The notes under the pieces: generated by a model
The model's input: the letters and a program-made list of their open reading frames with translations, nothing else
The model's database searches: none
What the model was told of the DNA's origin: nothing
Translations under genes and position numbers: made by a program
Source: a virus
IMG/VR virus record: IMGVR_UViG_3300040770_000189
Location: 1 to 36,969 of that record
Direction: 5' to 3' (one strand)
DNA: 36,969 bases
Part shown: one piece after another, positions 1-36,969 of the stretch
Layout of the letters: each line of letters opens with the position of its first letter
Position numbering within the stretch: position 1 is the first letter of the stretch

Positions 1-55
1 ATTCATTTGTCGCGTTTTTAGCTACATTAAAGCGACCAACCCAGCCTATATTTTC
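1..55. repeat. 55-nt exact copy of 36915..36969 (circular-assembly overlap)
   Basis: Bases 1-55 match 36915-36969 base for base. The sheath reading frame is continuous across the junction (691 + 488 nt = 1179 nt = 393 codons). Confidence 0.9.
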
Positions 56-691
56 ATTTACCTTTGCAAGCGATAAGAAACCGATTGTAAGGCCTAAAAT
101 AGAAGTGTTTAATTCAATACCTAAACCGGCTCCGTCTTGACCTATTACAACAGAAACGTTTTTCGCGTCTAAATTACGTAATTCAGGCAAAGTTGAAAGA
201 TTTGAAAAACTTGACATTTTTCCAGCCAAAACAATACTTAAAGGCTTGTGTTCAGCTTCCAAAACGTCCGCCTGTTCCTGTAAAATAGTGACCATAGAAC
301 TATCAAAATCAATTTCCTCGTTCATAATTCCAAGCTGTCTAATTTTACCTTCAGCAAATCGCTGAATGTCTAATACTTTTGAATAGTCAGGTTCTTCTAT
401 TCCGTCGCTGGCGTAAATAGCCAAGTATAAGACTGCTTTTTTATTAGCCTGAAAAACTGAATTTATTTGGTAATGAAGTCTTTTTAAGTATTCAGGGAAA
501 TTTTCTTTATTGCCTATTCCAATCGCTTCAGCTTCCTGAATTGAATAAATTACTTTTACTTGATCAGCTATAAGCTGTAAACCTTGGTTTGAATTTACGG
601 GTAAATAAGCTAAAATACCTGAAATATGATCTTCGCCAGCTAAAGCACGACCAAGACCGCCTTCGCCACGGTTAAAAATTACATCATTCAT
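1..691 (-). CDS. contractile tail sheath protein, N-terminal part (gene wraps through the window ends)
   Basis: Minus-strand ATG at 691-689 (MNDVIFNRGEGGLGRALAGEDHISGILAYLP...) is open down to base 1. It is absent from the ORF track because it runs off the window, and it continues in frame at 36969. The call rests on position: directly upstream of the tube, frameshifted chaperone and tape measure, with about 392 aa in total. Confidence 0.6.
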   Translation of the reverse strand, partial: MNDVIFNRGEGGLGRALAGEDHISGILAYLPVNSNQGLQLIADQVKVIYSIQEAEAIGIGNKENFPEYLKRLHYQINSVFQANKKAVLYLAIYASDGIEEPDYSKVLDIQRFAEGKIRQLGIMNEEIDFDSSMVTILQEQADVLEAEHKPLSIVLAGKMSSFSNLSTLPELRNLDAKNVSVVIGQDGAGLGIELNTSILGLTIGFLSLAKVNENIGWVGRFNVAKNATNE

Positions 692-712
692 AATTTTGTT
701 TTTAAAAAGGTT

Positions 713-747
713 AAAAAAAAGGCGACGAAATAACGCGTCGCCTTTTT
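713..747. terminator. bidirectional rho-independent terminator after the capsid gene
   Basis: The 7-bp GC stem GGCGACG (721-727) pairs with CGTCGCC (736-742). It is flanked by A8 (713-720) and T5 (743-747). In minus sense the stem is followed by T8. Confidence 0.7.
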
Positions 748-768
748 GTAATAATTTATTTATAATAA

Positions 769-1848
769 TTAAGCACCTACGCCTTGCGCAATTGATACGC
801 GTCCAACGTTGTTTGGTCTTAAATAGTGCGCTCCGTGGTTAACTTCAGCGCTAAAAACGTCACCGTATTTTGTGGCGTCTCCTAAGTTGCTATAAACCAT
901 AATAGAACCTAAAGCTTGGGAAGTCATAAAACGACTAAATCCAACAGCACCAGCACAGTCAGTTGAAGCTTCAGGCATATTCGAAGCCTTCAAAGTATTT
1001 GTTCCGGCTGAAGTGTAATTTACAACCTCACCACGTTTAATGATGTTAAAGCCGAATAATTCAGCAATAACCCCTTTTGCCAACATATCCGCGTTTATAG
1101 TAGCGCGTGAACGTACAAGGTCGCTATCTGTAAACAAATCGTAAAACATAACCGCCGGCATAACTAAATAACGTTCTTTTTCTGGTACTTTGTCCAAATC
1201 CATACGAGCCGAAGCGCGCGCGACGTCTTCTTTTGTAGTTTTTAAACGGGTTCCGGTCGCTGTCGCGTTTGGTAGGGTTCCGGTATTCGCTCCTGTTGTT
1301 CTAATTACGTGAGTAACTGAAACAGAAACCGCCCATTTCTGAAGCGTAGAAGTTGCTATTGTATCGCTTAAAGTTGCAATATGAGAAGCAAGAACAGACT
1401 GACGTTTTGCATAAGAAACTTGTAAATCATCTACACTTTTCACTAAAATAGGATCAGTTGTATAGTTGTCTAGGTCATAGGTCAATTCCGTATCTGTTCT
1501 TTCTATTGGGTCAGTATTTACGGCTGTTCTGTTTTTTACAACGGCCGGAGTGTTTCCAGCTATAGGAACGTGAACCGTTTTATTTTCTATAAATTCAGAA
1601 TGATCTTGCGCCAAAAACAAAAATTCGTTACCGTAATAAAGCTTTTCTTGTATGTCTGCAATCCAAACTTCAGTTTGAAGGGCAAAAGCCAAGCTTCCAG
1701 CGGTAAACGATTTTTTAAACAAAAGTTGCGTTCCTGTACCTAAGGCAAAAACACCAATACCGACAACAGCCGAATCAAAAAGCATTCCAATAACAAAAGC
1801 AAAAGCTATGTTAATAAAAACGCGTAAAAGGGAAATTCTATTTTTCAT
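769..1848 (-). CDS. major capsid protein (start moved to the Met at 1848)
   Basis: 359 aa, immediately after the protease-scaffold gene and followed by a strong terminator, before the tail genes. The track start at 1941 would overlap the upstream gene by 56 nt, whereas the ATG at 1848 leaves a 37-nt gap. Family not identified by eye. Confidence 0.6.
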   Translation of the reverse strand: MKNRISLLRVFINIAFAFVIGMLFDSAVVGIGVFALGTGTQLLFKKSFTAGSLAFALQTEVWIADIQEKLYYGNEFLFLAQDHSEFIENKTVHVPIAGNTPAVVKNRTAVNTDPIERTDTELTYDLDNYTTDPILVKSVDDLQVSYAKRQSVLASHIATLSDTIATSTLQKWAVSVSVTHVIRTTGANTGTLPNATATGTRLKTTKEDVARASARMDLDKVPEKERYLVMPAVMFYDLFTDSDLVRSRATINADMLAKGVIAELFGFNIIKRGEVVNYTSAGTNTLKASNMPEASTDCAGAVGFSRFMTSQALGSIMVYSNLGDATKYGDVFSAEVNHGAHYLRPNNVGRVSIAQGVGA

Positions 1849-1885
1849 TTTATTAAATTTTAAAGGTTTGTACTTAGGCCAATTA

Positions 1886-3070
1886 TTAAAAATCAGCTTC
1901 GGTTTTATTTGTTTTGTATTCAGCATTATACAAGGCCACAAAAGCCGGCTTGTCGTTTGCTTTTAAAGCATTTAAAACTTGGGGCGCTTCACGCTCCAAC
2001 TGTCTAAAGCTTCGCGTTTCTGCTGGCGCTGGCGTTCCGGTTACAGTGTCATCTTTAAAAGCGTTTCTTATGTCCGCCGGTTTGGCTGGAATAGCATTCA
2101 TAAGGATCATAAAACCCTGAAGATTGTTTTCAGCTGAAGCAATTACTTCTTCTTTTTTTGCTGGATCAATTTTACCTTCCTTAATACAATTTTCAACAAA
2201 TGCAACAGTAGCGGTTTTGTTGTTAGATTCGATAAGGGTTTTTTGTTCAGCAATTTTGTTTTCAAGTTCAGTAATTTTTGAAGCTTGCGTTCCTGTCAAC
2301 TTAACAGCTGTAGTTAAACTGTTTTGAATAGTTTCAACGGCTTTTTCAATTACTTCTTCGCTTACGCCTTCCTGAAGTTTCAAGCGTGCAATAACGTTTT
2401 TCATTTTAATTGTGTTTTTATTAATGTTTTCATTTACCGTCGAATTTAAAATATTGTAAACAACCGCGACGCCGGCCGTTTTTTCCTTTTCCGATATATT
2501 TACTTTAACGTTAGTATTTTCAACGTTTTCAGTAAGCAAAAAGCCAGCTTTTACCATTTCCTTAGTATTAAACCAATTATCTAACCCGTTAGAAAAAAGG
2601 TTTTCAAAGAAAGTTTCTTTTTTGCTGGTTCTATTAGTTAGAATCTGAATTAAAGTCGATTTGAATTGGTTTAAGCTGTTTTTGTCGTTTTCAGAAACGT
2701 TTGAATCATCTTTAAAGCTTACGCCGTGAATCATTAAGCGCGCGTAATCCTTGGCGAACCTGTTTTTTGCTTCTATTGAAAGCCAAATAACGCCAGCCGA
2801 AGAAGCGCCAAGGCCATTCAAATAACCCTCTACAACAACGCCTTTTTTTGGAGCGTCTATTATTTCAGAAACTATACTTTGAGCGTGAATGACGTCACCG
2901 CCTACAGAATTAAATTTTATTTTTATAGTTTTTACACCGTTTTCAGCAAGCCAACGCATTTCTTCAGCGAAATAAGCGCCGTTTACACCTTCGTTTGATA
3001 TTTCTTTATAAATAAACATTTCGGCTGTAGCCGTTTCTTTATCAAACTTGTTTATATATGTATGTTTCAT
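1886..3070 (-). CDS. ClpP-family (S14) prohead protease fused to a scaffold-like C-terminal half
   Basis: The N-terminal half carries FNSVGGDV, GLGASSAGV (Ser nucleophile context) and MIHGVS (His), which are ClpP-like motifs. The C-terminal ~200 aa are helical and charged (scaffold-like). Lies directly upstream of the capsid gene. Confidence 0.75.
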   Translation of the reverse strand: MKHTYINKFDKETATAEMFIYKEISNEGVNGAYFAEEMRWLAENGVKTIKIKFNSVGGDVIHAQSIVSEIIDAPKKGVVVEGYLNGLGASSAGVIWLSIEAKNRFAKDYARLMIHGVSFKDDSNVSENDKNSLNQFKSTLIQILTNRTSKKETFFENLFSNGLDNWFNTKEMVKAGFLLTENVENTNVKVNISEKEKTAGVAVVYNILNSTVNENINKNTIKMKNVIARLKLQEGVSEEVIEKAVETIQNSLTTAVKLTGTQASKITELENKIAEQKTLIESNNKTATVAFVENCIKEGKIDPAKKEEVIASAENNLQGFMILMNAIPAKPADIRNAFKDDTVTGTPAPAETRSFRQLEREAPQVLNALKANDKPAFVALYNAEYKTNKTEADF

Positions 3071-3146
3071 TTAGCAATATTAATCTAAAAAAATACTTGT
3101 TTTATTCGTTTTTTAGCTTTTAATTTGTCTTTACAGTAAATAAACA

Positions 3147-3317
3147 ATGAAGAAAAACCAAACCACTCTAAAAGAACGCGAAAAGTACATAAAAGAGCAA
3201 ATTAACGGCCGACATAAAAGCCTTAATACTAGTGATGTAGTTCGAGAACTAGCTAAAAAACTTTTTCTTTCTGAAGAAACAATTTGGAAGGACTTCGCAA
3301 AACAAAAAAACAAATGA
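3147..3317 (+). CDS. small helix-turn-helix-like protein (56 aa)
   Basis: Below the track size cut-off and read by hand: MKKNQTTLKEREKYIKEQINGRHKSLNTSDVVRELAKKLFLSEETIWKDFAKQKNK. The SDVVRELAKKLFLSEETIWKDF segment looks like an HTH. Its stop overlaps the next ATG (ATGA at 3314-3317). The antisense track ORF 3131..3313 has junk-like composition. Confidence 0.45.
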   Translation: MKKNQTTLKEREKYIKEQINGRHKSLNTSDVVRELAKKLFLSEETIWKDFAKQKNK

Positions 3318-3820
3318 AAAATTTAATCAATTCACTTTTCGCGCGCTTCGGTTTCGCGCCTGTATTTCAAATTGCAAATTTTCGAAAAGCCGAAAAAAAC
3401 TTTGCTGAACTCATTTCGCTGGAACAACAAGCCGTTTCTTTTGTGCAAAATACGTTGAAAGTAATAAACAACGCCGTAAAAAACGAATTAAAAAGGAACG
3501 GCTACGATCCAGCTGACGTTTTAAACGGTAAATTAAGGCTTTCAGCTATAGCCACAACGTCGGAACAAGATGAAAGATTTAAAAGCCAAACTTATAGCGT
3601 TGACGGCTATGTTATTTTAAAAGTAAAATGGAAACCTAACGGCTTCACAATGGAAGTAAACACGGCCGAACAAACTACAGCTAATAAAAAAGCTATGAAA
3701 TCAGGCGAAAACAAAAAGCGCGATTTTAGCAAGTTAAAGGCAAAAGAAAAAGACGAAGTTGAAGTTGAAGCTTTAACAAATAAAAAAATAAATAAAAAAA
3801 AACATTTTAAATCTGTATAA
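3314..3820 (+). CDS. hypothetical protein with Lys-rich C-terminal tail (168 aa)
   Basis: Track ORF 3284..3820 trimmed to the Met at 3314, which is ATGA-coupled to the upstream ORF. Normal coding composition. No motif recognised. Confidence 0.5.
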   Translation: MKNLINSLFARFGFAPVFQIANFRKAEKNFAELISLEQQAVSFVQNTLKVINNAVKNELKRNGYDPADVLNGKLRLSAIATTSEQDERFKSQTYSVDGYVILKVKWKPNGFTMEVNTAEQTTANKKAMKSGENKKRDFSKLKAKEKDEVEVEALTNKKINKKKHFKSV

Positions 3821-3890
3821 AAGTATTACATTTGAATTCTCCTTTATAATGCTGTTAATTTGTTGTTAACATTTTTTTTAGTTTAGACTC

Positions 3891-3918
3891 AAAAGCCTTC
3901 TTGAATGAAGGCTTTTTT
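3891..3918. terminator. bidirectional rho-independent terminator
   Basis: The 9-bp stem AAAGCCTTC pairs with GAAGGCTTT around the loop TTGAAT. It is followed by T6 on the plus strand and by TTTT on the minus strand. Sits between the plus cassette (stop 3820) and the minus gene ending at 3921. Confidence 0.65.
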
Positions 3919-3920
3919 GT

Positions 3921-4427
3921 TTAAGAAGGTTTTAAGTAATACGTTGAAGCGTCAACGCCAATTTCAAGTTCAGGAACGCCAACAAGTAACTTCAATTTGT
4001 TCTTTCTATTGGCCGTGTTATCTATTAAAAGTGTGTTGTATTCCATTTTCCAAATAATTACGGCGTCGTGGTTCGAATCCTGTTCCTCTCGTCTCCTATT
4101 CAATGAAGTTACTAAATTGTCAACGGAAAAATTCTGAAGCTGAAAATTTAGTTTACCAGCCAAAACAAAAACTTCCCTGTCTTCAGTTTTTAAAGAAGAA
4201 AATCCCAAATGAAAGCGAATTATCGCGTCGGCTTCCTGTAAGCTTTCACTTTTCGTTATATACTCCAAAACAGGAAATTCAACAAAAACAGCCGGAAAAG
4301 AAAAGGCTTTTTCAACGCCTTCTTTTTCGAATTGGTTGTTGTATAGCCTAAAGGTTTTTATTTCGGGAATTTTGGCCGTTATGTGTTCTTTTAAAGCGTC
4401 AAACAGCAATAATTTAGGATCATTCAT
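3921..4427 (-). CDS. head-tail joining / tail completion protein (DUF3168-like pattern)
   Basis: 168 aa. The N-terminus LLLFDALKEHITAKIPEIKTFRLYNN resembles tail-completion/neck proteins. Located next to a gpG-like gene in the head-tail joining block. Confidence 0.4.
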   Translation of the reverse strand: MNDPKLLLFDALKEHITAKIPEIKTFRLYNNQFEKEGVEKAFSFPAVFVEFPVLEYITKSESLQEADAIIRFHLGFSSLKTEDREVFVLAGKLNFQLQNFSVDNLVTSLNRRREEQDSNHDAVIIWKMEYNTLLIDNTANRKNKLKLLVGVPELEIGVDASTYYLKPS

Positions 4428-4439
4428 TTTATTAATTTA

Positions 4440-4853
4440 TTAATTCAAAACACTTTTAATCTCTTTGTCAATTCTAGCTTTTATTTTGCGCGAAAGCGTC
4501 GCACTCGAACCGATAAACTTCCTTTTTGGTAGTTTTCCAACGCCTTTATTGTGAAAAGACATATAAGGCACTCCGTAAGCGCCTATTTCTATCAAGTTGA
4601 AGCTTGCTACCCTTACACGAATAGAACCGCGCCCGTGGCCTGTTTTGACTAAAATAGCGCGCGTTCTTGCTGTCCTTCTATCGCTTTTATCTTTCGTTTT
4701 TCTTGCTTCCCAAGGTTCAAGGCTTACGTCTGTAAATCCACCATCACGAAAAGACTGAACAAAATGACGCTTGGCCATATTACCAATAATAACCGGTAAA
4801 TTGCGCTTTGCTTGCTCAAATTCTTTTATTTTCTGTTTAAAGTTAAAAGCCAT
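4440..4853 (-). CDS. virion morphogenesis protein (Mu gpG / HK97 gp10-like)
   Basis: FVQSFRDGGFTDVSLEPWEARK...ILVKTGHGRGSIRV fits the gpG/gp10 pattern (F..gG....W.p......iL..tG.l..Si). It follows the MuF-like gene, as in Mu. Confidence 0.55.
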   Translation of the reverse strand: MAFNFKQKIKEFEQAKRNLPVIIGNMAKRHFVQSFRDGGFTDVSLEPWEARKTKDKSDRRTARTRAILVKTGHGRGSIRVRVASFNLIEIGAYGVPYMSFHNKGVGKLPKRKFIGSSATLSRKIKARIDKEIKSVLN

Positions 4854-4857
4854 TTTA

Positions 4858-5082
4858 CTAATAATCTGTTTCAGTTTCTTCGGGTTCGGGTAAAAACTCT
4901 TTTATTACGAATCCTAAAGGTTCTACAAATTCGTAAAAAAAGAACGCTTCAGGGTCGCCGTTTTGCGGTTCCGGCCTGTAGCCATCAAAAGCGGTTTTTA
5001 TACATTTAAAATCCTTAGGCCAACTAATTTCTTCGCCTTTTAAACTAAATAAAGCGCCGTTTGGGTGTTCTGCTGTTATCAT
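4858..5082 (-). CDS. small acidic protein (74 aa), ATGA-coupled to the MuF fusion gene
   Basis: 16 acidic versus 6 basic residues. The start codon overlaps the upstream stop (ATGA at 5079-5082). Confidence 0.5.
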   Translation of the reverse strand: MITAEHPNGALFSLKGEEISWPKDFKCIKTAFDGYRPEPQNGDPEAFFFYEFVEPLGFVIKEFLPEPEETETDY

Positions 5083-6749
5083 TTACTTTCACGAATTAAA
5101 TTATATATTGTTTCAAAATAATCAAAATCTTTTTCGATTAAACGTGTAGGGTTTTTAAAAACTTCTGTAAACCACATCGTTAGTATTTCAGAAGACCCTT
5201 CGCGATTGTAATATTTACCAATGTAAGGTTCAATAAAATTGTCTTTCTTGGTAACTTCCGACCAGCCGTAAGCCTTATTTCCTGTAACATTCCGCAAAGC
5301 TTCAACTGTATCGTTAGCCGTTCGCCTATTGTAAAATTCCATTATACGCGCGTGGAGTTCAGGCCTGTCGTGTTCTAAAAAGTGACCAAGTTCATGAAGA
5401 ACTGTTTCAGTTCCGTCTGAAGGCGATAAAGTCACCCTATTATAAACCCCGCTTGCGTAACTAGCGCGAACTTTTTTCTTTATATAAACGTTTACAGACT
5501 TTTTTAAAGGTTGCCATTTATTAGAAATAAAACCGCTAAATTTTTCAAGCTTAGGCTTCATTTTTAAATAAGAAGCGTCAAATTCACCATTCAAAGAAAC
5601 AAAGCTTAAAGGTTCAATTGGATTATCTACCTTTAAAATATTAATAATTTCGGCTTCAGCTTTTCTAAGCAAGCTTTCTTTTTTTGTTACTAGCCTATTT
5701 CTAAGTTTTACCTGATCATTGAATTTTAAAACACGCGCTGAATATTCCTCGCGGTTTTTTCTGAAGTCAATCTTATTAATTTCTGCTATCTCAATTTTCT
5801 GTTCAGCTATTATTTTTTGAAGTTGAATTTCAACTTCTTTTGCTTCTTTTATGAATGTAATGTTTTTAATTTTTTCGCCAGCCATTTCGGCGCTTTGTTG
5901 TGTAATTGGTAATGCTTCAGGAACTTCAGGAACCGGAACTTTTGGCGCTCTCGGTTTTCTTGGCTTGACAATTTTAACTTCAGGGACAAAAGGCAAATCG
6001 AAATTTTTTCCAAGCGCTACTTTATAACGCTGATCAACTTTTAAATAAGGGTGAATGTCTTCGCGAAAAATAATTTTGTCTTTTCCTGAATTCATTTTAA
6101 ACAGTTCAGGAATAGGGTCAAAAGTCCTTTTTGGGTCTGTTTCCTGTTCTTCGTTTTCTTCAAGTTGTTCAGTTGTGCAACGACAATTCCAATCGTTAGG
6201 CGGGAAATAATCGTTCCAAAACTTATCACCTACAGCAAAAACAACTTCGTCAAGGTCTTTGTGTTGCTCCCTAACGCGCTGATCACCTATAGTAATATAT
6301 TTTAATAAAGGAAATATTTCTTTGTTTTCTTGTATGTCGTTCCATTGCCTAGCGCTGGAAGCCTGACTTAATGCGGTATTATATTCAGTGTTTAGCCAAT
6401 TTTTATTATAAGTTTCGAATATCTCACTAGCATACTTTTTGAACTCGCTAAAAGGAATTTTATCTTTTCCAGCAAATAAGAAATTACTCATATCGTTGAC
6501 CTGTTGAAATGTCTTGGCGCCCGAAAAAACAGCTATATTCTTTTCAAATCCGGCCATAATAAGACCCGCTTCAGTAGAAGTGTCAAAATCTGAATAAGTA
6601 CCGCCAAACCCATCAAAAACAGCCTTATTCAAGCGCGCTTTAATATCGTTATACAACCCAACAGGCAAAACTTCACGCGAAATTGAACCGCCGTAAAGGT
6701 CATTTATTATCTTTTCAATTTCTTCGTCTGTATAGTCTAGGCCGTTCAA
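5079..6749 (-). CDS. MuF/SPP1 gp7-like minor head protein fused to an HExxH metallopeptidase-like C-terminal domain
   Basis: MuF core: YITIGDQRVREQHKDLDEVVF...FWNDYFPPNDWNCRCT. This is followed by a Pro-rich linker (PRKPRAPKVPVPEVPEALP), a coiled coil, and VLHELGHFLEH (HELGH encoded at 5382-5396). Confidence 0.8.
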   Translation of the reverse strand: MNGLDYTDEEIEKIINDLYGGSISREVLPVGLYNDIKARLNKAVFDGFGGTYSDFDTSTEAGLIMAGFEKNIAVFSGAKTFQQVNDMSNFLFAGKDKIPFSEFKKYASEIFETYNKNWLNTEYNTALSQASSARQWNDIQENKEIFPLLKYITIGDQRVREQHKDLDEVVFAVGDKFWNDYFPPNDWNCRCTTEQLEENEEQETDPKRTFDPIPELFKMNSGKDKIIFREDIHPYLKVDQRYKVALGKNFDLPFVPEVKIVKPRKPRAPKVPVPEVPEALPITQQSAEMAGEKIKNITFIKEAKEVEIQLQKIIAEQKIEIAEINKIDFRKNREEYSARVLKFNDQVKLRNRLVTKKESLLRKAEAEIINILKVDNPIEPLSFVSLNGEFDASYLKMKPKLEKFSGFISNKWQPLKKSVNVYIKKKVRASYASGVYNRVTLSPSDGTETVLHELGHFLEHDRPELHARIMEFYNRRTANDTVEALRNVTGNKAYGWSEVTKKDNFIEPYIGKYYNREGSSEILTMWFTEVFKNPTRLIEKDFDYFETIYNLIRESK

Positions 6750-8044
6750 TGCTCACAATTTTTTAAAACGTTCGAATACATATTTTTTACTGCTTTCATT
6801 ACTGAAGAAGCTGGCGCGTTTGGATTTGCTATTTCTTCAACTGCTTTGTCTTCTACAGGCACGCCAAAAGTTTCAAATATGAATTCGTTTGGCACATCTT
6901 TATATTTAAGCAATTCAGTAACAATTTTAACCATTTCTTCAAGTGAAAGTTTCTGTTCGTTGTCTGATTTAAAATAACAGCCAACAGGAAGCAAATTCAA
7001 GCGAACACACGCCGGAATAATAGCTTCATTAGTCGTTTCTTCAACTAAAACAATATAAGCTTCTATTAAAGACTTTAACAAATTTTCATGAACACCAGCG
7101 GAACCTGAATAAGATTTTTCGTCGGTGGTTCCTGTCTGTAACAAAAAACCTTTTGAAAGTTCAGAATTAACGCTTTGAATAAATTCTTGATATATCTTAT
7201 AAAAGTCGGTCTTGGAAGTTTCAACGAATTCAACAACGTCGTCTTCGTGTATAACCGCCCAGCCAGCTGATCCGACATTTTCCATCATATCCTCCATATT
7301 TGCGCGCTTAACGGGATCACCTATATTTGTACGGCCAACACGCAAAGGCATTCCGAATATTTCGGCGCTTTCGCTCCAAGCTGAAATTACTTCTTTTTTC
7401 TTTATAACTAAAGGCGTCGCTTTGTGTAAAAGTCCAAGGTTATCGGTTTCACCTACAGGAATAACCCAATTAATAAATTCAGGTGCGTCAAAAGGAATCA
7501 AATCGCTGGAATTCGCCAAAGACTTTTTTACACCGCCCTTTTGTTGAATTACATATTCACGCGGTACAAGTTCGGCGTCTGAAAAAATACCGTTTTTTAT
7601 GTCTAAAAGCTGTATTAAACTAAAACCGTAAAATTCAGAATCTACAATAAATTTAGATGCTTTTCTAAACCATTTTTGTTTAAATAAAGCCGTCGCTTCG
7701 TCATTAACAGTTTCGTCAGCATTATAAATAAAAAAATTGTTAGCTATTACTTTTAATCGTATCGTTTGCATAAGCGCGAACAAATGAAGGTCAACTTCAA
7801 TGTCTTTAAAAACGCGAATTAATTCCGTATTACTTGGCAAAATCAAACTTTCGGCCTGTTGTGTTGCTGAAATCCAATTTTGTATTCCAGCGCGCGAACG
7901 TTGCAAGGCTGTTCTGTAAATTTTCTCTCTTACCTTGTTAGACTTTCGGGAATCATTCAGACGCGCCAAAACTTCTTTTCTTTTATCTTCTTTTAAGACG
8001 TTCACAACGCCTTTTCTGCTTACTTCGTAGTTTAAAATTCTCAT
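6746..8044 (-). CDS. portal protein (start at the Met overlapping the upstream stop, TAATG)
   Basis: 432 aa, located between the terminase and the MuF-like gene. Size and synteny fit a Mu-type portal. No diagnostic motif read by eye. Confidence 0.6.
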   Translation of the reverse strand: MRILNYEVSRKGVVNVLKEDKRKEVLARLNDSRKSNKVREKIYRTALQRSRAGIQNWISATQQAESLILPSNTELIRVFKDIEVDLHLFALMQTIRLKVIANNFFIYNADETVNDEATALFKQKWFRKASKFIVDSEFYGFSLIQLLDIKNGIFSDAELVPREYVIQQKGGVKKSLANSSDLIPFDAPEFINWVIPVGETDNLGLLHKATPLVIKKKEVISAWSESAEIFGMPLRVGRTNIGDPVKRANMEDMMENVGSAGWAVIHEDDVVEFVETSKTDFYKIYQEFIQSVNSELSKGFLLQTGTTDEKSYSGSAGVHENLLKSLIEAYIVLVEETTNEAIIPACVRLNLLPVGCYFKSDNEQKLSLEEMVKIVTELLKYKDVPNEFIFETFGVPVEDKAVEEIANPNAPASSVMKAVKNMYSNVLKNCEH

Positions 8045-8742
8045 TAATAGTCGTGTTTTAGTTTTTTCTTTGAGTTCCAAGAAATGTCATTTCCTTTTTG
8101 GGCGCCAAGGTCGCGTTTTGGTAAAAAATCGGCGTCGACGTTGTTTCTTGGGTTCTGAACCAATCCAAGCCACTTAATAGAATCATCGCGCCTTTGAATT
8201 CTAAATTCCGGTATATTTCGCGGGTTTATACGTGAATGAAGTTCGTAAAGCGCCACATTTATAACGTGCCTTTTGATCAGGGCGTTTCTTTTTTCTCCTG
8301 TCTCAAATTTAGCTTCATCTGTAAACAAATCGCCCGCGTTAGTGTCTAATTTAGCGGTGTAATAACTTCCAGCTTTTCCAATCTCTAAAAATGAAGCGGT
8401 TGTTCCGGTTCCGGCCGTGGTAACTCGATAAACTTTACCGTCCGTTTTTGTTACCAAATCATTAACGGCGTAAGAATCGCCGGCCACTATTTTAGGCGCG
8501 TTTAAATAAATAAAATCACCAGCCTTAAAAGTTTCGCCGTTTGCGTATTCGTGAACAGGAAAAAACACTTTCGAAATATCATAACGACCTGATAAATAAG
8601 AGGAAATTTCCTGTATAACGTTCGCTTCAGTTTCTTCAATGATGTTTTCGGGCGTTGTTCCTTCGTCATTCGAATAAGTCACAACGTTTAAGTCTTCTTC
8701 GTCAATTAAAATAAAATAATCGCGTTTTATTAGAAAAGCCAT
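8044..8742 (-). CDS. head-tail adaptor-like protein (Mu gp36/DUF1320-like ends with a central insertion)
   Basis: N-terminus ...IQEISSYLSGRYDISKVF and C-terminus ...ALIKRHVINVALYELHSRINPRN resemble DUF1320. About 75 aa are inserted between them. Confidence 0.4.
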   Translation of the reverse strand: MAFLIKRDYFILIDEEDLNVVTYSNDEGTTPENIIEETEANVIQEISSYLSGRYDISKVFFPVHEYANGETFKAGDFIYLNAPKIVAGDSYAVNDLVTKTDGKVYRVTTAGTGTTASFLEIGKAGSYYTAKLDTNAGDLFTDEAKFETGEKRNALIKRHVINVALYELHSRINPRNIPEFRIQRRDDSIKWLGLVQNPRNNVDADFLPKRDLGAQKGNDISWNSKKKLKHDY

Positions 8743-8758
8743 AATTAAAATGTTTTGC

Positions 8759-8766
8759 CAAATATA
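8759..8766 (-). promoter_or_regulatory. Bacteroidota-type -7 box TATATTTG
   Basis: Exact TAnnTTTG on the minus strand, 16 nt upstream of the ATG at 8742 and just downstream of a terminator-like hairpin. Confidence 0.4.
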
Positions 8767-8769
8767 ACA

Positions 8770-8800
8770 AAAAAAAACGCCCTAAATAAATAAGGCGCTT
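8770..8800 (-). terminator. weak rho-independent terminator
   Basis: In minus sense: AAGCGCC, a 12-nt loop, GGCGTTT, then a T run (T9 including the stem). The long loop makes this only moderate support. Confidence 0.35.
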
Positions 8801-8819
8801 ATTTTTAAATTATACCAAA

Positions 8820-9227
8820 TTAAACGCTTGGCTTAATTTCGGTTTTCTTTTCGCCTTCTTCGGCTTTTTTCTTAGCTTCTTCAGCTTCATTTTTTTTCTT
8901 TTCCTTATAAGCTTTGTCTGTTTGTGCTTTTTTGGCCTTTGCTTCAGCTTGTTTTTTTGCTTCTTCTTCAGTCAATTCTTTTTTAGGTTCTGAAATTACA
9001 GCTTCATAAATTTCACCTACTTTAAAAACCGCTTCAACTCCTTTTTCTTCGCCTTCTTCAGCTTCTTCGCCTTCTTCAGCTTCTTCAAGCGTGGCCTGAA
9101 TCCTGAAACCGTCCTTCAGCTTTTCGTTAGGGTTCTTTTCTTCAGCTGGAACAAATGACGCTATATAAACACCGCCTTCAGAATGATCAACGTCAGTACA
9201 CACAACGTTAAATTTAATTTTCTTCAT
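8820..9227 (-). CDS. highly charged Glu/Lys-rich protein (135 aa)
   Basis: A small N-terminal domain is followed by EEAEEGEEAEEGEE and a K/E/A-rich tail. The coding DNA contains a perfect 18-bp tandem duplication (9051-9068 = 9069-9086). Confidence 0.6.
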   Translation of the reverse strand: MKKIKFNVVCTDVDHSEGGVYIASFVPAEEKNPNEKLKDGFRIQATLEEAEEGEEAEEGEEKGVEAVFKVGEIYEAVISEPKKELTEEEAKKQAEAKAKKAQTDKAYKEKKKNEAEEAKKKAEEGEKKTEIKPSV

Positions 9228-9259
9228 AATTTTGCTTTTAATGTTAAATTTATTGACTT

Positions 9260-9267
9260 CAAATATA
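9260..9267 (-). promoter_or_regulatory. Bacteroidota-type -7 box TATATTTG
   Basis: Exact TAnnTTTG on the minus strand, in the 51-nt gap after the terminase stop and 32 nt upstream of the ATG at 9227. Confidence 0.4.
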
Positions 9268-9278
9268 ATCTATTTTAA

Positions 9279-10838
9279 TTAATACACGTTTTTTTTAGTT
9301 CTATTTCTAATAACTGCTTTTTCCACACTCTTAGAAGAACCAAAATTTTCGAAACTTGACGAAAAATAATAAGTATAAAAATAGTCGTTCGCGTCGGTGT
9401 TGTGGCCGTATTTCTCAAAAACTACGCCTGTAACGCTGTTTTTTTCCTTCTCTTTGTGCTTTGAACCGTCTGAAGCTTGTTTTAAATACTTATAGTCTCC
9501 TATTGTCTTGGTGCAATTGTCGCCAATACTGACTTCTATACCGTCAAGGCCATTCAAAACGGCGTTGAACCAATTACAACGAAGTTCGACGTTAGGGTTC
9601 TTCGAAGGAACGCGCCTGACAACTGTATAACCATAATCGCGAAGCGCGTTTTCAATAAGCACAAAGAAATTAACACCTTTTTCAAGTTTTACGTCGGCCT
9701 TTTTACTTGTGGCGTCGCCATACACAAAAACAGTCATTCCGTTAGGTTCATAACGGCTGTAAAATTCTTTTAAGGTATGGTTTAGCGTGTTTCTAGGGTC
9801 TTCAAGACAAATTTCGTCAATTTGCCAAGCTTTTAAACCTTCAGCTTGATGAATGTCCAGCGTCATAAATGGATTTACATTTTCGTCAAAAGTCAAATGA
9901 AGCGACTTTTCAGGATCATAAAGCCAAGGCTTTACGTGTCTTTTAATATCAAAGTTCTTGTACATTTCGCCACCTTTGTTTAATTTACCCCATTCGCCAA
10001 GGCCATAAATAGCGTAAAAGTCCCAATCGTTAACTTTGTCTTGATCAAAATCCATTATAGTTTGTTCGTCTAAAAATCCAAAGCTTTCGCAAGGCGAACC
10101 AACGACCCAAAAGTTATTAAGATAAGTCGACTTAATTACAACTATATTCGAAGGTCTTTCAAGTCCTTTAATGAATAACGGCGCGCCTTCCCATTTCTCA
10201 GTGACTTCAGTATAAACAGGATCAATGTCAAGCTTCAATACGCCGTTTCTATCTACTAACGAATTTGATAAAACTTGTTTTTTCTGCTTGTCGAACACCT
10301 CTTTTTTAATCCAATGCTCTTCGTCTATAGGGTTAAACATACAAACTATTTGCTGACCTGAACGACCCCTTAAACGCTTTCTAATCTGCTTATAATCTGC
10401 AAACTCCATTTCGCTTATTTCGTCCATTACTACGCGCTTATACCCCGATATACCTTTAATTTTCTGATTGTCGTCAAGTCCTTTGAAGTCGATAACGGCG
10501 CCGTTTACACAAGTTATTTTTCTATAATTTATCTTAAAGAACTGTTCTAGTTTCAGCGTTCTAATAATTCCAACAACGTCTTTATAAATAGTACTTTCAA
10601 GGGTCGCCGATACTTTACGAAAAATTAAAGTATCGCTTCCCTCGATCAAAGACCCCACAATAACAACGGCTTGACTTACACTGTAAGTTTTGGCCGAAGA
10701 TGAACCCCCGTAACACCATATAAAACGGCGCGAAGGGTCGCAAAATTCGCGTTCTATATGGTGAAAGTTAGGATTGAATAGTTTCCAATTAAAGCGAAGT
10801 TTTACGCGGTTCTTGTCGTTAGTCTTCATCGAATTCAT
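9279..10838 (-). CDS. terL: terminase large subunit
   Basis: Walker A-like CYGGSSSAKTYS and Walker B RVVMDEISE, with C-terminal nuclease-like acidic motifs. 519 aa. Overlaps the small-subunit gene by 20 nt. Confidence 0.8.
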   Translation of the reverse strand: MNSMKTNDKNRVKLRFNWKLFNPNFHHIEREFCDPSRRFIWCYGGSSSAKTYSVSQAVVIVGSLIEGSDTLIFRKVSATLESTIYKDVVGIIRTLKLEQFFKINYRKITCVNGAVIDFKGLDDNQKIKGISGYKRVVMDEISEMEFADYKQIRKRLRGRSGQQIVCMFNPIDEEHWIKKEVFDKQKKQVLSNSLVDRNGVLKLDIDPVYTEVTEKWEGAPLFIKGLERPSNIVVIKSTYLNNFWVVGSPCESFGFLDEQTIMDFDQDKVNDWDFYAIYGLGEWGKLNKGGEMYKNFDIKRHVKPWLYDPEKSLHLTFDENVNPFMTLDIHQAEGLKAWQIDEICLEDPRNTLNHTLKEFYSRYEPNGMTVFVYGDATSKKADVKLEKGVNFFVLIENALRDYGYTVVRRVPSKNPNVELRCNWFNAVLNGLDGIEVSIGDNCTKTIGDYKYLKQASDGSKHKEKEKNSVTGVVFEKYGHNTDANDYFYTYYFSSSFENFGSSKSVEKAVIRNRTKKNVY

Positions 10839-11403
10839 AATCTATATTTTCAGTTTCTTCGCCCCCAATGTAAAATTCGGTTTGAGTTTTTACGGTGTTT
10901 TCAATTTTTTCTTCAGCGTTCCAGCCAAGATTTTTCAAGGCAAAAACCGCCCCTTGTGGAAAAGCTTCAGTTAAAAGGTTTTCATAATGCAAAGTTATAA
11001 TACCGCGCGCCTTCTTGATAATGTGACTAAAATCGCGGTTTTCTTCGTAAGCGTAAAAACTTTTTCTATCTGAAAACCCGCAATAAAGAACCAAACCGCT
11101 GATTGTCAGCTTTATATTATTTTCGTAACAATGTATAAAATAACCTGTAATTTCTTCTTCAAGTTCTTCAGGCGACGAATAAAGTCTTGGTCTTCCCTTA
11201 GGATTTTTAGAAAATATAAGTTCTATAAATTTTCTTTGTTGTTGAACTGCTGTAAGTTTAACAGGTTTTTCTTTTTCTTTGTCAACTAAATCTTTTGATA
11301 TAGAAAAAGGAACTAAAGAAGCGTCACGAACTGCCAAACGTTCGGCTTTTTTAATTTCAGTCTTTGTCTTTTTTGGCTCCCTTGGTTTTTTAGGCTGTTC
11401 CAT
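10819..11403 (-). CDS. terS: terminase small subunit
   Basis: LTISGLVLYCGFSDRKSFYAYEEN...FSHIIKKARGIITLHYENLL fits the terminase small-subunit HTH pattern. Lies directly upstream of terL. Confidence 0.65.
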   Translation of the reverse strand: MEQPKKPREPKKTKTEIKKAERLAVRDASLVPFSISKDLVDKEKEKPVKLTAVQQQRKFIELIFSKNPKGRPRLYSSPEELEEEITGYFIHCYENNIKLTISGLVLYCGFSDRKSFYAYEENRDFSHIIKKARGIITLHYENLLTEAFPQGAVFALKNLGWNAEEKIENTVKTQTEFYIGGEETENIDYEFDED

Positions 11404-12089
11404 TATTTTAATTTAATTTCATTAGTTCCGTTATAAAATACCGGTTCGGGGTTATCAATGCTTTTTTTGTAAAAAGCTAAAAAATCAGGCGTAAAAAGTA
11501 TTTCAAATCCTTCAAGTTTATCGTAACCCTCGTTAATAAACTCTATTATCAAGCCTTTGAATCGTTCCATATTCTCAGGCGATACCATTTCAGAAAGTAA
11601 ATTTATAATTCCTTCTTCCATATCGTAAAGGTAATTAAAAACACCTGTTTTGTAAACAAATGCTTCCCGTTTTAGACCTCTTTGAAACATAGGCGACTTA
11701 TCTTCTATGATTGCAAAAATAATGTCTTGAAACTCCTGTAATGATCTAAACACAAAAACCCTAAAACCGTGTTCGTGTAAAATATTATGAATTTTTACTT
11801 GATCCCTCGAAACTGTTCCTGTTGGCGTTTTACACTCTAAAAAGAAAGTTCTTTTCCAAAAATGAAATTCCAAATCAGGAACGCCAGCAACAACGCCCAA
11901 AGCTTTGAGCTGGTTTCCTTTTGCTCCTGTCATTTTACCGCCGTTAGGAACGTGATACATTAAACCGCGCAAAGCTGGAAAAGTATTGTGAAACCATTGA
12001 AAACATTCGCTTTGAATTCTGCCTTCGGTCTTTTGCTGTTCTGTAAGAACTTCTTCAATATTTTCTTCAAGTGTGATTTGCTTATTCAT
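11403..12089 (-). CDS. VRR-NUC (PD-(D/E)xK) nuclease with a C-terminal extension
   Basis: GVPDLEFHFWKRTFFLECKTPTGTVSRDQ matches the VRR-NUC core (PDl...h.E.K....ls..Q). About 100 extra C-terminal residues are of unknown function. Confidence 0.7.
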   Translation of the reverse strand: MNKQITLEENIEEVLTEQQKTEGRIQSECFQWFHNTFPALRGLMYHVPNGGKMTGAKGNQLKALGVVAGVPDLEFHFWKRTFFLECKTPTGTVSRDQVKIHNILHEHGFRVFVFRSLQEFQDIIFAIIEDKSPMFQRGLKREAFVYKTGVFNYLYDMEEGIINLLSEMVSPENMERFKGLIIEFINEGYDKLEGFEILFTPDFLAFYKKSIDNPEPVFYNGTNEIKLK

Positions 12090-12124
12090 ATTTTATAATT
12101 TTTAATTTGTTGTTTTCATTTAGC

Positions 12125-12396
12125 TGGAACGTTGGAACATTACCGGAACATCATATTTTTTTTAATGTTCCACCGCGAACCCTTTATTGGTAAGCCTTGG
12201 AACGTTTGGAACAATAGGAACATTGAAATTATAACATTTTATAAATAGGCTATATTATCATTATACGCCCATATTTCAAAAGTGTTCAGAATTCAATGTT
12301 CCAATGTTCCAATTTTAATAAACCCGCGCTATTACTAGCTTAACGCTGGAACGTTAAAAAAAATTCAATGTTCCAATATGAATTTTTAACGTTCCA
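12125..12396. repeat. array of 12 copies of a 9-mer TGGAACRTT / AAYGTTCCA (iteron-like)
   Basis: Forward copies: 12125, 12133, 12144, 12198, 12207, 12216, 12347. Reverse copies: 12164, 12295, 12303, 12367, 12388. A degenerate copy lies at 12281. An AT-rich spacer with no clean copies spans 12225-12294. Confidence 0.85.
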
Positions 12397-12409
12397 TTCT
12401 ACAAATAAC

Positions 12410-13924
12410 CTAAAAAGGGAATTTCTTTTGTTCCGGTTCTTTTGGGTCAGGTCTTACGTATTTGGCCGGTTCTAGTCCATTCTTATAAGAAGAAGTTGTT
12501 CTTAAATTAACATAATAACCGCGCGTTTTATGTCCATTTATTCGCTGGACGTCCGCAATAAAACCAAGCTGAACCATTGATTTTCCAATAAAACGAGAGT
12601 TTAAAGGCTTACCGCCGAATTTATCCGATAAGGTTAAAATTATATCCGGCAAGCTATAAAATTGGCCTGAAGTGTCGCTTATTTCAAAACACTGTTTAAT
12701 TAAATCTTTTTCAAGGTCTGAAATTTCAAAAGTTTTATTTGCCAAGTCGCGCGAAGCCATTTCTTCAGCTGTTAAACTTTGATTATATTCGGGGTCGTGG
12801 TACAAAGAATAGGCTTGCGACCATACGGCGTGAATATCAACTTCGGTTTTGTAATTCCAATTTATATCAATAACGTTAACACAAAGCCAGCGTGTATTTT
12901 CTGTATCTGTTAAAAATTCATTTTTATTTGTAGAGCCAAAGAAATTCGTTCGCCTTGGCTGTTCCTCGGCGTCTACAGCGTAAGCTTTTCTTTCTTTGAT
13001 GCTAGTCATTGAAATAATACTTTTTAAGTGATTTACTTCAATATTTGAAAGCGAAGCTAGTTCTTCAAGATTATAAATGAAATTTTCGCTAAAACTAAAA
13101 TAAGTGTCTTTGTTGTCTCTAATCGGTGCTTCAGTATAATATTTTGATCCAAAAGGGTTCAAAAATCTAATAAAAGTACTTTTTCCTTTTTCCTGTTTTT
13201 CTCCTACGAAAACATAAACGAAACGATTTTCAACGCCATAAAGCGCGCAACCTATACAGCGGACTAGCATTTTTCTAAATTGCGTAACGTGAAAATCTTG
13301 GTCAGTAGTAGTTACAAAATTTGCTAAGTTTCCGATGTGATCAATATCACGTTCCCAAGCTGGTAACGCTTCAAAATAATCAATAAAAGGGTTGTATGTA
13401 TCGACAAAATCAGAACGAAGCAAAGACTTAACTTTATCAATTGAAAAGTTAAATCTTACGTGTTGCAATTTTCTGTATAAGCTGTCGACGTTAAGTTTTT
13501 GATACTCGCTTTCAGGCTGGTTTTTTGGTCTGTATTCGCTTCTTTGCGTAACTTCATTTTTTACAAATTCCCAATTCTTACGAAGGAAATTTTCAACCTT
13601 GTAAATTTCAGGCTTTTCGTCAATTCCGAAGTCGTCTTTGTTAGCTTCAAAAACTCTTACAAAAACCGCGCGAACTTTGTCCATTGAAAAATAAAATCTT
13701 TCGCAAAGGTGCTTTATATCTGTTTCAGTCCAATTCCGGCCGGCCTTATTTACAGCGTGAATGAAAGAGTAAATTTCGCGCCAATTGTCCTTTTCTTGGT
13801 CTGTTCTTGCTTGTTGTACTTCGGGCGTTTCGTCAAATTCTACATATTTTGCTGACTGAATAAAGTCGTTTTTAATAAAATTTTCAGGTGTTATTTTTTT
13901 TTCTTGATCTTGACTTTTCTCCAT
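12410..13924 (-). CDS. VirE-family P-loop helicase (primase-associated, SF3-like)
   Basis: Walker A VFVGEKQEKGKSTFIRFL plus ...NLEEL...FFGSTN.. fits the virulence-associated protein E pattern. ATGA-coupled to the primase gene upstream. Confidence 0.75.
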   Translation of the reverse strand: MEKSQDQEKKITPENFIKNDFIQSAKYVEFDETPEVQQARTDQEKDNWREIYSFIHAVNKAGRNWTETDIKHLCERFYFSMDKVRAVFVRVFEANKDDFGIDEKPEIYKVENFLRKNWEFVKNEVTQRSEYRPKNQPESEYQKLNVDSLYRKLQHVRFNFSIDKVKSLLRSDFVDTYNPFIDYFEALPAWERDIDHIGNLANFVTTTDQDFHVTQFRKMLVRCIGCALYGVENRFVYVFVGEKQEKGKSTFIRFLNPFGSKYYTEAPIRDNKDTYFSFSENFIYNLEELASLSNIEVNHLKSIISMTSIKERKAYAVDAEEQPRRTNFFGSTNKNEFLTDTENTRWLCVNVIDINWNYKTEVDIHAVWSQAYSLYHDPEYNQSLTAEEMASRDLANKTFEISDLEKDLIKQCFEISDTSGQFYSLPDIILTLSDKFGGKPLNSRFIGKSMVQLGFIADVQRINGHKTRGYYVNLRTTSSYKNGLEPAKYVRPDPKEPEQKKFPF

Positions 13925-14811
13925 TATCTAAGTGTTAACTGTGACAACATACCCGTTAAAATAGCTGTTTTTGCTGTGTTTTGATACCCTTTTATTCCTT
14001 TTCGAAGGTAGGAATTATTTTGTATTAAAGTAAAAATAAATTGTTCCGATTCCATTTGATCTATGTAACCGCTTGATACATAACCGCCTAAGGTAACGCC
14101 TGCGCTTCTAACTTGCGGGTGTCCGTTGTCAATTATTGCGCTAAATAACTTAATAATTATATTCTGAACGCGCGCTTTGTCTCCTTCTCCAATATTAACC
14201 GGAACGATTGGCGCCGTTGAAGCTACAAACGCATTAATCATTTTACCGCGCTTAGTCCAAGTTTCCGGTTCCTCTCTATATAGTAAATCAGGATCATAAG
14301 ACAAAAACAAAGGCAAAACCGAATTTTGTCCGGTTCCGTCAAACCCTTTGTATTTTTCCATTTCAATAGCTATTCCAAAAAAGTATTCTTTGAATTCGTC
14401 AACGCTTTGAACAACCGGAATTTTTACCAAGAACTTACAACCTTTTTTTGAAGGCGAAAGCCAGCCGGCTATTATACATTTATAGTTATTAAACATAAAG
14501 TATTTGAATTCGTTAGCGTGTTCTATGTGATCAAAGTCCAATACTAAAAGGCCTGTAAAACTACAAATGTTGTCATAACCGCGACCGTTTCCGTCTGTAA
14601 AAACGCAAGGCGTAAAGTAAAAAAGATTATTTTGTTTTAAAGTAGCCTTGCGTTTCATATTTTTGTATTTTTCACAAATAGCGATCAATCTAAAAACACG
14701 TTTTATTTTGTTGCTTGGGTCTTGGTTAGCTTTTAGGAATTCAAAAAGCGTAACTTCTCCAATTGGTTTTTTTGAATTTACATAAGCCGGATAAAATTGA
14801 AATTTTACCAT
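13924..14811 (-). CDS. AEP-type primase domain protein (BT4734/VirE_N-like)
   Basis: Acidic LLVLDFDHI (DxD) motif in a ~295-aa protein immediately upstream of the VirE helicase. Confidence 0.65.
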   Translation of the reverse strand: MVKFQFYPAYVNSKKPIGEVTLFEFLKANQDPSNKIKRVFRLIAICEKYKNMKRKATLKQNNLFYFTPCVFTDGNGRGYDNICSFTGLLVLDFDHIEHANEFKYFMFNNYKCIIAGWLSPSKKGCKFLVKIPVVQSVDEFKEYFFGIAIEMEKYKGFDGTGQNSVLPLFLSYDPDLLYREEPETWTKRGKMINAFVASTAPIVPVNIGEGDKARVQNIIIKLFSAIIDNGHPQVRSAGVTLGGYVSSGYIDQMESEQFIFTLIQNNSYLRKGIKGYQNTAKTAILTGMLSQLTLR

Positions 14812-14972
14812 TTACCAAGAAGAACAAATTCAACTAACAGAATAATTCCGGCTAAAATAAAAGCCGATAAAATTAAACAGCCGGCAAAAATTCTGATTTT
14901 GTCGACAATTGATAATTCTGATTTTATTTCTTTACCGTTAAAAATAAAACCTTGGTTCTTTTGCTGTTTCAT
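14805..14972 (-). CDS. small membrane protein (55 aa)
   Basis: Read by hand (below the track cut-off): MKQQKNQGFIFNGKEIKSELSIVDKIRIFAGCLILSAFILAGIILLVEFVLLGKW. ATGA overlap with the upstream stop, and its own stop overlaps the primase ATG. It fills an otherwise empty gap. Confidence 0.4.
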   Translation of the reverse strand: MKQQKNQGFIFNGKEIKSELSIVDKIRIFAGCLILSAFILAGIILLVEFVLLGKW

Positions 14973-15295
14973 AGCTCTATAATTTTAAATAGTTCTTTGT
15001 ATTGTGGTGCTTTAATGTCTGAAATAATAATTTGGTTAAATGGTGAAGGGTAAAAATTCTTAATACCGTAAAAGCTTGAATCGTTGCCAAATTCAATCGC
15101 TCTAAAAGGCTGGTTAGTGCTGAATCTACCTCTAAAATACATATTTAGAACTATTCTGAAATAGTCAGGTATATAAATACAAATGGTTTCGTCTATTCCG
15201 TTATTTTCGTGTTTAACGTACCAAATTGATTTTCTAACGTCTTCAATTATAACTTCAATTTCTTCGTAACTAAATCTTTTCATTTTTCTTTTCAT
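14969..15295 (-). CDS. hypothetical protein (108 aa)
   Basis: ORF with coupled boundaries (TAATG upstream, ATGA downstream). No motif recognised. Confidence 0.5.
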   Translation of the reverse strand: MKRKMKRFSYEEIEVIIEDVRKSIWYVKHENNGIDETICIYIPDYFRIVLNMYFRGRFSTNQPFRAIEFGNDSSFYGIKNFYPSPFNQIIISDIKAPQYKELFKIIEL

Positions 15296-15789
15296 TAAAA
15301 TTTATATCCTATTTTTAAAAAACCGCTGTATCTCATTTCGTTGGGGTAATCGTAAAACTCGAAATCGCTTCTATAATCGTAAGTAGAACGAAGGCCAACA
15401 AAAACTTTTTCTGTTAATTTAAAATCAATTCCAGCTTCAACGCCAGCGGTCGGAAAAATTGCTTTTCTTGAAATAAGTCCAAGGCGGCCACCGGCATAGT
15501 AACGAATGCTTTCAAAATAACCTGAAGTAAAAGACAAGCCAAAAGCACCGGTAAAGTCTGTATAACCGTCTTTTAAGGCTGAAAAATTAGTTACTGAAGC
15601 GCGAACGTAAACTTCACTAACAGTTTCAATTTCTAAGCCAATGCAAAGGCCTTTTTCCTTATAGCTGGCCGAAGGATCAACAAGGACGGAAACGGCGAAA
15701 AATTGAGTTTTATTTAATCTAAAATTAGATTGTGAAAACCCTAGTAAGGTAAAAAATAAAGCTATTAAAATAATTTTTTTGTTGTACAT
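15295..15789 (-). CDS. secreted outer-membrane beta-barrel protein (OmpX/Lom-size)
   Basis: Signal peptide MYNKKIILIALFFTLLGFSQ, alternating hydrophobic beta-strand pattern with many Gly/aromatic residues, and a C-terminal ...GFLKIGYKF ending in Phe (beta-signal). Confidence 0.65.
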   Translation of the reverse strand: MYNKKIILIALFFTLLGFSQSNFRLNKTQFFAVSVLVDPSASYKEKGLCIGLEIETVSEVYVRASVTNFSALKDGYTDFTGAFGLSFTSGYFESIRYYAGGRLGLISRKAIFPTAGVEAGIDFKLTEKVFVGLRSTYDYRSDFEFYDYPNEMRYSGFLKIGYKF

Positions 15790-15805
15790 TTTTTTTAGAT
15801 TTAGA

Positions 15806-15823
15806 AGCGCCCGAAGGCGCTGG
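15806..15823 (-). other. GC-rich stem-loop AAGCGCCCGAAGGCGCTG (copy 2 of 2); UUCG tetraloop in mRNA sense
   Basis: Identical over 18 nt to 16729-16746. In minus sense it reads AGCGCC-UUCG-GGCGCU. It lies 6 nt after the stop at 15830 and is not followed by a U tract. Confidence 0.6.
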
Positions 15824-15829
15824 TTAATA

Positions 15830-16711
15830 TTAGAATTCCAGATTGGTAACGTGTTCTTGAATTTTTCTTATATATTCAATTTTTTCTTCATCTTCTTGTA
15901 TTTTTAAATCTTCAAGCAAATCAGGATCAATAAATTCTTTTATCGCTTCGCGACATAATTCCATTAATTTTTTAGGCTCCACGGCGTCAAGTTCTACCTG
16001 ACCGAGACCGCCCCAATTCGCTGTTCTGCTGTCTCCTACTTTTGCGGGTGCTGGTGGCAATTTCCAAGCTATAACTTGATCTTTCATCAATGCAAACCTT
16101 CTAACTTCTACAGGACAACCGAAACGGGTAAAGTTTTCTTCAATACTTCTTGGTATGTCTTCGCCTGAGGGATCATAATCACCAAAATACAATATAATAG
16201 GCGTTTTTCCGCTTCTTTTTGTTTTTTGGAATCTTTCTTTCGCTTCATTTAAAAAAGTTAAAGAGGGGTAACCTTTACAGGGTGCAAGTGCAACGCTGTA
16301 TTCCTCACAAGGCTTTTGAAAAACTCCCTGTAAAGCTTTCTTTTCAATCCAAACTTCGGGGACGTAAATTTGATTTTCCCAAGGGTTTTTTCTATAGTTT
16401 TTAACATAGTAGTTAATTGCCCAAACTCCATATTCAAACTTTTCTTCAACAGTGGTTTCTTCAGCTTTTGTTTCTCCTAATACTTCGCGGTCGTGGTCGC
16501 TAAACGCTTCAAAACTAACTAAACCCTTCCAACGTGCTTCGATCATACCGGCGACAACTCTTTTGTAATGTTGCATTGAATTTGTCATTCCAAGTCCTAC
16601 AAGTTGATAATGCAAACCGCGTATTGTTAAAACTCCTTCTTCGTATCTGCTAACTACTTCAATAGAGTTTTGAATGATCCAATTTCTTGTAAATCTGTCT
16701 TTTTGTTTCAT
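15830..16711 (-). CDS. stand-alone Topo VI subunit A / Spo11-like protein (5Y-CAP + Toprim; Topo mini-A-like)
   Basis: Motifs in canonical order: IRGLHY (R31..Y35), WIEKKA (E123), CKGYPS, LYFGDYDPSGEDI (D178, D180), QVELDAV. 293 aa. Confidence 0.65.
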   Translation of the reverse strand: MKQKDRFTRNWIIQNSIEVVSRYEEGVLTIRGLHYQLVGLGMTNSMQHYKRVVAGMIEARWKGLVSFEAFSDHDREVLGETKAEETTVEEKFEYGVWAINYYVKNYRKNPWENQIYVPEVWIEKKALQGVFQKPCEEYSVALAPCKGYPSLTFLNEAKERFQKTKRSGKTPIILYFGDYDPSGEDIPRSIEENFTRFGCPVEVRRFALMKDQVIAWKLPPAPAKVGDSRTANWGGLGQVELDAVEPKKLMELCREAIKEFIDPDLLEDLKIQEDEEKIEYIRKIQEHVTNLEF

Positions 16712-16721
16712 TTTGTTTCAA

Positions 16722-16746
16722 TTTATAAAAGCGCCCGAAGGCGCTG
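16722..16746 (-). terminator. rho-independent terminator (stem-loop copy 1 of 2)
   Basis: In minus sense AGCGCC-UUCG-GGCGCU is followed by UUUUAUAAAU. It lies 5 nt after the stop at 16752. Confidence 0.6.
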
Positions 16747-16751
16747 AATTA

Positions 16752-17009
16752 TTATTTAGTAAATAGACTTATTTTTTGCTTTATTCCTTGTAATTTGTCG
16801 TAAGAATCGAATTTATAGCCTTCGTGGTTCCAATGATAGGCTCCGGCCTGTTTTGTTGTTCTATGAATCATATTAAGGCCTTTTATCTCTAAATAATCGC
16901 CTTCATTTTTAAGTAATTTAATTGTTTTTTCTTGTGCTTTTGTAAGGTTTTCAGCTTTTACAGTTTCTGTTAGTCCTGTTGATGTCTTAATTGTAAATGT
17001 AATTTCCAT
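16752..17009 (-). CDS. hypothetical protein (85 aa; start moved to the Met at 17009)
   Basis: The track ORF's first 37 codons run over a promoter-like gap. The ATG at 17009 lies 31 nt downstream of a TATATTTG box. Confidence 0.5.
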   Translation of the reverse strand: MEITFTIKTSTGLTETVKAENLTKAQEKTIKLLKNEGDYLEIKGLNMIHRTTKQAGAYHWNHEGYKFDSYDKLQGIKQKISLFTK

Positions 17010-17040
17010 TTTATAAGCGTTTTTGTTGTTATTAGTTATG

Positions 17041-17048
17041 CAAATATA
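17041..17048 (-). promoter_or_regulatory. Bacteroidota-type -7 box TATATTTG
   Basis: Exact TAnnTTTG on the minus strand, between the stop at 17095 and the ATG at 17009. Confidence 0.4.
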
Positions 17049-17094
17049 ATAATCTTTTTCACTTTGTAAAATAAAATTGCAATTTTTTTTTACA

Positions 17095-17505
17095 TTAAAA
17101 AGGACAATCGAAATTTTCACCGCTAAAACCCGCGCCTTTGCTGGCGTTTTGTCTATTTGTTAAAATTGCCATATTCCAAATATGGTAACCGTGTATATTA
17201 CATCGCCGGTCAATTGTAGCGTTTTGACCGCGACGGCCTTTTTTTACTATGTACTGATTTATTTCGCAAAATCTTCTGAATTCTTCAAGGGTTACAGAAT
17301 TTTCTATATTTCTATTTCTTGCATTCGCTTTAAATTGTGTGTACCTAACTCCAACAGGGTCTTCTTTTCTTCTTTTTCTTTGATAATGCTTATGACATAA
17401 CCCGCCCAATTTTGCGACGGGTTTATTATTACAGCCATTAGCACAACAGAAACGTCCGGCTTCTTTTTTATTCTGACTTAATACCATAGCCAAGGAATCT
17501 TTCAA
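17095..17505 (-). CDS. HNH/Endo VII-superfamily nuclease-like protein with an N-terminal zinc-ribbon-like motif
   Basis: CCANGCNNKPVAKLGGLCHKHYQRKRR (GLCxxHYxR pattern), then ATIDRRCNIHGYHIWNMAILTNRQNASKG (sIDR....GY...N.....N..K). Confidence 0.45.
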   Translation of the reverse strand: MKDSLAMVLSQNKKEAGRFCCANGCNNKPVAKLGGLCHKHYQRKRRKEDPVGVRYTQFKANARNRNIENSVTLEEFRRFCEINQYIVKKGRRGQNATIDRRCNIHGYHIWNMAILTNRQNASKGAGFSGENFDCPF

Positions 17506-17830
17506 TATTAATTGAATCTATGAACCAAGCGCCTGTTTTTCTTTCTTCGAAAGCTTTCTTTTTTTCGTACAAGTAATTTAAGCAAGATAATAAAACGGCT
17601 TTGTCTTCTTTTATTTGGTTTAAATTTCCTTGAAACACCATTTTCCGCGCTACATAATGAGTTTTAAATATCTTAGGTGAATTACCTTTTTTTGTTGTCT
17701 TAAAAAGCTTTATTTCGCCAAAAAAAATCGGGTCGCCTTTTTTTCCTTGGTTTTCTATAGCTTCCAAGTAAATTAATTCTGAAGCCGTTTTTAAAATTGG
17801 TGTTTTTTGTGTTTCGTTTATTGGTTCCAT
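17468..17830 (-). CDS. hypothetical protein (120 aa)
   Basis: ORF in operon context. No motif recognised. Confidence 0.45.
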   Translation of the reverse strand: MEPINETQKTPILKTASELIYLEAIENQGKKGDPIFFGEIKLFKTTKKGNSPKIFKTHYVARKMVFQGNLNQIKEDKAVLLSCLNYLYEKKKAFEERKTGAWFIDSINIERFLGYGIKSE

Positions 17831-18030
17831 TATCTGTTATAAGTTTTAATTCCTAATATTAGAGGTAAAGATATAGGCGAAATTATAATAACAAAAAGGT
17901 CAATAATAAAATCCTGTTTATCGTATTGCGAAAATACGCCTTCTCTTTTGTTTGTTATAAAGTTCCCAATAGTTCCGCCTACAATAAAAAAATAAGAAAA
18001 TGCTATGTATAATTTTATGTAATTTTCCAT
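17830..18030 (-). CDS. small membrane protein (66 aa, two hydrophobic segments)
   Basis: Hydrophobic segments IAFSYFFIVGGTIGNFI and IIDLFVIIISPISLPLILGI. Confidence 0.45.
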   Translation of the reverse strand: MENYIKLYIAFSYFFIVGGTIGNFITNKREGVFSQYDKQDFIIDLFVIIISPISLPLILGIKTYNR

Positions 18031-18034
18031 TTTA

Positions 18035-18784
18035 TTAGTGTTTTACGATTTTACTTTTGTCAACAGGTTCTTCCATTCTGAAAGCTTTGAAAACGTTAAG
18101 CAATGCAAAAACATCTTTTTCGCAATATGTCGCGATCCTGTGCGTTTCTCCATCGTGAAAAGCTTTTGAGACTAAAGAACCGTTAAGGTCGTCTTTTGGT
18201 GTTTCAATTCCAAAAGCCATACAAATGGCTGGTAATCCAGCCGAACCCGTTCCGCCTAGCTTCCATATTTCGTGAGTGTCAAGGTTTGTATTTTCCCAAG
18301 GCTTCAGTCCGGCGGTGTCTAAAATTGACGGAATAACTATTCTATTTATAAGCATTCTTTTAGCAATATAAGGAAAATCAAAACCTTTTCCGTAATGGGC
18401 GCAAAGCTTCGCTAATGCGACCGAAGAACAAAAAGCTTCTAGGTCTGTTTTGAACATTTTTAAAAGATCGCCTTCGTTGTTTACCGCATAAGAACGAATT
18501 AAAAATTGTCCTTGGTACATAAACCCGACCGAAATACAAACGACGCGCGAAAATTCAGGATAAAGGCCGGCTTCTTTTTGCCAAAGTTCAGCAAAGTAAT
18601 CATAATAATTTTTTACGCTTTCACCGGCTTTTGGTTCGTTAGGCGCTTCGCTTCTAAATTTGAATTTATAAATCCATTCGCTTTGCACGTTTTTAGGCGC
18701 TTGGTAAAGTTCCAGCCAATTCGGCGCGGTTTCAATATCTAAGAAAAGGACGGTTTCAATTTTTACTTCATTTAAGATTTTCAT
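18035..18784 (-). CDS. 3'-5' exonuclease (DnaQ fold, PolB-exonuclease-like)
   Basis: Exo I FLDIETAP, Exo II HYGKGFDFPYIAKRM, Exo III YCEKDVFALLNVF. Confidence 0.75.
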   Translation of the reverse strand: MKILNEVKIETVLFLDIETAPNWLELYQAPKNVQSEWIYKFKFRSEAPNEPKAGESVKNYYDYFAELWQKEAGLYPEFSRVVCISVGFMYQGQFLIRSYAVNNEGDLLKMFKTDLEAFCSSVALAKLCAHYGKGFDFPYIAKRMLINRIVIPSILDTAGLKPWENTNLDTHEIWKLGGTGSAGLPAICMAFGIETPKDDLNGSLVSKAFHDGETHRIATYCEKDVFALLNVFKAFRMEEPVDKSKIVKH

Positions 18785-18785
18785 A

Positions 18786-19052
18786 TTATTTTGATTTAGT
18801 TAATTGAATTGAATAGAATTTAAAGTTGTAATTTTTAGCTATTGAATTTAATAATTTTTCTACCTCTTTGTTTTTGAATCCAGCTGTATAAATTATAGTT
18901 TCGTAAAAAGGCGCTTCTTTAATTATCTTCTCTTTTATTTCGTGAATGTTTTTAATTTCGTTAAAATTAATTTCTAACCCTTTACGAATTAAATTGCAAA
19001 GCGTTGATTTTCCTGAACCCTGTTTGCCTGTTAAATAGATTATTGTATTCAT
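18786..19052 (-). CDS. mini P-loop protein (88 aa, Walker A only)
   Basis: IIYLTGKQGSGKSTL at the N-terminus. No clear Walker B seen. Confidence 0.5.
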   Translation of the reverse strand: MNTIIYLTGKQGSGKSTLCNLIRKGLEINFNEIKNIHEIKEKIIKEAPFYETIIYTAGFKNKEVEKLLNSIAKNYNFKFYSIQLTKSK

Positions 19053-19348
19053 TTTACTCTAGTTATTGAATTATCAATTTTTTGCGCCTTCAAAAACCAT
19101 AAAGGCGCCGAAACTATTATTTCAGTTGCAAACCCTTCTGTTAATTTTTCAAAACTTGCGATTTTAAAAGGGAACCAAGCTGAATAAGAATAAGAACCTA
19201 AAGCCAAACCTTTGACAGCAAGACAGCAAAAAGCTTTTTCAGTTTGGGCATAATGTGAAGCATAAAATTTTATTATTTCGTTTGGGTTCTCTTTCGTGCT
19301 ACATTCGCAAGCTTCGCAAGTTCCAGCGCAATTTTCATTTTTTTTCAT
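19049..19348 (-). CDS. hypothetical Cys-rich protein (99 aa)
   Basis: N-terminal CAGTCEACEC. ATGA-type coupling with its neighbours. Confidence 0.45.
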   Translation of the reverse strand: MKKNENCAGTCEACECSTKENPNEIIKFYASHYAQTEKAFCCLAVKGLALGSYSYSAWFPFKIASFEKLTEGFATEIIVSAPLWFLKAQKIDNSITRVK

Positions 19349-19349
19349 T

Positions 19350-20840
19350 TTATTTTTGTTTTAGATTATACATTTTTTCCATTTTTTCAACCCATAATTC
19401 AGGGTGTTTGTAATTTTTTAAAATAGCATAATCAGAAAGTTTTAAATTCTGATTTAGCGCAATTAGTCTAATTATCCAGCCTTGTTTATAGCCTTTTATT
19501 TCTCTTACTTGTTCTAGTTGTTCAAGTGTCAAGTCGCCCCAAGCTTGGCCAATCATTTCAGGCGGTAAAAGATTATAATTTTGTACTTCCATAAATTCGC
19601 CTTCAGCAAGTGATTTTTCCTTTTTTGGGAATACATAACCGCAATGCTTGCATTTAGGCGCCGGCGCTGGAATCATACAGCCACAACCTTGTTTAAAATT
19701 AACGTCAACTTTGTCTTCAGGGCATTCTTTAACCGGTGCAATACCTATTTTTTCACTTTTTTTATGTGAAAGTTTCCAAGTTCGTTCTTGTTCCCAAAAA
19801 CCAAGCGCGTAAACATTTCCGCCCATATCTAAAATATTGAAGTGTTCCTTTTGTAATTTTCCAGCAACGCCTATTAATTCACTTGGAGTTATTCGCCCAC
19901 CCCTACCGCACATTTGAAGCCAAAGAGGTAAAGAAAGCGTTACGCGGTTAACTATTACGGTTTCTATTGTCCATTCGTCAAAGCCTGTAGTCGCAATGTC
20001 AACGTTGCAAAGAATCTGAAAAAGGCCAAGTTTAAAAGCTTTAAAAATTTCGTCACGCTGTCTTTTTGGTGTGGTTCCGTCTACGTGTACGGCTGAAATT
20101 CCGGCTTCATTAAAAGCGCGCGTTACATTTTTGGAATGCTCTACATTTACATTAAAACAAATTGCTTTTGTGCTAGGTGTAAATCTTTTGTATTTTTCAA
20201 CAACACCGTCATAAAGCTTTTTTTTGTCAAACATATCAAACATTTTTTTATTATCGTATTCATTCCCTTTTATGGCTAATTTTGAAGCGTCTACTTTTAC
20301 CGAATACGTAACGGCCGGAACAAGGAAGCCTTCTTTTATTAATTCGCCAATAGTAATCGTTTCAACTATATCGTCATAAATATCTTCCAGCTGGGTCATT
20401 TTTCCCGTTCTTGCTGGCGTGGCCGTTGCTCCTATTATGAAAACGCCGGCTTCTTTGTAAGTTTTAATAACAGGGTCAAAAATTTGCTTGTGACATTCGT
20501 CAATAATAAGAAGATTAATTTCAGGAAAAACACGGCGCTTTAAAGTCTGAACCGTTGCAACGTAACAAGAAGCGTTTCTTTTCATAGAACGTCCGGCCGT
20601 AATTATCGCCGGATTTAGACCATAATCAACTAATTTATTTTTCGCCTGTTCTAACAGTTCAGTTCTGTCAACTGCTATCATAACGACAAAACCATTGTCG
20701 ACGCTTTCGCGTGCAATGTCTGCAAAGGTCACCGTTTTACCCGAACCCGTAGGCGAACACAAAACAACGGCTTTTAAATCGTTAGAAAAAGAATTTCTTA
20801 TTTGTATTTTTGCCTTTACTTGGTAGTGTCTTAATTTCAT
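19350..20840 (-). CDS. SF2 DEAD/DEAH-box helicase with a C-terminal zinc ribbon
   Basis: Motif I CSPTGSGKT, motif II LLIIDECH, motif III GATATP, motif VI QMCGRGGR, then CPEDK..GCGC..CKHCGY. The start is moved to the Met at 20840, which is ATGA-coupled to the upstream gene. Confidence 0.8.
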   Translation of the reverse strand: MKLRHYQVKAKIQIRNSFSNDLKAVVLCSPTGSGKTVTFADIARESVDNGFVVMIAVDRTELLEQAKNKLVDYGLNPAIITAGRSMKRNASCYVATVQTLKRRVFPEINLLIIDECHKQIFDPVIKTYKEAGVFIIGATATPARTGKMTQLEDIYDDIVETITIGELIKEGFLVPAVTYSVKVDASKLAIKGNEYDNKKMFDMFDKKKLYDGVVEKYKRFTPSTKAICFNVNVEHSKNVTRAFNEAGISAVHVDGTTPKRQRDEIFKAFKLGLFQILCNVDIATTGFDEWTIETVIVNRVTLSLPLWLQMCGRGGRITPSELIGVAGKLQKEHFNILDMGGNVYALGFWEQERTWKLSHKKSEKIGIAPVKECPEDKVDVNFKQGCGCMIPAPAPKCKHCGYVFPKKEKSLAEGEFMEVQNYNLLPPEMIGQAWGDLTLEQLEQVREIKGYKQGWIIRLIALNQNLKLSDYAILKNYKHPELWVEKMEKMYNLKQK

Positions 20841-21040
20841 TTTTTTGGAAATATTAAAGTATAGAAAGAAACTAAAACACCAATAAAACCCGAAAATATA
20901 CAAATGATAAAAATTCTCTTTTTAAATCTTTTTGGCGTTCTTAAATCTTTTAATTTTAGTTCTATTAGAAAAACTAAATAATTTCCAATTCCCGACAAGA
21001 CCCAAAACAGTAATAATAATAAATAATTGAAATACTCCAT
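20837..21040 (-). CDS. small membrane protein (67 aa), first gene of the leftward operon
   Basis: MEYFNYLLLLLFWVLSGIGNYLVFLI...IFIICIFSGFIGVLVSFYTLIF. The start at 21040 lies 23 nt downstream of a TATATTTG box. Confidence 0.45.
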   Translation of the reverse strand: MEYFNYLLLLLFWVLSGIGNYLVFLIELKLKDLRTPKRFKKRIFIICIFSGFIGVLVSFYTLIFPKK

Positions 21041-21063
21041 AATATATTTTTTTTTGTTCACTG

Positions 21064-21071
21064 CAAATATA
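21064..21071 (-). promoter_or_regulatory. leftward -7 box TATATTTG
   Basis: Exact TAnnTTTG on the minus strand in the 119-bp divergent gap. Confidence 0.45.
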
Positions 21072-21117
21072 TGTAAAAAATAATTGCAAAAAAATTTTAA
21101 AATAACAAATTTAATTA

Positions 21118-21125
21118 TATCTTTG
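21118..21125 (+). promoter_or_regulatory. rightward -7 box TATCTTTG
   Basis: Exact TAnnTTTG on the plus strand, 34 nt upstream of the ATG at 21160. Confidence 0.45.
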
Positions 21126-21159
21126 CCCTCAACAACAACAAGCAAGAAAAATAAAAGTG

Positions 21160-21438
21160 ATGAAAAAGACCTATTTAATTGACGGTAAAATAAAACAAGA
21201 AAAAATCGAACAAAGTAAGATAAAAGAAGTCAATCAAAATTTTGTAATACGTTATAAATTTGACGGTGACAAAAAAACCTCTCTTATTGGAGCCGGTAAA
21301 TATGTCGTTCTTTTAGAGAATTCTAAAGACCCTGTTGAATTGGCAATTCGTCATTTTGAACGCGCCCTTAATTCGCCCGAAGCCAAAACAATAATTCGTT
21401 TAAGAGGTGGCTTAACTGTAAATTTTTGCTCAAAATAA
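21160..21438 (+). CDS. hypothetical protein (92 aa)
   Basis: First ORF of the rightward operon. The ATG at 21160 is preferred over the GTG at 21157. Confidence 0.5.
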   Translation: MKKTYLIDGKIKQEKIEQSKIKEVNQNFVIRYKFDGDKKTSLIGAGKYVVLLENSKDPVELAIRHFERALNSPEAKTIIRLRGGLTVNFCSK

Positions 21439-21456
21439 CTATAAAAATAAAATGAA

Positions 21457-21723
21457 ATGAAGAAAATTAAGAAGCCAACGGCTGAAGAAAAAAAGCGAAT
21501 ACCTACAGACGACAGTTTAAAAATTCGTATTATTAATGCAAAAGCGCTTTTGCCAAAAAGCGGTATAACTTCGCTTTTGATCTTTCAATTTCCTGAACTT
21601 GATACAGTAAAAAAAAGGTCTTTAATGTCTAACGTTTTGCAATTGAGAGCCACTGACAAAGACATAACTGAGAAGCTTGAAGCCTTAGTTAAAACATTGA
21701 GTACTAAGAAATTAACAAATTAA
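21457..21723 (+). CDS. hypothetical protein (88 aa)
   Basis: ORF in operon context. No motif recognised. Confidence 0.5.
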   Translation: MKKIKKPTAEEKKRIPTDDSLKIRIINAKALLPKSGITSLLIFQFPELDTVKKRSLMSNVLQLRATDKDITEKLEALVKTLSTKKLTN

Positions 21724-21741
21724 CAATTAAATATTTATATT

Positions 21742-22404
21742 ATGAGTGATTTTATCCCACAGGGTTACACACAGCCGACAAGCGCCGGCGGGTTTACTAA
21801 ATTAGAAACAGGAGATAACAAGATTAGAATTCTTTCTTCACCTTTGCTTATGTGGCTGGAATGGAGAGACGGAAAGCCAAAACGCCACGTTTACAAGCAA
21901 GGCGACCCAGCACCGAAAAAAGGCGAAGGACAAAAAGACAGTGTTAAACACGCTTGGGGTTTAATAATTTGGAATTACAAGACTGAAAAAATTGAAGTTT
22001 GTGAACTTGACAAAGCTGGCGTTATAGCAATGATTTTGTCATTGTCTGAAAAACCGGCTTGGGGTCACCCTAAGAATTACGATATAGTAATTACAAAAAA
22101 AGGGTCGGGAATGGACACGGAATATATTACAGCACCGGAACCGCCAAGCGCCGTTTCCGACGTAATTATTGAAGCTTACACCGAAAACCCTGTTGACTTG
22201 TCACAGTTATTTAATGAGGGCGGAAATCCCTTTTTGTCTAAAGCTACGGCTGGAAATCCATCAAACCCAAACACCCTACCAGCACAATCAAGCGCCAAGG
22301 TCGTGACGCCTGAAAATTGGGTTGCTGGCGATCTTATTCCGGCGGGTTATGAAATAAACCCTATTGGGGGCGGTGATATTGTAAAGAAAAAACTACCTTT
22401 TTAA
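21742..22404 (+). CDS. putative single-stranded DNA-binding protein
   Basis: GFTKLETGDNKIRIL...WGLIIWNY..EKIEVCEL...YDIVITKKGSGMDTEY resembles phage OB-fold SSBs. It has a flexible Pro/Ser/Asn-rich tail ending in KKLPF (compare the bacterial SSB tip IPF). Confidence 0.4.
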   Translation: MSDFIPQGYTQPTSAGGFTKLETGDNKIRILSSPLLMWLEWRDGKPKRHVYKQGDPAPKKGEGQKDSVKHAWGLIIWNYKTEKIEVCELDKAGVIAMILSLSEKPAWGHPKNYDIVITKKGSGMDTEYITAPEPPSAVSDVIIEAYTENPVDLSQLFNEGGNPFLSKATAGNPSNPNTLPAQSSAKVVTPENWVAGDLIPAGYEINPIGGGDIVKKKLPF

Positions 22405-22415
22405 TAACTAATAAG

Positions 22416-22441
22416 GGCGCGCGTAAAAACCGCGCCTTTTT
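22416..22441 (+). terminator. rho-independent terminator
   Basis: Stem GGCGCG, 9-nt loop, CGCGCC, followed by T5. Confidence 0.7.
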
Positions 22442-22462
22442 ATAAATCTAAATCAAAAAGAA

Positions 22463-22666
22463 ATGTCGAATAAAATTACTGTTAATGATTTTTTTATACT
22501 GTTGGTTATTTTTTTAACAGTATTGTTTTTTGCTTTAAAAATAACTGAAAAAATATATTGTTCTTGGTGGCTTATTTTATGCCCTTTATTAATCCCAAGC
22601 TGTTTTTACTTTTTTGTTTTTATTTTAGCTTTTATATATCTATATTCTAAATCTAAAACAAAGTAA
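22463..22666 (+). CDS. small membrane protein (67 aa, two TM segments)
   Basis: Hydrophobic segments FFILLVIFLTVLFFAL and CSWWLILCPLLIPSCFYFFVFILAFIYLY. Confidence 0.45.
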   Translation: MSNKITVNDFFILLVIFLTVLFFALKITEKIYCSWWLILCPLLIPSCFYFFVFILAFIYLYSKSKTK

Positions 22667-22668
22667 TT

Positions 22669-22860
22669 ATGTATGCAGTTATTAAATTGACCGGAAAATT
22701 TTACGCCAAGGACGTGACGGAACTTGATGAATTTGAAATTATAGAATACGTTGAATCTTTTATTAATGAAGGAAGTCCCGTGACTTTTTGCGACGAATTG
22801 CAAGACGCTGAAGAACTTTTTGGCGTTAGTATTGAACTTATTGAAAAAGAAAATAACTAA
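22669..22860 (+). CDS. small strongly acidic protein (63 aa)
   Basis: 16 Asp/Glu versus 4 Lys/Arg by count. Confidence 0.5.
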   Translation: MYAVIKLTGKFYAKDVTELDEFEIIEYVESFINEGSPVTFCDELQDAEELFGVSIELIEKENN

Positions 22861-22878
22861 TTTAAAAATAAATTAAAA

Positions 22879-24153
22879 ATGGCAAAGGAAACACAAATTA
22901 AGAGAATAAAAATACAAAATTTTAAAGGTTTAAAAGCTTTTGAAGGCGAAATTTTAGGAAAAGACGTTTATTTAACAGGCCGAAACGCCAGCGGAAAAAC
23001 TTCTTTTATTGACGCTGTTTGGCTGGCTTTGACAGGTAAAAATATACCACCTAAGCCGGTAACAACAGGCGCTAAAAAAGGCGTTATTGAAGTTGAACTT
23101 TCAGACGGTTACATTGTTAGGACAAAATTAGCCGTAGGAAAAACACCTGTTCAATTTGAAATTGAAAATTTAAACGCTGTTGACGAAAAAGACAAATTTG
23201 TAAAAGCGCCCCGAACTTGGTTAAATGAAAGAATAGGCGTTATTGACTTTGATGTAAACGATTTTTTTAAAATGTCTGACGCTAAACAAGTGGAATATTT
23301 TTGCAAGATAACAGGCGTTGACGTTTACGAACAGGATCAGCAAATTGAAGAACTTACAGACAGCCGAAAATTTGATAAAAAGAAACTTATTGAGTTTCAA
23401 ACGCAAACCGGTTTTTTTGACCCTGAAGACGCTGAAAAAGATTTAATAGACATTGTTTCTTTGTCTAGCGAAATAAGTTCTTTAAAAGAATCTGAGCGCG
23501 TAAAAATGGAAACTTGGGACAAAGTGACTGACGGAGTATCTACGCGAGAAACTACTATTAAAGCGCTAAAAGCCGAAATTGAGGCCAAACTTAGTCAAAT
23601 AGAATCTATTGAGGTAGAAATTAAAAGTGGTTATGATTGGCTTAAAGACGAAAATAATAAACCAATTCCGAATAATAATCTTCAAGAAAAAGAAGCTTTA
23701 TTTCAAAATAGCAAGGTTATCAATGAAAGAATAGCCTTGGCCAAAACTTACAAGGAAGCCGACGACAGAATTGAAAAGTTAGAAAACGCAATATCTGAAG
23801 CAACTGAAGGAATAACCGCCCACAAGGACGCAAAAGCCGTTATAATTTCGGAAAAGATAAATATTGAAGGCTTATCTTATGATGTTGAAAATGAATGTTT
23901 TTTATTTAACGGCCTACCATTTGATAGAACACAAATAAACACCGCTTCGCAATTAATAGCCGGCCTTAAAATAGGCGCTTCACTTCTTAATGAAGTTAGA
24001 ATTTTAAAAATAGACGCTTCTTTAATAGACAAAGAAAACTTTGCAAAAGTACAAGAGTGGTCAAATTCTGAGGGTATAGAATTATTTGTTGAACTTGTTG
24101 ACCGCGAAGCGGGCGCTTTAAAGATTGAAATTGAAGAAAATATAAATGATTAG
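22879..24153 (+). CDS. SMC/Rad50/SbcC-like ATPase with a coiled-coil insert (424 aa)
   Basis: N-terminus IKRIKIQNFKGLKAFEGEILGKDVYLTGRNASGKTSFIDAVWLALTG (Walker A), a central coiled coil, a signature-like NTASQLIAGLKIG, and a Walker B-like RILKIDASLID. Confidence 0.65.
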   Translation: MAKETQIKRIKIQNFKGLKAFEGEILGKDVYLTGRNASGKTSFIDAVWLALTGKNIPPKPVTTGAKKGVIEVELSDGYIVRTKLAVGKTPVQFEIENLNAVDEKDKFVKAPRTWLNERIGVIDFDVNDFFKMSDAKQVEYFCKITGVDVYEQDQQIEELTDSRKFDKKKLIEFQTQTGFFDPEDAEKDLIDIVSLSSEISSLKESERVKMETWDKVTDGVSTRETTIKALKAEIEAKLSQIESIEVEIKSGYDWLKDENNKPIPNNNLQEKEALFQNSKVINERIALAKTYKEADDRIEKLENAISEATEGITAHKDAKAVIISEKINIEGLSYDVENECFLFNGLPFDRTQINTASQLIAGLKIGASLLNEVRILKIDASLIDKENFAKVQEWSNSEGIELFVELVDREAGALKIEIEENIND

Positions 24154-24328
24154 TAATGAAAAAACCGCGCTCGATGAACTTATTCGTCAGCGCGGTTCTT
24201 ATTTGGCTTTCTTGCCATTTTTGCACGTCGAAAAAGACCGCGAAAAACTTCTAAAAGAAATAAAAAATTTAACCAATCAAATAACTAAAAAGACAAATGA
24301 AAAACTTGGAAACTTCAACGCCGATTGA
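24146..24328 (+). CDS. hypothetical protein (60 aa)
   Basis: Overlaps the ATPase stop by 8 nt. No motif recognised. Confidence 0.4.
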   Translation: MISNEKTALDELIRQRGSYLAFLPFLHVEKDREKLLKEIKNLTNQITKKTNEKLGNFNAD

Positions 24329-24434
24329 AAAAGATAAACCTGTTACGCAAGTTGAAAAATTTGAAAGACTTAAAGAAATAAATCCTGAATTTGAAATATT
24401 AGTTAATGAATTTGAACTTGTTCTTAATTATTAA
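24297..24434 (+). CDS. possible small ORF (45 aa)
   Basis: Read by hand: MKNLETSTPIEKDKPVTQVEKFERLKEINPEFEILVNEFELVLNY. It fills the gap up to the convergent gene. Weak support. Confidence 0.25.
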   Translation: MKNLETSTPIEKDKPVTQVEKFERLKEINPEFEILVNEFELVLNY

Positions 24435-24859
24435 TTTACAAAAAGAAAAAAAGCACCCGTAACAGCTAAGCCAACGCCAAAGCCTTTTATAAACCCAAAA
24501 AACCCGCGCCTTAATCCGGCGCTTTTTTCGTTTTTAGCGATAATTTTCATGTCTTCGACTATCTTGTTCAAATTATTGTTTTGTTGCTTTAAACCAACAG
24601 AAACAGCTTCCTGAAGCAAGTCTTTTTTATTTTGCTGTTCTTTAATCGAATCACAAACTAAAAGAGCTAATTTTATATATTTTAATTCCTCTTTTGCTTT
24701 TTTTCCTTCTATCATTTTTATAGTAGCGTTGTCCATATCTTTAACGGCCACTTTTATACTGTCTTTTTTTGCGTTTGATTTATTCGTTTGCAAGTTTTGC
24801 GAAAACGTCACGCCTGTTATAAACAGGACGGCCAATATAATCAGTTTTTTGTTTTTCAT
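24431..24859 (-). CDS. secreted protein with a C-terminal membrane anchor (spanin-like candidate)
   Basis: Signal peptide MKNKKLIILAVLFITGVTFSQ, a coiled-coil middle, and a C-terminal TM segment GFFGFIKGFGVGLAVTGAFFLFVN. No lipobox Cys. The start lies 80 nt inside the upstream gene. Confidence 0.5.
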   Translation of the reverse strand: MKNKKLIILAVLFITGVTFSQNLQTNKSNAKKDSIKVAVKDMDNATIKMIEGKKAKEELKYIKLALLVCDSIKEQQNKKDLLQEAVSVGLKQQNNNLNKIVEDMKIIAKNEKSAGLRRGFFGFIKGFGVGLAVTGAFFLFVN

Positions 24860-25136
24860 AAGTAATTTCTATTTTTGAAGCTTTGTTTTTATAGTATTGT
24901 TCAATTGCTTCGAGTTTTTTTATTTTTTCTTCTTTGATTGTAATCAAAGCTTCAACTTCTTTTTGTTTAACCAAAATAACAGCGTTTTCTTTTTCAAGTC
25001 TTTTCACTTCTTTTTTTTGTCTGTTGTTGTCTTCCCGAATCGGTGAAATAACCCAATATTGCATAATAGCAACACAAACCCAAAGCAATGCAAAAAGAGA
25101 CAAATAAACTTTGTATGTTTTTATAAATTTTAACAT
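24780..25136 (-). CDS. N-terminally anchored coiled-coil protein (i-spanin-like or holin candidate)
   Basis: TM segment VYLSLFALLWVCVAIMQYWVI followed by a charged coiled coil. Lies immediately after the amidase gene. Confidence 0.5.
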   Translation of the reverse strand: MLKFIKTYKVYLSLFALLWVCVAIMQYWVISPIREDNNRQKKEVKRLEKENAVILVKQKEVEALITIKEEKIKKLEAIEQYYKNKASKIEITYEKQKTDYIGRPVYNRRDVFAKLANE

Positions 25137-25729
25137 TCTAATATCTTTTTTATAGCCTGAAAAACTGCATTAGCAATTTTGTTCTGACCTTCTTCAGAAA
25201 GTAAAATAAGATAATCTTCTTTGTTTGTCATAAAAAAGTTTTCAATTAGTACCGCTGGACAATTAACTTTTCTAAGAATAAAAAAGTCTTCTTCTTTGTC
25301 GCTGTCTCCGTCGCTGGTATCTATTCTAAATTTTGATTTTGGAAAAGCTTTTTTCATTTCCAAAGTTATTGCTTCAGCTATTTCGTCAGAATTTGTTTTT
25401 CCTTTTGTTGTGAAAATTTCCCAGCCTGAAGCCGTTTCAACGCCAGCGTTTGAATGAAAACTTATTAGCATTGTTTCGCTTGCTGAATATTTATTTGCTC
25501 GTTTTACGCGTTCTTCAAGTGAAACGTCCGTAACTTCGGGAACTAGTTCAACGGCTTTTATTCCAGCGCCTAAAATCAAGGCCAAAGTTTTCTTCGCAAT
25601 TTGTCTATTTGTTACGCCTTCGTATAAAATACCTTTTCCGAAGTCAGGCGAACGTTTTCCGGCTGTTTGTGGTACTCCTTTGATAACGCCACCGTGACCG
25701 CTATCAATAAGAATCATTCTATTTTTCAT
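25130..25729 (-). CDS. N-acetylmuramoyl-L-alanine amidase (Amidase_3) endolysin
   Basis: ILIDSGHGG, YEG, ERVKRAN, LISFHSNA and VLIENFFMTN match the zinc-amidase pattern. Confidence 0.8.
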   Translation of the reverse strand: MKNRMILIDSGHGGVIKGVPQTAGKRSPDFGKGILYEGVTNRQIAKKTLALILGAGIKAVELVPEVTDVSLEERVKRANKYSASETMLISFHSNAGVETASGWEIFTTKGKTNSDEIAEAITLEMKKAFPKSKFRIDTSDGDSDKEEDFFILRKVNCPAVLIENFFMTNKEDYLILLSEEGQNKIANAVFQAIKKILEC

Positions 25730-25738
25730 AATTAATTT

Positions 25739-26017
25739 TTAAATTGTTATTGTTCCAAACTTTTTTTCATACTTTTCAAGCTGTTTCGTTTGTGTTTCAA
25801 CTATTCCTTTTAAATAGTTGTTTAGTTTTACAAGTTCCTCGATCTGAACTTTCATATCGTCAAGAAGGCCTTTTTCTATAACTCTAACGGTTTTCAAGTT
25901 TTCAAGTTCAGTCGTTTTTTCGTTTTGCCACTTCATTTTTAACCCACTGAAGAAAATCGCAATTGAACCAAGCGCGCCAACTATAAATTCCCAATTTTTT
26001 GTAATAAATGTATTCAT
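25739..26017 (-). CDS. single-TM coiled-coil protein (holin candidate)
   Basis: WEFIVGALGSIAIFFSGL followed by a coiled coil. Lies directly upstream of the endolysin. Confidence 0.45.
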   Translation of the reverse strand: MNTFITKNWEFIVGALGSIAIFFSGLKMKWQNEKTTELENLKTVRVIEKGLLDDMKVQIEELVKLNNYLKGIVETQTKQLEKYEKKFGTITI

Positions 26018-26018
26018 A

Positions 26019-26858
26019 TTAAAAGCCTATATATTGAATCCAAATAGCCGAATAAAATCTTGGTTCTATTTCAAAAGCTTCAGCTATGCCGTTACCGTTA
26101 CCGGTATTTGAAGAAGGAAAAGAAAAGCTTTTTGAAGAACCGCTTCCAGCAAGGTCATTCGTTTTTAAAAAGTCGTCACCACCATCGGAACGCGCTCCGC
26201 CTGTTCCAAATGTTTTGTTTAAAGATAAAGAGGGCGTTGTATGGTCGTGAGGTGGTAAATTCTGAACTGATAACGTCCTTGTTTTTGAACCGCCCGTATT
26301 TGTAACATTACTTTCAGAACCAGCCATTTTAATAAATTTATCTCTTAAATCTATAGCCGGCGCCCCGTTTACGGTTCCGCCTGTTCCGTCCATAACACGG
26401 TAAAATTTAGGTATATTGACAGCATCAAACCAAAGAATGGCCGAACCTATAGGCTGGCGCGTTTCTGCTAATCTTGTAAGGCTCGAATAAGCAAAACTTG
26501 AAATTAATACATCGCCAACAACTATTTCGTTTGTAGTAGCGTATCTAGTTACATAAGCGTCTTTTAAATCAAGACTTCCGTCATTGTTTTGATCAATGTT
26601 ATAAGGCACTTGTTCCGTATGCTCCTGAATATAAATAGTCGATCCAAGTCCTGAAGAAATAAAAGGAATTATTTCTTTGTTTTTTATTAAATAACCATTT
26701 GAAAGCGTTCCAGCGGTATCAATAACACCTTCTAAAACTACACCGTCACCGGTTAAATTTGTCAAGGCTTCTATAGGCTTAGAATAAGAATTTTGTAAGA
26801 AAGCCAAAGTTTCGGTTGTCATTGGAAAACCTCCAGCAAATAATTTGATTATATCCAT
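26019..26858 (-). CDS. tail fibre protein with a tail-collar domain
   Basis: GSAILWFDAVNIPKFYRVMDGTGG...IDLRDKFIKMAG...GGSKTRTLSVQNLPPHDHT fits the phage tail-collar pattern (G.I..f....P.gw...dG...pDLR..f..g....G....tl....lP.H.H). Confidence 0.7.
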   Translation of the reverse strand: MDIIKLFAGGFPMTTETLAFLQNSYSKPIEALTNLTGDGVVLEGVIDTAGTLSNGYLIKNKEIIPFISSGLGSTIYIQEHTEQVPYNIDQNNDGSLDLKDAYVTRYATTNEIVVGDVLISSFAYSSLTRLAETRQPIGSAILWFDAVNIPKFYRVMDGTGGTVNGAPAIDLRDKFIKMAGSESNVTNTGGSKTRTLSVQNLPPHDHTTPSLSLNKTFGTGGARSDGGDDFLKTNDLAGSGSSKSFSFPSSNTGNGNGIAEAFEIEPRFYSAIWIQYIGF

Positions 26859-27346
26859 AATATTTTAAATCTTTTTGAAGCAATTTTATAATAATTTGTT
26901 AGTGCTTTTATCTTGTTTTCAAAGTTAATCAAAGCTATTGGATTATTTGGCTTTATTAATACAGGAAAATTTAAAATAAAATCAACATCTATAATTTCAG
27001 GCGGTTGTATAGGGTACAAGTACTGAGAGCCTATAAAAACAGGCTTGTTTTCTGCTGTTGTATAAATATATAAAGGATCAAAAACAGGCAATTCCGATAT
27101 AAACACCCTTCTTTCTGAACTGTCAAAAGCGTCGTTTAATACTTTTTCAAGAAGGATCACTTGGCCGTTATGGACAACCTTATAAATTTGTTTTTCTCTA
27201 TATTTTATAAATTCTTTATGAATAATTGCAATAGGTTCTATAAAACTATTTATCCAATCAATCATAATATTAGAGCGCCAAAATATAGGCGTTAATAATA
27301 AAGCCAATTTACTAAAATCAATGCTAAATATTTTTTTATAATTCAC
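26849..27346 (-). CDS. baseplate/tail protein (in the position of Mu gp48 / P2 gpI)
   Basis: Synteny only. Confidence 0.3.
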   Translation of the reverse strand: MNYKKIFSIDFSKLALLLTPIFWRSNIMIDWINSFIEPIAIIHKEFIKYREKQIYKVVHNGQVILLEKVLNDAFDSSERRVFISELPVFDPLYIYTTAENKPVFIGSQYLYPIQPPEIIDVDFILNFPVLIKPNNPIALINFENKIKALTNYYKIASKRFKILWI

Positions 27347-28208
27347 GGCTTAAAAATGTAAATGTTGTATTTTCTTCGTCTAATTTCATATATCCAGCGT
27401 CAGAAATATAAAATTCGTTAATTGAAGAGTACGGAAAAAGTCCGTATTTCGCCGAAGCCGAAACAAGAACGGGTTCTTCAACTCCTTCAATTCCCTGTAA
27501 AAAATCAGTTAATTTTGTTAAAATTATTTCACCGTTAAACTCTAAATTTCGTAAAAACAAACGAACAGCATTTTGGACGGGTTCGTTTTCAGTACCGTCT
27601 AAACGCGCCCCGTAAACGTCCAAAACTAAAGGGTCGTAATAAATTGTATAATTAACTTTGAAGTCGTCAGGAACGCGCGAAATAATTATTAAACGCGTTC
27701 CGGCGTACTTTATAGCTTCGGCGTAATTTTTAAAAGCTGTTAACTGTAAATCTGACAAGGGCGCTAAATCTTTGTTTAAGTCTTCAGTTGCAACTTTTAT
27801 TTTTAAGCGTCCTTCTATTTCTTCAATAGCGCTTTGTTTAATTATTAAGCTTGCTATAATTTCGGCCTGAAGTATTCCGGTATTGTCATAAACGCCCATT
27901 TCAGTAAGAGGAAAACCAAATTGAAATTCAAGCATTTTCTGTCGATACCAAGGTTTAGAGCCTATTTTATTTAATAAAATTAACTGTTCTATCTCTACTT
28001 TAAACAGGTCAAAAACCTGTTCAATTGTCCATATACCAAAAGCGCAAATATATACCCATAAACGCCAAATAGCCACCTTTGAAGTACTTGTTAAATTTAA
28101 CAACGTGTTTTGCTCGCTTTCAGTTAAAACTTCAAGCGCTGACAATGAAGCGGTCGTTTGCTTTTTCTGAAGTATAATTTCCTGTATTTCGTTTAACGTT
28201 CTTGACAT
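27336..28208 (-). CDS. baseplate wedge protein (in the position of gpJ / Mu gp47)
   Basis: Synteny and size (290 aa) only. Confidence 0.35.
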   Translation of the reverse strand: MSRTLNEIQEIILQKKQTTASLSALEVLTESEQNTLLNLTSTSKVAIWRLWVYICAFGIWTIEQVFDLFKVEIEQLILLNKIGSKPWYRQKMLEFQFGFPLTEMGVYDNTGILQAEIIASLIIKQSAIEEIEGRLKIKVATEDLNKDLAPLSDLQLTAFKNYAEAIKYAGTRLIIISRVPDDFKVNYTIYYDPLVLDVYGARLDGTENEPVQNAVRLFLRNLEFNGEIILTKLTDFLQGIEGVEEPVLVSASAKYGLFPYSSINEFYISDAGYMKLDEENTTFTFLSREL

Positions 28209-28210
28209 TT

Positions 28211-28729
28211 TTATATAAATTCAAAGTTTTGAGAAACTAAATTTTGGCCGTTCATTATTAAGGTGTTAATAATCCACTGCTTAGCAAATTCATTTTCAAT
28301 TGTGAGTTCAGGCGCTTCAAGAGTTCCGCCGTCAAAATAATTTAAAGCGTCTTCAAAAGTAGGGTGTCCAAAATCTGAAATTGTGGCGCCCTTCGGTAAT
28401 TTTCCTTTGTTTTTACTTAGTAATTCTAGCAAAGGAACGTTTATAAATTCTTTTTCGCTTCCAATTTCTTCAGGTAATACTTCAGTGTTTTTTATTTTAG
28501 CTAAAGCGGTTCTATTTGAATTATTAGCTTCAAAATTCATTCCTTGAAAAGCTAGTGTATTAGTAGCCAAAATTATTCTTTTGTCATTGCCAATAACATA
28601 CATTTCAAAAGTAACTGAAAAATAATTTTCTTGTCTTTTATGTGTTATTTGTGTTTCTTCGATAAAAACTTTCGAAAAAGCGCCTTGACCCTCTAAGGGT
28701 GAATTATAAGTTTCAGTAAATAGTTTCAT
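28211..28729 (-). CDS. hypothetical tail-associated protein (172 aa)
   Basis: Follows the large fibre gene. No motif recognised. Confidence 0.4.
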   Translation of the reverse strand: MKLFTETYNSPLEGQGAFSKVFIEETQITHKRQENYFSVTFEMYVIGNDKRIILATNTLAFQGMNFEANNSNRTALAKIKNTEVLPEEIGSEKEFINVPLLELLSKNKGKLPKGATISDFGHPTFEDALNYFDGGTLEAPELTIENEFAKQWIINTLIMNGQNLVSQNFEFI

Positions 28730-28731
28730 AA

Positions 28732-30618
28732 TTAAAATGAATTTGGTGTTTTGTCTGTAAATGTTGTTTGAGCGTCAAAAACTCCGTTTGACTTAACGAA
28801 GCCTGTTTTTACGATATTAAATAAAGAACTCGGATTTGATCCCGTTATAAGCGATCCGCCCGCTACGTTTCTAATTATTTCCACGTTATTAAAATAAATC
28901 GTTCTAGTTCCTGAAAAAGACATATTTCTAAATAAAAAATCATCTACTAATATAGTAGAATTTATTACAGTAAATGAAAAATTATCGCCGTCGCAATTTA
29001 TTCTGTTCATTTTTCCATAAAAGTCTTTTACTACAATTCCGGATAAAGGACTAAATACCTGAATAATTCCTAAAAAATAAATTCCAGCTTTACCTGTCAA
29101 AGTTGAGTATTGGCTAGGAAATATAACGGTCGTCGCGTCTGTTTCTAGGTTCGTAATGTCAAAAGCTCTACCTACTGTGATTTGCCAAACAGCCGAACCT
29201 GTAATTTTAACTAATCCTTTGAATTTTTCAGAATGAATAAAAAGATAATCAACGGCCGTAACTCTTATTTCTTTTATAGTAAAGTCTGAATCTTCAGTTC
29301 CGAACATGTTTTTATTTGAAGTATAGCTTATAAAATTAAAAGTTCCTTTTCCGAAAAGCCTTCCTGAACCCGTATTATTGTACACTACATTAGTACAAGA
29401 ATAAAATGACTTTAAACTTGATGAATTAAAAAGGGTAGCCTGTACGTTTGTAGCGTTTACTGTTATATTCAGAACATTTATATGTATAGGTAAAACACTG
29501 TCTAAACTACTATTTGAAGGTATAGTTGCAATCAATGAGCAAAAAGGCGCTTCAATGTATATTTGTGGTAAAGTAGTGAATCCAACCCACTGAGAAATAT
29601 CTATTGTACCGCTATTATAGCAGAAAAATTTTATTTTCCTTGTCGTTGGAAAATTTAATATTCTTGTAACATTGTCGCATAAAAACACAAAATCCCAAGC
29701 GTTTGCGTCCGCTGTAGGTAACGCTGAAAAAGCTGAATTGCAGGTTTTAAATGGAAAAGAAGCGTCTTCAGTCCTTCCGGTAACGTCTGAACCGTTTACG
29801 GTGTCAATAAACACGGTATAAGGTATTTTAGCGCCTGAAGCCGGCGCGTTTCCTTCAACGTTCCAAACATTTAAAGCTATGTTAGTTAAAATAAAACTTT
29901 CACCTTTTGGAAAAGTCAAAGCGTTTCCTACAAAAGTAATTCCAGCGCCGGAAATAGTAACCGAACCGTTACCTTGAACAGTTCCTTTTATTTTGGTTCC
30001 GGTGTACCAAGCAACAGACGCGTCTGTTGGAACGGTCAAGGTTGTCGGGTTTGCATTAGAAAATACAATTCTTTTGTTTACGTCAGTTAATGATATTGTT
30101 TTTACAATACTTGCTTCAGAAACTATCCCTTCATAAGTAAGCGCTGTAACTGCATTCTGTATTGTTGTTATTAATCCTAAGTAATAATTTGAAAAATCAT
30201 TTTGAGAAAGTCCGTATCCGGTTATTTTGTCAACCTTACCATTTAAAGCGTCGGTTAATCCTATAATATCTCCAATTCCTCTACTAGCTAAATTATTAAG
30301 GGTTTCTTGAAGTCCTTGAATGTCTCCAATACTTACGCTTGACAAAGAATCAAGTATTGCTTGAAGTCCTGAAACGTCTGAAACTTCTAAATTTGTAATA
30401 GCTGTATTCAGGTTGTTTAAAGCTGTTTGCAATCCTATAACGTCTGAAATTCCCAATTGTTCAAGAGTTGTCAAGGCTTCTTCAAGACCCGTTACTTGTG
30501 AGGCTAAAATGTAACTGTCAAGGTGAAGGTAACTTTCAAGAAAGTCATAAAATTGCTGTTGTGTTGGTCTGTCGCCTGTTTTAAAATAGTTCTTTAAATC
30601 CGAAATAGATTTTTTCAT
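28732..30618 (-). CDS. tail fibre / tailspike protein (628 aa)
   Basis: N-terminal tandem repeats of the xGLQxxLxxL type, a KVDKITGYGLSQNDFSNYY motif common in fibre proteins, and a long beta-rich Thr/Ser/Asn/Gly C-terminal part. Confidence 0.65.
   Translation of the reverse strand: MKKSISDLKNYFKTGDRPTQQQFYDFLESYLHLDSYILASQVTGLEEALTTLEQLGISDVIGLQTALNNLNTAITNLEVSDVSGLQAILDSLSSVSIGDIQGLQETLNNLASRGIGDIIGLTDALNGKVDKITGYGLSQNDFSNYYLGLITTIQNAVTALTYEGIVSEASIVKTISLTDVNKRIVFSNANPTTLTVPTDASVAWYTGTKIKGTVQGNGSVTISGAGITFVGNALTFPKGESFILTNIALNVWNVEGNAPASGAKIPYTVFIDTVNGSDVTGRTEDASFPFKTCNSAFSALPTADANAWDFVFLCDNVTRILNFPTTRKIKFFCYNSGTIDISQWVGFTTLPQIYIEAPFCSLIATIPSNSSLDSVLPIHINVLNITVNATNVQATLFNSSSLKSFYSCTNVVYNNTGSGRLFGKGTFNFISYTSNKNMFGTEDSDFTIKEIRVTAVDYLFIHSEKFKGLVKITGSAVWQITVGRAFDITNLETDATTVIFPSQYSTLTGKAGIYFLGIIQVFSPLSGIVVKDFYGKMNRINCDGDNFSFTVINSTILVDDFLFRNMSFSGTRTIYFNNVEIIRNVAGGSLITGSNPSSLFNIVKTGFVKSNGVFDAQTTFTDKTPNSF
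30235..30495 (-). repeat. coding tandem repeats (5 units of 18-22 aa) in the fibre gene
   Basis: The five units are VTGLEEALTTLEQLGISD, VIGLQTALNNLNTAITNLEVSD, VSGLQAILDSLSSVSIGD, IQGLQETLNNLASRGIGD and IIGLTDALNGKVDK. Confidence 0.75.
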
Positions 30619-30619
30619 T

Positions 30620-30913
30620 TTATTGTACTATAAAGTTATTTTCAATTATCATTTCTCCAATACCAAACAAATAAGTTTCAAGAAGCGGAAAACCCGTTGC
30701 AAGTTCGATATTTTTTTGTAAAAAATATGAAGAAATTTCGTTTTTTTTAATTTCTGAAACAGAAACTTTTAAAATTTCGTTTGAATATATGTCGTCAGTA
30801 ATAGCCAAATCGTTAAGCGCTCCAAATAAAAAGCTTGCTTCGGCTGTTCCTAACGTTTGAGTAACTATATCAAAAACACTTTGATTTTCTTTTATTTTTA
30901 CTGTTTCGCTCAT
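30620..30913 (-). CDS. LysM-like / gpX-like small tail protein (97 aa)
   Basis: VKIKENQSVFDIVTQTLGTAEASFLFGALNDLAITDDIYSNEILKV resembles a LysM-type fold pattern. Confidence 0.35.
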   Translation of the reverse strand: MSETVKIKENQSVFDIVTQTLGTAEASFLFGALNDLAITDDIYSNEILKVSVSEIKKNEISSYFLQKNIELATGFPLLETYLFGIGEMIIENNFIVQ

Positions 30914-31207
30914 TTATTTTAATCTTTGCGCGTTTATACTAATTCCGTTTTCGTCAATTTCTATTTTTTGGACGTTAAAATTATCAAGTACAAGCTGGCG
31001 ACGAATATCTTGTTTTAGTTCTTGGCCTGATTTTGATCCTTTTAATTCGTTAATAATTCCAACGCCAATTAAAGGCGTTTCAAAAAAATACCCTTTATTA
31101 GCCTTTAAAATATTTTCAATGTGAATGTCGTCGCTTTCTACAAGCTGAAAATCGCCGTTCACAATAACCAAGTCTTCAAGAAAATTTAAGTCTTTTACAG
31201 CTTCCAT
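30914..31207 (-). CDS. baseplate wedge protein (gp25/gpW-like, 97 aa)
   Basis: IENILKANKGYFFETPLIGVGIINEL...IRRQL...FNVQKIEIDENGISINA fits a reduced gp25/W pattern. Follows the spike gene. Confidence 0.45.
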   Translation of the reverse strand: MEAVKDLNFLEDLVIVNGDFQLVESDDIHIENILKANKGYFFETPLIGVGIINELKGSKSGQELKQDIRRQLVLDNFNVQKIEIDENGISINAQRLK

Positions 31208-31993
31208 TTAATGCGTGTTTTGCGGGTTACTAATATCCGTTACATCAACAGCCGTAACGTTTGGGTTCCAAGAATTTAACCTTGTTTTTAAATTGGCGCC
31301 CCCGTCATTATTTACAGGCGTCCAAGATGTAAATTTAGCTTTTAAATCCTGAAAATCTTGTTTAATTTTATTTATTTCTGATACTAAAGAAGCGCTTTTT
31401 GGAACGCCACCATTAGCGCCACCGTTAAGAGATACGGAACCAACAACAGAAACGGCGCCTGATACTGAAGCGTTTCCTGAAATTGTAACGTTTCCGGTTA
31501 AGTTTACGGCTGTAGCTATAATTTCCGCTAAAGTTCCGGTAACTTTAAAAGAATCTGAATTGAAACTTGTTTCTGTAGCGCTAACGGTCATAACTTCGCA
31601 GTCAATATTTACGCCTTGGCTGTCAATTGTGACGTCGTTAGCTTTCACATTAACGTTTTCAGTTTCTAAATTTGCGCTAGTTGAATTAATAAAAAAAGAC
31701 GTTTCGCCTATATCTAATTTTATTTTTTCTATTTCGCTATTTAAAGCCACATAAGCGACTTCTTTTGAAATAAAGCTAACTATTACGTCAGAACCTATTT
31801 TTGGGAACGTAACCAAGCCAATAGCGCCCGAAATCATAGATTGTAGCCTTACGTCAAAAATTTCAGCCGAACCGTTTAAAGGTTTGGCGTGAATAGTTCT
31901 TTGATCCTGATCAACTTCAATAACAGAACATAAAACGGAATAAATTTCCTCTTTGTTTTCGTGTAGTTTTTTTAATATGTCTTTTAGTTCCAT
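31208..31993 (-). CDS. baseplate central spike (gpV / Mu gp45-like)
   Basis: N-terminal OB-like part followed by a repetitive V/N/T/S-rich beta-helix-like segment (NVNVKANDVTIDSQGVNIDCEVMTVSATETSF...NLTGNVTISGNASVSGAVSVVGSVSLNG). Confidence 0.55.
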   Translation of the reverse strand: MELKDILKKLHENKEEIYSVLCSVIEVDQDQRTIHAKPLNGSAEIFDVRLQSMISGAIGLVTFPKIGSDVIVSFISKEVAYVALNSEIEKIKLDIGETSFFINSTSANLETENVNVKANDVTIDSQGVNIDCEVMTVSATETSFNSDSFKVTGTLAEIIATAVNLTGNVTISGNASVSGAVSVVGSVSLNGGANGGVPKSASLVSEINKIKQDFQDLKAKFTSWTPVNNDGGANLKTRLNSWNPNVTAVDVTDISNPQNTH

Positions 31994-32994
31994 TATTTCG
32001 CGCTTATTTTTACGCCAAGCGTTATCGTTTGAAAATATCCGTCAATCCCAAATCTTGGGTTTACTTCTTCGGCGTAGTAAATACCGTTTTGCTCAGGCTG
32101 TTTTTTATTTACAATTTCCACTTCGTCGCCGTGACTTACTAGCGAATAAATGAAAGTTTCAAAACTGCCAAAAAAACCTTCATATTTTAAGCGTTCTTTT
32201 TCGCGTTCCCCTATCTTTTTTAATTCGTTCAAGTCGCTTACGTTGTAAGTAAAAATTGTCCTTTGTTCGCCGTCAGTGTCGCCAACTTCAATTTCTAGCT
32301 TCTTATTGTCTTCAAGCATTGAAACAACTTTAACTTTTATTCTAACGTCAGTTTCTTTTTTATACTCTAAATTTGAATATGAAATTATATTTTCTTCAAA
32401 TTCGAATTTGTGACGTTTACCGCCACCGTTATAGGCTAAACCTACATAAAGGGTCTGTTCTCTAAAAAAAGAAGTGAGGGCGTAAGTGCTTTTTAGTTCG
32501 TCAAGAACTTGTACAATATTAACGTTTGTAAGCCTGAAGGCGTAAAATTCAGCTTCTACAGTCTTTATTTTTATCTTTTCCAGCGCTGTTTTTATTGCTG
32601 GTGAAGCCTTTTCAATAGCAAGCGCCAAACACTTTTTTATTAGTTCTTCAAGTTTTATTTTTTTGAAAGATACTGTTAAATTAGTTTGTTTTAAAATCCA
32701 AGAAGGGTCTTCAAACTGAAGTTCAACATTTTCCGCCGGTGTTATTTTGGTCAAATAACCCTCAAAAACTTTTTCAATTTTTGGGAAATAGCCTATTGAA
32801 ATTTTTGTTAAGTCTCCTTTTTTAAACAGGTTTTCGTTTCCAATATAAATCGTTTTACCATCTTTTACCACTTTTTTAGGCATTGTAATAAAAGCCGTGT
32901 CAGTGAATTTTTTCCAAGTTGAAGAAATTTCACCCGTAGTTATATAAGAAAACTTTTCATTTCCTATTTCTATTTTTATCCAAGGTCTTAGCAT
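31993..32994 (-). CDS. baseplate hub protein (gpD / Mu gp44-like)
   Basis: 333 aa, between the tape-measure-proximal gene and the spike. Synteny with the Mu/P2 order. Confidence 0.45.
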   Translation of the reverse strand: MLRPWIKIEIGNEKFSYITTGEISSTWKKFTDTAFITMPKKVVKDGKTIYIGNENLFKKGDLTKISIGYFPKIEKVFEGYLTKITPAENVELQFEDPSWILKQTNLTVSFKKIKLEELIKKCLALAIEKASPAIKTALEKIKIKTVEAEFYAFRLTNVNIVQVLDELKSTYALTSFFREQTLYVGLAYNGGGKRHKFEFEENIISYSNLEYKKETDVRIKVKVVSMLEDNKKLEIEVGDTDGEQRTIFTYNVSDLNELKKIGEREKERLKYEGFFGSFETFIYSLVSHGDEVEIVNKKQPEQNGIYYAEEVNPRFGIDGYFQTITLGVKISAK

Positions 32995-32995
32995 A

Positions 32996-33601
32996 TTACT
33001 TTAATTCAATAGGTTTATCTGAAATCATAGAGCAGGAAAAGAAAATTTCATTCCTTGAGCCTTCTTTTTCGGCGAATTGTGGCGCTGTTATTACTACGGT
33101 TGTAATATCAAAGTAATCTAAAAAAGCGCTAATAACTTCAATTTCCTTAGGAACCGAACAAATAACTTTTAGCTTTCTAATTTCTTCTTCAGGAAATCCG
33201 TTTGTCGCCTGAACTCCAAAGCCTGAATTCGTTCTAAAACTTTCGCCTGTTATAACACCTTGACAGTTAATTATATAATCGCCGTCTGCAATAAATTGTT
33301 TTATTGTTCCGGCTTTACCGCTTACGGCTGTTCTTATAATGTTTCTTTCAAGTGAAACGTCAAAAAGAACCGTGTCTATTCTTACGCCTTCGTAATTTAT
33401 AACAACGCCTTCAAGGTCTGTATATTGGCCAGCTGGTATTTCTAAGTTAGAATAAACAGGCGTTCCGAACATTGACCTTTTATCAAAGCTTTCTTCATTT
33501 GATCCTAAATTTTCACGAAATACAGCTGTTTTTAATTCCGAAACAGTACGGCCTTTTACATTTAAAAATAATTCGTCGAATGAAAAATTCTTTGTATTCA
33601 T
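32996..33601 (-). CDS. tail/baseplate protein (in the position of Mu gp43)
   Basis: Synteny only. Confidence 0.3.
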   Translation of the reverse strand: MNTKNFSFDELFLNVKGRTVSELKTAVFRENLGSNEESFDKRSMFGTPVYSNLEIPAGQYTDLEGVVINYEGVRIDTVLFDVSLERNIIRTAVSGKAGTIKQFIADGDYIINCQGVITGESFRTNSGFGVQATNGFPEEEIRKLKVICSVPKEIEVISAFLDYFDITTVVITAPQFAEKEGSRNEIFFSCSMISDKPIELK

Positions 33602-35224
33602 TTATTCTGAAATTATCTGCATATCATTTACAGCGGTTAACAATAGTTTCGTTATTTCTTCTTTTAGCTTTGCTGATCCTTCGGTTAAATTAGTTGTATT
33701 TATATTCAAATCTTTTACTAAATTTCCTATTGAAATGTAAAAATTTTTAGGCGCCGAACTTCTTACTTCAGAAATTCCAGCGTCTAAGCCTTTACTTGAA
33801 CCAGCACCAGCAAGCGCTGGAACCTGAATTTTTGAACCCGCTTTTTTTCCTTTGTCAGCTTTTAATTTTGCTTTGTCCTTTTCAGCTTTTGACATTGTTT
33901 CGTTGTAAGCTTTTCCGTAAGCGTCACCGGCTCCCTTGGTCAAGCTTTCGGCTACGTTCACACCAAAACCGGTCAAAGGGTTCGTTTTTAAAATATCTTT
34001 TCCTAAGTTAGCCATAATAGCCGGAATGGCTTTAAAATCACCTGAAAATATAGCTGAAAATAATTTTCCTACACCTGAAAAAGCTGACATAATCGCTTTT
34101 GGTATTTGGGTGAAAGCTTTTATTACTAAATTAGGTATATTTGTGAAAGTGGTCATTATATTTGAACCTACTGCTTTTATTGACGCCCAAGCACCATTAA
34201 CAACAGCGCGAAAAGTATCAAATTGCTGATAAGCTACGACTATTCCAGCGACTAAAGCGCCAATAGCTACGACTACAATTCCAATAGGGTTCGCTGTCAT
34301 TGCTGTATTAAGTAACCATTGTGCAACGGTTAAAACTCCCGTTTTTACCGCTAAACCTGTTGTAATTACTCCATAAGCAAGTAAACCACCAGCAACCACA
34401 CCTATAACAGTGGCAAAAACGCGCGCGCCTGTAGAACCTGAAACAGTCCAATCGACAAAAGAAGAAATTGCAGTAACGGCCGACATAAGGCCTGAAGTCG
34501 CTCCGGCTATAGCTGGTTTTAAATTAGTACCTATTTTTAAATAAAGTCCTGTAACTGTATCGCTTAAATTAGACAATTTACCGCCTGTAGTAGCCGAAAT
34601 TCCAGCCATTGAGCCGGAAACGCCAGCAAGATCGCCGAGACTTAAAATGTAATCTTTTACGGCTTCATCTGTCAATTTCATTATTTTGGTTTGGCCTTTA
34701 AAAGTAAAACTTACTTTATCGCCTTGTTTAGAAGCGCGAATTCCAAATTCTTTTAAGCGTTCAAACTCTCCAACTTGCGCGTCAATCAAAGCTTCAGCTA
34801 GTTGGTTCATTTCTTTTCCTTTTGAGCTTGCTAGGTCTCCAAGCTTAGTCATTTCGGTCATAGTAGGAACAAAGCCTTGGTTCGCTAATCGAACAAAAGA
34901 ATCGGTCAATCCGTCAACCTCAAAAGGCGTTTTAGAAGCAAAGTTTGTGATGTCTTGCATCGCTTTTTGTGCTTCGCTTTCGCTTCCAAGCGTAGTCTTT
35001 AAAACAGCGCCGAATTTTTCGAATTTTGCCAAGGTGTCCACAACTGAAGCACCTAAAGCAAAAACAGAAATTCCGGCCATAATTCCGCCGACTATTTTCA
35101 TCGCCGTACCGATACCACTGACTTTTATTTTGGTTCTGTCTGCTTCTTCTTGCGCGTGTCGCATTCCAGCAATAAAATTGACGTCTTTTAATTTTATAGT
35201 ATATATTTCGGTATTATCTGCCAT
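33602..35224 (-). CDS. tail tape measure protein
   Basis: ITNFASKTPFEVDGLTDSFVRLANQGFVPT..MTKLGDLASSKG fits the TP901-type tape measure core. It has a long Gly/Ala/Val-rich hydrophobic middle. 540 aa. Confidence 0.8.
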   Translation of the reverse strand: MADNTEIYTIKLKDVNFIAGMRHAQEEADRTKIKVSGIGTAMKIVGGIMAGISVFALGASVVDTLAKFEKFGAVLKTTLGSESEAQKAMQDITNFASKTPFEVDGLTDSFVRLANQGFVPTMTEMTKLGDLASSKGKEMNQLAEALIDAQVGEFERLKEFGIRASKQGDKVSFTFKGQTKIMKLTDEAVKDYILSLGDLAGVSGSMAGISATTGGKLSNLSDTVTGLYLKIGTNLKPAIAGATSGLMSAVTAISSFVDWTVSGSTGARVFATVIGVVAGGLLAYGVITTGLAVKTGVLTVAQWLLNTAMTANPIGIVVVAIGALVAGIVVAYQQFDTFRAVVNGAWASIKAVGSNIMTTFTNIPNLVIKAFTQIPKAIMSAFSGVGKLFSAIFSGDFKAIPAIMANLGKDILKTNPLTGFGVNVAESLTKGAGDAYGKAYNETMSKAEKDKAKLKADKGKKAGSKIQVPALAGAGSSKGLDAGISEVRSSAPKNFYISIGNLVKDLNINTTNLTEGSAKLKEEITKLLLTAVNDMQIISE

Positions 35225-35233
35225 AATTATTTA

Positions 35234-35428
35234 TTAAAAAGTAGATTTTCTTTTGCTTTCAAAATGCAAAGCAAATTTTAAATCGTTCCAGCGCTTCGCA
35301 AAATCCAAGTCAGTCAACGCGTTCGGGTCTTCTTTGAAGTAAAACCGTATCAAAGCGCTCATTTTCCTGACTTCAAAAACGTCGTCGTTGTCAGGTTCAT
35401 TTATTGCGTGCTGACTTATATCTTTTTT
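35234..35428 (-). CDS. -1 frame extension of the tail assembly chaperone (fusion product spans 35234..35967)
   Basis: The -1 frame is open for 62 codons from the slippery site (DISQHAINEPDNDDVFEVRKMSALIRFYFKEDPNALTDLDFAKRWNDLKFALHFESKRKSTF). It stops 9 nt before the tape measure ATG. Confidence 0.6.
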   Translation of the reverse strand, partial: KKDISQHAINEPDNDDVFEVRKMSALIRFYFKEDPNALTDLDFAKRWNDLKFALHFESKRKSTF

Positions 35429-35967
35429 AGGCTGGTTTCTTTTGCTTCAATTCTGTAATAAGAAGCTAAACAAGCCGGAACCAATAATTCAGGGTTTTCT
35501 TTAATTTCTTGGTCTCCTTCGATCCAGCAATTTTCTAAAATCATTTTTCCGGCTGTCAACGGTAAAGGGTTCCCAGCGTTCGGCCTTATAAGTCCAAGCG
35601 CGTCTTCTAAAACATTTCTGTCTATGTCTTTTCTTAAAATACAGCTATATTTTTTTCCTTCGGTTTCAACTGTAATCTTATCGCCTTCAATTTCGTAAGA
35701 CAATAATTCAATTATTTTGTAAGCTTCAAGACAGGCGCGAGTAAAGAAGGCGCTGTTTTTATCTGTAGTGTATTTTTTGTCACCCTCTATAAATAAAGAA
35801 TTTAATAAAATTTCTCCGGCCGTTATCATTTTGGGAAATTGTCTGAATGTATAGCCAAGACAAGCTTCAGCAACGTGAAAAGACAAAGGCGCTAGTTTCC
35901 CAACAGCGCCTTCAACTTCAATTTCGTAACGTATTTTTTTAGTAATTTTTGATTTTTTAGCGTCCAT
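35416..35967 (-). CDS. tail assembly chaperone (zero-frame product) with an internal duplication
   Basis: Lies between the tube and the tape measure. Two related segments: ITAGEILLNSLFIEGDKK...ACLEAYKIIE and LTAGKMILENCWIEGDQE...ACLASYYRIE. It ends in a slippery A_AAA_AAG. Confidence 0.65.
   Translation of the reverse strand: MDAKKSKITKKIRYEIEVEGAVGKLAPLSFHVAEACLGYTFRQFPKMITAGEILLNSLFIEGDKKYTTDKNSAFFTRACLEAYKIIELLSYEIEGDKITVETEGKKYSCILRKDIDRNVLEDALGLIRPNAGNPLPLTAGKMILENCWIEGDQEIKENPELLVPACLASYYRIEAKETSLKKI
35422..35428 (-). promoter_or_regulatory. programmed -1 ribosomal frameshift heptamer A_AAA_AAG
   Basis: Minus-sense CTA AAA AAG ATA TAA. The canonical X_XXY_YYZ site ends two codons before the zero-frame stop. 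Confidence 0.6.
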
Positions 35968-36003
35968 TTTTTTATAATTTTTGCTAAAAATACAACTTTT
36001 TTT

Positions 36004-36423
36004 TTATCTGTATAAAATATGCGACGGAATTAAATCAAAACTCATTTTTATATCAGTGTCATCGGTTCCAGCGTCAACGCCGTCAGTCGTAAATTCACAG
36101 TTTTTTATTACGTGCGTTACTACTTTTTGAGCGTTTAAAAAGTGAACTTCAATGTCAAAAGCTGGCAAAGCCAAAAGCGAACCGTTAGGCGCTACGTCTC
36201 GGAGTGCTTCGACGTCATTCATTGAAATCTCAATTGAAGCTTTTGTTTCTATTTTTCCAACGCCACGCGAAACAGGACGCGAACCCGTTCCGTAGTTGTT
36301 AGATTTTTGCTGTTCTTCAGTATAATTTATTTTTGAAACCGAAGGCGTAGGAACGCCCGCAAGCTTAACAATAATATCAACGTAAGAATAAGCGCGTCCG
36401 TTAATTAAGGGTATATTTTCCAT
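36004..36423 (-). CDS. tail tube protein
   Basis: 139 aa, immediately after the sheath gene. NGRAYSYVDIIVKLAGVP...INYTEEQQKSNNYGTGSRPVSRGVGKIE..SIEISMNDVEAL fits the myovirus tube pattern. Confidence 0.65.
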   Translation of the reverse strand: MENIPLINGRAYSYVDIIVKLAGVPTPSVSKINYTEEQQKSNNYGTGSRPVSRGVGKIETKASIEISMNDVEALRDVAPNGSLLALPAFDIEVHFLNAQKVVTHVIKNCEFTTDGVDAGTDDTDIKMSFDLIPSHILYR

Positions 36424-36426
36424 TTT

Positions 36427-36969
36427 TTAAGATATTTTTACGGCAAAGCCAATATTTACTTCGATTTTTCTTGCAACACCAACAGGAACTATTTTAAGAG
36501 AAAGAACTATTTTTGAAGAACTAATTACGTCCTGAGAAGGATTAATTTCGACTTCAAAAGTTGAAACTTCGCCGTCTTTCTGCATAACCTCAAGACCTCG
36601 GCGCGCGTCATTTCTGAAGCTTGCAATTGTATCTTCAGTCAAAGTCCCGTTTTCATTAACGTATAAAGGGGCGTTTAAGCTTGGTAAAAGGAATTTTCTA
36701 CAAGAACGAACAGCCTTGTCGATAGTCCTATTATTTTCTATAAAAGCATAATCTGAAGCCGTATCTGTTGACGTAGGCGAATCATTGAAGTAAGTTCCAG
36801 CGGTTCCTACGTGCTTTTTTATAAAGATATAACCTTTTGAATTTATAGCTTCAATAGCGCCTTCGCTTATCGTTTTTAAAAGTGTTCCGTCAGTAGACAA
36901 GGCCGGAACGTCGAATTCATTTGTCGCGTTTTTAGCTACATTAAAGCGACCAACCCAGCCTATATTTTC
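36427..36969 (-). CDS. contractile tail sheath protein, C-terminal part (continues from 1..691 through the circular junction)
   Basis: The track 'M' at 36900 is a TTG (Leu) codon inside an open frame that continues to 36969 (ENIGWVGRFNVAKNATNEFDVPA-LSTDG...). It is in frame with 1..691. Confidence 0.6.
   Translation of the reverse strand, partial: ENIGWVGRFNVAKNATNEFDVPALSTDGTLLKTISEGAIEAINSKGYIFIKKHVGTAGTYFNDSPTSTDTASDYAFIENNRTIDKAVRSCRKFLLPSLNAPLYVNENGTLTEDTIASFRNDARRGLEVMQKDGEVSTFEVEINPSQDVISSSKIVLSLKIVPVGVARKIEVNIGFAVKIS
36915..36969. repeat. 55-nt exact copy of 1..55
   Basis: See the feature at 1..55. Confidence 0.9.

Follow-up and report, generated by a model that had tools for sequence, protein, structure and literature searches.

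A candidate iteron-type replication origin directly downstream of a VapE/VirE-family helicase gene in a phage genome

Results

A repeat array in the largest non-coding gap

The window – the whole stretch of 36,969 nucleotides analysed here, IMG/VR record IMGVR_UViG_3300040770_000189 – is a phage genome that forms a circle of 36,914 bp, the ends of the contig overlapping by 55 nt. At 12090–12409 it contains 320 bp free of open reading frames which, as the initial annotation had proposed, prove to be the largest non-coding stretch of the circularised genome (the runner-up is 191 bp). The gap and its surroundings comprise the following features.

11403..12089, minus strand: VRR-NUC nuclease gene, directly downstream of the array and ahead of TerS and TerL; context, not part of the origin
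12090..12409: the putative origin in full, the intergenic gap separating VRR-NUC (start codon) from VapE/VirE (stop codon)
12125..12172: outer cluster D, on the VRR-NUC side; 12125(+), 12133(+), degenerate 12144(+), a T8 run, 12164(-)
12198..12224, plus strand: inner cluster C; head-to-tail iterons 12198, 12207 and 12216, 9 bp apart, directed into the spacer
12225..12294: AT-rich spacer, candidate unwinding region, containing the dyad centre 12259.5
12295..12311, minus strand: inner cluster B; head-to-tail iterons 12303 and 12295, 8 bp apart, directed into the AT-rich spacer
12347..12396: outer cluster A, on the VirE side; 12347(+), 12367(-), 12388(-)
12410..13924, minus strand: VapE/VirE-family SF3 (D5-like) helicase, 504 aa, proposed initiator (Pfam VapE-like_dom, 4.9e-31; PHROG DNA helicase)
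12503..12715, minus strand: predicted C-terminal winged-helix-like domain of VirE, residues ~404–474, proposed iteron reader
13924..14811, minus strand: BT4734-like primase domain protein, 295 aa (Pfam BT4734-like_N, 6.8e-9)

The gap holds no ORF longer than 38 aa, no intrinsic terminator was found in it, and an Rfam search of the whole window gave no match: it is thus neither an RNA gene nor a missed gene. What it does hold is an array of short repeats, the first of which begins 14 bp past the VirE stop codon (12410); at its other end the array stops 36 bp short of the start codon of VRR-NUC, on the upstream side. The initial annotation had placed twelve copies of TGGAACRTT here, and every coordinate and orientation was correct. 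Nine are exact – 12125, 12133, 12164(-), 12198, 12295(-), 12303(-), 12347, 12367(-) and 12388(-) – and three are degenerate: the copies at 12207 (TGGAACAAT) and 12216 (AGGAACATT) carry one mismatch each and the copy at 12144 (CGGAACATC) carries two.

The suspected enrichment of the motif is borne out genome-wide. On both strands of the window the exact motif occurs 10 times, against 0.91 ± 0.94 in dinucleotide-preserving shuffles (n = 100; largest value 4), and nine of the ten lie inside the gap, which makes up 0.9% of the genome and in which, scaling from the genome-wide 0.91, about 0.008 would be expected. The tenth is a solitary copy within a gene at 29857(-); of the two lone outside copies remarked on earlier this one is exact, while that at 28433 is only a one-mismatch copy. 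An unbiased, strand-collapsed 7-mer clustering scan returned the gap as a top cluster of the genome, and all seven genomic occurrences of ATGTTCC fall within it. That the array is a product of chance, or of selfish and functionless repeat expansion, is a general possibility only, and one that is effectively refuted: ten copies were reached in 0 of 100 shuffles, eight cores hold their positions in nine phages whose spacers have diverged, and dozens of loci show this architecture built from other motifs.

The array is dyad-symmetric about 12259.5, with inner groups that point towards one another over the spacer and one inverted pair on each outer side. The head-to-tail phasing of 8–9 bp described in the initial annotation is real. 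In cluster A the inverted pair consists of TGGAACGTT at 12347(+) and TGGAACATT at 12367(-), with A8TTC between; an additional copy, TGGAACGTT at 12388(-), is common only to some close relatives. Two palindromes share the dyad centre at 12259.5, namely I1 (arms 12145–12175 and 12344–12374) and I2 (arms 12214–12247 and 12272–12305). Compared with lotta8-1, the window at first seems to have its central module inverted; the palindromic nature of the region explains this appearance, and no inversion is needed.

The spacer had been described as an AT-rich core. Its GC content is indeed low (24% versus 34.8% for the genome), but only the left 40 bp are extreme: 12225–12264 ranks 27th of 36,929 among the least stable 40-mers, and at the 60–100 bp scale the instability of the spacer amounts to only z = 1.5–2. 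Duplex instability is greatest elsewhere in the genome, at ~21.0–21.1 kb; the AT-richest region, at 21.0–21.15 kb, was considered as an alternative origin and rejected, there being no iteron-like repeats in it. Cumulative GC skew, suggested earlier as a means of locating the origin, falls steadily except at 21–24 kb and has no inflection at 12.2 kb. The skew follows gene orientation – the genes at 21–24 kb are on the plus strand – and is uninformative on this question.

Conservation of the array among relatives

Nine gaps with GGAAC-type repeats, from phages whose VirE proteins are 65–92% identical, were aligned (mean column identity 56%). Nearly all intergenic columns that are invariant in the nine phages belong to GGAAC/GTTCC (GGAAC(A)) cores, at eight positions: 12347 and 12367 in cluster A, 12303 and 12295 in B, 12207 and 12216 in C – though these two are degenerate by the 9-mer definition – and 12125 and 12164 in D. 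The spacer of the nine phages keeps its AT-richness and its length, not its sequence. The invariant core across relatives is (T)GGAAC(A), and the palindromic AACGTT to which the initial annotation had drawn attention is incidental.

In more distant relatives the layout and location of the array are kept with other motifs (GTTACA, GTAACA, GGTCAC, GGGTAC, GTTGTA). The array motif is TGGAACA in lotta8-1, GGTTACAC in FPSV-S1 and TGGTCAC in Cellulophaga phi18:1, and in each of these three genomes the site 3′ of VirE is a top 7-mer cluster. Among 54 IMG/VR loci the unique best 6-mer cluster lies within 350 bp past the VirE stop in 29, and in a further nine the best cluster lies 180–580 bp downstream or straddles the stop; in about one third of the surveyed VapE loci an array was undetected within 600 bp downstream. 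Arrays are found even beside VirE proteins only 27–32% identical to that of the window (GGGTAC, 16 copies; GTTGTA, eight). By 7-mer scan there is a single array cluster per genome and its position is constant across lineages, following the VapE/VirE stop codon, while the gene downstream varies: VRR-NUC (a frequent, not constant, neighbour), TerS, TerL, an SNF2 helicase, a Mob_Pre relaxase or a gene of unknown type.

This variability bears on two readings that place the function of the array downstream. In this genome the array sits where the promoter of the packaging operon would be, and a regulatory role and an origin role are for this reason inseparable by sequence alone. It could comprise the transcriptional control region of a VRR-NUC/TerS/TerL late operon, with activator or repressor sites, possibly for VirE itself: the VRR-NUC start is close by, there is no terminator between array and VirE, in most close relatives the array marks the boundary between replication and packaging modules, and a promoter scan placed a sigma-70-like TGAACA-17-TATAAT in the spacer (12288..12260, on the VRR-NUC coding strand). 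Little weight is given to this last match, since promoters in Bacteroidetes have a consensus different from that of sigma-70 and the scan returned 6 sites versus 3.2 expected by chance. Moreover, the motif is present at no other promoter region, its one exact outside copy being intragenic; unrelated genes follow the array in relatives (the SNF2 helicase, the Mob_Pre relaxase, the small ORFs of phi18:1); and twelve sites in dyad symmetry around an AT-rich spacer are origin-like rather than operator-like. We regard control of the late operon as an improbable explanation of the array; such a role could nonetheless coexist with that of an origin.

The second of these readings is a pac site, recognised by the small terminase. 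TerS (GP3_package family), encoded ~0.7 kb downstream of the array, and TerL are just downstream, the circular assembly with its 55-nt overlap is compatible with headful packaging, and in four loci (L017, L019, L020 and L056) the next gene past the array is TerS-like. Against it, the array of phi18:1 adjoins VirE and is followed by small ORFs, with TerS 2.7 kb and seven genes away, and all copies of the 7-mer core in that genome are in one cluster, there being no second. Two further arrays (L068, with the SNF2 helicase, and L083, with the relaxase) adjoin no terminase gene; phi18:1 and FPSV-S1 keep the layout with no detectable match to the TerS of the window; and the type of motif goes with the clade of the VapE protein and not with the terminase. 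Across the relatives compared, then, the array neither co-localises nor co-varies with the small terminase gene, and we consider a pac site very improbable. Judged from sequence comparison, both the late-activator and the pac readings appear to fit less well than an origin, and would leave the relatives unexplained.

The neighbouring genes

The gene constantly beside the array encodes a homologue, by sequence and by fold, of the Rep protein of the Staphylococcus pathogenicity island SaPI1. A profile search of the PDB matched VirE residues 125–338 to Rep1 (7PDS_A, E = 2.5e-12), and 7PDS was also the best Foldseek match (E = 2e-11, TM 0.51–0.58 over ~422 columns, identity ~15%). The 504-aa product, annotated initially as a primase-helicase, comprises just the helicase and proposed initiator: a gene of its own at 13924–14811 encodes the primase and abuts VirE on its upstream side in a pri-rep arrangement. 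In many homologues (717–803 aa) the BT4734-like domain and the VapE helicase are fused (PF08800+PF05272).

Beyond the helicase, AF2 predicts a C-terminal domain of topology H-beta-beta-H-H-beta-beta (block pLDDT ~72–93 over the domain, in two models). Its top Foldseek matches are winged-helix DNA binders, all at E > 0.1; they include, in second rank, the P4 origin-binding domain 1KA8 (E = 0.19, TM ~0.4). The wing motif reads NGHKTRGY in all GGAAC loci versus NGH[TAP][VT]RG[YF] in GTTAC loci, a covariation that is confounded with phylogeny since it amounts to a few clades. A Ser to Asn switch after the invariant Lys of the recognition helix was considered as a specificity determinant and rejected, two loci (L039 and L045) having KSM/KSL with GTTAC iterons; the HKT versus H[TAP]V difference in the wing fits better than this switch and separates two clades only. 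The protein ends in a conserved ...PF tail that resembles the SSB tail.

Other candidate binders fared poorly. VRR-NUC is absent beside the array in L054, L056, L066, L069 and L083, and in L039, L043 and L055 it is short and has no C-terminal extension. A DnaA-box cluster of the oriC kind was rejected on inspection: the consensus of the DnaA box is TTATCCACA, and the unit of the window, AAYGTTCCA[AGC], lacks its CACA end. The change of motif between phage lineages in addition rules out a conserved host binder such as DnaA. Some relatives have units (TGTTCCACT) that match the DnaA box at 7 of 9 positions; those of the window do not. An iteron origin with a RepA-type (WH1-WH2) initiator was likewise set aside: no Rep_3/RepA match was obtained among the 30 window ORFs scanned (replication, packaging and plus-strand modules), the repeats are 9 bp, and the adjoining protein is itself a helicase.

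The same set of ORFs bears on the idea that the array is not a start of replication at all, and instead a partition (centromere-like) site or a site of copy control by handcuffing. Plasmid centromeres, and copy-control loci such as P4 crr, also typically consist of short phased repeats arrayed in two clusters. A Pfam scan of the 30 ORFs found no genes of ParA/ParB type, however, and lysogeny genes are reported absent from the closest cultured relatives (PMC7077304). Copy control is opposed by the presence of only one cluster per genome, which leaves no separate origin-like array for this one to control. We rate partition or copy control as marginally less probable still than a pac site.

Discussion

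We consider it probable, from the comparison of sequences, that the gap at 12090–12409 is the replication origin of this Flavobacterium phage, of the type in which a helicase-initiator gene is followed by its own iterons. The initial annotation had read the array as an iteron origin around an AT-rich spacer beside a helicase gene, and every comparative test that was run favours that reading: the cores are conserved, the layout is kept despite change of motif, VirE is a constant neighbour, and VirE is homologous to the Rep of SaPI1.

The closest parallel comes from the pri-rep-ori units of SaPIs, our comparators being Rep1 of SaPI1 (PDB 7PDS) and PriRep5 of SaPI5 (7OLA). In SaPIs the helicase-initiator, Rep, is self-loading; it binds iterons through a C-terminal winged helix, and deletion of the C-terminal domain abolishes binding to ori. 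The origin comprises 6–12 iterons of 5–6 nt immediately downstream of rep, with a central AT-rich region flanked on either side by two or more iterons, those of the two sides in opposite directions, and iteron specificity differs between islands (PMC9371898). The window agrees with this description in several points. A primase gene precedes, and in some members is fused to, a VapE-type SF3 helicase-initiator, the BT4734-like_N protein here abutting VirE; the helicase is related by domain (VapE-like_dom), profile and fold; twelve iteron copies, nine of them exact, stand directly past the gene at 12125–12396; three plus-strand iterons (12198, 12207, 12216) face two on the minus strand (12295, 12303); and the centre is AT-rich, if moderately so, in an arrangement kept in nine phages. 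There are also differences. VirE is only ~15% identical to Rep1, the primase is of the BT4734-like family, the iteron core is 6–7 nt inside a 9-nt unit, the host belongs to the Bacteroidota, and what carries the array is the complete genome of a myovirus-type phage rather than a satellite. Relative to the published description the window has an additional outer layer, pairs of inverted iterons with A/T runs between them, and it is these that give its array a strict two-fold symmetry.

Other systems resemble the locus in part. The alpha protein of satellite phage P4 combines primase, helicase and a C-terminal origin-binding winged helix (1KA8) that reads short repeats, at ori and at crr. The likeness is that one line of replication proteins unites a primase, an SF3-type helicase and, at the C-terminus, an origin-binding winged helix; but P4 needs two separate repeat regions and the window genome has one cluster, the window encodes its primase and its helicase in two genes, and the fold match to 1KA8 is weak. 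In iteron plasmids (pPS10, F, R6K, RK2) and in lambda (O and ori-lambda) repeated initiator sites lie beside an AT-rich unwinding element, with co-evolution of the initiator and its iterons (see the review PMC4980987). There, however, the initiators – RepA-type proteins and lambda O – recruit host DnaB and are not helicases themselves, the RepA-type iterons are 17–22 bp and ori-lambda is inside the O gene, whereas in the window the proposed initiator is the helicase itself and the iterons are of 9 bp and downstream of its gene. Papillomavirus E1 and SV40 large T are SF3 helicase-initiators that act at short repeats (the GAGGC pentamers of SV40) with dyad symmetry and an AT-rich or easily melted element, and that assemble as two hexamers in opposite orientation; their origin-binding domain is N-terminal to the helicase and of a different fold. 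These eukaryotic viruses offer a functional analogy for the two-fold symmetry of the window, with homology limited to the SF3 ATPase class.

From these parallels we infer how the origin might work, including binding by VirE, melting, bidirectionality and use of a host polymerase. The minus-strand replication operon would yield the primase (13924–14811) and the VapE/VirE SF3 helicase (12410–13924). The predicted C-terminal winged helix of VirE would then read the TGGAAC(A) iterons that begin just past its own stop codon. The eight conserved iterons, in the two-fold symmetric order (-> <-)(-> ->) AT-spacer (<- <-)(-> <-), would allow the inner groups, facing across the spacer, to place helicase on either side of the AT-rich 12225–12264; this segment would melt, and two helicase rings would load in opposite directions. 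The primase would lay primers, and synthesis would fall to a host polymerase, which we propose on the grounds that the 30 window ORFs scanned gave no match to a polymerase.

A further reading, which we hold to be unlikely, if less so than late-operon control as the explanation of the array, would have the array serve two purposes, as a switch in addition to an origin. Loading of VirE on the iterons would overlap the region in which the VRR-NUC/terminase operon starts, and could in this way tie transcription of the late (packaging) genes to the start of replication. On this reading the lineage-specific pairs of iteron and winged helix (GGAAC, GTTAC, GTAAC, GGTCAC and others) could be determinants of replicon specificity or incompatibility among co-infecting flavobacterial phages, and the SSB-like ...PF tail of VirE could serve to recruit the host replisome.

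The design of a helicase followed by its own iterons is already known from the Staphylococcus islands; the array described here most likely adds a phage case, to judge by sequence and predicted structure, and leaves the concepts of replication initiation unchanged. In the literature searched on these phages (Flavobacterium, Cellulophaga) neither an origin nor iterons are described, and a 2025 paper still called their 'virE' genes virulence-related (PMC11946311). For this group of Flavobacterium and Cellulophaga phages our analysis supplies a concrete candidate origin and a candidate initiator. With an array within 600 bp past the stop codon in about two thirds of the surveyed VapE loci, the SaPI-type replicon of helicase plus iterons is seemingly widespread in phages of Bacteroidota, and the survey provides a natural series of matched iteron and winged-helix variants with which to study how origin specificity changes. 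The 320-bp fragment, together with the two genes, could be a minimal replicon for the genetics of Flavobacterium.

Genome and gene order

The first 55 nt of the window are identical to the last 55 (36915-36969), and this end repeat shows that the assembly is circular and the genome, at 36,914 bp, complete; one ORF crosses the junction after circularisation. This is a Flavobacterium phage whose relatives include Pippivirus lotta8-1 and pippi8-1 (~72% identical at the nucleotide level across the region) and, at a greater distance, the F. psychrophilum FPSV phages and Cellulophaga phage phi18:1. All genes around the gap that holds the repeat array lie on the minus strand, in an order that runs from the replication module to the packaging genes:

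13924-14811, minus strand, BT4734-like primase domain protein
12410-13924, minus strand, VapE/VirE helicase (VirE), 504 aa
12090-12409, gap holding the array, between the VirE and VRR-NUC genes
11403-12089, minus strand, VRR-NUC
10819-11403, minus strand, TerS (GP3_package)
9279-10838, minus strand, TerL

An SF2 helicase and a 3'-5' exonuclease are encoded farther upstream in the replication module; none of the 30 window ORFs scanned matched a DNA polymerase.

Two neighbouring genes have features of their own. The VRR-NUC protein of the window, like those downstream at L031, L033, L048 and L063 (L-numbers denote IMG/VR loci with VapE relatives), carries a conserved C-terminal extension of ~100 aa (motif ...YFYRHKIF.YLY...) without a Pfam match; short VRR-NUC proteins (108-144 aa) at other array-bearing loci lack it. 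ORF 8820-9227 (minus strand; 135 aa, function unassigned), between TerL and a Mu gp36-like gene, contains locally clustered TGAAGAA/AGCTGAA 7-mers and, at 9045-9087, TTCTTCGCCTTCTTCAGC x2.3, an 18-nt unit repeated in tandem without mismatch (period 9), so that the encoded protein is repetitive and Glu/Ala/Lys-rich.

Anatomy and conservation of the array

The initial annotation had described 12 close copies of TGGAACRTT in the largest non-coding gap of the genome. The positions and orientations of all 12 are correct, and no other ORF-free interval of the circular genome is as long as the gap (the second longest measures 191 bp); nine copies are exact, while three are degenerate (12207 and 12216, one mismatch each; 12144, two). 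The exact motif occurs ten times in the window, counting both strands, against 0.91 +/- 0.94 in shuffled sequences (largest 4), and nine of these ten fall within 12125-12396. An unbiased scan for k-mer clustering, to which the motif was not supplied, recovered the same gap, within which we found no ORF of more than 38 aa, no Rfam family and no intrinsic terminator. On the gene-sense strand, starting at the VirE stop, the array reads:

12347-12396, cluster A, an inverted pair with an A/T run between, plus one extra copy
12295-12311, cluster B, a head-to-tail doublet, 8 bp apart
12225-12294, spacer, ~70 bp
12198-12224, cluster C, a head-to-tail triplet, 9 bp apart, in the orientation opposite to B
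12125-12172, cluster D, likewise an inverted group, with a T8 run

Two independent imperfect palindromes, one of 31 nt (12145-12175/12344-12374, 84% complementary) and one of 34 nt (12214-12247/12272-12305, 76% complementary), share a centre at 12259.5 within the spacer, giving the whole element two-fold symmetry.

We aligned the gap with those of lotta8-1 and seven IMG/VR contigs, eight relatives in which VirE is 65-92% identical to that of the window. Mean column identity is 56%. Almost every column without variation falls in the (T)GGAAC(A) core of one of eight iterons, of which each cluster contributes two; the spacers and the AT-rich centre vary freely. Such a pattern is what would be expected of protein-binding sites. 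The conserved unit is thus GGAAC(A) and not the palindromic AACGTT core noted previously; copies 12207 and 12216, degenerate as 9-mers, belong to the conserved set.

The AT-rich core proposed earlier holds in composition (24% GC in the spacer, 34.8% in the genome), but its instability at 60-100 bp is only moderate; the left 40 bp rank 27 of 36,929 among the least stable 40-mers. The least stable and AT-richest DNA of the genome lies near 21.0-21.1 kb (20900-21160; GC ~10%), where minus-strand replication genes diverge from a plus-strand block (21157-24328) and where we found no iteron-like repeats. This is probably an early promoter region. The Bacteroidetes -7 box has the consensus TAnnTTTG, and a box of this type, TATCTTTG, lies at about 21117-21124, upstream of the 21157 ORF.

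Same position, different motifs

More distant relatives carry a different short repeat at the equivalent position, just 3' of the VirE stop.

Motifs found just after the VirE stop
FPSV-S1: GGTTACAC
Cellulophaga phi18:1: (C)TGGTCAC
L017-L019: GGTAACAGG
L014, L020: GTTACA-type

A wider survey took in 54 IMG/VR loci that include the VirE C-terminus with 350 bp or more of downstream sequence. In 29 of them a single best 6-mer cluster (a count unmatched by any other 350-bp window of the locus) lies within 350 bp 3' of the stop; in nine more the best cluster lies 180-580 bp downstream or straddles the stop, and about 16 have no such cluster. With near-identical contigs removed, ~32 of 48 are array-positive, including loci whose VapE proteins are merely 27-32% identical to that of the window (GGGTAC x16 at L068; GTTGTA x8 at L069-72).

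VapE is the constant upstream partner of the array; the downstream partner is variable. It is VRR-NUC in close relatives, GP3_package TerS at L056, TerL at L066, an SNF2 helicase at L068, a Mob_Pre relaxase at L083 and unknown proteins at L054 and L069; in phi18:1 two small ORFs follow, with VRR-NUC 1 kb and TerS 2.7 kb away. This variability counts against two alternatives as general explanations. A pac site is unlikely, the more so given the distance to TerS in phi18:1; that the array regulates the late operon is improbable, although such a role may coexist with that of an origin.

Some loci depart from the common arrangement. L015 (3098-5311) and L016, of the fused primase-helicase type, lack an array directly 3' of the stop. 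At L083 (3547-5760) a distant VapE homologue is followed by an AACAGT-type array and then the Mob_Pre (plasmid recombination/relaxase) gene, which suggests a mobilisable plasmid-like element among the viral contigs, sharing the helicase-plus-iteron replicon.

The helicase and its C-terminal domain

A profile of 44 VirE homologues gave one strong match to a solved structure, the SaPI1 Rep1-DNA complex (7PDS; E = 2.5e-12; SaPI, Staphylococcus aureus pathogenicity island). The same entry was the best Foldseek match of the AF2 model of VirE (mean pLDDT 72.7; E = 2e-11, TM 0.51-0.58, ~422 columns), ahead of the NrS-1 helicase region, ASFV PrimPol and MPXV E5, which belong to the same D5-like SF3 class of primase-helicases.

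Residues 404-474 are predicted to form a helix, two short strands, two helices and a beta-hairpin: in the model, a winged-helix topology. Searched alone with Foldseek, this domain had no significant match (all E > 0.1), and winged-helix DNA binders dominate the top of that non-significant list (among them 1KA8, the origin-binding domain of phage P4, in second place, and RFX5, TM 0.68). The wing motif NGHKTRGY is common to all GGAAC-type loci, and NGH[TAP][VT]RG[YF] is found in GTTAC-type loci; this pairing is consistent with a domain that reads the iterons, although it comes from few clades and is confounded with phylogeny.

Other features of the family deserve mention. VirE (window 12410-12440) and most homologues finish with a charged, flexible tail whose last residue is Phe; the final residue is F in 100 of 120 homologous proteins (P0001-P0120) and the final pair PF in 55, often preceded by acidic residues (...DDLPF, ...DDDAPF; ...KKFPF in the window). 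The tip of bacterial SSB is DDDIPF, and T7 gp4 and gp2.5 have acidic C-terminal tails ending in Phe; the VirE tail resembles these and could be a handle to recruit the host replisome. Many homologues (P0018-P0120) are single proteins of 717-803 aa in which the VapE helicase is fused to a BT4734-like primase domain (PF08800) and in some cases also to PriCT (PF08707). At L013 (same contig as L029) the 486-aa VirE has a C-terminal domain of its own, and a separate 166-aa ORF (5455-5955) comes after it. This ORF bears a second, stand-alone recognition helix and wing (59% identical to residues 444-472 of the window VirE, E = 3e-8), and the downstream array is weak and of another type (GTAGAA); the ORF might encode a free paralogue of the origin-binding domain, perhaps one that regulates replication.

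A probable replicon of the SaPI kind

The conserved cores, the layout kept with other motifs, the constant adjacency of VapE and the homology to SaPI Rep all favour the origin proposed in the initial annotation, and we consider it likely that the array in 12090-12409, a candidate recognised from sequence, is a replication origin. Functional analogues are found in phage P4 (alpha/ori/crr) and in the SF3 origins of papillomaviruses and polyomaviruses; iteron plasmids and lambda O/ori are unlike this system because their initiators are not helicases. Our literature searches on the Flavobacterium/Cellulophaga phage group found no origin or iterons described, and the two virE genes of phi18:1 were still regarded as virulence-related in a 2025 paper (PMC11946311).

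SaPI Rep combines helicase and initiator functions and is self-loading; its C-terminal winged helix recognises iterons of 5-6 nt, and deletion of this domain abolishes ori binding; 6 to 12 iterons lie directly 3' of the rep ORF, with at least two on each side of a central AT-rich region, in opposite directions, and the primase is encoded upstream of Rep or fused to it (PMC9371898). The window element shares the Rep-related helicase, the iterons directly 3' of its gene, their opposed orientation about an AT-rich centre and the upstream primase, and a C-terminal winged helix is predicted for its helicase; it is for this reason best assigned to the SaPI kind of replicon – in a different phylum, in a phage that is complete and not a satellite, and with an outer layer of inverted iteron pairs that may be an addition.

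Follow-up and report, generated by a model that had tools for sequence, protein, structure and literature searches.

The window analysed here, a stretch of 36,969 nucleotides of viral DNA, carries a gene whose 293-residue product is almost certainly a member of the Mini-A subfamily of type IIB topoisomerase A subunits (Table 1). Mini-A was described by Takahashi et al. 2020 (PMC7671362) and defined there as virus-borne proteins of ~300 aa with 5Y-CAP-like and Toprim domains only; it has been proposed as a possible ancestor of Topo VI and Spo11. Among the relatives of type IIB topoisomerases, Mini-A proteins alone lack any ATPase, and in papers up to 2026 neither biochemical data nor a function was found for any of them. 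On balance, we lean towards an account that combines Mini-A identity, tyrosine-linked DNA cleavage, a role in phage replication or recombination and hairpins as the boundaries of a gene cassette. The Mini-A of this phage leaves the existing picture of the family unchanged and adds two facts to it, on dispensability and on genomic context.

Table 1 Features of the window discussed in the text.
Feature	Position	Strand	Description
orf164	15295..15789	(-)	Neighbouring cassette gene; signal-peptide-like N-terminus
Downstream hairpin hp2	15805..15822	(-)	Identical 18-mer; 40-nt spacer separating Mini-A from orf164
Mini-A gene	15830..16711	(-)	ATG start; 293 aa; stand-alone type IIB topoisomerase A-subunit homologue
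T2BI box V239-E-L-D-A-V244	15980..15997	(-)	Mini-A signature; motif defined in PMC7671362
Toprim domain	16004..16375	(-)	Residues 113-236
N-terminal winged-helix (5Y-CAP-like) domain	16376..16711	(-)	Residues 1-112
Upstream hairpin hp1	16729..16746	(-)	40-nt spacer separating Mini-A from the small variable ORF; 17 nt before the start
Small ORF	16752..17009	(-)	85 aa; opens the variable locus; relatives carry unrelated small ORFs in its place
Promoter-like motif TATATTTG	17041..17048	(-)	Bacteroidota -7-type; 85-nt gap after the HNH gene
SMC/RecF/Rad50-like ATPase	22879-24153	(+)	Phage-encoded

A 55-bp direct repeat is shared by the two ends of the 36.9-kb genome; it points to a circular assembly and backs the earlier description of the genome as complete. 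Structural genes for a Mu-like portal, terminase, sheath, tape measure and endolysin were found, and the genome, that of a Flavobacteriia-type phage, is syntenic with Flavobacterium phage lotta8-1. The Mini-A gene lies in a replication module comprising an SNF2 helicase, a 3'-5' exonuclease, an HNH gene, a primase, a VapE helicase and a VRR-NUC gene; the Mini-A genes of distant phages likewise lie in replication or nucleotide-metabolism modules. Rfam and tRNA scans were empty.

The reading frame that an earlier note on this DNA had assigned to the gene was present with its ATG start, and its product matched PHROG 6247, "DNA topoisomerase", with an E-value of 4.1e-62. Searches retrieved 1840 close homologues and 6125 representative clusters at 50% identity, and homologues occur in 84 GenBank phage records, many of them labelled DNA topoisomerase. 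The identification as Mini-A rests on the PHROG match, on these homologues in phage records and on a size and architecture that agree with the published definition. The earlier note had pointed to Topo mini-A homologues in mobile elements, and the family is indeed the same, but it is already large, named and annotated. The AF2 model of the protein (pLDDT 95.4) comprises a helical, winged-helix-like N-terminal domain and an alpha/beta Toprim-like domain. Pfam and NCBIfam scans of the protein itself gave zero matches, a single-sequence PDB search nothing relevant and BFVD no more than a fragment from this family, and longer relatives scanned for domain fusions contained no informative one. Viral contigs searched with the single protein yielded one locus only, and an alignment-based search was required.

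All motifs that the earlier note had read from the translation were found at the residues given there: T29-I-R31-G-L-H-Y35 around the putative catalytic tyrosine, W-I-E123-K-K-A around the Toprim glutamate, K146-G-Y-P-S150, the metal-site stretch F-G-D178-Y-D180-P-S-G183-E-D-I and the box near the C-terminus. In the N-terminal domain, where R31 is encoded at 16619-16621 and Y35 at 16607-16609, the AF2 model has helices at residues 9-21, 30-39 (bearing Y35) and 46-61. The Toprim domain contains E123 (16343-16345), the K-G-Y-P-S stretch and D178-x-D180-P-S-G183 (16163-16180) and also carries P-A-K224-x-x-D227-S-R229. R31, Y35, E123, D178, D180 and G183 were invariant in 86/86 diverse relatives with a mean identity of ~30%, in keeping with the earlier claim of a stand-alone type IIB A-subunit homologue with a full Tyr/Arg/Glu/DxD set; Y49 and D72 were likewise invariant. 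Position 34, just before the tyrosine, is Y, F or H among these relatives, and where the Mini-A motif reads R-x-x-(Y/F)-Y this protein has H, as do 12 of the 86. The T2BI box, located at the dimer interface in Topo VI-A, was conserved at E240 (85/86), L241 (81/86), D242 (83/86) and A243 (85/86), with L, I or V at its last position. Compared with the published box xWELDAL, derived from a 23-sequence panel, the protein reads QVELDAV (residues 238-244), V replacing W; in the 86-relative sample V at position 239 (47/86) is in fact commoner than W (31/86). The features used by Takahashi 2020 to define Mini-A are all present, namely size and domains, the R..Y pair, E with DxDxxG, the T2BI box, the lack of a GHKL partner among 41 scanned ORFs and a viral origin.

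Kinship with Topo VI-A, proposed earlier, was borne out in that Topo VI-A gave the best sequence and fold matches in the PDB, but these were weak, and significant for the Toprim half only. The family profile matched best 1D3Y, a Topo VI-A (E 0.023), and a sub-threshold N-terminal stretch of that alignment placed TLRQLYY over TLREAYY; TLRxxYY also aligned, again sub-threshold, with the TLREAYY of bacterial Top6A. The best Foldseek match of the AF2 model was 9o7o_A, the Topo VI-A of M. mazei (probability 0.99, E 7.9e-3, TM-score 0.31). Comparison by hhalign with 65 Top6A sequences gave a probability of 92.8% and an E-value of 3.9e-7 over residues 128-232 (Toprim); a greedy extension brought R31/Y35 and E123 onto their Top6A counterparts and required a 16-residue insertion after the tyrosine. 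The N-terminal domain alone did not align significantly with the Top6A N-terminus (hhalign probability 1%), and Foldseek with the isolated domain returned generic winged-helix matches with E at least 0.7, none of them Topo VI-A. A Toprim-fragment query for homologous Top6A gave fragments only, so the 65 full-length ORFs were taken from genome loci; these were too alike (Neff about 2) for the CAP domain to be compared with good sensitivity. An hmmsearch of the Top6A HMM against Mini-A sequences gave weak Toprim matches only, and the Pfam models TP6A_N (best E 0.027) and TOP6A-Spo11_Toprim each matched 6/86 relatives, the protein itself lying below every Pfam threshold, those of TP6A_N and the Topo VI-A/Spo11 Toprim included. 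The motif-level alignment, the winged-helix fold and the published analysis suggest, by motif register rather than by significant superposition, that Y35 is the equivalent of the Topo VI-A tyrosine.

The 18-mer AAGCGCCCGAAGGCGCTG occurs exactly twice in the genome with 0 mismatches, as hp1 and hp2 on either side of the Mini-A gene, and no further copy was found in the genome at up to 3 mismatches (0.01 expected by chance). The upstream copy lies where it had been placed before, 17 nt ahead of the start, whereas the downstream copy, previously put at 15806-15823, was off by one, so that hp2 begins 7 nt and not 6 past the stop codon. The description of two identical hairpins with a 6-bp stem and a UUCG loop in mRNA sense held: both copies fold with a dG of -11 kcal/mol (z -2.8 and -3.9), and of the perfect GC-rich hairpins with 6 bp or more the whole genome has only three, these two included. 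The sense strand of hp1 reads CAGCGCC-UUCG-GGCGCUU, then UUAUAAAUU; the tail of the upstream copy is UUUUAUAAAUU and that of the downstream copy UUCUAAAUCU. Only 15-17 nt separate a hairpin from the next ATG, with no room for a promoter. The motif TATATTTG, kept in the related contig L048, may be the promoter of a single unit that runs from the small ORF through hp1, Mini-A and hp2 to orf164; since the Bacteroidota promoter motif was no more frequent in the genome than by chance (60 occurrences, 58 expected), we can only infer a promoter function for it.

Mini-A is missing from the related phage genomes L213, L214, L218, L219 and L220 and from lotta8-1, and the replication backbone is common to all of them. 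In L213, the closest relative (primase 89% and VapE 92% identical), a single hairpin orthologous to hp2 stands immediately before orf164. In L219 an unrelated ORF of ~150 aa is enclosed by two hairpins, the first of them orthologous to hp1, as is the single hairpin of L214 and L048. Nucleotide homology to L213, L214 and L219 ends at window position 17003, within the 85-aa ORF, which had no family match, and homology to L213 picks up again at 15826. orf164, which follows the hairpin in L213, is missing from L214 and has homologues in Flavobacterium, Winogradskyella and Tenacibaculum phages. Because Mini-A is missing from close relatives that share the backbone, and their hairpins stand singly or around an unrelated gene, the Mini-A gene is, as judged from these sequence comparisons, an accessory cassette at a hot spot marked by hairpins; the earlier idea of an acquired cassette gains support from the sister phages with a single hairpin in place. 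Since the hairpins bracket or precede unrelated genes in relatives and are absent from the closest Mini-A homologues, they are boundary elements of the variable locus and not part of a Mini-A system. Mini-A is dispensable for the common replication machinery in one phage lineage, and these phages form a natural presence/absence series of near-identical, hairpin-marked contexts which shows how the gene spreads.

Mini-A would act as a homodimer whose interface, by analogy with Topo VI-A, contains the (V/W)ELDA box. Y35, positioned by R31, would attack the DNA, while E123, D178 and D180 would hold Mg2+, and the resulting covalent 5'-phosphotyrosyl break would be resealable without ATP. This mechanism is likely, and we regard Mg-dependent, tyrosine-linked cleavage by a Mini-A dimer as fairly probable. 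By itself, archaeal Top6A is not known to cut DNA. A precedent comes from mouse SPO11, which needs no partner to make covalent double-strand breaks in vitro (PMC11922746). The gene would be expressed together with early/middle DNA-replication genes, and its product would relax or resolve intermediates, or make programmed breaks, in phage replication or recombination, a role that we put forward tentatively. In this phage lineage it is an optional accessory, in a variable locus where a conserved GC-rich UUCG hairpin and an A-rich leader stand ahead of each gene cassette. At the RNA level the hairpins would probably work as partial terminators or 3'-end stabilisers, and their identical sequences would offer short homology for the gain and loss of cassettes. 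A bolder version, which we consider rather improbable, makes Mini-A a self-sufficient, ATP-independent, Spo11-like maker of double-strand breaks, either for recombination-dependent replication, with the covalent ends processed by the Rad50/SbcC-like ATPase, the exonuclease and the VRR-NUC protein, or for crippling host or rival DNA; in both cases the hairpin-bounded cassette would move among Flavobacteriia phages by recombination at the UUCG stem-loop.

JetD/MksG proteins cut DNA without a catalytic tyrosine, together with JetABC, and Mini-A could be a nuclease of this hydrolytic kind, degrading or damaging host or competitor DNA with no covalent tyrosine intermediate. Its accessory status would suit host takeover or competition, and the DUF2399 model (JetD type I) weakly matched 27/86 relatives (best E 2.2e-6), more than the 6/86 of the Topo VI-A Toprim model; JetD_C matched 5/86, and the protein itself gave a weak match to PADLOC JetD3 (E 0.0087) over 32 residues at the DxD site. 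However, the invariance of R31 and Y35 would not be expected were the tyrosine dispensable as in JetD, Topo VI-A ranked 1 among the fold matches with JetD absent from the top 50, and no jetA, jetB or jetC gene was found among the scanned ORFs of the genome. The protein itself had neither a significant DUF2399 or JetD_C match nor a jetABC operon, and we hold this reading to be unlikely. Very little credence is due to the proposal that Mini-A is one half of a conventional type IIB enzyme, joined for strand passage by an unrecognised B-like ATPase of phage or host. A "Mini-B" was raised as a possibility in the original Mini-A paper, and the phage does encode an SMC/RecF/Rad50-like ATPase, but lotta8-1 carries this ATPase without Mini-A, and it was dropped as a dedicated partner. 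In line with the earlier report of no GHKL B subunit, and at Pfam sensitivity, which a very divergent fold would escape, HATPase, GHKL, transducer and Topo VI-B families were absent from the 41 scanned ORFs, a set made up of all likely genes with 120 aa or more and four shorter ones. For the tail-sheath gene, which crosses the contig junction, the scan covered only the ORF fragment 36427-36900, with DUF2586 and Phage_sheath_1C matches. The Top6B-binding N-terminal segment of Top6A is also missing in Mini-A, and the longer relatives offer no informative fusion.

Mini-A might instead be a replication initiator, with origin-specific nicking that primes rolling-circle or sigma replication, a hypothesis published for skuldviruses of Asgard archaea, which are without other replication genes. 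The place of the gene within a replication module fits this, but the phage encodes its own primase/helicase pair, the position of Mini-A relative to orf108 and the primase varies among relatives, and sister phages with the same backbone have neither Mini-A nor a replacement of similar size. Dispensability speaks against Mini-A being an essential initiator in this lineage, and we find an initiator role very unlikely here. The hairpins, for their part, may be ordinary intrinsic terminators, duplicated by chance and with no part in gene movement. Single copies of the exact 18-mer are present in 44 unrelated viral contigs, frequently with a U run behind them in the manner of an intrinsic terminator, a clade of gut Bacteroides phages has a different GC hairpin behind the Mini-A stop, and Rfam has no family for the hairpins. 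Against this, the motif is confined within the genome to the Mini-A locus, in four related genomes it borders non-homologous inserts, and the U tracts are short and weak at both copies. We consider this reading a serious possibility, falling somewhat short of even; at the RNA level it fits the cassette account preferred here, from which it differs on the recombination role only.

Among known systems, Topo VI-A/Spo11 (Pfam TP6A_N and TOP6A-Spo11_Toprim; PDB 1D3Y, 2ZBK and 9O7O) shares with Mini-A the Toprim layout of E, DxD and P-x-K-x-x-D, an Arg-Tyr spacing of four residues in the winged helix and a Glu-containing box towards the C-terminus. The active-site tyrosine and metal site of M. jannaschii Top6A are Y103, E197, D249 and D251, compared here by sequence register. 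Mini-A is ~100 residues shorter, without the B-binding N-terminus, and whereas Topo VI-A/Spo11 works with a GHKL/transducer or TOPOVIBL-like B subunit encoded alongside, none was found here. JetD/MksG of Wadjet (DUF2399, JetD_C) has a Topo VI-A-like Toprim and, like Mini-A, no GHKL ATPase, but lacks the catalytic tyrosine, where Mini-A has an invariant Tyr and Arg. Compared with other Mini-A members, this one belongs to a Flavobacteriia-type phage and is bracketed by identical hairpins that the others do not have. The hairpins themselves resemble the promoter/stem-loop (PeSL) cassette boundaries of T4-type phages (PMC2839356, PMC4122927). They differ in phage and host group, in occupying one locus with one or two copies per genome, and in that no promoter is evident inside the module, the nearest promoter-like motif lying upstream of the small ORF. 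In both cases, a short stem-loop repeat borders the non-homologous, variable genes of a hyperplastic region that has conserved genes on either side in close relatives, here the window, L213, L214 and L219.

The contig ends repeat each other exactly over 55 bp in direct orientation, which shows that the assembly is circular or terminally redundant (36,914 unique bases); its GC content is 34.8%. The genome is fully syntenic with Flavobacterium phage vB_FspM_lotta8-1 (Winoviridae, Pippivirus), with patches at 75% nucleotide identity, and carries a head module of Mu type (portal, Mu F, gp36) as well as genes for terminase, sheath, tape measure and amidase. The Mini-A gene sits within the replication module, whose minus-strand order runs from an SNF2 helicase through small ORFs, a 3'-5' exonuclease, orf120, an HNH endonuclease, a promoter-like gap and an 85-aa ORF to the upstream hairpin (hp1), Mini-A, the downstream hairpin (hp2), orf164 and orf108, followed by primase (BT4734-like N), VapE helicase and VRR-NUC.

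Features of the window and their positions
Feature	Position	Strand	Remarks
Terminal direct repeat	1-55 = 36915-36969		
VapE-like helicase	12410-13924		ATPase
orf164	15295-15789	-	signal-peptide-like N-terminus (MYNKKIILIALFFTLLGFSQ); C-terminus ...GYKF
hp2	15805-15822		
Mini-A	15830..16711	-	293 aa
hp1	16729-16746		
HNH / endonuclease VII-like gene	17095-17505	-	kept in all relatives; directly upstream of variable locus
Third GC-rich hairpin	18227-18242		GGCTGG-TAAT-CCAGCC; within 3'-5' exonuclease gene
P-loop protein	18786-19052		tiny; ATPase
SNF2/DEAD helicase	19350-20903		ATPase
SSB-like protein (phrog_1192) and SMC-like ATPase	21742-24153	+	divergently transcribed pair
SMC/RecF/Rad50-like ATPase	22879-24153	+	424 aa; AAA_23, AAA_15, SMC_N; also SbcC-like
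Terminase			ATPase
Tail-sheath gene (DUF2586)	36427-36900		C-terminal part only; gene crosses contig junction
Octamer TATATTTG, exact	8759-8766, 9260-9267, 17041-17048, 21064-21071, 28045-28052 (-)	gene-sense	Bacteroidota -7 type

Relatives were collected via the primase, and the backbone genes were then mapped onto them. The closest viral contig, L213 (primase 89%, VapE 92%), lacks Mini-A and carries a single hairpin, AAGCGCCTTAGGGCGCTT, immediately 5' of orf164; its homology to the window ends at 17003 and restarts at 15826, at hp2. Mini-A is also absent from L214 (= L048), where one identical hairpin is followed by a 26-aa ORF and orf108, with orf164 absent, and from L219, where two hairpins surround an unrelated Cys-rich ORF of ~150 aa. 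No Mini-A match was obtained in lotta8-1, L218 or L220, and the hairpin motif was not found in the latter two. Mini-A is present, with the hairpin motif not found, in L224 and in L215/L133 (just upstream of the primase in the latter); L002 and L003 likewise carry the gene and no hairpins, with four small ORFs between Mini-A and primase in L002 and the two genes directly adjoining in L003. This comparison bears out the cassette proposed in the earlier note: Mini-A is an optional, accessory gene, patchily distributed in the lineage and dispensable within it. The hairpin with its leader is conserved as a marker of the edges of a small hypervariable locus and is not specific to Mini-A; the window layout is exactly as expected if a hairpin and its gene had been gained or lost together at such an edge. 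In L219 (IMGVR_UViG_3300040770_000140, 5898-6405), at the locus that holds Mini-A in the window, the ORF bracketed by two hairpins of the same type has a C-terminal CxxC...CxxC cluster.

All the topoisomerase motifs that the earlier note had read in the Mini-A product lie where it placed them, and the protein matched PHROG 6247 'DNA topoisomerase' over almost its full length (E 4e-62). It is a member of the Mini-A subfamily, virus-encoded type IIB topoisomerase A homologues of ~300 aa with only 5Y-CAP (the winged helix bearing the catalytic tyrosine) and Toprim, recognised by the residues R..Y, E and DxDxxG, by an xWELDAL box and by having no B subunit close by (Takahashi et al. 2020). Close relatives numbered 1840 and representative clusters at 50% identity 6125. 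Homologues occur in 84 GenBank phage records, many labelled 'DNA topoisomerase', from phages of Bacteroides, Alistipes, Elizabethkingia, Flavobacterium, Cellulophaga, Brevundimonas, Pseudomonas, Salmonella (Chi-like), Xylella, Roseobacter, Microbacterium, Curtobacterium and a cyanobacterium. The family, correctly recognised at first reading, was thus already known, named and annotated; its novelty had been over-rated, and the window gene joins it as a further member. When 86 diverse members were aligned (on average ~33% identical to the query), R31, Y35, Y49, D72, E123, G147, S150, D178, D180 and G183 proved invariant, the catalytic set among them, and positions 239-244, the box, hold V (47 of 86) or W (31), E (85), L (81), D (83), A (85) and L, I or V.

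Independent links to Topo VI-A were present, if modest. The family profile had M. jannaschii Top6A (1D3Y) as its top PDB match (E 0.023, over the DxD region), and a sub-threshold stretch of that alignment set TLRQLYY opposite TLREAYY. With a high-confidence AF2 model (pLDDT 95.4), the top Foldseek match was M. mazei Topo VI-A (probability 0.99, E 7.9e-3, TM only 0.31), other Toprim proteins (T7 primase, RecR) standing lower in the list. With 65 full-length Top6A sequences taken from bacterial/DPANN genomes as target, hhalign aligned residues 128-232 (probability 92.8%, E 3.9e-7), and greedy extension placed R31/Y35 opposite the R/Y of REAYY and E123 opposite the Toprim Glu. The Pfam models TP6A_N and TOP6A-Spo11_Toprim each matched 6 of the 86 relatives, a recurrence far exceeding chance for 24,736 models. 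The Toprim domains of Mini-A and Topo VI-A are related. By itself the N-terminal domain yielded no significant relationship to Top6A in the tests run; it is predicted to fold as a winged helix, because its fold matches were generic domains of that type (linker histone, Fur/Zur, RTP; E at least 0.7), and the tyrosine falls in the first half of the domain, as expected of 5Y-CAP.

By sequence, the Mini-A Toprim appears no farther from Wadjet JetD than from Topo VI-A, since DUF2399, the JetD-type Toprim model, matched 27 of the 86 relatives; the window protein gave only a marginal match, to JetD3. In a rival reading, Mini-A may be a JetD-like hydrolytic nuclease, against which the invariant Tyr and Arg argue. 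The uncharacterised Pfam domain DUF7281, weakly matched by 11 of the 86, may represent a further family of Toprim type, akin to Mini-A and JetD. In another rival reading, Mini-A may pair with an unrecognised B partner. The genome had been said to encode no GHKL B subunit, and Pfam scans indeed detected no GHKL/Bergerat or transducer domain among 41 ORFs, a set that takes in all likely genes of 120 aa or more (the tail sheath gene, which crosses the junction, as its 36427-36900 fragment only) together with four shorter ones. The SMC/RecF/Rad50-like ATPase was rejected as a dedicated partner because lotta8-1 has it and no Mini-A; this ATPase also resembles the defence-system ATPases LmuB, AriA, GajA and PtuA.

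Mini-A would act as a homodimer whose active sites are hybrid, like those of Topo VI-A and Spo11, and in which Y35 would attack the DNA backbone with Mg2+ bound by E123/D178/D180, leaving a 5'-phosphotyrosyl break that could be resealed without ATP; mouse SPO11 (PMC11922746) is a precedent for an A subunit cleaving alone. We infer that Mini-A probably helps the phage to replicate or recombine its DNA, where it would relax or resolve intermediates or else introduce programmed breaks, although it may instead serve host damage or counter-defence. The essential initiator role proposed for skuldviruses is unlikely in this lineage, given that sister phages replicate without the gene. In distant phages Mini-A also lies within DNA-metabolism modules, with DNA polymerase, ligase, RecA-like, RecB-like, ThyX, RNR and SSB as neighbours. 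ThyX-like and other nucleotide-metabolism or DNA-modification genes often adjoin it (L130, L131, L232, L234, L235, L236), for instance aGPT-Pplase2, a PLP enzyme and a radical SAM 'photolyase' in Pam3, and a kinase and MazG in Sano; JG054 belongs to Queuovirinae. These neighbourhoods hint that Mini-A may be associated with phages able to modify their own DNA; no genes of the kind adjoining Mini-A in these phages were found in the window. By itself the window instance makes the function of Mini-A no easier to test than do the cultured phages already carrying the gene.

The two identical UUCG hairpins described in the earlier note are both real, the second having been placed one base too high. 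Their 18-mer, AAGCGCCCGAAGGCGCTG, occurs exactly twice in the window (0.01 expected by chance), which holds no near-matches, and reads CAGCGCC-UUCG-GGCGCUU in mRNA sense (6-bp stem, UUCG loop, dG -11 kcal/mol). Each lies in a 40-nt intergenic spacer comprising stop codon, a few AT-rich bases, hairpin, a 15-17-nt A-rich leader and ATG. Apart from these two, the genome holds a single perfect GC-rich hairpin of 6 bp or longer; no Rfam family matched. A terminator, attenuator or 3'-end stabiliser acting at the RNA level is the simplest reading, because the 18-mer, found once in each of 44 unrelated viral contigs, is frequently followed there by a U run when read in the sense of the hairpin, and because a gut Bacteroides-phage clade has a different GC hairpin after the Mini-A stop codon. 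The latter, GCCGGGCGGGTTCCCGGC, is conserved 6-7 nt past the stop (L169-L212, IMG/VR 3300045988 gut contigs) and may be a convergent 3'-end element; L182 and L186 have a similar hairpin upstream of Mini-A too.

The TATATTTG copies are possible phage promoters, since several fall in intergenic gaps on the gene-sense strand; the degenerate motif TAnnTTTG showed no overall enrichment in the window. The sequence of orf164 suggests an exported or outer-membrane beta-barrel-like product, possibly a moron; it matched no family, and has homologues (35-42% identity) in Flavobacterium phage MaF61, Winogradskyella phage Peternella_1 and Tenacibaculum phage JQ.

The modest new elements are the presence/absence series, with Mini-A as an optional cassette, and the hairpin-marked hot spot, which explains the two identical stem-loops. 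Conceivably, the hot spot arose by recombination stimulated by a nuclease, the HNH gene lying alongside. Although, unlike in the PeSL stem-loop cassettes of T4-type phages, a promoter is not evident in the window module, its hairpin locus is akin to those cassettes.
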